From: Candidatus Latescibacterota bacterium | GTDB lineage: Bacteria > Latescibacterota > UBA2968 > UBA8231 | Assembly (NCBI GenBank): GCA_965197905.1 | Contig: CBDAOB010000004.1 | Location: 160,001-224,000, forward strand | Reading direction: 5' to 3' | DNA length: 64,000 nt | Shown: in pieces, positions 1 to 64,000 of the stretch | How positions within the stretch are numbered: position 1 is the stretch's first letter | Layout of the letters: every line of letters begins with the position of its first letter | Translations under genes and position numbers: made by a program | The notes under the pieces: model-generated | What the model was told of the DNA's origin: nothing | Seen by the model: only the letters and a program-made list of their open reading frames with translations | The model's database searches: none

Positions 1-2017
1 TTGTATCTTCTTTTCGGTGGGTGTGTCGAGCGAGGAGGTCGCTTCATCGAGAATAAGAATCCGCGGATCGTGGAGGATAGCGCGGGCGATTGCGATGCGC
101 TGCTTCTCGCCGCCCGACAGCTTGTTTCCCTGTTCGCCAACCAGCATATCGTAGCCGTCAGGCATCTTTACTGCAAACTCGTGCGCATTCGCGGCTCGCG
201 ACGCGCGCAGGATTTCCTCAAAGGAGGAACCGGGCTTTCCGTAGCCAATGTTTTCGGCGATGGTTCCGTTGAACAGAAACGACTGCTGCGCAACGAGGCC
301 GATCTGATGACGCAGATCCTCAAGCTTCATGTCCCGAATGTCGACACCATCCACCTCAATCGCGCCGCGGGTCACGTCGTAGAATCTGCAGATCAAGTTT
401 ATGAAGGTGGTCTTGCCGGCCCCCGATTTGCCAACGAGGCCGATCATCTCACCCGCGGACACCTCGAGCTCCACGTCCTTGAGGACCGGTTTTCCCGGAT
501 CGTATCCGAAGCTGGCGTCTCCGAACCGCACGCTCCCGCTCAGATTCGGCATCGCCCGGGCTTGCGGATCGTCGAACGGTTCCGGTCGCCCATCGATGAC
601 TTCGAATATGCGCTCGGCGCCGGCATAGGCGCGCATCATAAAACCGTAGAAGTCCCCAAACCATTTCAGCGGCTGATACAGCATCCATATGTAGGTGACG
701 AACGCCATCAGCTCGCCCAGCGTGAGCTGGTTCCCCAAGATCTGCCGCCCCCCGAAGTACCAAACGAAGAAAACCCCAAAACTCATGAAAAAGTTGGTGA
801 TCATGAAGAACATCACCCAGCTCCGCTCCGCTCCCACCAATACCTCTCGCAGCTCGTCGCTGTGACGGTCGAATCGGTCGCCTTCGCGACCCTCCTGAGC
901 GAACGCCTTCACCACGCGAATGCCGCGAATCGACTCGTTCAGGTGGGAAGAGAGGCGCGACCACTTGACCGAGTAACGTCGCCAGTACGCTTCCAATCGG
1001 CTCCAAACCAAGCGGCCTCCGAGAATGATCGGGGGGATCGGAAGCAGCACGTAAAGAGTGAGCTCCCAGTTCATGTATATCAAGAGGCCAAGGATACCGG
1101 TGAGCATCAACGCATTGGAAACGATGAAAGGGATGTCGAACACCAGGTAGATCTCTACCAAGTCCGAATCGTTGCTCATGCGGGAAACCAGCGCGCCCAC
1201 CTTGCGCTTGTCGTGGAATCGGAGAGGCAGGAACTGCAACGACCGATACAGATCCGCCCGCATTTCCTCCGAGGTTCGCAGACCGATCCAGGTGCCCAAC
1301 CAGTTGCGGCCCATCCCGGCTGCCCAAACGAAAATACCCACAGCCAGAAGCCCGAGAACCAGCCAGGGTAGCAGCGACGGATCCGAAGGGCCTCAATACG
1401 TCGTCGATCAGACGTTTGGTTATCAGCGGCGGGACCAGTTCGGCAAGTGTGCTCACAAGGGTCAGGGAGATCAGCATAGCAACGCGGACCCAGTAAGGAG
1501 CCATATAACCCACCAGGCGCCGCAAGGTGTCCAGCTTGCGCGTGCAGGCCGGGCATTTGCCATCCTTCTCCGGCAGAACGCGACCGCACTTGATGCAGTG
1601 GCTGCGTTCCAACCACGTGGCCAGCGCCAGCGGTTTGTCGGCCTTGAGTTGATTGATGCCTTCGGCCACCTCGGAGAACTTGGGCGCGAGGGTGCTGGAG
1701 AAGTAGACTCTGACCGGCTCACGTCCGCTCCGCTCGACCTCCAGGTGACCGCCGCCAACCATCGGCTCAAACCTCGCCGTGCGGATCCCCGCCATGGGGA
1801 TGCTGACGGTTCCGTCGACACCTGGTCCGCGCAGTACCAATAGCTGGCGGTCTGTGACCACGAGCCAGCGCTCGTCATACATCTCATGGTCGGCCATGTC
1901 GGTGGCCACCTGAATCAGAACGCGCTCTCCAACTCCGATCTCACGCCTCAGCTTGTCTCCCACAGATGGGGGGATGTGCTCAAGAAACGCGGTTTGCTCT
2001 GTATTGGTCACGGTCAT
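1..2017 (-). pseudogene. ABC exporter (TMD+NBD) with N-terminal extension; frameshifted near 1375-1385; 3' end runs off the window
   Basis: N-terminal part is in ORF 449..2017 and parallels the upstream gene, including CxxC-x10-CxxC. After ...DDVLRPFGS the homologous sequence continues in another frame (SLLPWLVLGLLAVG...EEMRADLYR) to LSGGEKQRIAIARAILHDPRILILDEATSS at the window edge. May be an intact gene with a sequencing indel. Confidence 0.85.
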
Positions 2018-2020
2018 GGC

Positions 2021-4264
2021 TTATTCATGGATGGCGATTATCTGAGCAACTTCCTGTTGTAGCTCTACCAGATCCGCGAATGCCCCGCCGCGCTCCATCA
2101 GCTCGGCATGCGTTCCGACCTCGACGACCCTCCCATCGTCCATCACGACGAGTCGATCGGCGTTGCGTAGCGTGGAGAGACGGTGGGCGATGGCAAAGGT
2201 TGTGCGCCCGCGAATGAGGTGTGCAATGGCGTCTTGAATCTGCTTCTCCGTCTCTACGTCGACCGAAGAGGTGGCTTCGTCGAGGATAAGTACCCGCGGA
2301 TCGTGCAGGATGGCGCGGGCGATGGAGATTCTCTGTTTCTCTCCACCGGACAGGTTGTTTCCCTGATCACCCACCTGGGTGTCGTACCCGTCCGGCTTGG
2401 CCGCGATGAAGTTGTGCGCATGAGCGATCCTGGCCGCCTCCAATACCTCGCCAAAGGTGGCCTGGGGATTGCCGTAGCCAATGTTTTCAGCGATCGTCCC
2501 GCTGAACAGCACTGGTTCCTGCAGCACGATGCCAATCTGGCGCCTGAGATCTGGAAGGCGAATTTTTCGCAGGTCTACGCCGTCGATTTCTATCGCTCCG
2601 CGGTCTACGTCATAGAAACGGCAAGTCAGGTTTACGGTCGTCGTCTTGCCCACGCCAGAACGTCCGACCAGGCCGATCATCTCGCCTGCTTTGACGTCCA
2701 GGTCGATATCGTGCAGCACCGGCTTGCTTTTGTCGTATCCGAAACTCACCCCGCGAAAGGTCACCCGTCCTTCGATATCGGGCATGGCTACGGCGTCGGG
2801 ATCGGCGTAGGCTTCGGCTTCGGTGTCGATCACCTCGAAGATGCGCTCAGCCCCGGCGAAAGCTCGCGACATCCACGAATTGACGGCGCTGAACCAATGC
2901 AGCGGTCCGTATACCAGCCACATATACGAGTAGAACGCGAGCAGGGTTCCCAAAGTAAGGCGGCCCTGCAGCACCTCAGCGCCACCAAAGTACCAGACTA
3001 CCAGTACTCCGAATCCGGTCAGGAACGTGGCGGTTTCGAAAAAGATGCCGCGATTCAATTCGGTATCCACGCCAACCTGGCGCGCTCGAGCGTTGACGGC
3101 ATCAAACGATTCGATTTCGCGTTTCTCCTGGGCGAACGCCTTGACCACACGAATTCCCGAGAGCGATTCGTGCGTGCACTCGGTCAATTTCGACCAGGCG
3201 CGGTTCCACTTGCCAAAGAAGCGTCGCATCCGCTGCCAAAACACCCCGCCCCAGACCACGATGAACGGAACGGGCAGCAGCATGTACAGGCTCAGGTCTA
3301 CGCTCATCGAGAAGAGAAAAGCGAGAATACCCAGAATCGTCAGTACATTTATGATCAGGTAGGGCAACCCGTCCACCAGGAATTCCTGCAGGCCGCCCGT
3401 GTCCCGCGTCACTCGAGACATGAGGGCGCCGACCTTGCGTTTGTCGTAGAACTGGAGAGAGAGCATCTCGAGCTTGCGGTAGAGCTCTCTGCGGATGTCG
3501 GCCGTTACCTGGGCACCTAACCAAGCCACGACCCATCCGTGCGCCCATTCCGCGCTCCAGGCGACCAGGCGAATCCCGATCAACGCCAGCACCAGGATTC
3601 CCAGAAGGTTGAAGCGCTGGTCAAGAGCTAACGCGCCGCTGTCGACGGGCACGAAAACTTCGTCGACAACACGCTTGATGACCAACGCCGGTAGCAACTC
3701 GCAGACGGTGGCGACGATAGATGCCCCACCAAGAACCAGGACCTTGCCTCGGTACGGCATCATGTAGTTGGCGATGCGCCGCAAGGTAGCCAGCCGCGAG
3801 ATGCAGGCCGGACAGATTCCGTTTTTTTCCGGCAGAAGACGCGCGCACTTCTCGCAGCGGGTGCGATCGAGGGTCGTATTGATCGACAACGCCTCCGCGG
3901 TTCGCAACTGCTCGATGCCGCGCGCGACCTCCGAAATCTTCTCCGCCTCGGTCCCCGAATAGGGCACCTCAACCGTTGGTCCCGAAAACCGCTCTATTTC
4001 CAGCCGACCGCCACCAACCAATGGCTCGGTGCTAGCCGAACGAACGTCCCCAAGTGGCACGCGGTCCAGCTGCTCCAGGGTTCCATTTCGAGCAACGATC
4101 ACCTGCTTGTCGGTGACTGCCAGCCAATGAGCGCCGAAGCGACCGTCGACATCCAAATCGGTTGATACCAGGATCTGTATCTCCTCATCGGAGCCGACAG
4201 CTTCGGCAATCTCGGGCGCGCTGGTCCCGTCGATATGTTCGACTAGCTTTTCGGTTTCCGGCAT
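2021..4264 (-). CDS. ABC exporter, fused permease/ATP-binding protein with N-terminal extension and Zn-ribbon-like motif
   Basis: Walker A GRSGVGKT, signature LSGGEKQR, Walker B ILDEAT, H-loop IAHRLST, hydrophobic TMD, CEKC...CPAC. Confidence 0.93.
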   Translation of the reverse strand: MPETEKLVEHIDGTSAPEIAEAVGSDEEIQILVSTDLDVDGRFGAHWLAVTDKQVIVARNGTLEQLDRVPLGDVRSASTEPLVGGGRLEIERFSGPTVEVPYSGTEAEKISEVARGIEQLRTAEALSINTTLDRTRCEKCARLLPEKNGICPACISRLATLRRIANYMMPYRGKVLVLGGASIVATVCELLPALVIKRVVDEVFVPVDSGALALDQRFNLLGILVLALIGIRLVAWSAEWAHGWVVAWLGAQVTADIRRELYRKLEMLSLQFYDKRKVGALMSRVTRDTGGLQEFLVDGLPYLIINVLTILGILAFLFSMSVDLSLYMLLPVPFIVVWGGVFWQRMRRFFGKWNRAWSKLTECTHESLSGIRVVKAFAQEKREIESFDAVNARARQVGVDTELNRGIFFETATFLTGFGVLVVWYFGGAEVLQGRLTLGTLLAFYSYMWLVYGPLHWFSAVNSWMSRAFAGAERIFEVIDTEAEAYADPDAVAMPDIEGRVTFRGVSFGYDKSKPVLHDIDLDVKAGEMIGLVGRSGVGKTTTVNLTCRFYDVDRGAIEIDGVDLRKIRLPDLRRQIGIVLQEPVLFSGTIAENIGYGNPQATFGEVLEAARIAHAHNFIAAKPDGYDTQVGDQGNNLSGGEKQRISIARAILHDPRVLILDEATSSVDVETEKQIQDAIAHLIRGRTTFAIAHRLSTLRNADRLVVMDDGRVVEVGTHAELMERGGAFADLVELQQEVAQIIAIHE

Positions 4265-4284
4265 CTAACGTCTCAGATTATCCT

Positions 4285-4488
4285 TTAGTTTAGGTCGATG
4301 AACTCGTCCATATCAAGACCTAGTCGTCGAGGACGTCGATGGCGTCGGGAATGGGGCGTCTCGATTCCGTACTGCCGGCACAGCCGACCAAAGGTGCCGG
4401 CGGCGATCCCCAGGGCCCTACTGGCGTCCTGGTTGCTGGCGTAAAGACGAGCGGCGCGTTCGATGCGCTCGCGGGCGATCTTTTCCAC
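4285..4488 (-). CDS. small helix-turn-helix protein (Fis-like HTH), 67 aa
   Basis: GTG start with strong RBS AAGGAGG; NQDASRALGIAAGTFGRLCRQYGI resembles a Fis-type HTH (N..AA..LGI...L..YGI). Confidence 0.7.
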   Translation of the reverse strand: MEKIARERIERAARLYASNQDASRALGIAAGTFGRLCRQYGIETPHSRRHRRPRRLGLDMDEFIDLN

Positions 4489-4518
4489 AGCTTCCTCCTT
4501 TCGAAACCTGCGGTTAAC

Positions 4519-4560
4519 AAAAAAAAGGCTGCAAACTCGGTCGATCTGAGTCTGCAGCCC
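4519..4560 (-). terminator. intrinsic terminator 2 of a tandem pair
   Basis: Minus strand GGCTGCAGACTC...GAGTTTGCAGCC followed by T8. Confidence 0.75.
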
Positions 4561-4590
4561 AAAAAAAACCGCGGGGAAATTTCCCGCGGT
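4561..4590 (-). terminator. intrinsic terminator 1 of a tandem pair
   Basis: Minus strand ACCGCGGGAAATTTCCCCGCGG followed by T8. Confidence 0.75.
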
Positions 4591-4931
4591 CTCGAATCCA
4601 ACTTTTGATTCGCTTAACCTCCGGGATCGTTCCAGGCTGCAGCGCGGGTCGCCAATACCCGCTTTGCGTCGACCTTTTGTGTAATCTGATTGTGATGGGG
4701 GCCTACCAGACGGGATTCACACATTCTTGCCCCCGCCGGAGTCACGAAACCCCATTTAGACATTGCGCATTTACGCATGCCGCCCGGCAGGGCAACGGAC
4801 TTCGGCTGTCCGCGAAACCGCTTTATCAGGCCCGAATTCATCGTTAGCATTCTGGTGTATGGATTAGTCGCATCATATTCAGTTGCCAATATTGGTGCTC
4901 ATTTCAACATATTGCTTGTCAGCACTGTGAA

Positions 4932-4978
4932 AAGGTAAAAGCGGTTTTTGAACAATGTCAAGATCAAAAGCCGTTTTT
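4932..4978 (-). promoter_or_regulatory. putative sigma70 promoter with the -35 flanked by a 15-bp imperfect inverted repeat
   Basis: TTGACA on the minus strand at 4956-4961, TACCTT 18 bp downstream; arms AAAAGCGGTTTTTGA (4937-4951) and TCAAAAGCCGTTTTT (4964-4978). Confidence 0.45.
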
Positions 4979-5041
4979 TTCGGCGACAGGCCGATTTGCC
5001 ACAGATTTCCAACTTAGCTCCTCTTCGTATATTACCACTCC

Positions 5042-5860
5042 ATGTCCTCAACTCCATCTGCGGCAGCTGCCCCCAACGAAAAAAGCCGAACCGACCCGGA
5101 CCAGATCGATGCGTCCAATAGTCAGCTAGCGGCTTATATAAATGAAATCGCCTTCGAGACCATGGAGATGGGCGATCTTCTGAAGTGGGCGGATGAGGCT
5201 TTCCCGGGAAGGGCAGTGATCAGCACCAGCCTGCAGCGCACCGGCATTGTTTTGCTTCACCTGGCGTCGGAGCTCGGTTTGAGCCTTCGCGTCGCCACCG
5301 TGGATACCTGGAGGTTACATCGCGAAACCCACGAGTTCCTGGAACAGATCGAAAAACGCTACGGATGCGATGTGGAGCGCATCGTGCCTAATGCAGAGCA
5401 AGTAAATAGCATGATCGAACGTTTTGGTGAGTACCTCTTTTTCGATTCGAAAGAAAAGCAGGAGTACTGCTGTCAGGTGCGGAAGACCCGGCCTCACCAC
5501 GAGCTACTGACAACAGCCGACTGCTGGATTGCCGGCGTCCGGCGAGATCAGTCCAGCTATCGGGCAACGAATACACCCAAGGCGAGTCTGGTGCCGGAGT
5601 ACGCTACCCGCCGGCAGATCTTGAAGCTCAATCCTCTGGCTGACTGGACCGAACAGCGTTTGCTCCGGTTCGTCGAGGCGAACGGGATTCCCGAGCACCC
5701 TCTATACGCGAAAGGGTACACGAGCATTGGTTGTTTTATATGCTCGACGCCGGCGGTCGCGGGGGAAGACCAGCGTGTTGGTCGCTGGCGCTGGTTCAAT
5801 CAGAAGAATCGCGAGTTGGAAGAGGACGCGAAGGAATGCGGACTGCATTACAACATCTGA
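5042..5860 (+). CDS. cysH: adenylylsulfate/phosphoadenylylsulfate reductase, Fe-S-containing APS reductase type
   Basis: CCQVRK, GVRRDQS, KLNPLADWT, GYTSIGCFIC, C-terminal ECGLH. Confidence 0.92.
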   Translation: MSSTPSAAAAPNEKSRTDPDQIDASNSQLAAYINEIAFETMEMGDLLKWADEAFPGRAVISTSLQRTGIVLLHLASELGLSLRVATVDTWRLHRETHEFLEQIEKRYGCDVERIVPNAEQVNSMIERFGEYLFFDSKEKQEYCCQVRKTRPHHELLTTADCWIAGVRRDQSSYRATNTPKASLVPEYATRRQILKLNPLADWTEQRLLRFVEANGIPEHPLYAKGYTSIGCFICSTPAVAGEDQRVGRWRWFNQKNRELEEDAKECGLHYNI

Positions 5861-5896
5861 CGCGGAAGGACCGTCGATTCTCGTCAGATAAAGGCC

Positions 5897-7282
5897 TCAC
5901 TGAAAGCGCGCACACCTTTTGAACTGCTGTGCTCGGTCCTCGTAGTTGGCGAACAACCCGAAACTGGCGCACCCTGGAGAGAGTAATATCACGTCACCCG
6001 GGCGCGCGTGACGCTCCGCGGCGGCGACCGCCCATTCCATCGAATCGCCTCTTTCCAAAATCAGGTCCGATCTTACGGCTGAGTCCTTCATTGCGCGCAC
6101 GATCGATTCTGCCTCGTCGCCCAAAAGTAGCACCGCTTTCACGTTGCTTGCCGCCACTGCTTCGCCAAGAGCCGCGAAGTCGGAGCCCTTCCCAGAGCCG
6201 CCCGCGATCAGCTGTAGCGGCTCGGTAAAACACCGGACCGCGGCGGCAGCGGCCTCAGGTGTGGTGGCGGCAGAGTCGTCCACGTATACGATACCGTTGC
6301 GTGTGCCGATCTGCTGTAACCGGTGCGGCAAGCCGGAGAAACTCCGCAGAGAATCAGCGATCGATTCGACGGAAGCACCGAGGATGCTCGCAGTGGCAGC
6401 CGCCGCGAGGCTGTTTTTCAGGTTGTGAGCACCTCTTAAAGAGAGATCGTGCAGGCCGCACAGCTCTACGTTCTCTCCTTCGCGGTCCACGAAGAGGGAC
6501 TCACCTTCGACCCACGTCCCGGTCGGGACCTCGCGGGAGGTGCTGAACCACACCTTCTCCGCCGGGCTCGAGTCGACCAGGCGTCGTGCCGATGAGCTCT
6601 CGAGATCGGCGATCACCCGATCTTTTGGTCCTTGGAAGCGACATATCGATCCCTTGGCGTTTACGTACTCCTCCGCGTCTGCGTGGTAATCCAGATGGTC
6701 TTGAGTAATGTCGAGAACGACTGCTGTCTGGGGGCTGGAACGAAGATCGTGAAGCTGAAAGCTGGACAGCTCCAGAACTATCCGATCGCCAGGTTCGACT
6801 TGCTCGAGGAATCTGATCGGAGGCACGCCAATGTTGCCTCCCAGATGGGTGGTGCCGTCTCCTTCTTTGTGGAGGATGTCAGCGAGCAGGGCAGCGGTAG
6901 TTCCCTTGCCCTTTGTTCCAGTAATGCCAACTACCGCTGCGGGGCACAGATCGAGGAACAACTGGGTCTGGCTCGAAACGTAGACGCCTGCGTTGCGGGC
7001 CGCTTCGATTTCCGGTCTGAGGGTATTGATTCCTGGGGTGCGAAAGATCCAGTCGAAGTCTGTCAGGGCTTCGAGGTATCGGGGCCCGATGCGCCAGGTG
7101 TGAACGCATGGATTCCATTCAGCTCGATTCTGGATAACATCAAGCTTGCCGCCGTCACACACCGAAAAATCGAACCCTTGGGCGCAAAGGAATCGGCCCA
7201 ACGCGCGGTTCTCCTTTCCGAACCCCAGCAGTGCGATTCGCGAGTCTCTCAGTTGTTCGAGTGATTGGTTTCTCGGCGACAA
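5897..7282 (-). CDS. murD: UDP-N-acetylmuramoyl-L-alanine--D-glutamate ligase
   Basis: LGFGKEN, GITGTKGKGTT, GGNIG, ELSSFQL, DHLDYH, LLSPGCASF. Start placed at TTG 7282; the longer ORF overlaps the divergent gene. Confidence 0.93.
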   Translation of the reverse strand: MSPRNQSLEQLRDSRIALLGFGKENRALGRFLCAQGFDFSVCDGGKLDVIQNRAEWNPCVHTWRIGPRYLEALTDFDWIFRTPGINTLRPEIEAARNAGVYVSSQTQLFLDLCPAAVVGITGTKGKGTTAALLADILHKEGDGTTHLGGNIGVPPIRFLEQVEPGDRIVLELSSFQLHDLRSSPQTAVVLDITQDHLDYHADAEEYVNAKGSICRFQGPKDRVIADLESSSARRLVDSSPAEKVWFSTSREVPTGTWVEGESLFVDREGENVELCGLHDLSLRGAHNLKNSLAAAATASILGASVESIADSLRSFSGLPHRLQQIGTRNGIVYVDDSAATTPEAAAAAVRCFTEPLQLIAGGSGKGSDFAALGEAVAASNVKAVLLLGDEAESIVRAMKDSAVRSDLILERGDSMEWAVAAAERHARPGDVILLSPGCASFGLFANYEDRAQQFKRCARFQ

Positions 7283-7466
7283 TTTGCTCTCGTAACGTAG
7301 CTTGAATGACCTATTTCCTACGCGTATATTGGGCGCGGCGTGCTCCCCTCCTTCTCCAAAACATAAAGATGTGTAATAACCGACGGAAAAACAGCACAAT
7401 CCGCGCTCCCATTCATCGGTGCGAGTGCTCCCCTGTGCATCCCGCTCAGCAGATTGAAGATGGCAT

Positions 7467-8285
7467 ATGCCCAAGCTAAAAGAGCTCAACGCGGTTGTCA
7501 CTCAAAAGGTCGAGATCGCGCCGGGACTGGCAATCTTTCGCGTCGTTCCCGATGGGTGGAGCTTGGCGGATTTTGCCCCCGGTCAGTTCGCCGCGGTCGG
7601 CTTGCCCGAATCCGTCCCACGCTGTGCCGCTGCCGAACCCGAGGCGAATCCAGAGCCGGAGGGCACCATGATACAGCGCGCCTATTCCATCGCCTCGTCG
7701 CCGTCGTCCAAAGAGCATCTGGATTTATACATCATTTTGGTTCCAGAGGGGTGTCTAACCCCCCGGCTGTTCCAGCTGGAGATGGGAGGCCGCATTTGGT
7801 TGTCTCCGAAGATTACGGGGAAGTTCACAATTGACGGGATCCCGTCGGAAGCGAATCTGGTGCTCGCCTGCACCGGTACGGGGATCGCGCCGTATATCAG
7901 CATGGTGCGCACCTACCTCGCCCCGGACATGCAACGAAAGCTGGCCATCATACACGGGGTTCGGCATTCGTGGGAGCTGGGATACGACTCAGAGCTTATG
8001 GCTTTGCAACGTATCGCTCCCGGGTTTGCCTACATCCCGACCGTGAGCAGGGCCCATCTGGAGCACACCGAGTGGAAAGGCGACACCGGGTACGTGCAGC
8101 ACATCTGGGAGAAAGGCATACTCGACGAAGCTTGGGGATTTCATCCCACGCCGGCCGATACGCACATTTTGATGTGCGGCAATCCGGGCATGATCGAGGA
8201 TATGGAGACGATTATCAAAGCCGAGGGGTTCGAAGAGCATACCTCAAGATCCCCGGGACAGTACCATGTTGAAAAGTACTGGTAA
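7467..8285 (+). CDS. fpr: ferredoxin--NADP(+) reductase
   Basis: RAYSIAS FAD motif, TGTGIAPY, MCGNPGM, C-terminal EKYW. Confidence 0.88.
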   Translation: MPKLKELNAVVTQKVEIAPGLAIFRVVPDGWSLADFAPGQFAAVGLPESVPRCAAAEPEANPEPEGTMIQRAYSIASSPSSKEHLDLYIILVPEGCLTPRLFQLEMGGRIWLSPKITGKFTIDGIPSEANLVLACTGTGIAPYISMVRTYLAPDMQRKLAIIHGVRHSWELGYDSELMALQRIAPGFAYIPTVSRAHLEHTEWKGDTGYVQHIWEKGILDEAWGFHPTPADTHILMCGNPGMIEDMETIIKAEGFEEHTSRSPGQYHVEKYW

Positions 8286-8306
8286 CACCCTGACCGGTCG
8301 ACAGCC

Positions 8307-9275
8307 ATGAAATTGATCGTACAGATCCCCTGCTTGAACGAAGCAGACACCCTCGCCGATACGGTAAAGGATATTCCGCGAGCCATCGAGGGCATCGATC
8401 AGGTAGAGATCCTGGTCATCGACGACGGCTCCACGGACAATACGGAGCGGGTGGCTCGTGATGCCGGCGTCGACCACGTCATACGTTTTCCGCGAAATCG
8501 GGGATTGGGGTACGCGTTTAAAGCGGGCTTCGACACTTGTCTGAAACTGGGGGCCGACATCATCATCAACACCGATGGAGACAACCAGTACTTTGGTGGC
8601 GACGTGCCCGCGCTTGTGAAACCGATTGTAGAGGGTCGGGCCGATCTGGTTATCGGGGACCGGCAAACCGGATCCATCGGCCACTTCTCGCCTTTGAAGC
8701 GGTATCTGCAGAGCGTCGGCAGTCGCACCATCAGTCGCATGGCGACGCTCTCCGTACCCGATGTAGCGAGCGGCTTTCGCGCTTTCAGCCGAGAGGCCGC
8801 CCTCAGGCTCTCGACCTTCACCGACTTCGATCACACCGCCGAGCATGTGGTGGAGTCGGGTCAGAATCGGTTTGCGGTCCTCAGCGTTCCGGTGCGCACC
8901 AATCCGAAAGCCCGGGAATCACGTCTGTTCTCCAATCTGGGCGAATTCGTTTTCCGCTCGGGGATCATCAGTCTCCGCACCTATGCCCGCTACAAGGCGC
9001 TGAAGATCTTCACGCTGTTCGGCGCCTTCACGTTCGTTCTCGGCGCCCTTCTCGGGGTGCGTTTCCTCTACTATTTCTTCTTCACCGCCGAGGGCGAGCT
9101 TCATATCCAGTCGGTAATTCTTGGTGCCGTTCTGCTGCTTGCCGGGTTCCAAATGTTTCTGACCGGTATCGTTGCCGATCTGATCGCCACCAATCGCAGT
9201 CTTATGGAGGAGACTCTGACGCGCGTTCGCAAGGTGGAGCTGGATCTGATCTCCAGGGACGCTGGTAGCCGGTAA
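8307..9275 (+). CDS. glycosyltransferase family 2 (polyprenol-phosphate GT-like) with two C-terminal TM helices
   Basis: IPCLNEA, DDGSTD, TDGDNQY, SGFRAFSR. Confidence 0.9.
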   Translation: MKLIVQIPCLNEADTLADTVKDIPRAIEGIDQVEILVIDDGSTDNTERVARDAGVDHVIRFPRNRGLGYAFKAGFDTCLKLGADIIINTDGDNQYFGGDVPALVKPIVEGRADLVIGDRQTGSIGHFSPLKRYLQSVGSRTISRMATLSVPDVASGFRAFSREAALRLSTFTDFDHTAEHVVESGQNRFAVLSVPVRTNPKARESRLFSNLGEFVFRSGIISLRTYARYKALKIFTLFGAFTFVLGALLGVRFLYYFFFTAEGELHIQSVILGAVLLLAGFQMFLTGIVADLIATNRSLMEETLTRVRKVELDLISRDAGSR

Positions 9276-9297
9276 CGGCTTGCGAGCGCTGCCCTTT

Positions 9298-10241
9298 CTA
9301 TTCTCCGCCGCACCGCAAGCGCTTCGGCGCGCGGCAGTAGATCTCGCACCAACGCCCGGAACCGGGGTGAGTGAATCCGACGTATCGAGCATGCAGGTGA
9401 TACCCGCAATCGCCGGGTAGCGCCGGGCGATCGCCAGGATCCCGGTCTAGTGGCACGCCGCCTGCACCGTAGAGCGGATCGCCGACAAGGGGATACCCTG
9501 CCGCCGCCAGATGAATCCGAATTTGGTGGGGCCTGCCGGTGGGGATTTCCACTTCTAGGAGGGTCTGCCGAGCGGCCAAATCGCGGCGACAGACGCAGCA
9601 CTCGCTGCGCGCAGGAACGCCGGCCGTTGTCGCCGCGTAGAGCTTGTCGACGGGTCCGTAGGCCACGCGTCCAATGGGGCTTTCCACCGAAAAGTCGTTT
9701 GGCATATCGGTTCCGGCGACCAGGGCTCGGTAACATTTGCGAATGGAACCGGTGCGAAAGTCTCGAGAGAGGTCCCTTCTGGCGCGCGGGGAAGCGGCGA
9801 ACAAAACCAGGCCTGAGGTCCCACGGCCCAGCCGGTGAAGCGGGGCTAGGTGGCCTCCGAGCTTGAGACGAACCAGATGCAGCAAGGTCCGATTCAAGAA
9901 CTGACCACCGGGAAGAACGGGAAGTCCGGACGGTTTGATGGTGGCGATCAGATCGTCATCCGCATATGCTAACGCGAACTGGGAGGGAGCTTCGGGCTCT
10001 CGCCAAGGCGGGCGATGGTAACTGAGCTTCTGCCCGGTGCAAACCACAGCCTCCCCCTGGTCGTGGGTCGATCGTCCAGTCTAACGAGACCGGTGGCGAC
10101 GCGCTCACTCCAGGTATCGCGGGAGGAGTGGGGGTAGCGTTGGGTATAGAAATCGAGGACGGCGATGCCTGCCGAATCCCCGGAAATGCGATCGACATAG
10201 GTCCATCCCTGATTCCGGTCTGCCCTACTCTCCGATTCCAT
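9298..10241 (-). pseudogene. RluA-family pseudouridine synthase, frameshifted at a G5 run near 10053-10057
   Basis: N-terminus in ORF 9969..10241 (GWTYVD...FYTQRYPHSSR); catalytic part in ORF 9298..10047 (KPSGLP, HRLGRGTSGL, TGRPHQIR, GDPLY). Adding one G to the homopolymer joins the frames. Confidence 0.85.
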
Positions 10242-10269
10242 CTCTTAAATCTACTCTCGTCTCGGGAGA

Positions 10270-10298
10270 TTGACACAAACCTGCTGAATATTTATTAT
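10270..10298 (+). promoter_or_regulatory. probable native argC sigma70 promoter, now separated from argC by the IS
   Basis: TTGACA (10270-10275), 17 bp, TATTAT (10293-10298), in an AT-rich patch just left of the insertion site. Confidence 0.55.
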
Positions 10299-10324
10299 AA
10301 TAAATAATTATCGGAACTATCTAC

Positions 10325-10353
10325 TTGACAAAGCAGCCCATAAGTAGTATATT
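10325..10353 (+). promoter_or_regulatory. transposase promoter overlapping the left inverted repeat
   Basis: TTGACA (10325-10330), 17 bp, TATATT (10348-10353). Confidence 0.65.
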
Positions 10354-10385
10354 AACAAGTAGAAAGATTGAAAAAGGGGCTGAAA

Positions 10386-11315
10386 ATGACATTCGAAGAA
10401 ATCGCACAATTCTCGGAAGATGAAGCCCGAAGGCATCTGGAAAATCTGCGTTGGCTGAACGGCATTACATGCCCTCACTGTGAATCCAAGGACGCTACAC
10501 GCATGGAGGGCGAGGCACATCGCAAGGGTGCCATACAGTGCAACGACTGCCGCCAGCAGTTCACGGTTACCGTGGGCACCGTGATGGAGTCCACAAGGGT
10601 TCCGCTGCGCAAATGGATCATGGCCTTTCATCTCTTGTGCTCCAGTAAGAAGGGGTATAGCGCCCTTCAGTTGAAACGCGATCTCGGCTTGGGATCTTAC
10701 AAGACGGCTTGGTTTATGGCTCACAGAATCCGCTATGCGATGAATAACGGCCCCCTAAGTGAGAAGCTCAAGGGAACAGTTGAGATGGACGAAACCTATG
10801 TAGGCGGCAAACCCCGCAACAGAAGTCCGAAAAACAAGCGTGGGCGCGGCACGAAAAAGAAGCCGGTAGTAGCATTGGTAGAGCGTGATGGCGAGGTCCG
10901 ATCTAGGGCCGTGGAGAACGTCAAGGGAAAGACGTTGAACGCGGAGATCCTACAGCACGTGGACAAGCGGTCTACGCTTGTCACCGACGAACTACCGCAT
11001 TACACGCACGCTGGACGATTCGTGGGCGATCATCGCGTGATCAGACATAACGGAAGAGAGTACGTGAGACGAGAAGGGTTACTGTTGGTGACGACAAACA
11101 CGGTCGAATCGTATTTCGCCCTGATTAAGCGTGGCCACTACGGCGTGTATCACTCCATGAGCAGCAAGCACATAGGGCGGTATGTGGATGAATTTGCATT
11201 CCGATGGAACCACAGGAAGGCGAATGATTCAGAGCGGCGCGATACCGCGATTCAACAAGGGGAGGGGAAACGATTGATGTACTCAGAAAACCATTGTACT
11301 CAAGAAAATGTTTAA
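10386..11315 (+). CDS. IS1595-family (ISXO2-like DDE) transposase
   Basis: Zn ribbon CPHC...CNDC, HTH (SALQLKRDLGLGSYKTAW), DDE motifs VEMDETYVGG / LVTDE / NTVESYF, YVDEFAFRWN. ATG at 10386; alternative TTG at 10368. Confidence 0.95.
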   Translation: MTFEEIAQFSEDEARRHLENLRWLNGITCPHCESKDATRMEGEAHRKGAIQCNDCRQQFTVTVGTVMESTRVPLRKWIMAFHLLCSSKKGYSALQLKRDLGLGSYKTAWFMAHRIRYAMNNGPLSEKLKGTVEMDETYVGGKPRNRSPKNKRGRGTKKKPVVALVERDGEVRSRAVENVKGKTLNAEILQHVDKRSTLVTDELPHYTHAGRFVGDHRVIRHNGREYVRREGLLLVTTNTVESYFALIKRGHYGVYHSMSSKHIGRYVDEFAFRWNHRKANDSERRDTAIQQGEGKRLMYSENHCTQENV

Positions 11316-11319
11316 CGTT

Positions 11320-11360
11320 GTTGACATTTGGTTGACATTTGCTAGCGGATTTATTACTCT
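11320..11360 (+). repeat. tandem 11-bp repeat GTTGACATTTG x2; the second copy forms a sigma70-like promoter
   Basis: Copies at 11320-11330 and 11331-11341; TTGACA (11332-11337), 17 bp, TACTCT (11355-11360). Confidence 0.6.
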
Positions 11361-11386
11361 AACAAATAACCTTTGTTGTACAAAGT

Positions 11387-11467
11387 TGGTAGCCCCACCG
11401 GGACTCGAACCCGGAACCTGCGCCGTTCGATGGGTCCAGCTGCTCTATCCAGTTGAGCTACAGGGCC
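11387..11467 (-). tRNA. tRNA-like gene (tRNA-Arg-derived) with aberrant anticodon arm, 81 nt, encoded CCA
   Basis: GGCCCTG-TA-GCTC AACTGGATA GAGC-A-GCTGGACCCATCGAACGGCGC-AGGTT-CCGGG TTCGAGT CCCGG-TGGGGCT-A-CCA. Acceptor (three G:U pairs), D and T arms fold; the anticodon region is 21 nt instead of 17 and contains TCG-AA. Confidence 0.8.
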
Positions 11468-11491
11468 ACCAATTTTTCTGACAAAGGACTA

Positions 11492-11563
11492 TGGTGGAGG
11501 CAGGGGGAATTGAACCCCCCGGTACAGGTGTCTAAGTCCACTACCGGCTACCTAGCTGCCCCC
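11492..11563 (-). ncRNA. 72-nt tRNA-like RNA with Ala acceptor stem and no D-stem, resembling the tmRNA tRNA-like domain; encoded CCA
   Basis: GGGGGCA...TGCCTCC-A-CCA pairs fully with G3:U70 and A73. T arm GGGGG TTCAATT CCCCC; central hairpin CGGTA-GTG...CAC-ctg-TACCG. Confidence 0.7.
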
Positions 11564-12060
11564 ACGCTGGATGTGAAAATCCCGTTACCAGATTCCCCGG
11601 TAACGGGATTTTCCTCTTTGTGCAAAGATTCTCGCCATTTCATAGTCAGTCGGTATGCTGACTTACCGTTGCGCTTACCGGCTCGCTCAATGATTTTGCG
11701 CTTCCCAAATGATTTTAAGACCGTGTGAGCTGATCCAAGGAGATTGTCAGATTCGCTATGCAACTTCCCTTGCTCCTTGAGCTTCTGCAATTCGTCTCTT
11801 AATTCTGAGGGGTTCCAAGCCCGAGTGTGGTTATTGCGAAAAATGCTGGTAATCGCTTCGACGGGACCGACCGCTTCCACTCTTAGCGCCACCTCACTGT
11901 TGCCGTTACCCGAAATCGGGAACTGCGGTCCCTTGAGTAAGGTTTTAACGGCAGCCAGTTGCTCTTGTACGGCATTAAGCTCACGTTGGATCTCGTTGAC
12001 CTTATTGAGCAAGAATTTGCGTCGATCAGCTAAGGCGATTTCAAATTGCCTGTCGTCCAT
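11548..12060 (-). CDS. IS passenger protein: N-terminal coiled coil plus putative winged-helix domain
   Basis: ATG at 12060 with RBS AAGGAG. Heptad-like LLNKVNEIQRELNAVQEQLAAV; C-terminal helix pattern followed by KIIERAGKRNGKSAYRL (wing-like). Confidence 0.7.
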   Translation of the reverse strand: MDDRQFEIALADRRKFLLNKVNEIQRELNAVQEQLAAVKTLLKGPQFPISGNGNSEVALRVEAVGPVEAITSIFRNNHTRAWNPSELRDELQKLKEQGKLHSESDNLLGSAHTVLKSFGKRKIIERAGKRNGKSAYRLTMKWRESLHKEENPVTGESGNGIFTSSVGAAR

Positions 12061-12138
12061 TGTTGATCTCCTTGGTTGGAGAATTACTGGCCCCAAGCTT
12101 AAAATAGCTTACGCACCAAGTTAGCACAAGTTGAAATT

Positions 12139-12339
12139 ATGGGTAAGAATAAAAGCACCAAATGCACCAAGAATGATAATCAAGAATTAGAACAAGCGCA
12201 AGGTGGGTTATCCTTGCACCCCTTGAACCCTGACGAAGCCCTCGCGGCGTTTCTGGACACGCCACCACCAGAGGATGAGCAGGGTAATAAAAACCGAAAA
12301 CGAGGTGCTGATAAAAAGAAGGATACGAGGGAAGAGTAG
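12139..12339 (+). CDS. small IS passenger ORF, 66 aa
   Basis: ATG-initiated ORF divergent from the passenger gene and ending just inside the right IR; core LSLHPLNPDEALAAFLDTPPP between charged tails. Confidence 0.55.
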   Translation: MGKNKSTKCTKNDNQELEQAQGGLSLHPLNPDEALAAFLDTPPPEDEQGNKNRKRGADKKKDTREE

Positions 12340-12426
12340 GTCTAAGTGCTAATAAATACGTGGCTTTGCGATAGCTTTCTTAAGTAGATAGTTCCGATAA
12401 TTATTACTCTCATTGGCACGGAATTC

Positions 12427-13398
12427 ATGGCCCAACCCAAGGTATTCATAGACGGTCAAGAGGGAACAACCGGTCTGCGCATTCGCGAGATGCTGAATGA
12501 TCGCCCGGATCTGGAACTGCTCACGATCCCGCCGCAAGATCGCAAGGATTCCACCGCCAGAGAGGACTATCTGAACGCCGCGGACCTAGCCATCCTCTGC
12601 TTGCCGGATGCGGCGGCGGCCGAGGCGGTCAACCTGGTGCAGAACCCGCAAACGAGACTCCTGGATACCAGCACGGTCCGGAGGGTTGATCCGAACTGGA
12701 TCTATGGCCTGCCTGAACTGGGTGTCTCGCAGCGGCAGTCGATCGCCGGGTCGATGCGGGTAGCCAATCCCGGTTGTTATCCCACCGGGTTCATACTGGC
12801 CGTGCGCCCACTGATCGAAGCCGGGGTGTTGAACCCAGCGGCGCGGCTCACCGTAAACGCGGTATCCGGGTACTCGGGTGGCGGAAAAGCACTCATCGAG
12901 GAATATAAATCGCTACCATCACCCGAGCGGGCGAACGACACAGCGCGGCCACTGGCGATCTACGGCCTCGATAGCCGGCACAAACATCTCTCTGAAATGC
13001 AGCTATTCAGCTGTCTGGAACACCCCCCGTTGTTCGTGCCCGCAGTCCTACCCGCCTATTGTGGCATGATGGTCAGCACGCCGGTTCCGATATCGGCCTT
13101 TACCAATGCTACCACCCCGAAGGAAATTTTCGACATCTGGAACGACCACTACGCCGATTCCCCCATGGTCGAGCTCCGCAACCCGCGAGACCCCACCGCG
13201 TTGCGCGACGGTCGATTTCTGGATCTGGAAGGGATCTCCGATCGAAACTCGATTCAACTGATGGTGTTCGGGGACGACGAGATCGGCCTGGTGCTTTTTG
13301 CCAGGCTCGACAATCTCGGCAAGGGAGCGGCTGGAAACGCCGTTCAATGTCTGAACCTCATGTTGGGATTTGCGGAAACCGCCGGACTCTCCGATTGA
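12427..13398 (+). CDS. argC: N-acetyl-gamma-glutamyl-phosphate reductase (type 2)
   Basis: KVFIDGQEGTTGL, VANPGCYPTG, AVSGYSGGGK, DNLGKGAAGNAVQ. Confidence 0.95.
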   Translation: MAQPKVFIDGQEGTTGLRIREMLNDRPDLELLTIPPQDRKDSTAREDYLNAADLAILCLPDAAAAEAVNLVQNPQTRLLDTSTVRRVDPNWIYGLPELGVSQRQSIAGSMRVANPGCYPTGFILAVRPLIEAGVLNPAARLTVNAVSGYSGGGKALIEEYKSLPSPERANDTARPLAIYGLDSRHKHLSEMQLFSCLEHPPLFVPAVLPAYCGMMVSTPVPISAFTNATTPKEIFDIWNDHYADSPMVELRNPRDPTALRDGRFLDLEGISDRNSIQLMVFGDDEIGLVLFARLDNLGKGAAGNAVQCLNLMLGFAETAGLSD

Positions 13399-14168
13399 AC
13401 CCTGAGCTGGTCGATAGTCACTGCCATTTGGATCAGCTGCCAGATCCTCCAGCCGTTGTCCGGGAAGCGCAAGCCCGAGCTGTTTCGCGCATCGTAGCCG
13501 TGAGCGAAAGCGCCGATTCAATGCGGGCGGTTCTCGGATTGAAGCAAAACCTCGGGGCAACCATCCTGGCCGCGCTCGGAATGCACCCGGCGTGGATTAC
13601 CCAACACAGTGAGGCCGAGATCGAAGCCGGTTTCGAATACCTGTCCGCTCATCTAGCAGAAGCGGACGCTCTCGGTGAGGTTGGCCTCGATTACAAATGG
13701 GCTACGACCGAGGCGGAGAAACGAGAGCAGGCACAGATTCTCGACAGACAGCTTCAAATGGCGGCCGACCACCGAAAAGCCATCAATATGCATTCACGTC
13801 GCTGCCAGAGGCAGGTTATGGAACGGGCGATTTCCTTTCGCCGGGAAACCGGATTGAACGTCCAGCTTCACTGGTTTACGCAATCGAAGAAATTGGCGCG
13901 GATCTGCAACGAAGAGGGTATCTACATATCCGCCGGCCCTGCGATCGTCGGTGATACACTGGGGTTGGCCGTCGTTTCCGAGGTGGCCGATGAGCTACTG
14001 CTTCTGGAGACGGACGCCCCCGTTGGTATCAACGGAATCCCAGGGCATCCGGGGCGGATCCGCGAGGTGGCTGAAGCGGTCGCCGCGTTTTCGGCAACAA
14101 CCTGGGAGCGGGTGGCCAACCGGACCACCCGTAATTTTCAACGATTCGTGGGACTTGAACCGGGATGA
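13395..14168 (+). CDS. TatD-family hydrolase
   Basis: DSHCHL, GMHP, GEVGLDY, LLLETDAP. TTG start overlaps the argC stop. Confidence 0.88.
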   Translation: MNPELVDSHCHLDQLPDPPAVVREAQARAVSRIVAVSESADSMRAVLGLKQNLGATILAALGMHPAWITQHSEAEIEAGFEYLSAHLAEADALGEVGLDYKWATTEAEKREQAQILDRQLQMAADHRKAINMHSRRCQRQVMERAISFRRETGLNVQLHWFTQSKKLARICNEEGIYISAGPAIVGDTLGLAVVSEVADELLLLETDAPVGINGIPGHPGRIREVAEAVAAFSATTWERVANRTTRNFQRFVGLEPG

Positions 14169-14225
14169 ATCAACAAGAAGAATGAACTCCCGCCCTCCCC
14201 GGGTCAGTGCGTCCAAGTGGGTGTC

Positions 14226-14254
14226 TTGACAACGGTTTGGGATTCACCTATCCT
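14226..14254 (+). promoter_or_regulatory. sigma70 promoter upstream of the rfbB operon
   Basis: TTGACA, 17 bp, TATCCT. Confidence 0.55.
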
Positions 14255-14434
14255 TGAAAATCTCGTCTAAATAATTCACCGTTCCCACCAAACCCCTGCC
14301 CACTTGCGTATCGTCCAGCGCTACTGATTTTCAACCCCGGCAATCCAAGCTGGACACGATTCACTATCATTGATCATGCGGGGGGCTCCGCCTGCGGTAC
14401 GGCGTGAGTTTCCACATAGCAAGGGGAAGCTGAT

Positions 14435-15472
14435 ATGAAAAAACTTCTGATAACCGGCGGTTGTGGATTCATAGGCAGCAATTTCGTTCGCTACATCCTG
14501 GAAACCTATCCCGACTATCACGTTGTGAATCTCGACAAACTGACCTACGCCGGGAATCGCGCGAACCTCCATGAGCTGGAAGACGACCCACGCTACGATT
14601 TCGTCCAGGGCGATATTTGCGATTTCGCCGTCGTTGAACGGTTGATGAGGTCAGTGGATATGGTTGCCAACTTTGCGGCGGAAACCCACGTCGATCGCAG
14701 TATCATGGGTGGGGACGCGTTTGTTCGCACCAACGTATACGGGACCTATGTGTTGCTGGACTGCGCTCGGGCAAGTGGGGTCGAGAAATTTCTCCAGGTC
14801 AGTACGGACGAAGTCTACGGAAGTATCGAGGAGGGGGCGTGGACGGAAGACTGGCCGATGGATCCGCGCAGTCCATACTCGGCAAGCAAAGCCAGCGCCG
14901 AGCTACTTACACGTTCCTACTTCACCACCCATGATTTGCCCACCCTGATCACCCGCTGTTCGAACAACATCGGAGCATATCAGTATCCTGAAAAACGCGT
15001 CCCCTTGTACATCACCAACGCCATCGATAATCTAGACCTTCCGGTTTACGGCAATGGGCTTCAGATACGGGATCATCTATTGGTCCAGGATCACTGCCGC
15101 GCCCTCGACCTCGTGCTGCACAAGGCAGTCCCCGGTGAAGCGTTCAATATTGGCGGTGACAACGACGCTAACGGTCTCGAAGTTGCGCGAACGATTCTCG
15201 AGCTGCTGGGCAAACCGGATAGCCTCATCCAGTTCGTTGAGGATCGCCCCGGTCACGATCAGCGATATGCTCTCGATTGCACGAAGATCAAAGCGATGGG
15301 CTGGAAACCGAAGTGGGATTTTGGCGCCGCGCTGTCGGAGACGGTGGATTGGTACGTGTCCAACGAAGAATGGTGGCGCAACATAAAAGGTGGCATGGAT
15401 TACAAAGCATACTATCAGAAACAGTACGGGGCGCGGGCGACATTGGCAACCGGGTCGGACGCCGAAAACTGA
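14435..15472 (+). CDS. rfbB: dTDP-glucose 4,6-dehydratase
   Basis: TGGCGFIGSNF, LDKLTYAGN, AAETHVDRS, STDEVYG, YSASK, DRPGHD. Confidence 0.95.
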   Translation: MKKLLITGGCGFIGSNFVRYILETYPDYHVVNLDKLTYAGNRANLHELEDDPRYDFVQGDICDFAVVERLMRSVDMVANFAAETHVDRSIMGGDAFVRTNVYGTYVLLDCARASGVEKFLQVSTDEVYGSIEEGAWTEDWPMDPRSPYSASKASAELLTRSYFTTHDLPTLITRCSNNIGAYQYPEKRVPLYITNAIDNLDLPVYGNGLQIRDHLLVQDHCRALDLVLHKAVPGEAFNIGGDNDANGLEVARTILELLGKPDSLIQFVEDRPGHDQRYALDCTKIKAMGWKPKWDFGAALSETVDWYVSNEEWWRNIKGGMDYKAYYQKQYGARATLATGSDAEN

Positions 15473-15565
15473 GGCCAAAATGACAACTCGACTCTCGCAT
15501 CACTCGTGCAACGGAGATTGCTGCACCACGATTCGCGGTGCCGCCGTGAGATTCAGGAGGAAGAG

Positions 15566-17329
15566 ATGAGCAACGCAAAACCTGCACTTTTTGCGTTCAT
15601 CGCCATGTGTGCGCTGGCGTACCTGCCACAAGAAGCGTTGCCTCAGGAGCTTGAGGATTTGGTTGAGGAGAGGGAAAAGGAGGAAGCCAAGCTGCAGCGA
15701 ATCCCCGGAGTAGACATTCCCGGGATCGGCGACGGCAGGTTACCCGGACGCCTGCGAATGCCAAAGGGTGAAGAAGTGGAGCGCCTGCGCATCAGCCAGG
15801 ACAAGAAGATAGACCCGGCGACCTACATCGTGGGTCCCGGCGATGCCATCCTGCTTTACGTGTGGGGTGAGTGGGATCTTCCGTACCATCTGGAGGTGGG
15901 CCCTGAAGGATCTTTGATCATTCCCACCATCGGCCCTTTTGAAGTCGCTGACAAAACACTGCTGGAGGTGCGCGAGATGCTGACCGCCGCCGCCCACGAA
16001 CAATATCCGAACGTCAAGGTTTCCGTTTCGCTCCTGGGCATGCGGTTTTTTACCGTCTACCTCACCGGCGCGGTATTGAACGATGGCAGCTTCATCGTAC
16101 ACCCAACGACGCGAATTTCCGAGCTCATCGAACGCGGCGGTGGATTTCTGGATGATTTGGCAGGGACCGCAATAGAAGAGACCGTAGGGGGCAAGAAGAT
16201 AACTGGAAGGCGGGAGTTTACGCCGCAGCCGGCGGCCCGCCGTTCCATACAGCTTGTCCACCAAGATGGATCGAGAGAAGCCATCGATTTGGAGTTGTTC
16301 AGAGCCACCGGAGAGATTGAAAACAATCCGTATCTGCGCATGGGGGACGTGGTACACGTACCTTATCTGCAGTATGAAATCTACGCCTACGGCTCAGTCA
16401 ATCAGGAGGGCGTGCAGGAGTTTCGCCCGGGTGACACGATTGGCACGTTGATGAAGCTTGCCGGCGGCAAGTCGGGCAATGCCCCTCTGCAAGAGGCGGA
16501 GATCTGGCGTTTCGGTGCAGACGGGCGCGAAACCATCATGAAGCTGGTGGGAGCTGAGGATTCCACTCTTCGGACGCTGGAGGATATCGCCGATTTTCCG
16601 CTGCAACCCAAGGACATGCTCTTTGTCCGCACCCGCTCCGACTGGCAACAAACGCCAACGGTGCACGTTCACGGCGAGGTCGGTTTCCGGGGCCGATATC
16701 GAATCACTCATGGCAAAACGACGCTGCAGGAGGTCGTGGCCATGGCCGGTGGATTTACCGAAGACGCCTCACTGGCGCAAGCCTCGGTAGTACGTGCCAA
16801 GTTCCGCGCCATCGTCGACCCGGAGCTACGGCGTCTGCAGCAACTGCAGCGGGTCAGTGGGCTGGCAGATATGAGTCCAGAAGACAGGGCATACCTGAAG
16901 ACAAAAGGACGCGAACGACGAGGCCGTGTGGCCGTCAACTTCGAGCGCTTGTTCGAGGCGAATGACGAAAGCCAGAACATCCTGATCGAAGGCGGGGACG
17001 TAATCTTCGTGCCCGAAAAAAGACGGACGGTTAGCCTCAGCGGACAGCTCTGGCGACCGGGACTGCTGGATTTCGAGGACGGTCGCCGCGTCGGATTTTA
17101 TCTGGAACAGGCGGGCGGTTATACCTGGAATGCCGACAAGGGAGGTGCACGCCTCATACGGGCCCGCACCGGTGTCCGCGAGAGGCTGGACAAGAATCTA
17201 ATCGTTGAAGCGGGTGACGAGCTCTGGGTACCCGAGAAGGAGTATCGGGACTGGTGGGAGTTCGCCCAATCATCCTTGAGGACCGTGGCGGAGACGCTCA
17301 CACTGCTCGTCCTGGCGCGGACACTCTAG
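15566..17329 (+). CDS. polysaccharide export protein with multiple SLBB domains (Wza/KpsD-like)
   Basis: Signal peptide, YIVGPGD, VGPEGSLIIPTIG, repeated V-x-G-x-V/GD-x-V-x-VP modules; RBS AGGAGG. Confidence 0.85.
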   Translation: MSNAKPALFAFIAMCALAYLPQEALPQELEDLVEEREKEEAKLQRIPGVDIPGIGDGRLPGRLRMPKGEEVERLRISQDKKIDPATYIVGPGDAILLYVWGEWDLPYHLEVGPEGSLIIPTIGPFEVADKTLLEVREMLTAAAHEQYPNVKVSVSLLGMRFFTVYLTGAVLNDGSFIVHPTTRISELIERGGGFLDDLAGTAIEETVGGKKITGRREFTPQPAARRSIQLVHQDGSREAIDLELFRATGEIENNPYLRMGDVVHVPYLQYEIYAYGSVNQEGVQEFRPGDTIGTLMKLAGGKSGNAPLQEAEIWRFGADGRETIMKLVGAEDSTLRTLEDIADFPLQPKDMLFVRTRSDWQQTPTVHVHGEVGFRGRYRITHGKTTLQEVVAMAGGFTEDASLAQASVVRAKFRAIVDPELRRLQQLQRVSGLADMSPEDRAYLKTKGRERRGRVAVNFERLFEANDESQNILIEGGDVIFVPEKRRTVSLSGQLWRPGLLDFEDGRRVGFYLEQAGGYTWNADKGGARLIRARTGVRERLDKNLIVEAGDELWVPEKEYRDWWEFAQSSLRTVAETLTLLVLARTL

Positions 17330-17491
17330 TGCACTGTTCAACAACTATCCTTGTATTTCGCTGCCGACGCATCTCGGCTGGCTGCGTTGCGCTCGCTAAC
17401 CATATTCCACTAATATGGCTCGCTCGTGCGCCTTACCAGCCGCGCGCCTCGACGCCGAAATCTCAAGGCTTTCTATTGAACAGTGCACTAG
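17326..17491. repeat. 166-bp palindromic MITE-like element bounded by CTAG
   Basis: Perfect 16-bp terminal IR CTAGTGCACTGTTCAA/TTGAACAGTGCACTAG, plus nested internal stems (CCTTG..ATTTCG, CGGCTGG, CCATATT). Confidence 0.85.
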
Positions 17492-17513
17492 AGGATTTGA
17501 GGAGCTCCTGGGA

Positions 17514-18701
17514 ATGAATCAAAACAAACTTGATCTACTGGATCTGCTGGCAACGTTAAACGCCGGTAAGCGCCTGATCCTGGGAAGCACGCTGGTTCTG
17601 TGTATTCTGGCCGGAGGAATCAGCTTCTTGCTGCCCAACGTGTACACTGCCGAGGTTCAGCTGCTGCCACCCAAAGAGCAGAAGAAGGGATTCGGGTTTG
17701 CCGATCTGCTTTCCGGCCTCCCCATACCGTCGCTGCACCTGGGCGAGAAGGGGACGCCGGCGGACATCTTTGTGGCGATCTTGAAGAGTCCCACCATGAG
17801 AAGGCGTTTGGTCCAGGATTTTGATCTGATGGGTGTCTACGAGGCGGATCTGATCACCGATGCGATCGAAATACTTAAAGATAATACCGATATCGGCAAG
17901 AGCGAACAGGGCACGATTCTGATAAAAGTGGCGGACCGCGATCCCCGGAGAGCGACCGACATGGCGAACCACTACGTGGTGCTGCTGGACAGTACCAACA
18001 AGAGTTTTACGCAATCCTCTGCTCAGGAGCGTTACGACTTCATCCAGAAGCTGATTCGCCGAGAGGAGGAGAAGCTCGACAAAGCCATGGATGAGCTGCA
18101 GCGATTCCAGGCGGAACACAACGCCATCTCCATCGAAGAGCAGGCAAGATCGGTTATTCGCGCTGCCGCCGAGATGCAGATGGCGGCTATGGAACTTTTG
18201 ATCGGCCGCAACAGCCTGCTGCTTTCCGGCTTTTCCATGACCCATCCCCAGGTCCAGAAACTGGAGCAGGAGTTTAACCTTCGTCAGGAAGCGCTGGCGT
18301 TTCTGCGCGACGGCGCCAACGATTCGAAAGACGTCAGAAGCAAGATTGCCGCGGAACTGCAGTTGGAGGAAAACCTGTTCCTGCCGCTGCGGGACATCCC
18401 CGAGGTCGCCCAACAGTTTGCCCTCGTCGAGAAGGATGTCCTCGTCCAGGCGGCGCTCCTAAAGCTGCTGTTGGAGCAGGAAGCGGAAGCTCTCATCGAG
18501 GCCAGCAACACTACCTCGACGGTGCAGGTGCTGGATCCAGCTACGGTCCCGGAAGAGAAATCCCATCCGAGCCGCATGTTGATCGTTTTCATCACTGCCA
18601 TTCTGAGTCTATTGGCCACCACGTTCTACCTTTTCGGTGCGGTTTATATGCAGAGCCTAAAGGCGCGCTGGCGGGCAGATTACCAGGGAGAACGGTCCTA
18701 G
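17514..18701 (+). CDS. polysaccharide chain-length determinant (Wzz/GumC family)
   Basis: N-terminal TM then YTAEVQLLPP, central coiled coil, VQVLDPATVPEEKSHP then C-terminal TM. Confidence 0.88.
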   Translation: MNQNKLDLLDLLATLNAGKRLILGSTLVLCILAGGISFLLPNVYTAEVQLLPPKEQKKGFGFADLLSGLPIPSLHLGEKGTPADIFVAILKSPTMRRRLVQDFDLMGVYEADLITDAIEILKDNTDIGKSEQGTILIKVADRDPRRATDMANHYVVLLDSTNKSFTQSSAQERYDFIQKLIRREEEKLDKAMDELQRFQAEHNAISIEEQARSVIRAAAEMQMAAMELLIGRNSLLLSGFSMTHPQVQKLEQEFNLRQEALAFLRDGANDSKDVRSKIAAELQLEENLFLPLRDIPEVAQQFALVEKDVLVQAALLKLLLEQEAEALIEASNTTSTVQVLDPATVPEEKSHPSRMLIVFITAILSLLATTFYLFGAVYMQSLKARWRADYQGERS

Positions 18702-18705
18702 GCCG

Positions 18706-19149
18706 GTGCAAGACATACGCGTACTGCTAACACGGGCGAGCGAGAATCCGGTGCCGGCCTACGAAACGATTGATAGCGCCGGTATGGATCTCCGGGCACA
18801 TCTAGCGGCACCGCTGAAGATTGGTCCTGGAGAACGGGCACTGATTCCCACCGGACTGCACATGGAGATTCCCCGCGGTTACGAGGGACAGGTGCGACCG
18901 CGCAGCGGTTTGGCGCTCAAGCGTGGGCTCACCGTGCTCAACGCCCCAGGAACCATAGATGCCGATTACCGTGGCGAGGTGGGTGTCATTCTGATCAACC
19001 ACTCGGCAGAACCTCAGTCCATCGAGCACGGCGATCGGATCGCCCAACTGGTGATCGCGGCTGTAGTTCAGGCGGAGATGCTGGAAGTGGACAAACTGGC
19101 TGACACCGACCGTGGCGTGGGAGGATTCGGATCGACGGGACAACGGTGA
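18706..19149 (+). CDS. dut: dUTP diphosphatase
   Basis: SAGMDL, RPRSGLA, GTIDADYRGE, RIAQL, RGVGGFGSTG. Confidence 0.97.
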   Translation: MQDIRVLLTRASENPVPAYETIDSAGMDLRAHLAAPLKIGPGERALIPTGLHMEIPRGYEGQVRPRSGLALKRGLTVLNAPGTIDADYRGEVGVILINHSAEPQSIEHGDRIAQLVIAAVVQAEMLEVDKLADTDRGVGGFGSTGQR

Positions 19150-20875
19150 AGCGCTGTTTCTCAAAAAAATATCTGCTCGCCCTGGGCGCGGTTCTGCCGG
19201 TGTCGATCGGACCGTTATTCGCCGCTGACATAAGTGGATTCGTGCGCGACCAAAGCAACGGCGAAAGCCTGCCTTTTGTCAGCGTTTACCTCCAGGGAGA
19301 ACAGCACGGCGGAATCAGCAACGAGAGTGGCTACTATGCGATAACGAGGATCCCGCCGGGACGTTACACCATGGCGGCTTCGATGGTCGGATACAAGACC
19401 TTCAAGAAGGAAGTCGATCTGGGCACCGGCGACCTGGTGCTCGACCTGCTGCTCTCCGAAGAAGCGATCGAGTTGGAGACGGTGGTCGTCGAAGCGGAGC
19501 GGGAGGAGATAGAGAGCTTCGATATCAGCCCGGGGCGAACGGTCCTGCAGGTGAAGGAGCTCAAGGCGGCTCCCGCAGCGATAGAAGCCGACCCGATTCG
19601 CACGATTCAAACCTTGCCCGGGGTGGCGGCGCTCTCTGATTTTTCGGTCGGTCTCTATGTCCGCGGGGGAACACCCGACCAGAATCTCGTGCTGCTGGAC
19701 GGCACCGACGTCTACAACGCCTCCCATCTCTTCGGCCTGTTCAGCACCTTTCCCGCCGATGCGGCGAAAAGCACCGAGCTGTTGCGCGGTGGGTTTCCGG
19801 CGAAATACGGCGGCCGTCTCTCTTCGGTCTTGAACGTACTAACGGATGAGGGCAACAAGCAGAAATTCGAGGCCGAAGGCGGGGTCAGTCTTCTCAGCTC
19901 GCGACTGACGGTGCAAGGTCCGGCGGGCAAGGGATCGTGGCTCGTTTCCGGTCGGCGCACCCATCTGGACCCGCTGCTCTCCTACGCCGAGGGGCAGTCC
20001 GACGATCTGGCCAATCTCACCTACAACTTCTTCGACCTTCAGGGAAAAACCCACCAGATCCTGTCCCATAACGATCAGCTGACCGTGGCGGGATACGCCG
20101 GCCGCGACAATCTCAACATTCGTATTCTCGAATTCGAGCCTTGGCGGATTCAACCGCCGGGCCCAGTGCCGCCAACCACTTCATCGCGGGGCTCGAGACC
20201 GAACGGTTCGGATTGAACTTCGATGTGGAGCTCTACTACAAGGACTACGAAGAGCTCTACGAGCTGAACTACGACGAGCAGAACTCCACCGAGATCGGAG
20301 ATATTCTGCGACGGGGGGACGGCGAGGCGTACGGATTCGACGCGCTGATCAAAAAGAGAGCCGGAAAACAGACCGGTTGGGTCTCTTTTTCGGTAGGTTT
20401 GAGCGAACGCACAATCGAGGGGCTGAACCGGAACGCCACGGGAGTGGAGAAGCCGTTCAAATCGAAATTCGATCGCAGATTCTCGCTCAACATAGTGCAT
20501 TCGTGGCGGCTTGGCCGGCTGTGGGCGCTCAACAGCAGATTCGCGCTCGCCTCAGGCCAGCCTTACACCCAGGTCCTTGGTCGCGGGGAGTTGGAAGTGC
20601 CCTCCGGTTTTCGTTACACCTTCCAGGACAAAGGCGACTTGAACGGCGTTCGGCTCCCCGACTACCGGCGCCTGGACATCTCGCTTCAGCGTCGCTTCGA
20701 ATTCCAAAATTGGGGAATGAAACTCTACCTGCAGGCGGTAAACGTCACGAACCATGAGAACATCTTCAATTACTACTGGAGTGAAGGCAATATCGAAAAA
20801 CGCAAGCCCGGGAAGCGACGGGAGATCTCCATGTTGCCGCTGCTGCCGAGTCTTGGTGTGGACTTCAAATTTTGA
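19146..20875 (+). pseudogene. TonB-dependent receptor with a frameshift and probable internal deletion near 20120-20145
   Basis: N-terminal carboxypeptidase-regulatory-like and plug domains (VRGGTPDQN, GGFPAKYGGRLSS). C-terminal barrel in another frame (RLPDYRRLD...GVDFKF). The central barrel strands appear to be missing. Confidence 0.8.
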
Positions 20876-20885
20876 GAGGCCATCG

Positions 20886-22016
20886 ATGATGGGTCGCCTA
20901 ACACCGTTGCTTCTTATGTGCACGATTTTTTCGGCGTGCAGCAAGCCGAATGAAGTCGAAAACGCGGACCAAACGGTTGTTGTCGAAGCCTACCTTACAC
21001 CGGGGCGCGACCCGCTGGTGAAGTTGCGCAACACCCTGCCGCCAGAGCAGTTCTTCGAGGGGCTCGAGGATACCCTCGCGGAGGCTGAGGTGAGAATCCT
21101 GGTGGACGATCAGACCTTTGTCCTGTCCGAAATGCCGGCGGGTTCGGGGTTGTATTCCATTTCGTCCTCCACGCTGCCTATCGAGTCCGGAAAGACCTAC
21201 GCCCTAGAAGTTGATTCTCCGGATTCCCCTCAGGTGCGCGCCCGGACGACCGTTCCGTTCACCGCTGAGGTGACCGTCGTCGTTGGAGACACCATTACCT
21301 ACCAGCAGTCCTTTTCGGAAGGATTTGGCAATCTGCAGCATCCGGGGGAATTTTTCTGGAACAAGAGCGAAAATGCGGCAGGTTACGTTATCATCGTGGA
21401 AGCGGTGGAGGTCAGGTCGCTGCCGATTTCAGCCGAGCCGCTCACCGCCGATCTCGATAGTCTGGTTGCCCTCAGGGAACGACTGGAGGGTTTGGCGAGC
21501 GCCGATTCCCTGGCGGCGTTGGATCGGCAGATCGAAGCGTTGCGGCGGTTTTTTGATGAAAACATTTCGTTGGTGCGCGCCAACGGCGACACCATCCGCT
21601 GGCTACGCGACCGGCAACAGGAGGATTGGGACGATATCGAGGGTAAAAACTCGACGGAGGGTAAGAAGTGGAGGGATCGGCGTGGCCATCTGTTTAGTCA
21701 GCGCAAGATCGACTACTGGGTTCCGGTAGACACGCTGCGCAGCGACTTCTGGTGGTTGGGGGTTCGGTTCGAAGGCGAATACCAGGTCCGACTGCAGTCG
21801 GTTGACCAGAACTATTTCGACTATTTTTCGACTTTTTTCAACGGCGAATCGGGCAACGACGGCGACAACGGCCCGGTGTTCCACGTGGAGGGTGGATTGG
21901 GCGTGTTCGGCTCTTATGCTGAAGACAGCTTCCGCGTCTGGACTCGCAGGGGAGAGAATGGACTAACGATGAAGATCGTGACGGAAGAGGCTGCGGATCG
22001 GGCTAACCGCCGCTGA
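20886..22016 (+). CDS. DUF4249-like lipoprotein, partner of the TonB-dependent receptor
   Basis: Lipobox FSAC, VVVEAYL, GKTYALEV, C-terminal HVEGGLGVFGSY. Confidence 0.75.
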   Translation: MMGRLTPLLLMCTIFSACSKPNEVENADQTVVVEAYLTPGRDPLVKLRNTLPPEQFFEGLEDTLAEAEVRILVDDQTFVLSEMPAGSGLYSISSSTLPIESGKTYALEVDSPDSPQVRARTTVPFTAEVTVVVGDTITYQQSFSEGFGNLQHPGEFFWNKSENAAGYVIIVEAVEVRSLPISAEPLTADLDSLVALRERLEGLASADSLAALDRQIEALRRFFDENISLVRANGDTIRWLRDRQQEDWDDIEGKNSTEGKKWRDRRGHLFSQRKIDYWVPVDTLRSDFWWLGVRFEGEYQVRLQSVDQNYFDYFSTFFNGESGNDGDNGPVFHVEGGLGVFGSYAEDSFRVWTRRGENGLTMKIVTEEAADRANRR

Positions 22017-22266
22017 TAGCTGGAAGGAAGTGAACCTCGCTGTTACTGGGAACCTTGCGTCTCATGCCCTCGTTGTTGACCTCTCCGTCTACCGCCACGG
22101 CCATCCCTGGTTTCAAACGATCATCCTCGCATAACCTGTCTTTGAAACCGGGATACGTTGCTTCCAGCTCTTCGATGATCTGGCGCACCGTCTCACCTTC
22201 AACCTCAACCTGGGCGTTCCCACCGGTAAGTTTCTGCATAAGCGAGGGTACCCAGACCGTCGGCAT
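22003..22266 (-). CDS. MoaD/ThiS-family sulfur carrier protein
   Basis: Beta-grasp size, ends LPAISGG. Confidence 0.9.
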   Translation of the reverse strand: MPTVWVPSLMQKLTGGNAQVEVEGETVRQIIEELEATYPGFKDRLCEDDRLKPGMAVAVDGEVNNEGMRRKVPSNSEVHFLPAISGG

Positions 22267-22270
22267 CTCA

Positions 22271-24565
22271 TTATCCGGCTGCGATAGCCTCCGTGGTTTG
22301 CTTCTGCTGCAACGCTGCAAGAAGGCGATCCGGCCGCATCGGCAGTTCGTCTAGGTGCACGCCCACAGCATCGTTGATTGCGTTGCAAACGGCAGCCGGC
22401 GGCGGAACGATGTTCGCCTCTCCCACTCCCCGAACCCCGAACGGATGAGTCGGGTTGGGCACCTCCACGATAACCGTCTCGATCATCGGCAGATCCAAAG
22501 AGGTGGGAATGCGGTAGTCGAGAAAGGTAGAGTTGACCATGATGCCTTCCTCGTTGTAGAAGTACTCTTCATTCAGCGCCCAACCGATGCCCTGCACCGA
22601 CCCCCCCTGCATTTGACCCTCAACGTAGCTCGGATGGATCGCCGTGCCCGCGTCCTGAATAGCGGTGAATCGGATGATAGAGGTCTTGCCGGTTTCCGGA
22701 TCTACTTCCACGTCGGCGATGTTGGCGGCAAACGATCCGCCGGCGGTCAGGAAACCTGAGTCCACCGTGCCGTTCCCGACCACGGGGCCGCCGGTCTCTT
22801 CCAGCTCGCCCGCAAGTTCCTTGAAGTTGAGTTTCTTGCTCGAATCGCTCTTGTGCGTGAACAGCCCATCACGAAATTCGACCTCGTCTTCTCCGGCCTC
22901 CCATAACTTCGCCGCACGCTCCAGCATCTGCCGCTTGACGTCGTGAGCGGCGTTGTAGGCCGCCCAGCCGGTGGCGTAGGTCGTCCGGCTTCCTCCAGTG
23001 ACGTCGGTATAGCCGACCGAGCTCGTATCAGCCACTTGAGGGATGATATCCTCCGATTCCAGGCCCAAAACCTCGGCGAACTGCATGGAGATGGAGGTCC
23101 GGGTGCCGCCGATGTCCGTCGAACCCTCCACCAGATTCACTGAACCATCCTTGTTGACGCTGGCGGAAACTGCAGACTTGAGCCCCACGTTGAACCAGTA
23201 TCCCACGGCGATGCCGCGGCCCTGGTTCTTGCCCAGCGGGGCTTTATAATGATCGCTGTCGCGGATAACCTCCAGGGCCTCCACACATCCGATTCTCGAA
23301 TAGACGATCCCGTCAACCCGTCGGGTGCCCTCCTTCGCAGCATTCTTGAGGCGAATCTCCAACGGATCCATGTCCAGCTTCGCCGCCAGCTCGTCCATGA
23401 CGGTCTCGGTGGCAAAGGCGACCTGGGTCGACACCGGTGCCCGGTAGGCAAAACTGCGCGGTTTGTTGACGACCACGTCGTAACCGTCGATGGTGCCGTT
23501 GGGCACGTCGTAGCAAGAGAGCACGCACATGACACCGCAATTGAAGGGTGACCCGGGATAGGCGCCAGATTCGATGGCGAGATACGCTTCGGCGGCTACA
23601 ATCTTGCCTTCTCGATCCGCACCTATCTTTACGCGCACGTATGACCCGGGTGTGGGACCTGTGCCTTCGAAGACATCCGCCCGCGTCATGATCAACTTGA
23701 CGGGATGACCGGTTTTGCGCGACAACACGGCGGCAGGCGGTTCCAGGTAAACCGGTATCTTACCACCGAATCCGCCCCCGATCTCCGCAGGAATTACCTT
23801 GATCTTCGACACCGGATGACCGAGGATCGCGCCGGTCTGCTTCTGGGCGACGAACGCCCCCTGTGTGCTGGTCCAGATGGTCAGCTGGCCATCCGGATTC
23901 CACATGGCCGTGGCGTTGTGAGGTTCGATGTACCCCTGGTGGACCGTTGCCGATTCCACCTCCCGTTCGGCGATCACGTGCGCTTGGGCGAATGCCGTGC
24001 CCGGATCACCCAATTTGTGATGGATGTGCTGCGCTACGTTGCTCTTCTTCCCGGTGTCCTCATCCCCCTCCTTTGTGGTGAGGTCCTCGTGCACCAACGT
24101 CGCTCCCTCCTTCATCGCATCGTGCACGTTGACCACCGGCGGCAGCACCTCGTAATCCACCTCGATCAGGGAAACGGCTTCGTCGGCGATATGGGGGTTG
24201 ATGGCGGCGACCGCGGCGATGGCGTGGCCACGGTAGAGCGCCTTGTCGGAAGCGAGGACATTGTCCCGCATGAATTTAAGCCGCGCCGGTCCCTCGCCCA
24301 GGTCGACAATCTCCTCCCCCTGTATGGGCGGCAGGTCGGCATTGGTGACCACCGCCTTAACTCCGGCAAGGGCTTCGGCTTTACCGGTGTTGATTGACTT
24401 GATCCTCGCATGGGCATGGGGACTACGCAAGACGGCCCCATACAGCATGTTGGTCAAACGAACATCACCGCCGTAGACCGCCCTTCCAGTCACCTTGTCG
24501 GCGCCGTCGTGTCGAAGAGGCCGCGTCCCGATAACCTTGTATTTGCCGTTTCCGTTGTTTGGCAT
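22271..24565 (-). CDS. xanthine dehydrogenase-family molybdopterin-binding large subunit
   Basis: KVTGRAVY, LRSPHAHA, GGGFGGK, AYRAP, EGQMQG, RGVGE; RBS AAGGAGG before ATG 24565. Confidence 0.93.
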   Translation of the reverse strand: MPNNGNGKYKVIGTRPLRHDGADKVTGRAVYGGDVRLTNMLYGAVLRSPHAHARIKSINTGKAEALAGVKAVVTNADLPPIQGEEIVDLGEGPARLKFMRDNVLASDKALYRGHAIAAVAAINPHIADEAVSLIEVDYEVLPPVVNVHDAMKEGATLVHEDLTTKEGDEDTGKKSNVAQHIHHKLGDPGTAFAQAHVIAEREVESATVHQGYIEPHNATAMWNPDGQLTIWTSTQGAFVAQKQTGAILGHPVSKIKVIPAEIGGGFGGKIPVYLEPPAAVLSRKTGHPVKLIMTRADVFEGTGPTPGSYVRVKIGADREGKIVAAEAYLAIESGAYPGSPFNCGVMCVLSCYDVPNGTIDGYDVVVNKPRSFAYRAPVSTQVAFATETVMDELAAKLDMDPLEIRLKNAAKEGTRRVDGIVYSRIGCVEALEVIRDSDHYKAPLGKNQGRGIAVGYWFNVGLKSAVSASVNKDGSVNLVEGSTDIGGTRTSISMQFAEVLGLESEDIIPQVADTSSVGYTDVTGGSRTTYATGWAAYNAAHDVKRQMLERAAKLWEAGEDEVEFRDGLFTHKSDSSKKLNFKELAGELEETGGPVVGNGTVDSGFLTAGGSFAANIADVEVDPETGKTSIIRFTAIQDAGTAIHPSYVEGQMQGGSVQGIGWALNEEYFYNEEGIMVNSTFLDYRIPTSLDLPMIETVIVEVPNPTHPFGVRGVGEANIVPPPAAVCNAINDAVGVHLDELPMRPDRLLAALQQKQTTEAIAAG

Positions 24566-24625
24566 GTTCTCCTCCTTGCTCACAGTCGTTCCGTTGGGAG
24601 ATGGATCGGTATTCGCGTCGTCGGC

Positions 24626-25090
24626 TCAAGCTTGAGCTGCATCGAGCACCGCCCGGACGATCTTGTCATAACCGGTGCAGCGGCAAAGATTGCCCGCCAG
24701 CCAATGGCGGACATCGTGCTCGGTGGGATCGGGTTTGTGGTCGAGCAGCGCCTTGGAGGCCACGAGAAATCCGGGCGTGCAAATGCCGCATTGAAGTCCG
24801 GCATGCTCGAGAAACTTCTGTTGTAGGGGTATTAGTCCATCGGGCGTGGCCAGGCCTTCGACCGTCGTGATTTCACTGCCCTCCGCCTCCACTCCAAGGA
24901 CGAGACAGGTGTCGACGATTACTCCATCCATGATGGCGGTACAGGCGCCACAGTTGCCGTCGTTGCACCCTTCCTTTGTGCCGGTGAATCCCAGTTCTTC
25001 ACGCAGCACCTCAAGCAGGCTTTGCCGGGATTCACAGAGGAACTCCACCTCTTCTCCGTTGATCTTTGTGTGAACGTGCAGTTTGCTCAT
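24626..25090 (-). CDS. (2Fe-2S)-binding small subunit (CoxS-like)
   Basis: GCNDGNCGACT, QCGICTPG, NLCRCTGY. Confidence 0.95.
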   Translation of the reverse strand: MSKLHVHTKINGEEVEFLCESRQSLLEVLREELGFTGTKEGCNDGNCGACTAIMDGVIVDTCLVLGVEAEGSEITTVEGLATPDGLIPLQQKFLEHAGLQCGICTPGFLVASKALLDHKPDPTEHDVRHWLAGNLCRCTGYDKIVRAVLDAAQA

Positions 25091-25108
25091 TGCTTGCTCC
25101 AGTCCTGG

Positions 25109-26020
25109 TCAGTTGCTAGTCGGCTCTTGCACGGCGTTCGGTACGAATTCACCCCGAGCCCTGCGCACGGCGCCACTCAACGCTCTTTTGGTGAGAACCC
25201 CTACCAGATGGGTTCTGTATTCTGCAGTGCCACGCATGTCGGATATCGGTCGGGCGGCGGACTTCGCGGCCTCGCCCGCCTGCTCGATCGCCTCATCGCT
25301 CACGGCGCGGCCCACGAGCAGATTCGCCGCTTCCTCTGCCACTACTGGGGTCGGCGCCACCGCCGCCAAGGCGATGCGGACGGTTTTGAAGTCCTTCTTC
25401 CGGTTCGCCAACTCCACGTAGGCGCCGGCGCCTACGACGGCGATATCCATCTCGTTCCGCGGAATAAAACGCAGGTAATGGGCGCCGGAAAACTTGCGAA
25501 CTGGCGGAAAGGTCACCGCCACGAGGAGCTCCCCCGGAGTCAGAATGTTCGTTCCCGGCCCGGTGCAGAACTCGGCGACCGGAACCTGGCGTTTTCCATT
25601 GGGACCTACGATCTCACAGGTGGCGCCGTATGCGATCATGGTGGGCGTGCTGTCGGCGCTGGGCGACGAATTGCACAGGTTTCCGCCAATGGTCGCCCGT
25701 CCTTGAATCTGAATGCCACCAATGATGGATGCCGAGTCGATCAGGCCTGGGTACCGTTCCACCACCTCAGGATCGTTGTAGAGGCGCCAGCATGGCACGG
25801 CCGCGCCCACGCGCAACCCGCGTTTGGGACCGTACGACAACTCGTTGACCTCTGGAATTTTCTTGACATCTACAACCCGTTCGGGTTGTAGGCGTTTAAT
25901 CCTCATCTGGACGATGAGATCGGTTCCTCCGGCGAGGACCCGGGCATTGCCGTTTTTCTCGGAAAGCTGGGCGATGGCCTCGCGGAGCGTTTTGGGGGTG
26001 ACGTACTCGAAGTCTTTCAA
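25109..26020 (-). CDS. FAD-binding medium subunit (CoxM-like)
   Basis: LAGGTDL, ATIGGNLCNSSPSAD, PISDMRGTAEYR. Confidence 0.93.
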   Translation of the reverse strand: MKDFEYVTPKTLREAIAQLSEKNGNARVLAGGTDLIVQMRIKRLQPERVVDVKKIPEVNELSYGPKRGLRVGAAVPCWRLYNDPEVVERYPGLIDSASIIGGIQIQGRATIGGNLCNSSPSADSTPTMIAYGATCEIVGPNGKRQVPVAEFCTGPGTNILTPGELLVAVTFPPVRKFSGAHYLRFIPRNEMDIAVVGAGAYVELANRKKDFKTVRIALAAVAPTPVVAEEAANLLVGRAVSDEAIEQAGEAAKSAARPISDMRGTAEYRTHLVGVLTKRALSGAVRRARGEFVPNAVQEPTSN

Positions 26021-26120
26021 GAAGTACCCGCTCTCGCTGCGTGGTTGAAGGGACTATTATAGGTTCGAAAAATGCAGCCTAAATAAGCTCAGCCAAGGGG
26101 GAGGTGTCAAGGGTTGGAGC

Positions 26121-29329
<3,209 letters not shown>

Positions 29330-29333
<4 letters not shown>

Positions 29334-30565
29334 AGAGCGGACTCCTCCGCCACGCGAACCTTCATTCCGTTGGTCACGGCGGTCAATTGGGAAACCACAA
29401 TCTTCTCACCCGGCTCCATGTCGATGCGCACGAGCATCTCTTCCTTGCTTGCGTGAGCTACCTGAACCGGACGTACGCGCAGGATCTGGCCCCCATCCAC
29501 CACCCAGACCAGGTTCCCAGGTCGCACCGCGCGGCGCGGTACGCGACGGACGTCGTCCACCTCTCGTCCCAGTATCTGGACGTCCACGAACATGCCAACG
29601 ATCAGCGGGGCAGAGTAGCTATCGTCGTACGGACGATCTATCTCAGCCACCAGGTGTACCATTCGACTCCTGGGATCCAGCTCCCCCTCGGCCCTTATCA
29701 AGCGCCCGTCCCATCGGTGCTCCTCGCCGGCGTACCAACCAGCAATGATTACATCGCTGCCGGTGTCGCCGACGGCGCCGACCGACGCCACCTCTGAGGT
29801 AGCATCGCCGAGCAGGCGCGATCTCCCCTCGCTGTGGGTTTTGGTTGGCACCTCGAACCAGGCCAGGTCCTCGTCCGGCACCGGCAACACGATTTCCGCC
29901 TTCTCGATGCTGTAGAGCTGTGCCACCGCCTGGCCGGTATTTACGAATTGGCCGGCATCTATGCGGCTGCTCCGCACGCGCCCATCGAAGGGTGCTTTGA
30001 GCCGGGTGCGCTGCAGTCGCAAACGCGCTTCCGCCAGCCGCGCCATGGCCGCTTTCAGGTCTGCCTCCGCTGCATGCAGCTGCGGCAGACGGAAGACCAG
30101 CGGGTTTGCGGCTTCCAGCGGTGCGTCGCCGTTTGTCGACAGCCGTTCCCACTCACGGCGCGCAACCTCCGATTCCTCTTTGGCGATGGCGAGGCGATAC
30201 TGGCTCTGGGCGACCTCCGCCTCTGAACGCTGCAGGGCGAGCTCGTACTCCTCCGGGTCTATCTGGACGAGAAGATCTCCTTTGGAGAAAAAGCCCCCCG
30301 CCTCCAACGCGTCGGACTTCCAAACCGCGACACCCGACACCTGGGGCACCAGATCGATCTGAGCGCTTGGTCGCACAGTGCCCTGGGCTTCGACGGTGAC
30401 ACGAACCGAAACCGCCGGAAATTTCAGGGCTTCCACCAACGGTCCGCTGTAGGCGCGGTCCACCCTCGCAGGTGCCTCGCTCATCGACAGCAAGAGTCGA
30501 AACACGACAAATCCCAGTATGAGAATACCCAAGGGCAACGCCCCCAACCGCACGATTCGTCTCAT
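29330..30565 (-). CDS. RND periplasmic adaptor (membrane fusion protein)
   Basis: N-terminal TM, LVPQVSG, coiled hairpin, LKAPFDGRV, GMFVDVQI. Confidence 0.92.
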
Positions 30566-31994
30566 TCGGTTGACACCGGGGGTGCGTCTGCGAGGGAATC
30601 GAAGTCGCCTCCAAGGGCTAGGTGGAGATCGATGCGAGCGTCAATTTTTCTGCCGGCGTACCAGCAAGAGCTGACTATCGGCGTTGAACGCTCGGCGTTG
30701 TGCCTCCAACAGCGTCGTCATATCCTCCAGCCCTTGTCGATACCGTTCGGCTGCCAGCGTGTGGCCGGCCCCCGCCTCCGCCGCGGCCGAGCGCAACGAC
30801 ACTTCCTGCCGGGCGAGAAAATGCTCGGCGGCGAGGGCGGCTTCCACCTCACCGAAGGCGCGCAGAGCACTCTGCACAAACCGTATCAACGCCTGCTCTG
30901 AAGTGGCGCTTGCGAGGTCGACGCCTGCCCGTAGGCGGCCTCCCTGGAACAGGGGTTGGGTCAGGTTCGACACCAGATTCCAGACGGCGAAATCACCATC
31001 CAACAGATCCTTAAGCTCACTGCTCGAGCGTCCCCCGGAGGCGGTGAGACCGAGCCTGGGGTACAGCGCTCGACGGGCTTCCGTCACCCGGGCTCCCGCG
31101 GCGGCCAACCGTCTTTCCGCGGCGATCAGGTCCGGACGCCGGGAAATCAGGTCCGCCGGCAATCCTGCGGGGACCGCGGGCGGCAGCGACGGGAGGACTT
31201 CTCCAGTCCTGATGGTAGCCGAGGGATAACGCCCCAGAAGCAGTTCGAGCTGTCGCAATGCGGCGTCCCGCGCGCGCAGACGTTGCTGCAGCACCGCGGC
31301 GGCGGTCGCTTCGTTTGAGAGCGCCAGTCGTAGGTCGAGGGAGGGTCGCAGGCCGCGGCTGTAACGTTCGCGAATCTGTTCCGTGGCAAGGCGGAGATTT
31401 TCGACCGTGGACTCCGACAAGTGCACCTGTCCATTAGACTCAAGAGCGGCAAAAAAAACTCGAGCGGTTTGCGCAACCAGAGACAGGCGGGCCGCTTCCA
31501 TGTCTGCCAGGCTAGGCTTGAAGGTCGGCCAGCGCAGCTGACTTCCCTGCGCGAAGCCGGCCCCATAGATCGAGCTCCCAGCTCAAGTTGAGCGCAGCGC
31601 CATAGGTGCTGGTAGTCGAGCTCGGAACCTCGGTGCCGGCCCCTGGTATGGGAAAGCCGATAAAGTTCTGACGCCGGCGTGAGCCGTCGGCGTGGGCGCT
31701 CAAGTGAGGCAACAGGGCCGCTCCAGCGATGCGCGCCAGGGCTCCCGCGGCCTCGACGCGGGTTGCGGCAACCTGAAGGTCGTGATTTTGCTCGAGGGCT
31801 TCGGAGACATACGTGGCCAACACCGTGTCCCCAAAGGCCATCCACCAGTTGCCGGTTGCCGCGGTTGGTGCCGTGTCGCTTCCAGCCGCTGACCATTGTG
31901 CCGGGGGGTCCAGATTGAGAACGGGGATCGCCACCCTTGGAGCTGAACCGCAGGCCAGAAAGAGACAGGCGAGGACGGGATGAATCGTTTTCAC
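30562..31994 (-). pseudogene. outer membrane efflux lipoprotein (OprM/NodT family) with two single-base frameshifts
   Basis: Lipobox FLAC, SWELDLWG, RRPDL. An extra T near 31514 (GCC-T-AGC) and an extra A in an A5 run near 30645; removing both gives ...LQASLADMEAAR... and ...QKIDARIDLHLALGG, with the stop overlapping the MFP start. Confidence 0.88.
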
Positions 31995-32139
31995 CAAAGA
32001 TGTATATACCAGAAGTTTTTGCGGGCGCCAGTCTCCGCGCCCGTCGCCATTGGGTCGTTGAAATTTCCTGCTACTCAACGTAGCAGACTTCGGTTTCGGA
32101 AGTTATTCCGCCTTGTAAACAAGTGTAAAGACTGCCCTC

Positions 32140-33078
32140 TCAAACTCGTCTCAGATTCGCGGCGAACCAAGCGATGGTGCGTTTCAATCCTTCGTCTGGA
32201 GAGACTTTGGGTTCCCAGCCCAACACCTCCCTGGCTTTCGTGATATCGGGAAGACGGATCTTCGGATCATCTGCGGGCAGTGGTCTGAACCCGATCTTGC
32301 TGCTGCTTCCCGACAGCTCGACGATCTTGTTGGCGAGTTCCACCATGCTCAGCTCTGAGGGATTACCAATGTTGAACGGGGTGTTGACGTCCGCTTGCAT
32401 GACCCGGTTTATCACCTCCACCAGGTCGCTTACATGGCACACACTTCGGGTCTGGCTGCCGTCGCCGTACACGGTGATTTCCCGGTCGGTCAGCGCCTGG
32501 GTGATGAAGTTGGGAATAGCCCTCCCGTCGTCAGGTCGCATGCGCTCTCCGTAAGTGTTAAATATGCGCACAATGCGGGTGTCCACCCCGTGCAGTCGGT
32601 GGTACGCCATGGTCATCGATTCGGCGAACCGTTTCGCCTCGTCATAGACCCCGCGAATGCCGATCGGGTTGACGTTGCCCCAGTAATCCTCGTTTTGAGG
32701 ATGGATCAGCGGATCTCCGTAGACCTCCGAAGTCGAAGCGAGGAAAAACTTGGCCCCTTTGGCTACCGCCAATCCGAGTGTCTTGTGCGTACCCAGCGCT
32801 CCAACCTTGAGGATGCGTATGCCCAGATCCTCGAAATCGGCCGGACTGGCCGGGCTGGCAAAATGCAGAATGAAGTCCAGGGGGCCGTCTACGTGAATGA
32901 AATTCGTGACGTCGTATTGCACGAAGTTGAATTTCGGATTGCCAAAATGCTGGCTCACATTGTCGGTTCGTCCGGTTAGCAGGTTGTCCATGCAGATCAC
33001 TTCATGGCCATCCTTGAGAAATCTATCGCAGAGATGTGAGCCGATAAACCCAGCACCTCCGGTTACCAAGATGCGCAT
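32140..33078 (-). CDS. UDP-glucuronate decarboxylase-like NAD-dependent epimerase/dehydratase
   Basis: [45 protein letters not shown]. Confidence 0.92.
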
Positions 33079-33109
33079 GTGTGCTCCTCGTCTATCAGGT
33101 TGTGAGCCA

Positions 33110-34213
33110 TTACCGGCGCTCGATACCCCGCCGTAGCACAGCGACCAAGCGTTCGGCGCTGTGCCCATCCCACAATTCCGGAACCTCGAAGGTTGTAGGG
33201 TCATTTTCAAGTGTCTCTAAGGCGGCGCTCACGATCTGTTCGGGATCCTGACCGACCAGCCGGTTCGTGCCCTTTTCGATCGTGATGGGTCGTTCCGTAT
33301 TGCGACGCAGCGTCAGGCACGGCACTCCGAGAATCGTTGCTTCTTCCTGCAAGCCGCCCGAGTCTGTCAGAACCAGTCGGGCCCCTTCCTGCAGTCGCAG
33401 AAAGTCGAGGTAACCCTGTGGTGGCAACAGACGCAGGTTTGGAATGCCCTCCAGATAGCTCTCCATACCGAATTCAGCCAGGCGTTGGCGTGCGCGGTGA
33501 TGGATCTGAAATAGGATCGGTAAATGACCTTGAATCTGGTCGAATGCTCCGAGGATGCCGCGGAGAGCGTTGGGATCGTCGACGTTGGAAGGCCGGTGCA
33601 GGGTCGCCAGCACGTACTCCCGGGGACTCAACTCCAGGCGCTCCAATATGTCCGATGCTGCAGCGCGCGGACGCAGGCGGACAAGGGTATCGATCATCAG
33701 GTTGCCCACCCGAAAGATACACGAAGCCGGAACATTCTCAGCCAGCAGGTTGTCGTCCGCGTCTGCCGAATAGGTGAACAGGAGATCCGAGAGCGCGTCG
33801 GTGGCCAGGCGGTTCAATTCCTCCGGCATGCGCCGGTCGCCGCTACGCAAACCTGCTTCCACATGGGCCACAGCCACATCCCGCTTGCTGGCCGCAACCG
33901 CGCAGGCAGGAGTGGAGGTGACGTCGCCGACCACGACGACGAGGTCGGGATGTTCCGATTCGAGAATAGGATCGAGCTTGTCGACGATCTGGGCGGTCTG
34001 ATGCGCAGGATTACCGCTCCCTGCGTGCAGGTAATACTGCGGATCGGGAAGATCGAGATCCTCGAAGAATACCTCAGACATCTGAAAGTCAAAATGCTGG
34101 CCGGTATGGACGAACAACAACTCGAATTCAGCAGGAAATTTGTGTAGCTCGGCCAGGAGGGGGGCGACCTTCATGAAATTGGGACGCGCCCCGGCAACTA
34201 CGAGTATCTTCAT
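33110..34213 (-). CDS. wecB: UDP-N-acetylglucosamine 2-epimerase (non-hydrolysing)
   Basis: [36 protein letters not shown]. Confidence 0.94.
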
Positions 34214-34434
34214 CGGTTTCGTGGGAGTCAGGTGCGATCGAGCCGCAACGGGGATAAAATATAGATTTCTGAGGGGGTCCCGGCAATGTGAAGCCGACCG
34301 CCGAGCGACCCCCTGCGCAAGGCTACGCAGCACGATGAAACCAGGTTATTGCCTTTTACGGCATACGTTGTAAGATGTTGTTAAATATTTACTTGCTGCA
34401 ATTATTTGCAGTGCGAACTGTGGTCGAGTCTCAA

Positions 34435-34463
34435 TTGACGACGCCCATAACAATCGCTATGTT
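34435..34463 (+). promoter_or_regulatory. putative sigma70 promoter for dnaE
   Basis: TTGACG, 17 bp, TATGTT. Confidence 0.45.
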
Positions 34464-34627
34464 TGACCGCACGGAGCCGTTTCAACCCCATTATTTTCGG
34501 TTCCGGTCCCATCTCCCCGCAGGATCCATTTCATACATTGCCGAACGGCGAACCTCGATTGATGCCGCGACGTCGGTTCCATCGAGCCGCTGAAGGTGTC
34601 GCCACACCAGACGGAGGCAAGTGAACC

Positions 34628-37600
34628 ATGGCTACTGCTGATTTCGTACATCTGCATGGTCACAGCGAGTACAGTCTGCTAGACGGAGGCTGTCACGTTT
34701 CCAAGATGGCCACCAAGGCGGCCGATTTCGGTATGCCCGCGCTCGCTCTAACCGATCACGGCAATCTCTTTGGCGCAGTGGGACATTTCAAATCCTGCAA
34801 GGTTGCCGGCATAACCCCCATTATCGGGTGCGAGGTTTACGTCGCCGTCGGCAGCCGGCAACTGCGACAAGCCGCCAGAGGTTTGAATCATGCCTCGAAC
34901 CACCTGGTGCTGCTGGCACAAAACCAGATTGGGTATCGCAACCTCACCAAGCTGGTGTCCAAGGCCTACACCGAGGGGTACTACTACTTTCCTCGAATCG
35001 ACAAGAAGCTGTTGCGCCAGCACAGCGAAGGACTGATTTGCCTCTCCGCCTGCCTCAGCGGCGAGATCGCCCACCTCCTGGATCGGGAGGGACTGGAGGA
35101 AGCCGAGGGAGCGGCCCGCGAATACCAGGACATTTTCGGTGACCGTTATTATCTGGAGATTCAACGGCACGGCATCGACCGCGAAAAGAAGGTCAATGAG
35201 GGCCTCCTGAAGCTGCACGCAAAGCTTGGGATTCCCCTGGTAGCAACCAACGATTTTCACTTCCTGGGCGCCGACGACCATGCGGCTCACGACGCTCTCA
35301 TTTGCATCCAAACCGGCAAAACGGTAGCTGATCAAAACCGCATGTGTTATCCCGACGGTCTCTACATGAAAAGCCCGAAGGAGATGCAAAAGCTTTTCAG
35401 CGATCTGCCGGAAGCGGTCGAGAACACCCTGAAGATCGCCGATCAATGCCACGTCGAATTCGAATTCGATACCATGCATCTGCCCAAGTTCCCGATCCCG
35501 GAGGGGCATGCAGACGAGAAGGCGTATCTGACGTTTTTGGCCGAGGAGGGCTTGGTCCGTCGCTACGAGAGTCCCGATGACGGGATCCGCAAACGACTTC
35601 AGTACGAGTTGGACACCATCAATGGAATGGGCTATTCCGGGTATTTCCTGATTGTCCAGGACTACGTGCAATACGCCCGCAGTCACCGTATTCCGGTTGG
35701 GCCTGGCCGCGGTTCGGGGGCGGGGAGTCTGGTGGCCTATTGCTTGGGGATTACCGGCACCGACCCGATTGGCCGCGGCCTCCTTTTCGAGCGATTTCTC
35801 AATCCCGAGCGCAAGGAGTTTCCCGATATCGATGTGGACTTCGCCGACACGGGCCGCGATCAGGTAATCAAATACGTCATAGAAAAATACGGTGAAGAAA
35901 ATGTCTGCCAAGTCATCACCTTCGGCACCATGGGGGCAAAAGCGGTGATTCGCGACGTGGGTCGCGTGCTGGGCATGGAATTCGGAGAGGTGGATCGCAT
36001 CGCCAAGCTCATCCCGAACGAGCTCAAGATCACCCTGGAAAAAGCGATAGGTCGGGTTCCAGAGCTGCAGCAGATGAATGAATCGAGTGATGAGAAGGGG
36101 CAGCTCATCGCCCATGCGTTGAAGCTCGAAGGGTTGGCTCGCCATGCTTCGGTGCACGCCGCCGCGGTGATCATCGCACCGGGGGACCTGACCGACTTTG
36201 TCCCGCTGTATCGAGCGCCCAAGGATGGGCGCATTACGACGCAGTTCGACGGCAACACTTGCGATGATATCGGCCTGCTGAAGATGGATTTTCTGGGACT
36301 GAAGGAACTGTCTCTCATGGACGAAGCGGTGCGGCTGATTCGCTTGGATCAACCGGAGTTCGACCTGGAGACCGTGCCTTGGGACGACGCAGCTACCTTT
36401 CGACTATTTGGAGCCGGCGAGACGATCGGAGTGTTCCAGTTCGAGAGTGGCGGCCAGCGAGAATATCTGAAACAGCTGAAGCCAGACTGTATCGATGACA
36501 TTATCGCCATGAACGCCCTCTATCGCCCGGGCCCCATGGAGAAGATTCCCACTTTTATCGCGCGTAAGCACGGGCGGGAACCGGTCAACTACGATCACCC
36601 AGATATGGAGTCGTCGCTGGCCGAGACATACGGAGTCATGGTGTATCAGGAGCAGGTAATGTCCGTAGCTCAAAAACTGGCCGGATTCAGCCTCGGTCAA
36701 GCCTACACCATGATCAAAGCCATCAGCAAGAAAAAGACCGAGCAGATGGCGGAGATGAAGAAGGATTTTATCGCGGGGTGCACGGAACGCGGCGTCGACC
36801 AGCGGACCGCCGACAAGATCTTTGGCGACATCGCGGTTTTTGCCGGTTACGGTTTTAACCGCTCTCACTCGGCGCCGTACTCGGAGATTGCCTACAAAAA
36901 CGCCTACCTAAAAGCGAACTATCCGAAACAGTACATGGCTGCCAGCCTTACTGTGGCCCGCGACAACACCGATACGCTGACCGTGCTGTTGGATGAATGT
37001 CGCAGAATGGAGATCGAGGTGCTGCCGCCGGACATAAACGGCAGCGCGTTGAATTTCACCCCGACGAGCGACGGGATCCGCTTCGGTTTGGCGGCCATCA
37101 AGAACGTGGGTGCCGGCGCGGCCCAGAGTGTGGTGGACGCACGCGTACAGGACGGAAATTTCCTCACGCTCCTGGAATTCTGTGAGCGCGTGGACTTGCG
37201 ATCCGTCAATCGGCGGGTGATGGAGAGCCTTGTCGCCGCCGGGGCCTTGGACAGTCTGGAGGGCAATCGTGCGCAGCAGTTCGAAGCGCTCGATATGGCG
37301 CTCCGGTGGGCGCAGAAGGCGCAAGAGGATCGCGAGCGGGGGCAAATCAGCCTGTTCGGAGGTGAGCAGGGAGACGGTGGGGCGGCGGAATTGGGGCGTT
37401 TCGAACTTCCCGAGGTGCAGGAGTGGGACGACTCAGACAGGTTGCGCAAGGAACGCGAACTCCTCGGCTTCTATCTGTCCGGGCATCCTCTGCACCGCTA
37501 CGCCAACGATCTTCAAGCATTCGCGACACCCCTGGCAAGTCTGGCGCAGCTGGACGAGGGGATGCAGATACGGGTCGGCGGGTTGGTGACGCGGGTCAGC

Positions 37601-38107
37601 GACTTCGAACGCCGCGGGCAGCGCTTCGCCTTCGTCACGTTGGAGGATCTAACTGGTGCGGGAGATATCGCCTTCTTTTCCGAGTCCTACGAGGCGCACA
37701 GCGCCCTCCTTCAGGACGGCAAGGCGCTGCTTGTAGGTGGTCGTGTTTCGGTCCGCAACGGCAGATCGAGCGTGCAATCGGATGCGGCCTGGCCGCTGGA
37801 AGAAGTCCGCGAGCAGCTCACCAAATCGCTCAATCTGGAGCTTCCATTCGAAGAGGTGCGGGAAGAGGTGCTCGCCGAGCTGCGGCAGCTATTCCAGCGA
37901 TATCTCGGTGAGTGCGAGCTGTTACTCCACCTCAAGAACGGGGGGGAAAAGAACACGGTGGTGCGCTCGCGCAGCATACGGGTGCGACCATGCGATGAAT
38001 TGCTGAAGGAGATCGACGGAATCATCGGCCCGAAACGGACGTGGCTGACCGCTGCCCCGCAGCAATTTGCTGCTGTACCTACGAGGAATCGGTTCGCCCG
38101 CGCCTGA
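34628..38107 (+). CDS. dnaE: DNA polymerase III subunit alpha
   Basis: FVHLHGHSEYSLLDG PHP domain, GPGRGSGAGS, PDIDVDF, KMDFLGL, YGFNRSH. Confidence 0.98.
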   Translation: MATADFVHLHGHSEYSLLDGGCHVSKMATKAADFGMPALALTDHGNLFGAVGHFKSCKVAGITPIIGCEVYVAVGSRQLRQAARGLNHASNHLVLLAQNQIGYRNLTKLVSKAYTEGYYYFPRIDKKLLRQHSEGLICLSACLSGEIAHLLDREGLEEAEGAAREYQDIFGDRYYLEIQRHGIDREKKVNEGLLKLHAKLGIPLVATNDFHFLGADDHAAHDALICIQTGKTVADQNRMCYPDGLYMKSPKEMQKLFSDLPEAVENTLKIADQCHVEFEFDTMHLPKFPIPEGHADEKAYLTFLAEEGLVRRYESPDDGIRKRLQYELDTINGMGYSGYFLIVQDYVQYARSHRIPVGPGRGSGAGSLVAYCLGITGTDPIGRGLLFERFLNPERKEFPDIDVDFADTGRDQVIKYVIEKYGEENVCQVITFGTMGAKAVIRDVGRVLGMEFGEVDRIAKLIPNELKITLEKAIGRVPELQQMNESSDEKGQLIAHALKLEGLARHASVHAAAVIIAPGDLTDFVPLYRAPKDGRITTQFDGNTCDDIGLLKMDFLGLKELSLMDEAVRLIRLDQPEFDLETVPWDDAATFRLFGAGETIGVFQFESGGQREYLKQLKPDCIDDIIAMNALYRPGPMEKIPTFIARKHGREPVNYDHPDMESSLAETYGVMVYQEQVMSVAQKLAGFSLGQAYTMIKAISKKKTEQMAEMKKDFIAGCTERGVDQRTADKIFGDIAVFAGYGFNRSHSAPYSEIAYKNAYLKANYPKQYMAASLTVARDNTDTLTVLLDECRRMEIEVLPPDINGSALNFTPTSDGIRFGLAAIKNVGAGAAQSVVDARVQDGNFLTLLEFCERVDLRSVNRRVMESLVAAGALDSLEGNRAQQFEALDMALRWAQKAQEDRERGQISLFGGEQGDGGAAELGRFELPEVQEWDDSDRLRKERELLGFYLSGHPLHRYANDLQAFATPLASLAQLDEGMQIRVGGLVTRVSDFERRGQRFAFVTLEDLTGAGDIAFFSESYEAHSALLQDGKALLVGGRVSVRNGRSSVQSDAAWPLEEVREQLTKSLNLELPFEEVREEVLAELRQLFQRYLGECELLLHLKNGGEKNTVVRSRSIRVRPCDELLKEIDGIIGPKRTWLTAAPQQFAAVPTRNRFARA

Positions 38108-38258
38108 ATCCGAGGCTACACTAGAGACATCTAAAAGGACGACGAACTACGGTCCGCGATCGCATACCCGCTTGACCGTTTGACGCCGGCTGAGCGGTCT
38201 GTACTTTCAACCTCAACTCGGATTTTCCGGGTGACTCGCCGCAGAAAGCTGTTGGACT

Positions 38259-38753
38259 TTGGTTGCATTGCGCTACGTCACATTCCTGGCCTTGCTGGCA
38301 ACATTCCTGAATTGCTCGCCGCAGCAGGCACCCGCTACGGACGCCGCCGCCAGCATCCAACCCGCCTCAAGTCTCGATATAGGAGCCTACAAGGGTAAAG
38401 TGGTCTTGCTGAATTTCTGGGCCACCTGGTGCGGTCCCTGCCGCATCGAGATACCCGACCTGGTTCGCCTCAATCAACAGTTCGCCCCGAGCGAGGTGGT
38501 GATCATCGGCGTTTCCCTCGACAAGAACGGAACGCCTGAAGAGTTACGAGTTCAGTTGGAGAAGTTTGTAGAGGCCTACAAGATCGATTATCCGATTTTC
38601 CTCGATAACGAAGGTTTGTTGCACCGGCAATTCGGCAGTTTCGCCTTCGTGCCCGCTACCTTTTTGATCGACCGACAGGGGCAGGTCGCCCATTCATACT
38701 GGGGCGTAAAGTCTTTTGGTGAGTTTACCAAGGGAATAGAAGAGTTGCTGTAG
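38259..38753 (+). CDS. TlpA-family thiol:disulfide oxidoreductase (probable lipoprotein)
   Basis: FLNC lipobox-like signal, NFWATWCGPC. Confidence 0.9.
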   Translation: MVALRYVTFLALLATFLNCSPQQAPATDAAASIQPASSLDIGAYKGKVVLLNFWATWCGPCRIEIPDLVRLNQQFAPSEVVIIGVSLDKNGTPEELRVQLEKFVEAYKIDYPIFLDNEGLLHRQFGSFAFVPATFLIDRQGQVAHSYWGVKSFGEFTKGIEELL

Positions 38754-38787
38754 AAAATTTGGTCCTCGCGATGCAGGGCCTAGGAAA

Positions 38788-38830
38788 TAGAAAAGCGGGT
38801 CGATTCGTTGGAATCGCCCCGCTTTTTCTA
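38788..38830. terminator. bidirectional intrinsic terminator
   Basis: AAAAGCGGGTCGATTC-GTTG-GAATCGCCCCGCTTTTT between convergent genes. Confidence 0.8.
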
Positions 38831-38846
38831 TCTGTAACGGATCTGG

Positions 38847-39158
38847 TTAGTGGGTGGAGTAGAGCCGTTCTACGATCCGTTTTCCATGTCGCTTAACCAG
38901 GACTTCCTTAAAGGTATCAATGGTCGTGTTGTCGCGGAGATGTTCGAGCATCGCCTTTCTGTTCATAACCATCATGGTGCCCTGTCGATAGTCGGGGAAC
39001 CGACAGAAGGAAGCCGGAACGGGGTCGCCCGTTAAGCAGCAGTTCTCTTCCAGCTCCAATTCGACCTGGGATCCTGGATCGAAGGAGAAGTCAGTGCCAT
39101 CGTCATCTCCCTGACTCTCACTTTTGGGGGCACGGCCACGCGATTCTGCCATCGTCAT
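38847..39158 (-). CDS. hypothetical protein, about 100 aa
   Basis: RBS GGAG before ATG; fills the gap between map and the terminator; no recognised motif. Confidence 0.65.
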   Translation of the reverse strand: MTMAESRGRAPKSESQGDDDGTDFSFDPGSQVELELEENCCLTGDPVPASFCRFPDYRQGTMMVMNRKAMLEHLRDNTTIDTFKEVLVKRHGKRIVERLYSTH

Positions 39159-39221
39159 TATCTCCGTTGAATTCGTTAGGGCATCAAATATAGCGGGGAT
39201 GGCGGGATTGGCAAGCGCGGC

Positions 39222-39983
39222 TCAGTACGGCAGGTCTTCGAATCTGGAGAGAACGTCGGCCCCGTTCTTCGTCACAGCCACGGTGTGCTCGAACTGCGCC
39301 GAAAGCGAGCCATCCGCTGTAACCGCGGTCCAGTTATCCCCCAGCAACCGGGTTTCGGCCTCACCGCTATTTACCATCGGCTCAACCGTAAATACCATGC
39401 CAGCCTGCAGTCGCCGGCCGGTTCCCGGATCACCGTAATGCAACAATTGCGGCTCTTCGTGGAAAGCGCGCCCGAGACCATGACCGCAATACTCGCGGAC
39501 CACCGACAACCCCTCCGCTTCGACAAAGGTCTGAATGACGTTGCCTACGTCGCCCAGCCGTTTCCCGAGCACACAGCATTCCAATCCAAGATTCAAGGCT
39601 TGTCGTGTGGCATCGGTCAAGTGCCGCGCCTCGCCCCCGATCTCACCGACACCGGTGGTCACATTCATGTCGCCGTGGTAGCCGTCTTTCTGCACCGCGA
39701 TGTCGATGGCCACGATGTCTCCTTCTTGGAGGATTCGCTTTCCGGGGATGCCGTGAACGACCTCCTCGTTCACCGACAAACATATGCTGCCCGGGTACCC
39801 CTTATACCCTTTGGCACTGGCTTTCGCGTCGCGACCGCGAATAAAATCTTCCGCCACCTTGTCGAGCTCCAATGTAGTTACACCCGGGGCGACTCTGTCG
39901 ATTACCTCCGTAATCGCCTCGGCGGCAATGCGGCAACTGGCTCTAATTTTTTCGATCTCGCGAGTCGATTTCAGATGGATCAT
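39222..39983 (-). CDS. map: methionine aminopeptidase type I
   Basis: SVNEEVVHGIP, DGYHGD, GHGLG, FTVEPM, SAQFEHT. Confidence 0.97.
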   Translation of the reverse strand: MIHLKSTREIEKIRASCRIAAEAITEVIDRVAPGVTTLELDKVAEDFIRGRDAKASAKGYKGYPGSICLSVNEEVVHGIPGKRILQEGDIVAIDIAVQKDGYHGDMNVTTGVGEIGGEARHLTDATRQALNLGLECCVLGKRLGDVGNVIQTFVEAEGLSVVREYCGHGLGRAFHEEPQLLHYGDPGTGRRLQAGMVFTVEPMVNSGEAETRLLGDNWTAVTADGSLSAQFEHTVAVTKNGADVLSRFEDLPY

Positions 39984-40105
39984 GGCGCGGTGAGAATCAT
40001 GAGTGACGGGAGGCGCAACCTACGGCTTTGCTTCGGAAAAGGTCGACACATAGATTCCATCCTGTCAAGAATACGCCCAACCAAACCGAGACCACACAAC
40101 CTCGT

Positions 40106-41125
40106 TTGATCCCGCGCGTTTCAGTTCTGCTACCCGTATTCAACGCAGCTGCAACCCTCGATGAGACCGTGCGTAGCCTTTTGGCCCAAACTCTCAAGGA
40201 GTTCGAAATCGTCGCGGTGAACGATGGATCCGACGACGGTTCGGTAGAGCTTCTAAAAAGCTGGAGCACAAAAGATGCCCGCCTGCGCGTGCAGAGTGGT
40301 CCCCACGCCGGTCTTATCGCTGCCCTGAATACGGGGCTGGAGCTGTGTCGTAGTCCCTTGGTGGCGCGCATGGACGCCGACGACACCGTTCATCCCCGGC
40401 GGCTCGAAAAGCAGTCGCAGATGTTTGCCGACCGTCCCGAGCTGAATGTGGTGGGCAGCTTGGTGGAAACCGTTCCGCGACAGGAAGTGGGCGCAGGTCT
40501 GCTCATATATGAACAATGGCTCAATAGCCTGGTGGACCATGCGGATATAACGAGGGAGATATTTATCGAGAGTCCGATCGCCCATCCAAGTGCCATGGTT
40601 CGTCGCGAGGAAATCTTGAAGCTGGGCGGTTACCGGGAGTGTGGTTGGCCCGAAGATTACGACCTATGGCTGCGGTACTACCTTCAAGGCAGCCGGTTTG
40701 CCAAGGTCAATGAAGTGCTGCTCTACTGGCGCGAACATCCGGGTCGGCTGTCTCGCACCGACGGCCGTTACTCCATCGAGAATTTTCTCAAAGTCAAAGC
40801 TCACTTTCTGATTGCCGGCCCCCTCGCCGACAGCGATGCGGTTTTCATGTGGGGGGCGGGCAAAACCGGACGCCGTCTCAGCAAACATCTCATCCGCGGG
40901 GGATGCACGCCGACTGCGGTGGTTGATATAGATCCGAAGAAGATCGGTTCAGTCTTGCGCGGCCGCCCGCTCGTGGCGCCGGATTCTCTGGAGCAGCAGT
41001 GGGCCCGATTCCAATCTCCGTTTCTGGTTGTCGCCGTCGCCTCGCGGGGCGCCCGCGCATTGATCCGCCGCACACTAGTGGCAAAAGGTCTGGTGGAAGG
41101 GAGGCATTTTCTCTTCGCGGCGTAG
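40106..41125 (+). CDS. glycosyltransferase family 2
   Basis: VSVLLPVFN, NDGSDD, ARMDADD, EDYDLW. Start position uncertain. Confidence 0.88.
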   Translation: MIPRVSVLLPVFNAAATLDETVRSLLAQTLKEFEIVAVNDGSDDGSVELLKSWSTKDARLRVQSGPHAGLIAALNTGLELCRSPLVARMDADDTVHPRRLEKQSQMFADRPELNVVGSLVETVPRQEVGAGLLIYEQWLNSLVDHADITREIFIESPIAHPSAMVRREEILKLGGYRECGWPEDYDLWLRYYLQGSRFAKVNEVLLYWREHPGRLSRTDGRYSIENFLKVKAHFLIAGPLADSDAVFMWGAGKTGRRLSKHLIRGGCTPTAVVDIDPKKIGSVLRGRPLVAPDSLEQQWARFQSPFLVVAVASRGARALIRRTLVAKGLVEGRHFLFAA

Positions 41126-41142
41126 AAAGGGGAAGGAGGCCA

Positions 41143-41667
41143 ATGAGCGTATTCGATCGAATGGAAGTCATCCGCGGCGACATCACGGAACTCGATGTGG
41201 ATGTCATCGTCAACGCAGCAAATCGAAGTTTACTCGGTGGTGGAGGCGTAGACGGCGCCATTCACCGTAAAGCCGGACCGGGCTTGCTGGCGGAGTGTCG
41301 TTTCCTGAACGGATGCGAAACCGGAAAGGCCAAGATCACCGAGGGACATTCGCTACCGGCGAGATTTGTGATCCACGCGGTGGGACCGATGTATGGTGGT
41401 GGACCGGACGATGCCCGGCAGCTGGAGAGCTGTTACCGCAACAGTCTTCAGCTTGCCGCGAATCGCGATCTCGACACGATTGCGTTTCCAGCCATCAGCT
41501 GCGGGGTGTACGGCTACCCGATCGAGGAGGCAGCCCCCATTGCAATCGAAACAGCGCGCGACTTCCTCCGCGAAAACCGGCAGCCGGCGAAGGTGATGTT
41601 CGTGCTTTTTTCCGAGAACCACCGGAAGATCTATTTGCGCAGGTTGAACCTGCTTGCCGCCGGGTGA
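41143..41667 (+). CDS. macrodomain protein (O-acetyl-ADP-ribose deacetylase, YmdB-like)
   Basis: GDIT, VNAAN, GGGGVDGAIH, HAVGP, PAISCGVYGYP; RBS AAGGAGG. Confidence 0.93.
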   Translation: MSVFDRMEVIRGDITELDVDVIVNAANRSLLGGGGVDGAIHRKAGPGLLAECRFLNGCETGKAKITEGHSLPARFVIHAVGPMYGGGPDDARQLESCYRNSLQLAANRDLDTIAFPAISCGVYGYPIEEAAPIAIETARDFLRENRQPAKVMFVLFSENHRKIYLRRLNLLAAG

Positions 41668-41782
41668 GTCTTCGACGCATCTCGCTCGCCCCGCACCGAT
41701 TTTACAGGAATAATTTTCTCTTCCGGAAATTCGTTCCGCTTAACACCCGGGCCGGCTCACCTGATTTTCAGGTGGCGAAAAA

Positions 41783-41798
41783 TGGCATACATGTTGCT
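41783..41798 (+). promoter_or_regulatory. sigma54 (-24/-12) promoter
   Basis: TGGCAT-ACATG-TTGCT matches TGGCAC-N5-TTGCW, about 40 bp upstream of ATG 41837. Confidence 0.65.
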
Positions 41799-41836
41799 AA
41801 TTCAGAGGAAAGCATCTCCTCGAATAGGAGGGCAAC

Positions 41837-42583
41837 ATGCGAAACGTCGATTACATCGATCTGGCCAACGGCGAACGAGAAAAGAGCTTCTTCTTCGTCC
41901 TCAACGCATATCTGCACTCCCGCATCGATCGCAAGCGCGAATCGATCGATGACGAAGAGGTCAACGTCTATATGGCCCACCTCCTGCACTCGCTGGTCGA
42001 TGGTCGGTTCTACACCGACAATCACGAGCTCCTGGCGACCACCCCCACCGACGTATTCACGAAAGGGGAGGAGTGCGACAGCAACCACCACAAGCTCAAG
42101 GTCTACCGGGCGAACGCCGATCATCGCTTCATCTCCTTCGGCCTGTTTTCAGGTTTTGGGGACCACCGATCGCGCTACGGGGCCAACCAAAACAGCAGCG
42201 AAACCTATCTGGAGCAAGCCCAGCAGTTCTATTCCTGGGCAGCCGTGTTCTCTTCCAGGCTCCCGCGAAAATACCGGGGATTGTCCGCGACGCTGGAAAA
42301 GATCGCGGATCAATTCGAGATCTACCTCGAAATTCTCGGCCATATGGGCAGCAAGTACTTCAACCTGTTGCAGCGGCTGACCACCGGTGAGCTGTTCCAT
42401 TTGGAACGCGAGATCAACGATCGCGCAAAACCCGCCATCTGCGACGTGGCCCTGGACCGCATGCTAGACGCCTATAACTGCTGGCAGTCACACCGCAGCG
42501 ATAAGAGTCGCGCTCAGTTCGTCGAAGCGCGCGAACAGTACGGCGCTCTCAACCCACAGTTCTCCGCTCAAAGTCTCGACTAG
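41837..42583 (+). CDS. hypothetical protein, predicted mostly helical, 248 aa
   Basis: RBS AGGAGG, plausible composition, no motif recognised. Confidence 0.8.
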   Translation: MRNVDYIDLANGEREKSFFFVLNAYLHSRIDRKRESIDDEEVNVYMAHLLHSLVDGRFYTDNHELLATTPTDVFTKGEECDSNHHKLKVYRANADHRFISFGLFSGFGDHRSRYGANQNSSETYLEQAQQFYSWAAVFSSRLPRKYRGLSATLEKIADQFEIYLEILGHMGSKYFNLLQRLTTGELFHLEREINDRAKPAICDVALDRMLDAYNCWQSHRSDKSRAQFVEAREQYGALNPQFSAQSLD

Positions 42584-42702
42584 TCTCCTTCTCGGAAGAA
42601 CGACGACGCAACACATCGGTACGGCTTGAACTGCCATGGCCGTTTTGATAGGTTGCTCGGTAGCTCTCCGCATTCCTGTACGCCTAACCACAGAATCCTT
42701 CC

Positions 42703-44190
42703 ATGCGACTTCCCGAACCAAAAGCCGAACGTCTGGCGAAGCGCCCCGAACTGCTACGACGACTCGGGGAGATCCTGTGCGAGGATCAGCTGATTCACCG
42801 TCCCGAACAGCTGGCCGTTTACGAGTGCGACGCATTGTCGGCCTATCGCCAGCGGCCGATGGTGGTGGTTCTGGCAAACGACACAGCCGATGTGGTGGGC
42901 ACGCTTCGCACCTGTTCCGAGCTCGAGATTCCACTCGTGCCGTGGGGAGCCGGCACGGGACTCTCGGGTGGTGCCCTCGCTCTCCAGGATGGGGTGATGT
43001 TGAGCCTGGCACGCATGAACCAGGTGATCGACATCGACCTGGACAACCGCACAGCCACGGTCCAACCAGGGGTCACCAATCTTGCCATTACCGAGGCAGT
43101 CAAAGACCGGGGGTTCTACTACGCACCCGATCCGTCGAGCCAACTCGCCTGCACCATAGGAGGCAACGTCGCCGAAAACTCTGGAGGCGTTCACTGCCTC
43201 AAATACGGCGTTACCACCAATAACGTCCTTGGTCTGGAGGTTGTTCTCGTAGACGGCGAGACCGTCAGAATGGGCGGCAAAGCGATGGACCAAGCAGGGT
43301 ATGATCTGCTCGCACTGCTGACCGGTTCGGAGGGTCTTCTCGCCGTAATTACAGAGGTGACGGTGAGATTGTTGCGCCGGCCGGAAACCGCGCGAGCGAT
43401 CATGGCCGTCTTCGATTCGATAGAAGCGGCCGGCAAAGCGGTCGCCGACACGATCGGGGCGGGCATGGTACCCGCGGGCATGGAGATTATGGACCGGCTC
43501 TCGATCCGAGCAGTAGAAGGGTTTGTGCACGCCGGTTATCCGACGGATGCGGAATCACTTTTGTTGGTTGAACTGGACGGACCTACCAGCGAAGTGGAAC
43601 AGCAAATAGGAAAGCTCGAAGTCTTGCTGCGTGACAGCGGTGCTCAGGAACTGCGCGTCTCGACGAACGAAGAGGATCGTGTTAAGCTGTGGGCGGGACG
43701 CAAGGCAGCCTTCGGCGCCATGGGCAACGTCAGTCCAGATTACTACTGCATGGACGGGACCATACCGCGGGGCAAACTCCCCGAGGTACTGGGTCGTATC
43801 GGCGAACTCAGCAAGAGTTTCGGTTTGCGCGTAGCCAACGTGTTTCACGCCGGAGACGGCAATCTTCACCCCCTGGTGCTGTACGACGGGAACGTGCCCG
43901 GTGAATTGGAAAAGGCCGAGACCCTAGGTGCCGAGATCTTGAAATATTGTGTGGAGGTGGGAGGTGTGCTGAGTGGTGAGCACGGCGTCGGCATCGAGAA
44001 ACGAGATCTCATGCCTTGCATGTTTGCGGATGCCGATCTGGATACCCAAGAGCGGGTTAAAGCGGCTTTCGATCCGCTGGGACTGTTGAATCCCGGTAAG
44101 GTTTTTCCCCAGCTGCGCCATTGCGTGGAAGGTGGTCGCATGCACGTACACGGGGACGACATGCAGTTTGAACATCTCGAGCGCTACTGA
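42703..44190 (+). CDS. glcD: glycolate oxidase subunit GlcD-like FAD-linked oxidase
   Basis: GAGTGLSGG, PDPSSQLACTIGGN, GSEG, HAGDGNLHP, GEHGVG, LLNPGK. Confidence 0.9.
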   Translation: MRLPEPKAERLAKRPELLRRLGEILCEDQLIHRPEQLAVYECDALSAYRQRPMVVVLANDTADVVGTLRTCSELEIPLVPWGAGTGLSGGALALQDGVMLSLARMNQVIDIDLDNRTATVQPGVTNLAITEAVKDRGFYYAPDPSSQLACTIGGNVAENSGGVHCLKYGVTTNNVLGLEVVLVDGETVRMGGKAMDQAGYDLLALLTGSEGLLAVITEVTVRLLRRPETARAIMAVFDSIEAAGKAVADTIGAGMVPAGMEIMDRLSIRAVEGFVHAGYPTDAESLLLVELDGPTSEVEQQIGKLEVLLRDSGAQELRVSTNEEDRVKLWAGRKAAFGAMGNVSPDYYCMDGTIPRGKLPEVLGRIGELSKSFGLRVANVFHAGDGNLHPLVLYDGNVPGELEKAETLGAEILKYCVEVGGVLSGEHGVGIEKRDLMPCMFADADLDTQERVKAAFDPLGLLNPGKVFPQLRHCVEGGRMHVHGDDMQFEHLERY

Positions 44191-44255
44191 TGCCCCTGGT
44201 TCTCTTCCTCCATGGTAGCTAGGTCCTCGGGCGATTCGCCCGCTAACACCCCGTA

Positions 44256-45419
44256 ATGGATAAATCAATTCTGTCCTTCCGCCCCGACACCACCGATGCG
44301 GTGACGGAGACCGTGCGCACGGCGTTGGCGGAAAGCAGCCCCCTCGCGATAAGCGGCGGCAACACCAAGTCGCATCTTGGACGTAGGGTCCCCGGGTTGA
44401 CGCCGCTGGATATGTCCCGGCTTTCGGGCGTTGTGGACTATGAACCGGCCGAGCTCATCCTCATCGCGAAACCGGGAACGAGATTGAGCGAGTTGGAGAC
44501 GATGTTGGAGGGGGAAGGCCAGCGCTTTGCTTTCGAACCTCCAAGCTGGGGGGCCGCGGCCACCATAGGTGGTACCGTTGCCTGCAATCTGTCGGGCCCG
44601 CGGCGATTCAAAGCAGGGGCACTACGAGACCATCTACTGGGCATCGAGATGGTGAACGGCCATGGAGAGCGGGTGCGAGCCGGGGGGCGGGTGGTCAAGA
44701 ATGTTACCGGCTACGATCTCGCCCGGGTGCTTGCGGGCTCGTTCGGCACCTTGGGCGTTCTCACCGAGGTCTGCCTCAAGGTGTTGCCCGCGGCTAAGTG
44801 TGAGCACACCCTCTGCGTTTCTGATATGACACCTAACGAAGCGTTGGAATACATGCTGTCATGGGCTGCTCTCCCCTTGGAGATAACGGGAATGGCGTAT
44901 TCGCCTGCTGCCGGTCTGCGCGTCCGCGTCGAAGGAGCAGGAAGAGCGGTCCAGTTGCAGGTGGACCGTCTGAAGCGGCTTTGCTCGGCGGAGACCGGGC
45001 TTTTGGACAACAACGCCTCGAGCGAATTCTGGCGCCAATGGCGAGAGTTGGAATGGCTGCAGCCGGCCGAACGCGAGCAGCGCTGGCGGTTTTCATGTCC
45101 ACCTGCACGGGCGTCGCGGTTGATGGAGGCGCTACGGGCACATGGGCTGCAGACCTATGGATTCGACTGGGCGGGCGGCTTGCTTTGGGGCCTCTTTCCC
45201 ACGGAAGCTGAAATTGGCGTGATTCACCGCACCGCCGTTCGACACGAAGCCATCGCCTGGCGTTTCGCGAGCGGGAACGGAGGACGCAACGAAGAGGCTT
45301 TTACACCACCGTGCGGCCCCGTGGTTCGCATGAACCAGACCCTAAAACGGGCGCTCGACCCCCAGGCCATCTTCAATCCCGGACGTATTTCCGCCCTCGA
45401 CGAAGTTCAGCCGGTGTAA
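44256..45419 (+). CDS. glcE: glycolate oxidase subunit GlcE-like
   Basis: GVVDYEPAEL, GGRVVKNVTGYDL, GSFGTLG, FNPGR. Confidence 0.88.
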   Translation: MDKSILSFRPDTTDAVTETVRTALAESSPLAISGGNTKSHLGRRVPGLTPLDMSRLSGVVDYEPAELILIAKPGTRLSELETMLEGEGQRFAFEPPSWGAAATIGGTVACNLSGPRRFKAGALRDHLLGIEMVNGHGERVRAGGRVVKNVTGYDLARVLAGSFGTLGVLTEVCLKVLPAAKCEHTLCVSDMTPNEALEYMLSWAALPLEITGMAYSPAAGLRVRVEGAGRAVQLQVDRLKRLCSAETGLLDNNASSEFWRQWRELEWLQPAEREQRWRFSCPPARASRLMEALRAHGLQTYGFDWAGGLLWGLFPTEAEIGVIHRTAVRHEAIAWRFASGNGGRNEEAFTPPCGPVVRMNQTLKRALDPQAIFNPGRISALDEVQPV

Positions 45420-45451
45420 GTCTCCCGCTGTGTTCACTCGGCGCCGCTGCG

Positions 45452-45480
45452 TTGACACCCGGTAACCCAATCCTTAGCAT
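45452..45480 (+). promoter_or_regulatory. putative sigma70 promoter
   Basis: TTGACA, 17 bp, TAGCAT. Confidence 0.5.
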
Positions 45481-45546
45481 TTCGATTTCCCGCGTCAGAA
45501 CGCGAAGACTGTCCGTTCCAACCACTCCAAAACTAATCCTCTGTAG

Positions 45547-46515
45547 ATGGACCGATTTCTAGCTCCCGTCCAACGAGAAATGCAGAGCGTCGAAGAATGC
45601 CTGGACGCCGCTTTGAAGTCGGATGTGGCGATGGTCCACGAGATCGCACGCTATATGTCGACCATGAAGGGGAAGCGTCTGCGTCCGGCGCTGGCGCTCC
45701 TCGGGGCCAAAGCAACCGAATCCTGGGACGACCGGATCATCGAGGGCGCCGCGGCCGTGGAGATGATCCACGCGGCAACCATGATTCATGATGACGTGGT
45801 CGATTCGGCGACCATGCGACGGGGAAAGTCCTCCGTCAACTCGGTGTGGAGCGGCCAGGTAGCCGTTCTCATGGGCGACTTTCTGCTAGCCAGGGCTCTC
45901 GGCATGCTCGTCGATCTGGGCAATCTCGACGCGCTCGGAGCGGTGGCACGGGCGACGGAACGACTCAGTCAGGGCGAGATCTTCGAGATCCAGATCAGCC
46001 GCGAAACCGACACCAGTCGCGCATCGTATTTTGCGATGGTGGGTGACAAGACCGCTTCCCTGATCGCCGCCGCCTGTAAACTGGGACCCCACCTTGCAGG
46101 TGCGTCGCCGGCGGCCACCAAAGCCATGGGCGAGTACGGCGAGGCCCTGGGGTTGGCCTTTCAGATAGCTGACGATGTACTCGATTTCACCGGCGATGCG
46201 TCGACTCTGGGAAAGCCGGTGGGGCACGACCTGCAAGAGGGCAAGATCACCCTGCCTCTCATAATGGCTCTCGGCGATGCGCCCCCCGCGGAACGAACCC
46301 AGGTCGAAGAAATCCTCGAAAAGCCGCAGAAGTCCCCTGAAGAATGGGCCAGAGTCGTCCGCTTCGTCGATGAAGGTGGTGGAGTTGACGCGGCGCGGCA
46401 GCTGGCTTTGGAATATGCCGACAAGGCGCAGACCTGTCTGCGTGAGCTACCCTCCTCTCCAGCGCGAGACGTGCTCGAATTGGGCGTGCGACTCGTCGTG
46501 AACCGCAACAGCTGA
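45547..46515 (+). CDS. polyprenyl diphosphate synthase (IspB-like)
   Basis: GKRLRP, HDDVVD...RRG, FQIADDVLD, GKITLP. Confidence 0.93.
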   Translation: MDRFLAPVQREMQSVEECLDAALKSDVAMVHEIARYMSTMKGKRLRPALALLGAKATESWDDRIIEGAAAVEMIHAATMIHDDVVDSATMRRGKSSVNSVWSGQVAVLMGDFLLARALGMLVDLGNLDALGAVARATERLSQGEIFEIQISRETDTSRASYFAMVGDKTASLIAAACKLGPHLAGASPAATKAMGEYGEALGLAFQIADDVLDFTGDASTLGKPVGHDLQEGKITLPLIMALGDAPPAERTQVEEILEKPQKSPEEWARVVRFVDEGGGVDAARQLALEYADKAQTCLRELPSSPARDVLELGVRLVVNRNS

Positions 46516-46519
46516 AGCG

Positions 46520-47527
46520 ATGAAGACCAGGTTGCTCATGGCGGCGGCCGGTCTTCTCCTCATCATATATCTGCTACCCAGCTGGCGAGAAGCCGGCCCT
46601 GTGCGTCGAGCCCATGTGGCGATGGGTACCCTGGTTACCGTCAAGCTATACGGCGACCGGGAAACGTCCCTGGTCGCAATGGAGTCCGGCACCGCCGAGA
46701 TCGACCGCATCGAATCGATCATGAGTCACTACTCCGCTGCCAGCGAGCTGGCCCGGGTGGAGTCTTTGGCGGCGATCTCGGCCACGGCTTGCTCCCCGGA
46801 ATTGGCTCAGGTCATCCGGCGATCGCAAGAGCTTGCCAGCTCCAGTGGCGGCGCGTTCGACATCACGGTCGGTGCGTTCTCCCGCCTGTGGAACTTCCCC
46901 GACGGCAACACGGTGCCCCCACTGGCGGCGCTCCAGTCCGCGAGCGGAAAGGTGGATTTTCGCCTGGTGCACCTCGAGGGTAATAGACTGCGATTGCAAA
47001 CAGCGGGCATGAGCCTGGATCTGGGCGCGGCCGCCAAGGGATACGCGGTCGACCGCGCGGCGACGACGTTTCAACGGCACGGGGTGACCTGCGGACTGAT
47101 CGAGGCGGGTGGCGATATCCGCTACTGGGGCCGCAAGCCGGACGGTTCCTCCTGGCGCTTCGGCATTCAGCATCCGCGGCGGCCGGATGAGATTATTGAA
47201 GCGGAGGATATCGGCTTGAGTGCTCTGGCCACGTCGGGGGACTACGAGCAGTTTTTCGAATTCGAAGGCCGACGATTTCACCACATCCTCGACCCCGCTA
47301 CGGGATACCCGTCGCGCGCCTCGACCAGCGCTACCGTCTGGGCAGACAACGCGATGGACGCCGATATTCTCGCCACCGCCGCCTTCGTGATGGGTCCGTC
47401 CGACGCCATTTCGTGGATCGAGTCCCTGCCGCGGACGGAAGCTCTCATCTTTTTCGAACGGGAGGGAGTGTTGGACCACCGCGTAACCAGTGGCGTCGAG
47501 GGCCGCTTACGCTTCGCGCAGCCGTGA
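46520..47527 (+). CDS. apbE: FAD:protein FMN transferase
   Basis: AMGT, DLGAAAKGYAVD, ATSGDYE, HHILDP. Confidence 0.92.
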   Translation: MKTRLLMAAAGLLLIIYLLPSWREAGPVRRAHVAMGTLVTVKLYGDRETSLVAMESGTAEIDRIESIMSHYSAASELARVESLAAISATACSPELAQVIRRSQELASSSGGAFDITVGAFSRLWNFPDGNTVPPLAALQSASGKVDFRLVHLEGNRLRLQTAGMSLDLGAAAKGYAVDRAATTFQRHGVTCGLIEAGGDIRYWGRKPDGSSWRFGIQHPRRPDEIIEAEDIGLSALATSGDYEQFFEFEGRRFHHILDPATGYPSRASTSATVWADNAMDADILATAAFVMGPSDAISWIESLPRTEALIFFEREGVLDHRVTSGVEGRLRFAQP

Positions 47528-47595
47528 CATTTTTCTTATGTTACAAGTTTTGAACCGGATCAAAAGCACCACGTGAAGAGAGTTCTTAAGACACC

Positions 47596-50160
47596 ATGAC
47601 GAAACACTGGAAGCCGATTCTAATCATCGGTCTTATCGCCGCCGCGGTGGTGTATCTCTACCCCAGCCTGCAATTCTACGGCATGAGTTCGGCGGAACGC
47701 ACGCTGATGGGAACCTCCTCACCCGAGCGTCTCGCCGATCTGCACAGAAGATCTCTCAATCTCGGTCTGGATTTGCAGGGCGGGATCCATCTCGTGTTGG
47801 AGGTAGACCTCAGCGAACTTCCGGAAGAGGAAGCCCTGGATGCCGTCGACCGCGCGCAGGAGGTCATTCGAAATCGAATCGACCAGTTCGGCGTCGCCGA
47901 ACCCACCATCCAGCGCCAGGGCGACAACCGCATTATCGTTGAGCTTCCCGGCGTCCAGAATGTGCAGCGGGCAAAGGATCTCGTAGGCCAAACGGCGCTG
48001 CTGGAGTTCCAGCTGCTTGAAACCGAATCTGAGCGCGATCGCGTGATACAGCGGGTGGACGCGGTTTTGGACACCGAATCGGGAACCGCCTTTTCCGACA
48101 CCTCGGAAAGCGTGTCGGAAACGGGACTGTTCGAGGAATCGGAGGAGGTGGACGAGCCGTTGGAGACGCGGACGCTGAGCTCGCTGCTGGCCCCAATTGG
48201 CGAAGATCTGGCTTTTTCCGCCAAGAGCCTTCCCCGAATCCGGTCCATCTTGGGGGATCCTTCGACGGCGGAGATCCTGCCCAACGACATGGAGTTTGTC
48301 CACAGTAGCAAGCCGGAGGGACCTGAAGGAAACAGGTATTACCGCCTGTATCTGGTGCGCAAGAAGCCGGAGATGACCGGCAACGTAGTGCAGGATGCCT
48401 TTGTCTCTTTCGGCCAAAGCGTCGAATACCTGGGTCAGCCGATCGTCAATTTCACGACCACGGATGATGGGGTGCGGCTCTTCGCCCGCATCACCGGCTC
48501 ACACGTCGGCGATCGCCTGGCGATCGTACTTGACGGGACGGTCTATTCGGCGCCCACGATTCAAACGCGGATCCCGAACGGACGCTCGATCATTACCGGA
48601 AGCACCGATGAGGCGGAGGCAAAAGATCTGGCTATCGTTCTGCGTGCCGGCGCCCTGCCCGCCAAGGTCGAAATCATCGAGGACCGCACCGTCGGTCCGT
48701 CTTTGGGTCGGGACTCCATCCAACAGGGGAAAACGGCAGCGACCTACAGCATGATCCTCGTAGTTGTTTTCATGCTGCTCTACTATCGTCTCGCGGGTCT
48801 CCTAGCTGACATCGCGTTGAGTTTGAATATCCTCTTCGTACTAGGGGTTCTTTCCGGCTTTCACGCCACGTTGACTCTTCCAGGCATCGCGGGAATCATT
48901 CTGACTATCGGCATGGCCGTCGATGCCAACGTGCTCATATTCGAACGGATCAGGGAAGAGCTGCGATCCGGAAAAACCGTACGCGCCGCCATCGACAGCG
49001 GGTACAACAACGCTCTGTCTGCCATCATCGACGCCAACCTGACAACCCTCATGGTGGGGATCGTGTTGTATCAGTTCGGCACCGGGCCGATTCGCGGATT
49101 CGCGTTGACGTTGTGCATCGGCATTATCTCCAGCTTGTTTACCGCGTTTTTCGTTACCCGAACCTTATTTGACCTGATTACCCGCGGCCGGCAGTCAGAC
49201 AGTCTCAGCATCGGTCCGCTGGCCCTGTTCTCGGGATTGCGCTTCAGGTTTTTGTCCATGCGCAAGGCGGCGGCCACGATTTCCCTGGCCGTCTTCGGAC
49301 TGGGACTGGTCTCCGTAGTCGGAATCAACGGTGTGCCTCTTGGCATCGACTTCGCCGGCGGCACGCTCCTCGAGGTTCACTTCGAGCCGGCGGTGGCAGT
49401 CAAAGATATCCGCGCCAAGATGGCCGACGTCCTCGTGGACGACAAGATTCTCGACCTCAGTTCGAGCGAAATCAAACAGTTCGGCTCCGAGAACGACATC
49501 TTGATTCGCACCGCCGAAAGCGAGACTGGCACGGATGTCGCCGACGGCATCAAACAGGTTTTGAAGTCCGGTTTCGCGTCGAACATACCGGACGAGCTGG
49601 AATGGATCCGCCGGCAGGAGAAGGTGGGGCCGAAGATCGGCACCGAGTTGAGCGAGGCCGCCGTCAAGGCGGTGTTGGTTTCGCTCTTGCTGATTTTAAT
49701 CTACATGGCCTGGAGATTCCACCGTTTTCTCTACGGCATAGCCGCTGTCATTGCCTTGTTTCATGACGTCCTCATTACCGTGGGGCTGCTTTCGATCTTC
49801 AATATCGAGATAACCCTCGCCGTGGTCGCGGCCTTGCTGGCCATCGTGGGGTATTCGCTGAACGACACCATCGTCGTTTTCGATCGCATCCGCGAAAACC
49901 TGCACACGACGCGCAAGGAGGGTTTCGCCGCAACCCTGGACCTCAGCGTAAACGAGTGCCTGAGCAGAACGCTGGTGACGTCTGTAACGACGTTGATGGC
50001 GGTGTTGGTGTTGATGGTTTGGGGAGGGGAGGTCAACAGGGACTTCACCATAACGCTGATGATCGGCGTCTTGATCGGAACCTACTCTTCCGTATTCATC
50101 GCTACCCCCGCTGTATACCTCGGTCAGATCTACTCCGAGCAAAAGGAGAAGAAGGGATAG
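47596..50160 (+). CDS. secDF: fused protein translocase subunit SecDF
   Basis: LGLDLQGG, GMAVDANVLIFERIREE, GIDFAGG, GYSLNDTIVVFDRIRE. Confidence 0.96.
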   Translation: MTKHWKPILIIGLIAAAVVYLYPSLQFYGMSSAERTLMGTSSPERLADLHRRSLNLGLDLQGGIHLVLEVDLSELPEEEALDAVDRAQEVIRNRIDQFGVAEPTIQRQGDNRIIVELPGVQNVQRAKDLVGQTALLEFQLLETESERDRVIQRVDAVLDTESGTAFSDTSESVSETGLFEESEEVDEPLETRTLSSLLAPIGEDLAFSAKSLPRIRSILGDPSTAEILPNDMEFVHSSKPEGPEGNRYYRLYLVRKKPEMTGNVVQDAFVSFGQSVEYLGQPIVNFTTTDDGVRLFARITGSHVGDRLAIVLDGTVYSAPTIQTRIPNGRSIITGSTDEAEAKDLAIVLRAGALPAKVEIIEDRTVGPSLGRDSIQQGKTAATYSMILVVVFMLLYYRLAGLLADIALSLNILFVLGVLSGFHATLTLPGIAGIILTIGMAVDANVLIFERIREELRSGKTVRAAIDSGYNNALSAIIDANLTTLMVGIVLYQFGTGPIRGFALTLCIGIISSLFTAFFVTRTLFDLITRGRQSDSLSIGPLALFSGLRFRFLSMRKAAATISLAVFGLGLVSVVGINGVPLGIDFAGGTLLEVHFEPAVAVKDIRAKMADVLVDDKILDLSSSEIKQFGSENDILIRTAESETGTDVADGIKQVLKSGFASNIPDELEWIRRQEKVGPKIGTELSEAAVKAVLVSLLLILIYMAWRFHRFLYGIAAVIALFHDVLITVGLLSIFNIEITLAVVAALLAIVGYSLNDTIVVFDRIRENLHTTRKEGFAATLDLSVNECLSRTLVTSVTTLMAVLVLMVWGGEVNRDFTITLMIGVLIGTYSSVFIATPAVYLGQIYSEQKEKKG

Positions 50161-50247
50161 TGTGAGTTTCGGGTTCCTTCTCGCAGACCGGAATTCGGCG
50201 AATGGATGGGGTCGTCCTACAAAGGGCTACCCCATTTTCGTTGTCAG

Positions 50248-51504
50248 ATGAAAGCTCTCGTAATCTTCAGCTTCGTCATCGTGTTGGGTGCTTTCGGTCC
50301 CCAGCGAGCCATAACCAGCAATCTGGATCCCTTGTGGATTCTGGGCATGGCGGGGATAGTAGCGTTTCTCTTCCACCAAATCTGTCAACGGCTGCATCTT
50401 GCACCCGTCGCCGGGTGGTTGTGCGCCGGCGTGGTTCTCGGTGTCGGGGGGTTGAAAATCCTGACGCCGGGGATCTCGTTTCCGATGTCTCACGCGTTCG
50501 CCATGGTGGCAGCCTGGGTCGGATTCGACGTCGGAATCAGATTGCGTTGGCAGCCACCGACTCGTTGGTCGCTGTTTATTGCCATCGCTGTAAACGGTTG
50601 CCTCACCGGAGCGCTGGTCGCAGTGGCCCTGGTTCTTCTGCTCCAAACACCCCTCTGGGTAGCGCTTGTGTTTGGGGCCTTTGCAAGCCTTTGGGGCCCT
50701 ATCTTTTCGTCGGCCAACAGCGCCGCGGACGACGAGGTGCTTCTCGTCTCGATGATCGGAACGGGGGTCGGCCTGGCATTTCTGATCTTCCTGATGGCCA
50801 TCTCCTACACCCACGGACCGTTCGGGAACGCGGCTCTGCAATTCGCTGGGAAACTCGGTCTTTCCCTCGCGTGCGGCGCACTGGCTGGCGAGGTCATCAG
50901 AAGTCTGCGGTTCTTTTCCTCGCGCCCCTCCGCGCTTTCCGTTTCCTTGGTTGGAGTCGCGATCGTAGCTGCCGCCGTTATCGCCCAGACCGGTCTCTTT
51001 GCTGTGCTGTTCGGGTTGACCGCCGGAGCCAGTCTCTCTTGGAGTCCCGAGATATCCCGTCGAAGTCGTGCGGTTTTTGACACCTCTCGGCCGATCGCGT
51101 TTATGATCTTCTTCGCCCTGATCGGTGCTTCGATAGATCCTGCCTCCTTTATCAAGCCGCCCCAAGGTTTCGTTCAGATCTTTGCGATTCAGATAGTCGC
51201 GCTGGTAATTGCGCGGATTCTATTTCCGCGCTTGTCGCGCTTTCTCGCAATTGGCGGCGGACAGCGGACGTGGATGTGGATCCCGCGGGGCGTACTCTTG
51301 TTCGAACTGGCGACTCACCTTCATGAGACAGCCACCGGCATGCTGCCCGACCCCTGGCCTCTTTTGCTGCGGCAGGTGGTGCATGCCGAGATCCTCCTGC
51401 ACGGGCTGGTAATCGCGCCAATAGCCTTGGCGTTGTCGCCGCGCCGCCGGCGGGAAGATCTGGCACCGGAGGGCAATCTCGCGCCGGCGTTCGATAGCGG
51501 CTGA
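50248..51504 (+). CDS. multi-pass membrane protein, divergent cation:proton antiporter-like
   Basis: Many hydrophobic segments; FFALIGASID and PRG motifs reminiscent of CPA2 members. Confidence 0.6.
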   Translation: MKALVIFSFVIVLGAFGPQRAITSNLDPLWILGMAGIVAFLFHQICQRLHLAPVAGWLCAGVVLGVGGLKILTPGISFPMSHAFAMVAAWVGFDVGIRLRWQPPTRWSLFIAIAVNGCLTGALVAVALVLLLQTPLWVALVFGAFASLWGPIFSSANSAADDEVLLVSMIGTGVGLAFLIFLMAISYTHGPFGNAALQFAGKLGLSLACGALAGEVIRSLRFFSSRPSALSVSLVGVAIVAAAVIAQTGLFAVLFGLTAGASLSWSPEISRRSRAVFDTSRPIAFMIFFALIGASIDPASFIKPPQGFVQIFAIQIVALVIARILFPRLSRFLAIGGGQRTWMWIPRGVLLFELATHLHETATGMLPDPWPLLLRQVVHAEILLHGLVIAPIALALSPRRRREDLAPEGNLAPAFDSG

Positions 51505-51603
51505 CAAGGCGCCTGCCGGCCTTATCTCCGGTCATTTGCTATGGATCTCAGGCGAATTGTGTCTGTTTTGCTAACGGGCTATATTGAATAATTCCATTTT
51601 TTT

Positions 51604-52290
51604 ATGGAAAAACTCGACAAGAATTGGGCATCGTTGAAGGACCGCATTATGCGGGCCTGCGACCGCACGCAACGCGATTCCGACGAGATCGAGGTCGTCG
51701 CCGTCGGAAAAACCAGAACTGCCGACGAGATCAAAGCGGCGCTGGACTGCGGTCTCCACGTCGTTGGCGAAAACCGGGTTCAGGAAGCTGAAGCCAAATC
51801 CGGTTCTCTGGCAGCCTCGATCTCGTGGCACTTGATCGGGCACCTGCAGCGCAACAAAGCCAAGAAGGCGGCGGCACTGTTCGATATGATCCAATCGCTG
51901 GACAGTTTGCGATTGGCGCAGGCACTGGATCTCCAGGCGCGCGAACTGAACAAAAACCAGGAGGTACTCCTCCAGGTGAACACGTCCGGGGAGGAGAGCA
52001 AGTTTGGGGCGGCCCCGGCCGAGGCGAGAAGCTTGGCGGAGGACCTCGGCGAATGTGCCAATCTCAGGGTTCGCGGTTTGATGACCATTGGCGCGCACAC
52101 CGACGATGAGAATGAGATTCGGACCAGCTTTCGCACGCTTCGAGAAACGGCGGAAGAGCTTCGCGAGATATCCGGGATCGAGATGTCAATTCTATCCATG
52201 GGCATGAGCGGTGACTTCGAGATTGCCATTTCCGAAGGCGCGAACATGATTCGCCTGGGAACGGCTCTCTTCGGTCCGCGGGCTCACTAG
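51604..52290 (+). CDS. yggS: pyridoxal phosphate homeostasis protein
   Basis: VAVGKT, GENRVQE, WHLIGHLQRNK, LSMGMSGD, IRLGTALFG. Confidence 0.95.
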   Translation: MEKLDKNWASLKDRIMRACDRTQRDSDEIEVVAVGKTRTADEIKAALDCGLHVVGENRVQEAEAKSGSLAASISWHLIGHLQRNKAKKAAALFDMIQSLDSLRLAQALDLQARELNKNQEVLLQVNTSGEESKFGAAPAEARSLAEDLGECANLRVRGLMTIGAHTDDENEIRTSFRTLRETAEELREISGIEMSILSMGMSGDFEIAISEGANMIRLGTALFGPRAH

Positions 52291-52297
52291 AGGATGC

Positions 52298-52588
52298 GTG
52301 AACGTGTTTGACTACGGCGGCTTTACCAACGGCGTCATCGGCATCATCACCTCCTTGCTGACTATCTATATGTGGGTCGTCATCATCAGGGTCTTGATCT
52401 CGTGGATCAATCCGGATCCCTACAACCCCATCGTTCAGTTCCTGAGGGGTGTCACCGATCCGGCCATAGATGGGGTGCGGAAGTTGGTGCCGGGATTCCT
52501 CTACTCGACCGGACTGGACTTCTCTCCGCTCATACTGATCTTGCTGCTTCAACTGGTCATTCTCTTTTTGGAGAGTTTTAGATTCTGA
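52298..52588 (+). CDS. yggT: YggT-family membrane protein
   Basis: ISWINPDPYNPIVQFL...TDP, GLDFSP. Confidence 0.93.
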   Translation: MNVFDYGGFTNGVIGIITSLLTIYMWVVIIRVLISWINPDPYNPIVQFLRGVTDPAIDGVRKLVPGFLYSTGLDFSPLILILLLQLVILFLESFRF

Positions 52589-52594
52589 AATTTC

Positions 52595-55500
52595 ATGGCG
52601 ACAATGGAACCGACCCGCCTATTTGCCGAGGTTTCCTCACAAGTAGACTTTCCGGAACTAGAACGAAACGTTCTGCAATTCTGGGCCGAGCACGGACTGT
52701 ACGAAAAGTCCGTTCAGAATCGCGCCGATGCCGAGCATTTCATCTTCAATGATGGTCCCCCGTTCGCCAGCGGTCTGCCTCACTACGGTCATCTCCTAGC
52801 ATCCATCATAAAGGACGTGGTACCGCGCTACTGGACCATGCGCGGCTTCCGGGTCGACAGGCGGTTCGGATGGGACTGCCACGGTCTGCCGGTCGAAAAC
52901 GACGCCGAGCAGCAGCTCGGTCTCAAATCGCGGCGCGATATCCTCGACTACGGCGTAGCGGAATTCAACGAGTTCTGTCGCGGACTGGTGCAGCGATACA
53001 CCCGCGAGTGGCAAGAGGTTATTCAACGAGTGGGTCGCTGGGTCGACTGGTCCAATCAGTATCGCACCATGGACCCGGAGTTCATGGAGTCTGTGTGGTG
53101 GGTCTTCAAATCGCTCTGGGATCAGGACCTGCTGTACGAGGGATACAAATCCCTGGCCTATTGTCCACGTTGCGCGACTCCGCTCTCAAATTTTGAAGTT
53201 AATCAGGGATATCAGGATACTCAGGACCCGTCCATCACGGTCCGGTTCAAGCTGCTGGATGCGCCCAATACATCCCTCCTGGCGTGGACCACGACCCCGT
53301 GGACGCTGCCGTCCAACACCGGATTGGCTATTGGCCGGGGCATACCCTACGTCAAGGTCACGCTTAAGGATCAGGAGCAGCTGGTCGTTGCCGAAGCCCT
53401 CCGCGGCCGGGTGTTTTCGAAGATCGAAGAGGAGGTGTCCGCCGTCGAGGAGCAGCCGGTAGACGAGCTCCTGGGCAGAAGTTATGAACCCCTGTTCGAT
53501 TATTTCTCCGATCGCCGCACCGAAGGCGCGTTCCGGGTTGTAGCTGCGGACTTCGTGTCGACCGAAGACGGCACCGGCATCGTTCACATCGCCCCCGGAT
53601 TCGGCGAAGACGACTACACCTTGGGACAAAAGGAGGGGTTGCCCGCCCTGTGCCCCATCGATGAGGACTGTCGATTCACGTCGGAGGTACCCGATTTCGA
53701 GGGTGAGTTTGTCAAGGATACGGACACGCCCATCATCCGGCGTTTGCGGGCGAGTGGTCAGCTGTTCGACGAAGGATCCATAAATCACAGCTACCCGTTT
53801 TGCTGGCGTTGCGATTCACCGCTGATCTACCGCGCGGTGACCACGTGGTTTGTACGGATGGATCCCATCAAAGAGAGACTCGTCAACGCCAACCGGCAGA
53901 TCTGGTGGATCCCAGAGCATATCAAGGACGGTCGCTTCGGGAAGTGGCTTGAAGGAGCGCGCGACTGGGCGATCAGCCGCAATCGGTACTGGGGCACGCC
54001 GCTGCCGATCTGGCGCAACGAAGAGTCGGGCGAGATCGTGTGCGTAGGCAGCCGCGCCGATCTGGAGCGCCATTGCGGGCAGACGGTCGACGACCTGCAC
54101 AAACACCACGTCGATCAAATCGAACTGCCCAGCTCCAATGGCGGAGGCTCGCTGCGGCGAGTGCCCGAGGTACTCGATTGCTGGTTCGAATCCGGATCCA
54201 TGCCCTACGGTCAGAGTCACTATCCGTTCGATAACAAGGAACAGTTCGACCGCAACTTTCCTGCCGATTTCATCTCGGAGGGTCTGGATCAGACGCGGGG
54301 TTGGTTCTATACACTCACCGTGCTGGCAGCGGCCCTGTTCGACAAGCCGGCCTTCAAGAATTGCATCGTCTACGGCATGCTGCTGGCCGAGGACGGCCGC
54401 AAGATGAGCAAGCGGCTCAAGAACTACCCGGAGCCGACGGTGATGATGGACACCTATGGGGCTGACGCCCTGCGCCTGTATCTGTTGAATTCGGCGGCCC
54501 TAAAAGCGGAAGAAATTCGGCTCACCGAATCCGGCATCAAGGAGAGCATGCGCTCGGTGATCATTCCCCTGTGGAACGCCTACAGCTTTTTCGTGACCTA
54601 CGCCAATATCGACCACTGGTCTCCGGCAAAAGGTCTGGGCGTGGGCCCCACTCATCTTCTCGACCGCTGGATATTGTCCGAGCTGCAGACCCTGGTACAC
54701 GACATCAACCAGGAGATGGAAGCTTACCGCCTGTACCGCACGGTTCCGTGCATGGTTCAGTTCGTAGAGAAACTCACCAACTGGTACATCAGACGCAGCC
54801 GCCGCCGCTTCTGGAAGTCGGAAGACGACATCGACAAGACCTCCGCTTACGCGACGCTGTACAGGGTGCTGATGGATCTGACCAAGTGTCTGGCCCCGGT
54901 TCTTCCCTTCGTCACCGAGACGATCTATCAGAACCTGGCTCCTACCCACGCGGATGATCAACCGGAGAGCGTGCATCTGTGCGACATGCCTCTCGCCGAC
55001 GAATCCCGTCGCGACGGCCGATTGGAGAGTCAAATGGAGCTCACCACGCGGGCGGTTGTGCTCGGTCGGGCGTTGCGCAACAAACACAACCTCAAAACGC
55101 GACAGCCACTGCGGCGGTTATATCTTCTGCCGCCAGACGAGAGCGGGAGGGAACAGCTGGCAGAGATGGCAACCCTCATAGCCGACGAACTGAACATCAA
55201 GGAGGTGGAGCTGGTCGACGACGCCGCAGTGTTCAGCGACGAGTCATATCGCCCGAATTTTCCGGCCTTGGGCCCCCGTTTCGGCAAGAAAATGAAAGAG
55301 GTAACCCAGCGCATCCAAGCACTTACCAACGAGGAGTTGACGACTCTGCGTTCGGGCGCGGCTCTGGATGTCGCCGGAGGGCAGGTGACGCTTGACGACA
55401 TCGACGTCCAGCGGCGGGGAAAGGACGACATGGTCGTCACCATAGACAACAACCTGGGTGTCGGATTGGACGTCCATCTCGACGGGGATCTCGTCTTCGA

Positions 55501-55756
55501 ATGCACCGCGCGCGAGTTCGTCAACCGGGTGCAAAACATGCGCAAGGATGCCGGGCTTCAAGTTTCGGACCGGGTCAAGGTGGGGGTTCGTGGGGACGAT
55601 GAATTGGAGGAAGCCGTTGATCGGCACCGTGAATACGTGGCGGAAGAAACCCTGTCGCTCGAGGTGTTGATCGGCAGCATGTTTCCCAACGCTCTCAACC
55701 AACAAGATTTCGAGATCAACGGTCACAAGGGATCCATTTCTATCATCCGCGCCTGA
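52595..55756 (+). CDS. ileS: isoleucine--tRNA ligase (type 2)
   Basis: DGPPFASGLPHYGH, GWDCHGLP, WTTTPWTL, KMSKR; no C-terminal Zn finger. Confidence 0.97.
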   Translation: MATMEPTRLFAEVSSQVDFPELERNVLQFWAEHGLYEKSVQNRADAEHFIFNDGPPFASGLPHYGHLLASIIKDVVPRYWTMRGFRVDRRFGWDCHGLPVENDAEQQLGLKSRRDILDYGVAEFNEFCRGLVQRYTREWQEVIQRVGRWVDWSNQYRTMDPEFMESVWWVFKSLWDQDLLYEGYKSLAYCPRCATPLSNFEVNQGYQDTQDPSITVRFKLLDAPNTSLLAWTTTPWTLPSNTGLAIGRGIPYVKVTLKDQEQLVVAEALRGRVFSKIEEEVSAVEEQPVDELLGRSYEPLFDYFSDRRTEGAFRVVAADFVSTEDGTGIVHIAPGFGEDDYTLGQKEGLPALCPIDEDCRFTSEVPDFEGEFVKDTDTPIIRRLRASGQLFDEGSINHSYPFCWRCDSPLIYRAVTTWFVRMDPIKERLVNANRQIWWIPEHIKDGRFGKWLEGARDWAISRNRYWGTPLPIWRNEESGEIVCVGSRADLERHCGQTVDDLHKHHVDQIELPSSNGGGSLRRVPEVLDCWFESGSMPYGQSHYPFDNKEQFDRNFPADFISEGLDQTRGWFYTLTVLAAALFDKPAFKNCIVYGMLLAEDGRKMSKRLKNYPEPTVMMDTYGADALRLYLLNSAALKAEEIRLTESGIKESMRSVIIPLWNAYSFFVTYANIDHWSPAKGLGVGPTHLLDRWILSELQTLVHDINQEMEAYRLYRTVPCMVQFVEKLTNWYIRRSRRRFWKSEDDIDKTSAYATLYRVLMDLTKCLAPVLPFVTETIYQNLAPTHADDQPESVHLCDMPLADESRRDGRLESQMELTTRAVVLGRALRNKHNLKTRQPLRRLYLLPPDESGREQLAEMATLIADELNIKEVELVDDAAVFSDESYRPNFPALGPRFGKKMKEVTQRIQALTNEELTTLRSGAALDVAGGQVTLDDIDVQRRGKDDMVVTIDNNLGVGLDVHLDGDLVFECTAREFVNRVQNMRKDAGLQVSDRVKVGVRGDDELEEAVDRHREYVAEETLSLEVLIGSMFPNALNQQDFEINGHKGSISIIRA

Positions 55757-55865
55757 CCACAGTACGGAGTCGCACTAGGTAGACTTCGCTTCCCGGAGGT
55801 GGTACCTTCCTATGGTTGATCGCGCCTAGGCAGAATATCAAAGCGGAGAAGTTGGAGGTACAGAA

Positions 55866-56249
55866 ATGCCGTTGTCCAAAAGAGATTTGAAACACTTCAA
55901 AACCCTGCTGCTCCAGCGCCGCGAGGAGACAACCGCGGAGGCCAGAACGCTGGAGGACGCCTCGCGAGACAAAGAAATCCAGGGCACTTCGGGAGATCGG
56001 TCCACCTATTCCATGCACATGGCCGATCACGGGACCGATGCCATGGAGCGGGAAAAGTCAATGCTGTTAGCTCAGAGAGAAGTGGACTACGTTGACGACA
56101 TCGATGAAGCGCTGCAGCGGATCGAGGACGGAAACTACGGCATCTGCCGAGTTACGGGAAAGGACATACCCAAGGCCAGACTCGAAGCGGTGCCCACTAC
56201 GAGCGTCAGCGTGGAGGGAAAGATGAAGGAAAAAGAGCAAGCAGAGTGA
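55866..56249 (+). CDS. TraR/DksA-family regulator, single-cysteine variant
   Basis: Coiled coil, HMADHGTD, ALQRIEDGNYGIC...RLEAVP. Confidence 0.88.
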   Translation: MPLSKRDLKHFKTLLLQRREETTAEARTLEDASRDKEIQGTSGDRSTYSMHMADHGTDAMEREKSMLLAQREVDYVDDIDEALQRIEDGNYGICRVTGKDIPKARLEAVPTTSVSVEGKMKEKEQAE

Positions 56250-56743
56250 AGTTTCTTGGGTTGGCGTCGGTCGTAATTGTTGCCGATCAGGTCACCAAGT
56301 GGATTGTTCAGACATCGATGGCGTTGCAGGATTCGACGCCGGTGCTGGGCGATTTCTTCCGTCTGACCTACATACACAACCCGGGCGCTGCTTTCGGACT
56401 GAAGATAGGCACCCCGTTCGTCCACACCGCGATCTCCATCGTGGCGCTGTTCGCCTTGGTCTGGCTTTTCAGATCAGTCCCCAGCGACAATCGAATAATG
56501 CGACCCGCTCTGAGCATGGTGCTTGGCGGTGCGTTGGGTAATATCATTGATCGGGTCCGGCTGGGGATGGTGGTCGATTTCTTCGACGTGGGCATTGGCG
56601 CCATGCGATGGCCGGTGTTCAACGTCGCGGACTCGTGCGTGACCATCGGTATTCTGCTGATAGCCTTAAGCTATCTCCAACAGAGACCCCATAAGGAAGT
56701 TGCCCCTTCCGATTCGGACCCCGAACCGGAACCCACCGGTTGA
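56246..56743 (+). CDS. lspA: lipoprotein signal peptidase
   Basis: DQVTK, NPGAAFG, GGALGNIIDR, VVDF, FNVAD. Confidence 0.96.
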   Translation: MKFLGLASVVIVADQVTKWIVQTSMALQDSTPVLGDFFRLTYIHNPGAAFGLKIGTPFVHTAISIVALFALVWLFRSVPSDNRIMRPALSMVLGGALGNIIDRVRLGMVVDFFDVGIGAMRWPVFNVADSCVTIGILLIALSYLQQRPHKEVAPSDSDPEPEPTG

Positions 56744-56759
56744 CCTCGCGACCTCCGCA

Positions 56760-57710
56760 ATGGAGATCCGCGTCCCACCCGAAGCAGAATCCCAACGACT
56801 CGATCTGTTTTTGAGCAGCACCTGTCCCAATCTATCCAGAAGCCGCATTCAACAGCTGATCAAAACCGGCGCGGTAACGGTGAACGGAGGTGAGCGGAGG
56901 GTAAGCTACTCCGTGTGCGCAGAGGATCTGGTCTTAGTCGATGTTCCCGCGCCTGAGCGTTCGGTGTTGGCGGCGGAAGACATACCTTTGGCCATCATCT
57001 ACGAAGACGAGGATCTCCTGGTACTCGACAAGCCGGCAGGCATGGTCGTCCACCCGGCTCCCGGGGTGAATTCAGGCACCTTGGTCAACGCACTCCTGCA
57101 TCATTGTGGTGATCTATCGGGTATTGGCGGCATCCTGCGACCGGGAATCGTACATCGGCTGGACAAGGATACCACGGGGCTGTTGGTGGTGGCCAAGTCC
57201 GCCCGTGCGCATCGAGGTCTCGCCGCGCAGCTAGAAGCCCGATCGATGCGGCGCACCTACATCGCTTTGGTCTGGGGTATCGTCGATGCAGAGGAAGACC
57301 GCATCGAGGCGCCGATCGGAAGACATCCGCGGGATCGCAAACGACTGGCGGTGGTACGGAGCGGGCGCGCTGCGGCAACCCGAGTGCGCAAGCTCCGGCA
57401 CTTCGAGTTCACCTCCATGCTGGAGGTGAGGTTGGAGACAGGTCGCACTCACCAGATTCGCGTGCATCTTCAACATTACGGGTTCCCCGTTTTCGGGGAT
57501 CCAGTGTACGGAGGCCGCAATCGGACCAGTGGCATCAAAGCCGATTTGCATCGCCGCGCCGATTTACTGCTGAAGCTCATAGACCGGCAAGCGCTTCACG
57601 CGGCCGGTTTGCAGTTCGAGCATCCAGTTTCGGGAGAGCAATTTCAGTTTTCGGCCCCTCTGCCCGACGACTTCGACCGCCTCGTGAAAGCGGCAAGCGC
57701 CACCCCCTAA
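56760..57710 (+). CDS. rluD: RluA/RluD-family pseudouridine synthase
   Basis: S4-like N-terminus, KPAGMVVHP, HRLDKDTTG, TGRTHQIR, QALHA. Confidence 0.9.
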   Translation: MEIRVPPEAESQRLDLFLSSTCPNLSRSRIQQLIKTGAVTVNGGERRVSYSVCAEDLVLVDVPAPERSVLAAEDIPLAIIYEDEDLLVLDKPAGMVVHPAPGVNSGTLVNALLHHCGDLSGIGGILRPGIVHRLDKDTTGLLVVAKSARAHRGLAAQLEARSMRRTYIALVWGIVDAEEDRIEAPIGRHPRDRKRLAVVRSGRAAATRVRKLRHFEFTSMLEVRLETGRTHQIRVHLQHYGFPVFGDPVYGGRNRTSGIKADLHRRADLLLKLIDRQALHAAGLQFEHPVSGEQFQFSAPLPDDFDRLVKAASATP

Positions 57711-57818
57711 TCGGACCGGGCAGCGACCATCGATCCAGGCCAACCTGGAGCCACTTGCGCCCACCGTGATTATGGCAATACTAGTGCTACGCCCTGAAGA
57801 CGGAAAGGAGCCGATGAC

Positions 57819-58136
57819 ATGATTTCTATCGGATTGAGCATGAGGGTGCGACCGGGTTGTTACGCCGAGTACAAGGAGGCTCACGACAATCTTTGGTCCG
57901 ACCTGGCCGAGAGTATGACGGACAACAACGTCAGCATGGCGATTTACCGTTTTGAAGACCAACTGTTTCTTCACGCGGTAGCCCCAACCAGGGACGACTG
58001 GGATAAGAGCAGGAAGGTGGAGGTGCTCGATCGGTGGAGCGAGTACATGTCCAAGCTTTTAGAGACCGACGCCGACGGTGATATCATCTTCCACGAGTTG
58101 CCGGAGGCGTTCGCCTTCGGCTCGTTCAAGGAGTGA
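57819..58136 (+). CDS. L-rhamnose mutarotase-family protein
   Basis: EYKEAHDNLW motif, RWSEYM, 105 aa. Confidence 0.8.
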   Translation: MISIGLSMRVRPGCYAEYKEAHDNLWSDLAESMTDNNVSMAIYRFEDQLFLHAVAPTRDDWDKSRKVEVLDRWSEYMSKLLETDADGDIIFHELPEAFAFGSFKE

Positions 58137-58148
58137 GGGAAGAACAAT

Positions 58149-59792
58149 ATGAGCACACCACAAAGCGCATTGAATCCAATGGGGTTCCCACCCCAGATCG
58201 AGCCTCTGGCTATGGCGCCGCGACTGGAGAGCATAGCTGGCAAGACGGTGTACCTGGTCGACTGTCGCTTTGACGACGGCGACATTCTGATCGGCCAGAT
58301 GCAGGAATGGTTCTCCGAAAACATGCCGGACGTGCATACCGAGGTGCGCCGGAAGTCAGGGGTGTACACCAAACGGGATCCCGATCTTTACGACGAAATC
58401 AGGGAAAGGGGAGACGCGGCCATAGTCGGCGTCGGCCACTGAAGCACCTGCGCGCCGGCGGTCGCCGACCAATGCCAGATACTCGAAGCGGAGTACGGGG
58501 TGCCAACAGCATCCGTGCAGACGGACATATTCGAACCCGTAGTCCGGGCTTCCTCGCGTCAACGGGGAATGCCCCATCAGCGATTCGTTTTCGTGCCGCA
58601 ACCGGTGATGGGAAAGTCGCCAGAAGAGTTGCGGGCATACGTGGATGGACCGGATGCGATTACCGGGCGTCCGTTCATGGAAGAGGTTGTTACCTCGCTC
58701 ACCGCCCCGCTCACCGATCGGGACACCGGGCACGGGCACTACGATCGCTCCACTCCCCGAACCGTTGAGGCCGGCAGCGAGCAAGAGCTTCACGATCTCT
58801 TTCTCGCCAACAACTGGACCGACCAGCTGCCCGTCGTACTGCCCACGGTGGAACGGGTGGAAGCCATGCTTGCGGGTAGCAGCCGACCGGCCGATGAGGT
58901 GGTTGGGCACATGCAGCCAACTTCGACGCGGGAGGCCTGGGAGTTCACCGTCGAGAAGGTGGCGGTCAATGCGGTAATGGCGGGGGCAAAACCCGAGTAC
59001 TTCCCGGTCATACTCGCGCTGGCCGCCAGTGAATCCACCGCCCGCGGCAGCACGACCAGCTCATCGGCGAACATGGTCATGGTGAACGGCCCGATCCGCG
59101 AAGAAATCGCCATGAACAGCGGTATCGGCGCCATGGGACCGTACAATCATGCCAATGCCACCATCGGCAGGGCGTATGGCCTGCTCTCCCAGAACCTGCA
59201 GGGCGGATCGGTTCCGCAACTGACCTACCTAGGGTCTCAGGGAAACGGATACGGCTATGGAAATCCAACATTCGCCGAAAATGAGGAGCGCAGCCCCTGG
59301 GTCCCTTTTCACGTTGAAAAAGGGTTCGACAAGAATCAAAGCGTCGTCAGCATTATAGCCGATGTTAAGACGACCTCCTTCTTGCTGGGACTGCGGGAGA
59401 AACACTGGCGTGAGCACGTCACTCACATGCTTCGCGGGATGAACCCCTTCAATCCGCCCACCCTCGTACTTGATCCGATTACGGCACGCCAGTTTGTCGA
59501 CCGAGGTGGGTTCGACACGAAAGAGAAGCTGGCGGAGTGGATCTATGAAGCGGCAACGATCAAAGCGGGAGAATACTGGGACTACCAGCTCATACAGAAC
59601 TACGTCTACCCGCGAGCCCTGAATGGCCAAGAGCCCTACGCTTCGTTGCTTGAGGCCGATCCCGAGGAGCAGATCCCCATGTTCCGACGGGAGACAATAA
59701 ACGTCGTGGTGGTCGGCGGTGAGACCAACGGATACTGGCGCATAATGGGCTGCAAACATGCGAAGAGTGTGTGTATCGATGACTGGCGGTAG
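58149..59792 (+). CDS. probable selenoprotein of the UGSC family (UxxC redox motif) fused to a large C-terminal domain, 547 aa
   Basis: ORFs 58149..58442 and 58500..59792 are in the same frame and separated by one TGA (58440-58442), reading GVGH-U-STC. A small hairpin follows. Confidence 0.85.
58443..58475 (+). promoter_or_regulatory. candidate bacterial SECIS element
   Basis: CGGC-GGTC-GCCG hairpin whose G-initiated loop starts 17 nt after the UGA. Confidence 0.5.
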
Positions 59793-59794
59793 AG

Positions 59795-61129
59795 ATGAAT
59801 AGAGCGTCGAAGGCAGACGATGCTAGCTCTTCCAAATTGACGATGATTGTCGGTGTCGTAGCCGTATTGGCAGCGATCGCCGCAGCAACGTCTTTCGGAT
59901 TCGAGCTGTGGTCGCAAAAGCAGGCCGACCGGCACCTGGCAAAAGGCGCAGAGCAGCTGCAACTTGGTCGGCCTGGTCAGGCTGCGATCGAATTCAACCG
60001 CGCCATGGAGCTGGACCCTCTACGCGTCGACGCCATGCACCAGCTGGGGCGACTGTATGTAGGACAGGGTCGCCTGGAAGAGGCGGATTCACTGCTACAG
60101 CGCGCTTTAGAGATCGCGCCGGAAAACACGGAGCTTCATCTGGATCTAGGGGATATCTATCTCAGAATGAAGGATATGGACCGCGCCCTCGACATTATTC
60201 AACGGGCGCTCGAGATAGATCCCGAACTGGCCTTGGCACACCACAACATGGGGTATCTGCGCATTATCCGCAGCGAGGTTCCAGAGGCGGAGGAGTCGTT
60301 TCGCAAGGCGGTTGAGCTCGGCGCCGACTTCCCCATGGCGCATTTCAATCTCGGGAAGGCCTTAGCGCTTCAGGACGACCATGCGGCGGCGTTGGTCTCC
60401 TTTCAGCGAGCTGTCGAGAAGGACTCTACCGTGTCGGTGGCTTACCTCGCCATGGGCCAGTCGCTGGTTTCTCTCGGGGAACCAGGCCGTGCGTTGAAGG
60501 CGTATCACACTGCAATGAAGCTGCAAGGAAAAAACCCGAGGCTGCTGACGATGATCGGCGATCTCCACGCCAGCGGCGAAAAGTATGAGGAGGCCATCGA
60601 GTTCTACAGGTCGGCGATCGCGCTACAACCCACCTATCCGTGGCCTCATTCCGGTTTGGGCAGGGTCTACGTCAAGACCGGAAAAACGGAGGAAGGCCAT
60701 CGGGAGCTCCGCCGTTTCGAGCACCTTCAGAACGTCGACCGGAAGCTAAGCGCCGCAAACCGCAGAATCGACGAAAATCCGCAGGATCCAGGAACGCACC
60801 TCGCTTTAGCGCGACTGTACGTCAACGAAAGCCGAATGCAGGATGCCGTGCGCGCCTTGCAGCGGCTGGCGCAACTGAATCCGGGAATCCAGGAGACCTA
60901 CTATCTGCTCGGAATTGCCTACGAGGGATTGAACGACTATACGTCCGCGGAACTGGCATTGCGGAAGAGCATCGAGCTAAACCGCGGGCATGTTCCATCC
61001 TACATCGCAATTGCCGGAGTATATAAGAATCTGGGACAGCATGAGGCAGCGCTGGCTGCGTTCGAAGCAGCCGCCAAAGTGAACCCCGGAAATACGGGTT
61101 CTGCTCGCGGCAAGATGTTCACGAAATAA
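59795..61129 (+). CDS. tetratricopeptide repeat protein with N-terminal TM anchor
   Basis: Repeated 34-aa A..LG..Y...G...EA...ALEIDP units. Confidence 0.9.
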   Translation: MNRASKADDASSSKLTMIVGVVAVLAAIAAATSFGFELWSQKQADRHLAKGAEQLQLGRPGQAAIEFNRAMELDPLRVDAMHQLGRLYVGQGRLEEADSLLQRALEIAPENTELHLDLGDIYLRMKDMDRALDIIQRALEIDPELALAHHNMGYLRIIRSEVPEAEESFRKAVELGADFPMAHFNLGKALALQDDHAAALVSFQRAVEKDSTVSVAYLAMGQSLVSLGEPGRALKAYHTAMKLQGKNPRLLTMIGDLHASGEKYEEAIEFYRSAIALQPTYPWPHSGLGRVYVKTGKTEEGHRELRRFEHLQNVDRKLSAANRRIDENPQDPGTHLALARLYVNESRMQDAVRALQRLAQLNPGIQETYYLLGIAYEGLNDYTSAELALRKSIELNRGHVPSYIAIAGVYKNLGQHEAALAAFEAAAKVNPGNTGSARGKMFTK

Positions 61130-61134
61130 CAGGC

Positions 61135-62031
61135 CTATTCGAGCTCGTAGAACCGCAAGGCATTTCCATGCCAGAGCTTCTGATTTTCCGCTGTCGAACG
61201 TAGTGCAACGATCTGCCGCAACGCTTCGACCCATTCGCGGAAAGAAGCAACCATCGTGCAGACCGGCCAATCTCCTCCGAAAATCACGCGTTCGGGTCCG
61301 AAGCTCCCGAGGCAATGATTGACGATGGGGGCGAGATCGTCCGCCGACCATTGCGGCCGCGCGCGGGCGACAATCCCCGATATCTTGCACATCATGTTCG
61401 CTCTCTCTCCCAGTGCTCCCATGTCCCGCATCCATTGATCGCGGTTGTGTCCCGCCTCTCCGGTATCCCCGGGTTGGGAGCCGTTGATCACATTCGGATC
61501 GGCGTTGCCGCAGTGATCAACCACGAATCGGGTGCCGGGGCATGAATCCGCCAGAGTTACCGCATCCGCAAGCTCGCCGGCCCGCATACACAGGTCGAAA
61601 CGCAATCCGATCTCACCCAGATAGCGAATGTTGGCCAGGAATGTTTCTTCTAGACAGAGCCCTCGAGGCGCAGAAACGGGATGCAAGACCTGGCGGATCC
61701 CTTTGATGTATTCCGAGGTCTTGAAGGTATCGACGTAGGCGCGAAAACCATCCTCGATGGGCCTGCCGGACAGTACGGCGGCGCAGGTTGGGTTGTCATC
61801 TCGTTGGCATAAATCTATGATGAATTCGGCTTCAGCCTCCCGTTGCTCATCCGGCACGTCCACTTCCATATAGATAGCCCTGTCAAGTCCCAGTTCCGAC
61901 GTGGCGTCCAGATAGTCGGCCGTGGAGTAGGTCCGGTCCAAGGGTGCTGCTCCTGCTGTCCAGGGCAGATCGAACTTCTCGAGGTCCCAAAGATGCTGGT
62001 GCGTATCAATGATCGTTTCCATGGGCGTCAT
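61135..62031 (-). CDS. amidohydrolase-family protein (sugar lactonase-like)
   Basis: IDTHQHLW, VVDHCG, CKISG, FGGDWPVC. Confidence 0.9.
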   Translation of the reverse strand: MTPMETIIDTHQHLWDLEKFDLPWTAGAAPLDRTYSTADYLDATSELGLDRAIYMEVDVPDEQREAEAEFIIDLCQRDDNPTCAAVLSGRPIEDGFRAYVDTFKTSEYIKGIRQVLHPVSAPRGLCLEETFLANIRYLGEIGLRFDLCMRAGELADAVTLADSCPGTRFVVDHCGNADPNVINGSQPGDTGEAGHNRDQWMRDMGALGERANMMCKISGIVARARPQWSADDLAPIVNHCLGSFGPERVIFGGDWPVCTMVASFREWVEALRQIVALRSTAENQKLWHGNALRFYELE

Positions 62032-62856
62032 TCTCCGAAGATTGCAACAGCTCGACCAACTCCCCGAGGATGACGTTCGACGCCACTACGAGGTCGGAAC
62101 CGTCGATGTCGTCGGGTAGGTCCGAGGTGGAAGGTCGCCACCGGCCGCGCTTTGCTCCGGCTTCGGTCGCGATCAGTGACGCGGCTGCTTGATCCCAGGG
62201 TTTGACGTTTTCGTAATAACCGTCGAGGCGTCCCATGGCGACCCAACATAGATCGAGGGCGGCCGAACCCGTCCTGCGCACGTCGCGACAATGCTCGAGA
62301 ACCTTGTGGAGTTGGGCGACCAGAGGGGCGACAACACTCTTATCGTACGGGAACCCGGTCGCAATGAGCAAATTGCGCAGATCAGCCGGGGAGGAGGCTG
62401 CGATGTTGGCGCCGTTCAACAACGCTCCTTTCCCTTTCGCGAAGATTGCAACGCGCGCTAAAGGTCTCGCCCAAGAACGGACAGTGAACCACCCCTGCTC
62501 GAACGGAACCCTCTTCGGCGTAGGCAATCGAGATGGCGACCTGATAATGATGGTATGCGTAATTTACCGTGCCATCGATGGGATCGATAATCCACAGCGG
62601 CTGCCGCAACATCCGCGGATCTTTGATAAGTGGCGCCGACTCTTCCGACAGGATCTGATGGCTTGGGAATCGCCTGGCTATTCGCGAGCAGATAAGCCGA
62701 TCCGCTTCCAGGTCGGCCGGGGTCACCATTTCGATGCTCTCTTTGTACTCTATCGTGATTCCGTTCGAGGAACGATGATCGAAAACCAACTGGCCCGCCT
62801 GCTGCGCCAAGTCAAGTGGCGAAATCGAGAGCCTCCATTGGGTCGATACGGGTCAT
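62006..62856 (-). pseudogene. inositol monophosphatase-family protein with two frameshifts
   Basis: WIIDPIDGT, GSAALDLC, KPWDQAA. An extra T near 62813 (MTRIDPMEALDFAT/DLAQQAG) and an apparent 13-bp insertion near 62440-62453. Confidence 0.85.
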
Positions 62857-62946
62857 GGGCACTCGGTCGGGGTGGGCGGTTGGTGGTGATGACACCGGCC
62901 GGGGCGCCCCCAACAGTGAGGGAAGGCTGCCCCGCCGCATTTTGTG

Positions 62947-63486
62947 TCAGTCCCGATGGCTCTCCCCAAGCGGGATGTAGGTAATGGGAGGCGTGTGTTT
63001 CTTGAACAATTTGCGTTTCTCCTTCTGCAGCTTGCGGAAAACCTGTGGGGTCATGGCGAGCCCTCTGGAGCTCAGTGTGGCAGCGATGTTCACGGTTTCG
63101 CCAAAGAGGTCGAATCTCTTTTCCGATCGAGTCCCCACCGGGCCGCAAACAACCGGACCGTAGTGGGCGCGAATGTAGTGCCGACAGGGCATCTCGCGTT
63201 GTGTCAACCAGGCGTCGCCGGTCTCTTTGATGGCAAGCAAGGCATCGACCCCGCGGTCGACGTCGCCATCGGGAAAAACAACCAGCGCCTCGTCGCCAAT
63301 AAACTTGACCACCTTGCCTCCGGCGTCGCCGACGATGCCGCCGATGACTTCGTAATAGGCTGAAACGGTGTCGAAAAGCTCGCGGGCTGAACAGGTTTTG
63401 GCGTATCGGGAGAATAGAGTCAGGTCGGTAAACGCCACCAGCACATCCAGTTCGGTGGGGGTAGAAATGGAGTCTATATCAATCAT
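62947..63486 (-). CDS. stand-alone class III adenylate/guanylate cyclase-domain protein
   Basis: VAFTDLTLFS, VVKFIGDEAL, FDLFGETVNIA; RBS AGGAG. Confidence 0.85.
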   Translation of the reverse strand: MIDIDSISTPTELDVLVAFTDLTLFSRYAKTCSARELFDTVSAYYEVIGGIVGDAGGKVVKFIGDEALVVFPDGDVDRGVDALLAIKETGDAWLTQREMPCRHYIRAHYGPVVCGPVGTRSEKRFDLFGETVNIAATLSSRGLAMTPQVFRKLQKEKRKLFKKHTPPITYIPLGESHRD

Positions 63487-63560
63487 TTCTGTCGCTCCTG
63501 AGTATCGGTCGTATAACGACGGCCCGTTCGTCCGTCAGATCGAAAAGGAATCGCCAGCCC

Positions 63561-64000
63561 CTATGTCTGGCAGTCTATTCGATTGTTCCTGCGTCGGCCT
63601 CCTTCTTCAAGAGTTTTGGGACCTCGGGCAATCGAGATCGCCCACGGGTATTGGCGTTGCCATTGCGCGTAGATCTCAGGCCGGCGGAAATGACGATAAA
63701 AGTGATCCGTCGAGGTCCGTGGGGTTTGGAGATCGGCTGCGTTGAGGTCGGCCACAACAATTTCCTCCCGGTCACCTGTTGCTTGCGCGATGACCGCTCC
63801 CTCAGGATTGCAGATAAAGGTGACCCCGGCGAAGGTTCTACCCATGCCGTTGTCTCCAACCTGATTGCAGATGGCAACGAACAACGCGTTATCGCAGGCA
63901 CGGGCCGGAAGGTAGCGCAACCAGCGGTCCATCTTCGCGTCGCGCACCTCGTCGCCACCAGAGGCATGCGGCATGAAGATCAGCTCGGCCCCGCGTTCAG
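63561..64000 (-). CDS. nitrilase/carbon-nitrogen hydrolase family protein (5' end outside the window)
   Basis: GAELIFMPHA, PARACDN, CNQVG, VADL, RRPEIY. Confidence 0.85.
   Translation of the reverse strand, partial: ERGAELIFMPHASGGDEVRDAKMDRWLRYLPARACDNALFVAICNQVGDNGMGRTFAGVTFICNPEGAVIAQATGDREEIVVADLNAADLQTPRTSTDHFYRHFRRPEIYAQWQRQYPWAISIARGPKTLEEGGRRRNNRIDCQT

Follow-up and report, generated by a model that had tools for sequence, protein, structure and literature searches.

An IS1595-family transporter element in a Latescibacterota genome carries a cassette of two non-canonical tRNA genes

The element and its passengers

We analysed a window of 64,000 nucleotides of a Candidatus Latescibacterota genome and found that positions 10312-12396 are a complete transporter insertion sequence (tIS) of the IS1595 family, 2,085 bp in length. 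A repeat search of the window returned inverted-repeat arms at 10303-10334 and 12374-12405 (32 nt, 94% complementary); this apparent length arises because the arms take in a palindromic 8-bp target duplication, ATAATTAT (left copy 10304-10311, right copy 12397-12404), and the true ends of the element are 10312 and 12396. The terminal inverted repeats proper occupy 10312-10334 and 12374-12396, and similar ends (…TATATACTTGACAAA…) are found in related elements. In a genome of the same genus (G098) the site is empty: the matches to the flanks 9300-10311 and 12397-13400 lie next to each other with an overlap of 8 nt, and the duplicated octamer is present there once. The element is single-copy in its own genome, and scans of genomes and metagenomes found no closer copy, the best transposase identity being 56% (44-56% among the relatives). 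The repeats, the Pfam matches given below and the empty site bear out an earlier sequence-only reading of this DNA, which had described an IS1595 element with cargo, bounded by inverted repeats and an 8-bp duplication.

The transposase gene (10386-11315, plus strand, with a possible alternative ORF start at TTG 10368) encodes a zinc ribbon (Zn_ribbon_IS1595, PF12760, E 3e-11) and a DDE domain (DDE_Tnp_IS1595, PF12762, E 1e-40), and a promoter-like TTGACA-N17-TATATT (10325-10353) starts within the left terminal inverted repeat. The founding paper of the IS1595 family is reportedly that of Siguier et al. from 2009. Inside 10312-12396 lie, as passengers, a winged-helix ORF, two tRNA genes and a 66-aa ORF. 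The last of these encodes a basic protein (12139-12339, plus strand) with a PLxxxEAL…PPP motif and then a lysine-rich tail; it is recurrent in this transposon group, with relatives in 78 of 160 loci, whether tRNAs are present or not. In the TnCentral preprint (10.1101/2021.05.26.445724) the tIS class is defined and limited to the IS1595 and IS66 families, and the window element resembles it in its IS1595-type catalytic domain with N-terminal zinc ribbon, its short inverted repeats, its 8-bp duplication and its passengers held within one pair of ends.

The winged-helix gene, a hairpin and the two non-canonical tRNA genes follow one another in a minus-strand unit that is convergent with the transposase gene, and a tandem 11-mer (GTTGACATTTG, two copies, 11320-11341) lies between the transposase stop and the tRNA 3' end. 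No sigma-70-like promoter was detected for this unit. Its protein gene (11548-12060, minus strand) encodes 170 aa, a 40-residue N-terminal helix followed by a winged-helix DNA-binding domain, in agreement with the earlier suggestion of a DNA-binding protein; the product is likely a regulator of the unit. A phylum-wide search with this protein returned only a 29% match. Distant homologs are mostly 110-160 aa, with the match ending at query residue ~117-147 in most rows, and the final ~25 codons of the window's ORF run through the hairpin into the first tRNA. The hairpin (11575-11613, minus strand), which stands between the folded domains of the protein and the first tRNA, is a perfect 17-bp helix (-29 kcal/mol, z -5.7; none of 200 shuffles reached this stability). 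Hairpin and tRNA start are kept in homologs whose cargo protein is only 65% identical, the hairpin-encoded peptide is identical or carries one change in three homologs at that overall identity, and an analogous hairpin stands 5' of the tRNA in relatives. By eye, the proteins encoded upstream of the tRNAs in other carrier elements resemble one another (a coiled coil and a winged-helix-like tail); phmmer and an HMM of the window's family detect no homology among them, and we therefore claim none.

Two tRNA-like RNAs and their apparent transcription

The first RNA (11492-11563, minus strand) is a compact alanine-identity tRNA of 72 nt, with G1:C72, G2:C71, G3:U70, A73 and an encoded CCA, a mini D-arm (GCU-AGGU-AGC), a long anticodon helix and no variable loop. 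AlaRS recognises G3:U70, and G3:U70 with A73 is the alanine identity rule. Despite these marks the RNA lacks an alanine anticodon (NGC): its loop is CUUAGAC, which gives the anticodon UAG if read in the frame of its family. An A.A mismatch closes the loop; when folded without constraints the RNA instead takes an 8-nt loop and an 8/4 acceptor/T branch. There is no Rfam tRNA (RF00005) row for this RNA, and its best Rfam match is tmRNA, at the tRNA-like ends only (34.1 bits vs. a gathering score of 47). Like the tRNA-like domain of tmRNA it has a T arm, a G3:U70 acceptor that ends in ACCA, a diminished D region and, in the place of the anticodon arm, a long helix; unlike that domain it has a 7-nt anticodon-type loop. 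We rejected a tmRNA assignment: there is no mRNA-like part, tag reading frame or pseudoknot, 15 nt replace the central 306 positions of the model, and ARAGORN calls the genuine tmRNA of the genome at C4:1301039 and none in the window.

A spacer of 24 nt separates this RNA from the second (11387-11467, minus strand), an 81-nt class I tRNA called by ARAGORN, which also ends in an encoded CCA and has an arginine-tRNA-like body similar to the host tRNA-Arg(UCU); it scores 40.9 bits against Rfam tRNA (RF00005), above the gathering score of 29. The minus-strand ORF, both RNAs, the spacer and the encoded CCA ends lie where the sequence-only reading had placed them, and the alanine-acceptor marks it saw in the 72-nt RNA (G3:U70, the discriminator A and CCA) are present. 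That reading had also called the anticodon region of the 81-nt RNA non-standard, which holds for the assembly, where a 17-nt insert stands in place of the 13 of the Rfam model, and not for the RNA-run contigs. Bases 11435-11438 are missing from the contigs of all three RNA runs, and removal of these 4 bases leaves a 77-nt cloverleaf with anticodon CGA (ARAGORN) and a 17-nt anticodon arm (5-bp stem, 7-nt loop), an arm that the window DNA lacks; the oddity is thus due to 4 extra bases in the DNA assembly. The extra bases break the anticodon stem, and the second tRNA as encoded in the window DNA may therefore be impaired, provided that the assembly is correct. We consider it very improbable that the 4 bases are removed at the RNA level instead of reflecting a strain or assembly difference.

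The contigs of the three metatranscriptome runs (212, 170 and 200 nt; depth 6-32) span only the stretch from 11381/11384 to 11584/11599, and the rest of the element (1.9 kb) has zero cover in those runs, which is not evidence of silence; the runs come from a study other than the likely source. Single contigs span both RNAs, which does not prove one transcript, and end 3-6 nt past the second CCA, in libraries that may hold DNA and as contigs that cannot prove RNA ends. An abundant RNA of ~200 nt, with its end a few bases beyond the second CCA, appears to contain both tRNAs.

Covarying tRNA families in related elements

Single-sequence fold z-scores of the two RNAs are only -0.27 and -1.08, and it is the covariation of their relatives, not fold energy, that marks them as more than chance. 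An acceptor/T-arm detector was noisy (166 matches vs. 75 in shuffles; 112 vs. 66 in a second run) and was therefore used only to nominate candidates for Infernal scoring; one model (R3) also gives ordinary tRNAs 35-42 bits, and only matches of at least 46 bits were read. The alanine-type alignment is model-based, a MAFFT version having been dropped for its misaligned G-rich 5' ends. Across its nine sequences all four helices covary (97.1% of 174 cells paired, two-sided changes in 15/20 pairs, 0/500 shuffles as high), and G1:C72, G2:C71, G3:U70 and A73 are invariant (9/9); six further members were read by eye, five with G3:U70 and the remaining one with U3.U70. Members of this compact type are 66-75 nt long, with a D-stem of 2-5 bp, a 4-5-nt loop and no variable region, and are fully paired as 7/5. 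In the Infernal alignment the loop is [C/U]U-NNN-RA in 6 of 8 rows (frame C32-U33 ... R37-A38), with a purine at 37 in 7 of 8; the window loop ends in AC and that of L112 in CA. The triplets inside this frame vary: UAG, UCC (twice), GUG, CUA, UGA and CUG (twice) in the 8 aligned rows, and CUA, CCA, UUA, UUG, CCU and UGC in the six members read by eye. Stop-codon anticodons make up 3/14 of these triplets and the alanine-type UGC 1/14.

Related transposons also carry class II tRNAs, 18 in number, with leucine-type bodies and A73, in which 99.3% of 413 cells are paired and 20 of 23 pairs are compensatory. Their anticodon stem is 100% paired with two-sided changes in 5/5 pairs, their acceptor/T branch fits 7/5, and G35-G36 is found in 17/18, which gives proline (NGG) anticodons on leucine-type bodies. 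The proposal that selection acts on the top half of these RNAs only is not supported, given this anticodon stem and the loop frame kept in the alanine type. Related elements do carry tRNA-like genes, as had been expected, transcripts appear to exist, and instead of random stem decay we found compensatory changes in every helix of both families.

Such mismatched tRNAs occur in related transposons from many bacterial groups. They sit within the inverted repeats, always with a protein gene and hairpin directly upstream, and often at a fixed location, 50-100 nt past the transposase stop on the opposite strand; exceptions are L110 and L138, whose tRNAs are on the transposase strand, and 5 of the 9 members from an RNA-first search, which have no transposase in the retrieved sequence. 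On the transposase tree the carriers are concentrated in a single clade, where they account for 26 of 70 rows, against 2 of 90 in the other clade. The elements with the most closely related transposases (L097, L084, L045, L068 and L088) lack a tRNA-like gene, both internally and in their vicinity, the sole Rfam match at L097 being an ordinary tRNA ~2.7 kb upstream of its transposase gene, and the cargo is therefore dispensable for transposition. Restriction-modification and toxin-antitoxin modules occupy the same cargo position in relatives, and sister-element cargo includes methylase-Mrr fusions, PIN, HicB and NYN. Since the host already has tRNA-Leu(UAG), tRNA-Ser(CGA), three tRNA-Ala and its own tmRNA, the cargo tRNAs fill no gap. 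Two odd ARAGORN calls elsewhere in the genome, at C2:139089 and C5:481235, were rejected as false positives, without a T loop and with no transposase nearby.

We also compared transposase alignment columns and found none with Pro in the 17 NGG-tRNA carriers where the 132 tRNA-free elements have Leu; a dependence of the transposase on recoding is unsupported by this comparison. When TAG was read as sense in L110, L106 and L138, many ORFs became longer, as chance predicts, including the L110 transposase by 30 codons; this was uninformative.

Known systems and competing explanations

Mukai et al. 2017 (PMC5389517) describe irregular tRNA polycistrons of Acidobacteria, associated with toxin-antitoxin loci and with a transposon-related ORF, and report that allo-tRNAs insert Ser or Ala in E. 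coli by identity elements, not by the anticodon. The likeness to our cassette lies in co-transcribed odd tRNAs, anticodon-blind synthetases and missense or stop anticodons, and in the supplement's 16 'tRNA2, tRNALeu (7/5)' rows (anticodon UUA), which by eye resemble the class II tRNAs here, for example that of L008. However, those data are metatranscriptome contigs, the hallmark of the Mukai tRNAs is an 8/4 or 9/3 acceptor/T branch whereas both families here fit 7/5 (8/4 comes out when the window RNA is folded without constraints, and full pairing as 7/5 in the family alignment), and the long variable arm and tRNASec-like D-arm of allo-tRNAs are absent from the window RNA and the alanine-type family. 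Two 3'-end motifs of the compact G3:U70 type have 0 occurrences in the Mukai tables available, and proline NGG on leucine-type bodies is found neither in the 16 'tRNALeu' rows (all UUA) nor in part 24 of the supplement. Judged by its listings, a literature search yielded no publication that describes a tIS with tRNA genes among its passengers. The earlier statement that no IS-borne tRNA-mimic cassette had been described holds in part: IS1595 is named 0 times in the accessible text of PMC5389517, which does tie tRNA polycistrons to a transposon-related gene. As regards type III toxin-antitoxin systems, the unit has no tandem RNA repeats and its protein has a winged-helix fold, not that of a nuclease. 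Phages and other mobile elements carry suppressor tRNAs, and here too a mobile element brings its own tRNAs, some reading stop codons; what differs is the vehicle, a 2-kb transposon bearing three small genes, and the non-canonical build of the tRNA bodies, and no recoded genes were found in the element.

The explanation we favour, with a probability of about 45%, is that these are co-transcribed tRNAs whose identity mismatches their anticodon and which function as missense or nonsense suppressors, at a low level and by means of that anticodon; because identity and anticodon do not match, codons could be recoded. The 72-nt RNA would be charged with alanine by AlaRS, which ignores the anticodon, and with UAG as its anticodon (in the family frame) would place alanine at leucine CUA/CUG codons, while the second tRNA, in its expressed 77-nt form, would combine an arginine-type body with the serine anticodon CGA. 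Charged independently of their anticodons, such portable tRNAs would suppress missense and nonsense codons at a low level. Against this suppressor reading, the bacterial ribosome may refuse tRNAs with a reduced D-arm and a missing variable loop, the loop of the window's alanine-type RNA is closed by A.A, the nearest transposase relatives are without tRNA and the transposase has no Pro-for-Leu column. The restriction-modification and toxin-antitoxin modules at the cargo position of relatives point to a conflict or addiction role for the cargo tRNAs. The wider proposal, that a widespread IS1595 lineage spreads portable recoding tRNAs and that codon-specific mistranslation or read-through serves as a weapon or addiction device, is tentative, and we hold it to be doubtful; under it, the anticodons of alanine- and leucine-type tRNAs would be freely exchangeable because their synthetases ignore the anticodon.

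The RNAs could instead be tRNA mimics that are inactive in decoding: they would be folded, might be charged, and would have a regulatory part, supply the RNA half of a toxin-antitoxin-like or defence module whose other half is the winged-helix protein, or serve as decoys for enzymes that attack tRNAs. We consider this unlikely, with real points in its favour: the non-standard build (mini D-arm, variable loop absent), a cargo position common to PIN, HicB, NYN and restriction-modification modules, the constant protein gene and hairpin upstream, and the behaviour of irregular tRNAs in E. coli, where, according to PMC5389517, some were charged yet unused in translation, six converted allo-tRNA(UAU) gave no suppression and two were lethal. 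However, the proteins encoded upstream do not form a single detectable family, and a variable triplet in a conserved U33/R37 frame, stop anticodons and kept AlaRS identity pairs fit anticodon use better than they fit a fixed binding surface. The anticodon stem-loops copy host tRNA-Leu(UAG) and tRNA-Ser(CGA) in the triplet region only, and because the copying does not extend past it, a decoy of these host tRNAs is disfavoured. The decoy, RNase P-signal and integration-target ideas of the sequence-only reading are all weaker than an anticodon-using tRNA, since the stems, the loop frame and the 4-base result favour anticodon use.

Cis-acting devices for processing, stability or termination, with RNase P/Z cleavage delimiting the cargo mRNA at its 3' end or keeping convergent transcription from an antisense run into the transposase gene, would agree with the fixed position past the transposase stop in many elements, with the hairpin immediately 5' of the tRNA and with contigs that end shortly after CCA. 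Yet the acceptor/T half suffices for processing, which leaves unexplained the invariance of G3:U70, the preserved anticodon stems, the presence of G35-G36 in 17/18 and the loop frame; L110 and L138 lie on the transposase strand, and the RNA-first members without a retrieved transposase likewise do not fit, so that we regard such devices as improbable. Hardly credible, and strongly disfavoured by covariation, is the notion that the transposon acquired tRNA or tmRNA genes from a host and that these, without function, are now in decay. The broken anticodon stem of the second tRNA in the DNA assembly, the single copy of the element and the close transposase relatives without tRNAs are what it would account for; it is opposed by compensatory changes in every helix of both families, by RNA libraries that selectively contain the two-RNA region, by a hairpin and tRNA start that outlast the divergence of the protein, and by a real tmRNA elsewhere in the genome.

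Irregular tRNAs, previously known only from soil metatranscriptomes, gain a genomic home and a vehicle, and their function is now testable with a defined 2-kb element. The compact alanine type, with its fixed identity set and free triplet, would be a natural scaffold for engineered suppressor tRNAs. If the RNAs are charged and used, a common transposon class carries missense and nonsense suppressor tRNAs, ready for use, from one phylum to another, and there would be a natural path to codon-level mistranslation and possibly to genetic-code change.

The element and its cargo unit

Inverted repeats, recovered by a repeat search of the window, bound the element at 10312-12396, and a palindromic 8-bp duplication, ATAATTAT, flanks it on both sides; because this duplication is palindromic, the inverted repeat appears 9 nt longer than it really is. 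In the same-genus genome G098 the two flanks are adjacent and their matches share exactly 8 nt, and the element is therefore a true insertion, its neighbours being a pseudouridine-synthase-like and an argC-like ORF (both names assigned by eye). It is present once in the 6.69-Mb host genome, which also has more distant IS1595-type genes (30-43% identity). The plus strand carries the transposase gene (10386-11315; IS1595 DDE domain and zinc ribbon), and a sequence scan found a strong promoter-like site that starts within the left inverted repeat. The minus strand carries, in order, a cargo protein ORF (12060-11548), a perfect 17-bp hairpin (11613-11575; z -5.7), a 72-nt RNA (11563-11492), a 24-nt spacer and an 81-nt tRNA (11467-11387), with an encoded CCA terminating both RNAs. 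The sequence-only reading had described this bounded IS1595 element and its minus-strand cargo correctly in every detail, including repeats, RNA coordinates and CCA ends. We also observed an exact tandem 11-mer (GTTGACATTTG x2, 11320-11341; TTGACA within each copy) between the transposase stop and the tRNA 3' end, which might serve as an operator or, alternatively, as a promoter reading antisense into the tRNAs.

The 170-aa cargo ORF has three homologs at ~65% identity and belongs to a family of 70 representatives. Its AlphaFold model (mean pLDDT 84.3) places a winged helix after a 40-residue helix, and this predicted winged-helix domain matches the DNA-binding domains of Fur, MarR, PadR and MecI (for instance 2fu4_A, with an rmsd of 2.8 across 74 columns). 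Distant homologs mostly span 110-160 aa, and in most rows the match extends to query residue ~117-147, so the last ~25 codons seem to be a read-through extension across the hairpin and tRNA start. The 23 residues encoded there are nevertheless identical or changed once in the 65%-identity homologs (P0002-P0004), which would imply constraint on the hairpin nucleotides; the sequence past this kept tail suggests that a variant alanine-type RNA may follow.

ARAGORN called only the 81-nt RNA in the window cargo. This RNA reaches 40.9 bits with the Rfam tRNA model, whose gathering score is 29, and its anticodon arm exceeds the normal length by 4 nt; the 72-nt RNA aligns only to the two ends of the Rfam tmRNA model (34.1 bits, under the 47-bit cut-off). 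We found the element partly present in seven public sequencing runs, four of which were compared in detail. Three metatranscriptome runs, produced by a different study from the likely source, yielded one contig each (212, 170 and 200 nt; depth 6-32) spanning 11381/11384 to 11584/11599, with the remainder of the 2,085 bp uncovered. The upper limit carries no weight, since the perfect hairpin that contains it may cause an assembly to break off; the lower limit falls 3-6 nt beyond the CCA, before a weak hairpin-plus-U tract (by eye) at 11385-11361. RNA libraries may contain DNA, and contigs do not prove RNA ends; an abundant stable RNA is nonetheless the best explanation for cover confined to 10% of the element in all three runs.

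The three contigs are letter-identical to the window over 160-215 nt except that 11435-11438 (TCCA on the plus strand) is missing, an omission that appears as a loose end in run X5. Removal of these bases restores a 17-nt anticodon arm, and ARAGORN then recognises a tRNA of 77 nt whose anticodon, CGA, sits in the standard position (anticodon stem GCCCC/GGCGC with one C.C mismatch, read by eye). The oddity of the 81-nt RNA is therefore a 4-nt difference between the assembly and the expressed form, which may have arisen between strains, through a mistake in assembly or by removal of the bases from the RNA; the anticodon region that had been called non-standard is so in the window DNA and has the standard length in the form seen in the RNA runs.

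tRNAs as optional cargo of related transposons

We retained the best 80 of 540 transposase relatives from 591 genome stretches and the best 80 of 532 from 602 metagenome stretches (44-56% identity), and sought tRNA-like genes with ARAGORN, an acceptor/T-arm detector made for this analysis and two covariance models. Such genes occurred in 28/160 of these rows, window counted; they lie inside the inverted repeats wherever element ends are traceable, mostly on the strand opposite to the transposase and 50-100 nt beyond its stop. A FastTree phylogeny of the 160 transposases placed 26/28 carriers in one 70-row clade (support 97) and two among the other 90 (21/58 vs. 2/72 when restricted to loci where 1,000 nt or more follow the transposase gene), and forces at least 10 gains or losses. 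A permissive Rfam scan found no tRNA-like gene within or near the element in the nearest relatives (L097, L084, L045, L068 and L088), the sole match in L097 being an ordinary tRNA ~2.7 kb upstream of the transposase. The tRNAs are thus frequent but optional cargo. At another related locus (L075, 5556-5657), 3 nt separate the transposon from an ordinary tRNA-Pro(GGG) gene, and the 3' end of that gene, which faces the transposon, supplied the 8-bp duplication, AATCGGGG.

Among 48 cargo proteins scanned, the variable position after the transposase held methylase-Mrr fusions, HicB, NYN, DUF3800, DUF5343 and PIN domains adjoining 250-aa partners; the tRNA units therefore share their position with conflict modules. 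In L010 (4370-5647) and L093 (1146-2609), a single ORF encodes an N6/N4 DNA methylase joined to a restriction nuclease domain of the Mrr type. Usually at the right end of this position, 78/160 loci encode a 40-70-aa basic protein with a PLxxxEAL…PPP motif and a lysine-rich tail; the window's copy (12139-12339, plus strand) matched no Pfam family.

Class II and alanine-type tRNAs

A leucine-type tRNA scored at least 68 bits (model R1) in 19 loci. In these class II tRNAs the variable arm is long, the D-stem has 3 bp and position 73 is A. Across 18 of them, pairing holds in 99.3% of 413 cells, with both-side changes in 20/23 pairs (0/500 shuffles as high; slid controls 36-51% paired) and the anticodon stem conserved as well as the remaining stems. 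GG occupies positions 35-36 in 17/18, giving the proline anticodons CGG, UGG and AGG; the tRNA of L008 reads CCU. Either LeuRS or ProRS might charge these tRNAs; together, G1:C72, A73 and G35-G36 would presumably fit archaeal-type ProRS identity. Two cargo tRNAs (L112, 2070-2144; L004, 2031-2132) combine the T loop UUUGAAU with a D loop that lacks GG, and by eye this suggests that the G19:C56 elbow contact has become A:U through matching changes on both sides.

Relatives of the 72-nt RNA occur in transposon loci L035, L106, L110, L112 and L138. An RNA-first search of 151 genomes of the window's phylum matched five besides genome G000, three of them alanine-type; the other two proved to be a true tmRNA and a tRNA-Pro. 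The same search in Acidobacteriota (151 genomes) gave eight places at 46 bits or more, of which six were read; the two set aside were the L035 locus itself and a place in a genome that is unpublished. An IS1595 transposase lies in the flanks, as retrieved, of 4/9 RNA-first finds. In L173 (5100-5948; genome G103), with no IS1595 transposase nearby, the alanine-type RNA is directly followed by an ORF of 282 aa whose N-terminus is HTH-like, possibly a gene from a different type of mobile element.

Nine members aligned with Infernal are 97.1% paired, with 15/20 pairs compensatory, and fold as a compact cloverleaf that lacks a variable loop. The acceptor stem and T arm are 7 and 5 bp long, the mini D-arm has 2-5 bp closing a ..GGU loop, and the anticodon helix is long, with about 8-10 layers and a 3' bulge. 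G1:C72, G2:C71 and G3:U70 are present in 9/9 and pairs 4-7 vary. Most rows have gap-free [C/U]-U-NNN-R-A anticodon-loop columns, with triplets UAG (window), UCC, GUG, UCC, CUA, UGA, CUG and CUG; six further members read by eye have CUA, CCA, UUA, UUG, CCU and UGC. Selection on the top half only, as proposed earlier, was not borne out, the U-turn frame being fixed around a free triplet and the class II anticodon stem being kept. An anticodon-swapped alanine tRNA would be expected to show this combination of a fixed U-turn frame, a free triplet and an invariant alanine identity set, and a mimic selected in its top half only would not.

L112 and L035 share the window layout, with a second tRNA 8-10 nt after the alanine-type RNA, and L190 and L008 each hold three consecutive tRNAs. 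Those of L190 (1322-1566; 245 nt) are one with an ochre anticodon, a class II tRNA reading UGG and an alanine-type tRNA whose UGC is cognate; those of L008 (5112-5693) are odd tRNAs of 102, 88 and 74 nt.

What the cargo RNAs may do

The host tRNA set is complete (it includes Leu-UAG, Ser-CGA and three Ala, plus its own tmRNA), so the cargo tRNAs fill no gap. All computed results fit tRNAs that fold, are expressed, keep anticodon-independent synthetase marks and vary their anticodons, and on this combination we favour putative recoding tRNAs, tentatively and at a probability of roughly 0.45. The main caution comes from Mukai et al. 2017 (PMC5389517), where some irregular tRNAs were charged yet non-decoding in E. 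coli; that the cargo RNAs are likewise non-decoding mimics is rather unlikely, and is the alternative we take most seriously. It is improbable that these folded, CCA-ending RNAs serve as processing devices, and very improbable that they are relics.

Transporter ISs of the IS1595 family (10.1101/2021.05.26.445724) and irregular tRNA polycistrons and allo-tRNAs (PMC5389517) are already known. In the supplement of PMC5389517, 16 'tRNALeu (7/5)' UUA rows resemble by eye the class II tRNAs described here; searches of its tables with two 3'-end motifs did not find the compact G3:U70 type. Relative to the literature examined, the IS1595 vehicle, the proline-anticodon series and the compact alanine family are new.

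Follow-up and report, generated by a model that had tools for sequence, protein, structure and literature searches.

A 72-nt RNA gene lies on the minus strand at positions 11492..11563 of the window, the 64,000-nucleotide stretch of Candidatus Latescibacterota DNA analysed here. Judged by sequence comparison, it is a genuine, conserved gene with AlaRS identity and covarying stems. The initial annotation had described it as a mini tmRNA-like RNA; it is probably not a mini-tmRNA. We favor, with a probability of roughly 40%, an anticodon-variable adaptor derived from tRNA-Ala, which would mistranslate or back up lost tRNAs. The gene and its relatives share one fold, alanine identity, an anticodon-loop consensus enclosing a hypervariable and mostly non-alanine triplet, and a mobile context.

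The 72-nt RNA Gene

The sequence and coordinates given in the initial annotation, the 7-bp acceptor stem with G3:U70, A73, the encoded CCA and the 5-bp T arm were all confirmed. All elements are read on the minus strand. The 5' strand of the acceptor stem (11557..11563) pairs with 11496-11502, which places G3 at 11561 and U70 at 11498. It abuts, without any U8/A9 linker, a short D hairpin of 3 bp with a GG-bearing 4-nt loop (11547..11556). A 27-nt arm follows (11520..11546), whose 5-bp outer stem (11542-11546 with 11520-11524) abuts the T arm and whose interior consists of an internal loop, two G-C pairs and a 9-nt loop; there is no variable loop. Numbered back from the T stem, the anticodon-type loop is C32 U33 [UAG] A37 C38 (11530..11536), and its UAG triplet (11532-11534) is predicted to read the Leu codons CUA and CUG. 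The T arm, of 5 bp with a UUCAAUU loop (11503..11519), and the discriminator A73 with the encoded CCA (11492..11495) complete the molecule.

The gene scores 77.4 bits on the family model R1, a value that is not independent, the model having been built with the 72-nt RNA among its members. An acceptor and T-arm upper half of this kind occurs once in the window and in 0 of 300 window shuffles. The inner hairpin drawn in the initial annotation differs from that of the family fold, which is the more stable of the two (-31.2 vs. -29.4 kcal/mol; MFE -31.6), and the folding energy is in itself unremarkable (z -1.1). The anticodon stem has two Watson-Crick pairs only, positions 27-43, 28-42 and 31-39 being mismatched. 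U occupies position -1, as in 45 of 79 members. A 15-bp perfect hairpin (11575..11613, minus strand) stands 11 nt upstream, and 23 of 77 relatives have a comparable hairpin ahead of them, against a mean of 5 and a maximum of 11 in shuffles. No sigma-70-type promoter beyond chance level was found on the minus strand. Contigs from the RNA runs of one study cover the region (X4, 11384-11599; X5, 11439-11599); these are contigs only, hold a small share of the words and, DNA carry-over being possible, are uninformative on transcription, strand and level. Their common stop at 11599 cannot be taken as a transcript end, nor can anything be concluded from the stretches that they leave uncovered.

A Family of Linker-Less tRNA-Like RNAs

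Pattern searches returned about 80 distinct relatives. The patterns, built from two copies (the 72-nt RNA and L053), led to 96 metagenome and 14 viral stretches. The matches amount to 92 distinct sequences, of which 91 have paired acceptor and T stems; the only pairs imposed in these stems were acceptor pairs 1-3 and two T pairs. We kept 67 sequences with a D segment of at most 10 nt and at least 3/5 pairs in the outer arm stem. Most phage forms with an Ala anticodon were removed by this filter, which therefore lowers the count of Ala triplets reported below. Another 24 sequences were dropped, some of them scoring 54-69 bits on the family model and probably irregular members, and 1 failed. In a 69-row alignment, 96.5% of the cells are paired and 325 are compensatory, with 0 of 500 shuffles as high, figures that owe something to selection and are set against shuffles ignoring kinship.

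Two further searches relaxed the constraints. Without the acceptor constraint, 31 loci gave 11 distinct sequences with a paired acceptor; G3:U70 is present in 9/11, A73 in 11/11 and an encoded CCA in 4/11. Without the D-segment constraint, at least 113 loci were found; among the matches listed, 49 are distinct with full acceptor and T stems, and 16 of these have the abutting arm. The initial annotation was mistaken in reporting no D-stem. A 3-bp hairpin whose loop carries GG is formed by nucleotides 8-17; among the matches listed, its first two pairs hold in 16/16, including 8/8 in which the letters differ, whereas shuffles gave a mean of 3.6 and a maximum of 9.

The family fold is a four-way junction without linkers, made up of a 7-bp acceptor, a 2-3-bp D hairpin, an arm of about 27 nt and the T arm, for a length of 70-74 nt and a 7/5 acceptor/T arrangement. 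The acceptor and the T arm are the best conserved parts. Homologs with covarying acceptor stems, which the initial annotation had suggested looking for, do exist: acceptor pairs 4-7 covary and are paired in 69/69. GG is found in the D segment of 77/79 members (one row is mis-cut). The outer stem of the arm, of 4-5 bp, covaries and reaches the T stem (68/69 paired, 43 compensatory); because pairing in the arm extends as far as the T stem, the family has no variable loop. The middle of the arm is irregular, and then 2-4 pairs close a loop of 7-9 nt. RNAalifold returned no consensus pairs in this inner (anticodon) stem. One precise architecture is found over sequences about 70% identical or less to the 72-nt RNA.

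Members are rare, with 1 in 150 other genomes of the phylum. A pattern search covering 167 other genomes of the phylum had matches in 2 of them, neither one a member by eye. With the 72-nt RNA region or L227 as query, blastn on plasmids and phages produced only short matches or matches to ordinary tRNAs. At L345, L356 and L360 (about 1487-1559), RNAs of the family shape have C73 and an acceptor that is shifted and not of the alanine type.

The Anticodon-Type Loop

For 78 members, the mis-cut row being left out, loop positions were assigned by counting backwards from the T stem. Position 32 is a pyrimidine in 71/78, U33 is present in 61/78 and A38 in 45/78. Position 37 is never U (A 41, G 15, C 22). 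G29/G30 and C40/C41 in members are remnants of the anticodon stem. Neither these remnants nor loop positions 32, 33, 37 and 38 were fixed by the search patterns. When loops are called from their stems, U33 is found in 60/75, for a shuffle mean of 14.6 and a maximum of 25 in 1000.

Triplet 34-36 occurs in 25 kinds among 54 arms of 27 nt, including Gly 12, Val 10, Asp 7, Leu 5, Ser 5, Gln 4 and Ala 2, with a register that in many members could be off by one base. In the set clustered at 80% identity, C36 is present in 19/38, as expected from an Ala (NGC) ancestor, and NGC itself in only 2. G37 accompanies G36 as in ordinary tRNAs (5/10 vs. 5/44; nominal p 0.013, for the best of three registers and related sequences).

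Compared with canonical tRNAs, the family has a Y32-U33-NNN-R37-A38 loop (R37 in 56/78) at the canonical distance of 12 nt before the T stem. It lacks the U8/R9 linker, the 3-4-bp D stem, the variable loop and the U8/A14/G15-C48 core. The canonical anticodon stem has 5 bp; there are 2 pairs in the 72-nt RNA and 2-4 in most relatives. No match to RF00005 is listed at the position of the 72-nt RNA.

The Carrier Transposon and the Genomic Neighborhood

The gene is carried by a 2,085-bp IS1595-family transposon (10312-12396), with the features expected of such an element. The IS1595-family (ISXO2-like DDE) transposase is encoded at 10386..11315 on the plus strand (PF12762, PF12760; NF033547 201 bits, cut-off 75). 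The element has 23-nt terminal inverted repeats (left, 10312..10334, plus strand, beginning with CGG; right, 12374..12396, minus strand), and an 8-bp target-site duplication flanks them (10304..10311 and 12397..12404). In the same-genus genome G060 the site is empty and the duplication present as a single copy, and a contig of the DNA run X2 connects 10303 with 12397 over 8 letters common to both sides (depth 3.8, short side 22). Positions 11294-12060 are also passed over by an X2 contig that has unknown letters in their place, suggesting an exchangeable cargo behind the ribosome-binding site.

This minus-strand cargo comprises a 170-aa ORF, the 15-bp hairpin, the 72-nt RNA and a second irregular tRNA. 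The passenger ORF (11548..12060, stop at 11548-11550) matches no Pfam, NCBIfam or PADLOC family, winged-helix-like being a weak Atlas lead only. No homologs were found in 167 other genomes of the phylum or in viral contigs; there are only three, at 65%, all without DNA context. In these, 25 residues over the hairpin region are near-identical and the ends then diverge, the homologs continuing with another, longer tail. The 16-nt overlap between the end of the ORF and the RNA, which the initial annotation had taken to expose the mRNA to 5' processing, is real and, in view of these homologs, looks incidental. The tail of the passenger ORF looks like a by-product of RNA-level constraint. The second irregular tRNA (11387..11467, minus strand), just downstream, has a D arm nearest to host tRNA-Arg and a broken anticodon stem. 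Its "Met" call by ARAGORN is doubtful because without 11435-11438 the loop centers on CGA; these positions are missing from the X2, X4 and X5 contigs, as a strain variant or an assembly error.

Among 80 loci with related IS1595 transposases, 79 are without a 72-nt-type RNA and the same layout is found in one, L053, a Bryobacterales MAG. Irregular tRNA genes lie downstream of the transposase in 11/80 such loci (L016, L025, L034, L038, L041/L042, L043, L053, L080, L084, L087), element ends being defined for only part of them; several of these tRNAs have long variable arms and Pro-type anticodons. The genome under study (G000) has about 12 further IS1595-like transposase copies or fragments on several contigs (30-43% identical), none with a 72-nt-type RNA. 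IS1595-family elements with passenger genes, which we take to be those named transporter IS, are alike in their DDE transposase, inverted repeats, 8-bp AT-rich duplication and passenger ORF. Unlike in the known ones, the cargo here includes tRNA-like genes, and no report of IS1595 elements with tmRNA or tRNA passengers was found in the literature searched.

More generally, a transposase, integrase or TnpB query matched at 26/56 family loci of at least 1.5 kb (IS1595 10, IS1-like 10) and at 0/13 phage-type tRNA-Ala loci, a lenient control since the queries were taken from family loci. A HigB-like toxin or its HTH partner matched at 7/73 loci (L223, L227, L228, L249, L272, L290, L307), with loops of the CUUACCA/CUUAGCA type. 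In the three inspected, the RNA is divergent from that operon, and at L228 and L272 a stretch that resembles a promoter by eye is overlapped by a palindrome. Sharing one loop type, the HigB-linked loci may represent one lineage. Tandem copies with different loops occur, three at L269 and two at L446, and several members adjoin long-variable-arm tRNAs with mismatched anticodons. An unnamed family of 220-320-aa proteins is encoded divergently upstream at L221, L231, L247, L268 and L285.

Closest Known tRNAs

The allo-tRNAs and polycistronic irregular tRNAs (Mukai et al. 2017, PMC5389517; Krahn et al. 2020, PMC7609411) resemble the family in that an anticodon-blind synthetase sets identity, in some cases through G3:U70. 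Also shared are foreign anticodons of many kinds, associations with transposons and toxin-antitoxin loci, and polycistrons of odd tRNAs; as in allo-tRNAs, identity in the family is uncoupled, at the sequence level, from a diverse anticodon. However, allo-tRNAs have an 8/4 or 9/3 arrangement with a long variable arm, whereas the family is 7/5 without a variable arm or an 8-9 linker, with a 2-3-bp D hairpin and 70-74 nt in all. In the supplementary tables of PMC5389517, five common D-segment motifs of the family are absent, and the D-segment 10-mer of the 72-nt RNA itself matched one unrelated allo-tRNA.

Linker-less phage tRNA-Ala(UGC), for example in phiCbK-like Caulobacter phages, also lack U8/A9 and carry G3:U70, with a short D hairpin right after the acceptor and a similar length and loop position. 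In contrast to the family, they have the cognate anticodon, a longer anticodon stem and 3-4 unpaired variable bases, and sit in phage tRNA arrays; those scored reach 42-53 bits on R1. A proper Ala anticodon is present in 43 distinct linker-less relatives from phages, 27 of them with the same 12-nt spacing, and several phiCbK-like phages annotate such genes as tRNA-Ala. Genes of this type (L089-L208, e.g., L091 and L115; L212, L213, L215) are often unannotated or inconsistently annotated. The structure of the family differs from the allo-tRNAs and from every Rfam family at threshold, and no description of it was found in the literature, where coverage is thin for subscription journals. It is apparently an undescribed structural variant of non-canonical, identity-uncoupled tRNAs.

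A Proposed Rewired Alanine Adaptor

The simplest derivation would start from a tRNA-Ala losing U8, A9 and the 5' strand of the D stem. Old positions 22-26 would then pair with old variable-loop positions 44-48, the 2-3-bp D hairpin would still present GG to the T loop and, from general tRNA structure, the anticodon domain would stay near its canonical height. The phage linker-less tRNA-Ala with a UGC anticodon is a plausible intermediate. We propose that transcription would start from a promoter inside the right end of the IS1595 element, that RNase P would cut the RNA out of a polycistronic transcript, and that the host AlaRS would alanylate it via G3:U70 whatever the loop. EF-Tu would carry the alanylated RNA to the ribosome, where a non-Ala codon would be read at low efficiency, here placing Ala at Leu CUA/CUG through UAG. 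G3:U70 allo-tRNAs with foreign anticodons did insert Ala in E. coli, according to the accessible part of PMC5389517. The likely benefit would be a reserve for decoding codons after toxin or phage conflicts have left the corresponding host tRNA cut, modified or starved, at the price of mild mistranslation.

Several observations count against such an adaptor. The inner stem is weak, with the null RNAalifold result there, C37 in 22/78 is unlike working tRNAs, the core U8/A14/G15-C48 is lost and the triplet register is uncertain. The neighbors of family members revealed no common protein partner. Finally, several transposon- or toxin-linked irregular tRNAs were, as reported by Mukai et al. in the accessible part of PMC5389517, inactive in translation or charged but unused.

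More tentatively still, and with the odds against it, the linker-less four-way-junction alanine adaptor could be a new tRNA structural class, whose anticodon, being ignored by AlaRS, would be freely reprogrammable. Spread by several families of transposons, the adaptor would be an emergency decoder that sustains translation upon the destruction or blockage of a particular host tRNA, and deliberate mistranslation would be a mobile trait.

tmRNA Likeness and Alternative Explanations

The host genome has its own full ssrA and smpB elsewhere. The 3' 28 nt of the 72-nt RNA, whose comparison with host ssrA the initial annotation had called for, are close and not identical to it (25/28, vs. 19-22/28 for host tRNA-Ala). 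Because the three differences keep pairing, the RNA is not an att remnant, in agreement with the initial annotation. An att-site remnant of ssrA was also rejected on position, inside a DDE element far from ssrA. A separate island of about 19 kb seems to be integrated at host ssrA (G000 C4:1301039-1320635) and has a 27-nt 3' remnant at C4:1320609-1320635. The best Rfam family is tmRNA (RF00023) for the 72-nt RNA and for 14/20 relative loci, all below cut-off. The 72-nt RNA scores 34.1 bits there for a gathering score of 47; this score is not diagnostic, since host tRNA-Ala genes score 28-44 bits, and the cut-off is a weak test, since the tmRNA of mycobacteriophage DS6A also misses it (43.2 bits). 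Y RNA (YrlA), permuted tmRNA and mascRNA were discarded, with only weak Rfam matches (E 0.13-7).

This likeness underlies the idea of a tag-less tmRNA tRNA-like domain that would bind SmpB and titrate it or free non-stop ribosomes untagged. The tmRNA/SmpB reading of the initial annotation finds weak support in the ssrA-like end, in the G3:U70, A73 and CCA acceptor, in UUCG, present in 24/79 D segments, and in a host with SmpB and ssrA; the residual likeness carried by UUCG may leave SmpB binding conceivable for the family. There is also a precedent in DS6A, whose tmRNA, according to the accessible parts of PMC4131195 and PMC11915505, is tag-less and TLD-only. Like the 72-nt RNA, it is small, with G3:U70/A73, no tag frame and a single arm separating the D segment from the T arm, a general likeness shared by CDS-less mitochondrial and plastid tmRNAs. 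However, the D loop of DS6A is unpaired, 14 nt long and contains UCGAC, and a connector of 4 nt is retained, whereas the family has a D stem and no connector, and the anticodon-type loop is a feature of the family and not of DS6A, which scores 32.6 bits on the family model (54-80 for the members used to build it). Indeed, the D loop of tmRNA is described as having no stem (PMC3968760, accessible part), and its variable (connector) loop as supplying A334 of the SmpB pocket (PMC8363625, accessible part). In the family, the 2-3-bp D stem is present and the arm is paired up to the T stem, with no room for A334. The D-loop UCGAC-type motif (U17, C18, G19) is absent from the 72-nt RNA, and UCGA occurs in 0/79 D segments; the 0/79 count of the GAC connector is not evidence, this motif having been excluded by design in later patterns. 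A tmRNA helix cap, moreover, would not require an anticodon-loop consensus, and we regard a tag-less tmRNA domain as improbable.

Somewhat better placed, although still unlikely, is a non-decoding tRNA mimic serving as a stable, Ala-chargeable decoy, which would sequester anticodon nucleases or tRNA-modifying toxins through its variable loop or else occupy EF-Tu or tRNA-sensing regulators. It draws on the same fold and loop data as the adaptor and stays close behind it because the anticodon stem is weak and C37 frequent, which fit recognition without decoding. The HigB or HTH loci, with their divergent RNAs, and the published charged-but-unused irregular tRNAs (PMC5389517) point in the same direction. 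On the other hand, a decoy has no obvious need for strict Ala identity, PADLOC matched 0/30 neighbors, and the HigB-linked loci, of one loop type, are possibly one lineage. HigB-type toxins, moreover, cleave mRNA rather than tRNA. The good conservation of the acceptor and T arm would also suit an Ala-RNA donor for non-ribosomal transfer, by aminoacyl transferases acting on the cell wall, lipids or peptides, or some other role for the charged end alone; it is very improbable, as no recurring transferase was found in 124 neighbor ORFs (one GNAT) and U33 and A38 are left unexplained. Least probable is a decaying tRNA-Ala relic hitch-hiking on transposons. Rarity, related transposases that do without the RNA, which is dispensable for transposition, and the X2 contig skipping the cargo would fit, but the compensatory changes, even if partly due to selection, and the one precise architecture largely refute it at the family level. 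The adaptor derived from tRNA-Ala is the reading that we tentatively retain.

Significance and Other Observations

If decoding is true, the family would be the most reduced bacterial tRNA scaffold known to us, its core departing from the textbook form, and would naturally supply codon-specific mistranslation moved by insertion sequences. It would bear on the number of core contacts that a tRNA needs and offer a compact suppressor scaffold. If the RNAs are decoys, they would point to conflicts with phages and toxin-antitoxin systems having an RNA layer so far unrecognized. In both cases, function is directly testable with the roughly 80 natural variants. Standard tools overlook these genes, ARAGORN detecting 2/60 member loci and Rfam scores staying below cut-off. 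Elsewhere in the window, a TonB-dependent receptor-like gene (19146-22016) appears split over overlapping frames (19146-20216 and 20141-20875) and is possibly frameshifted.
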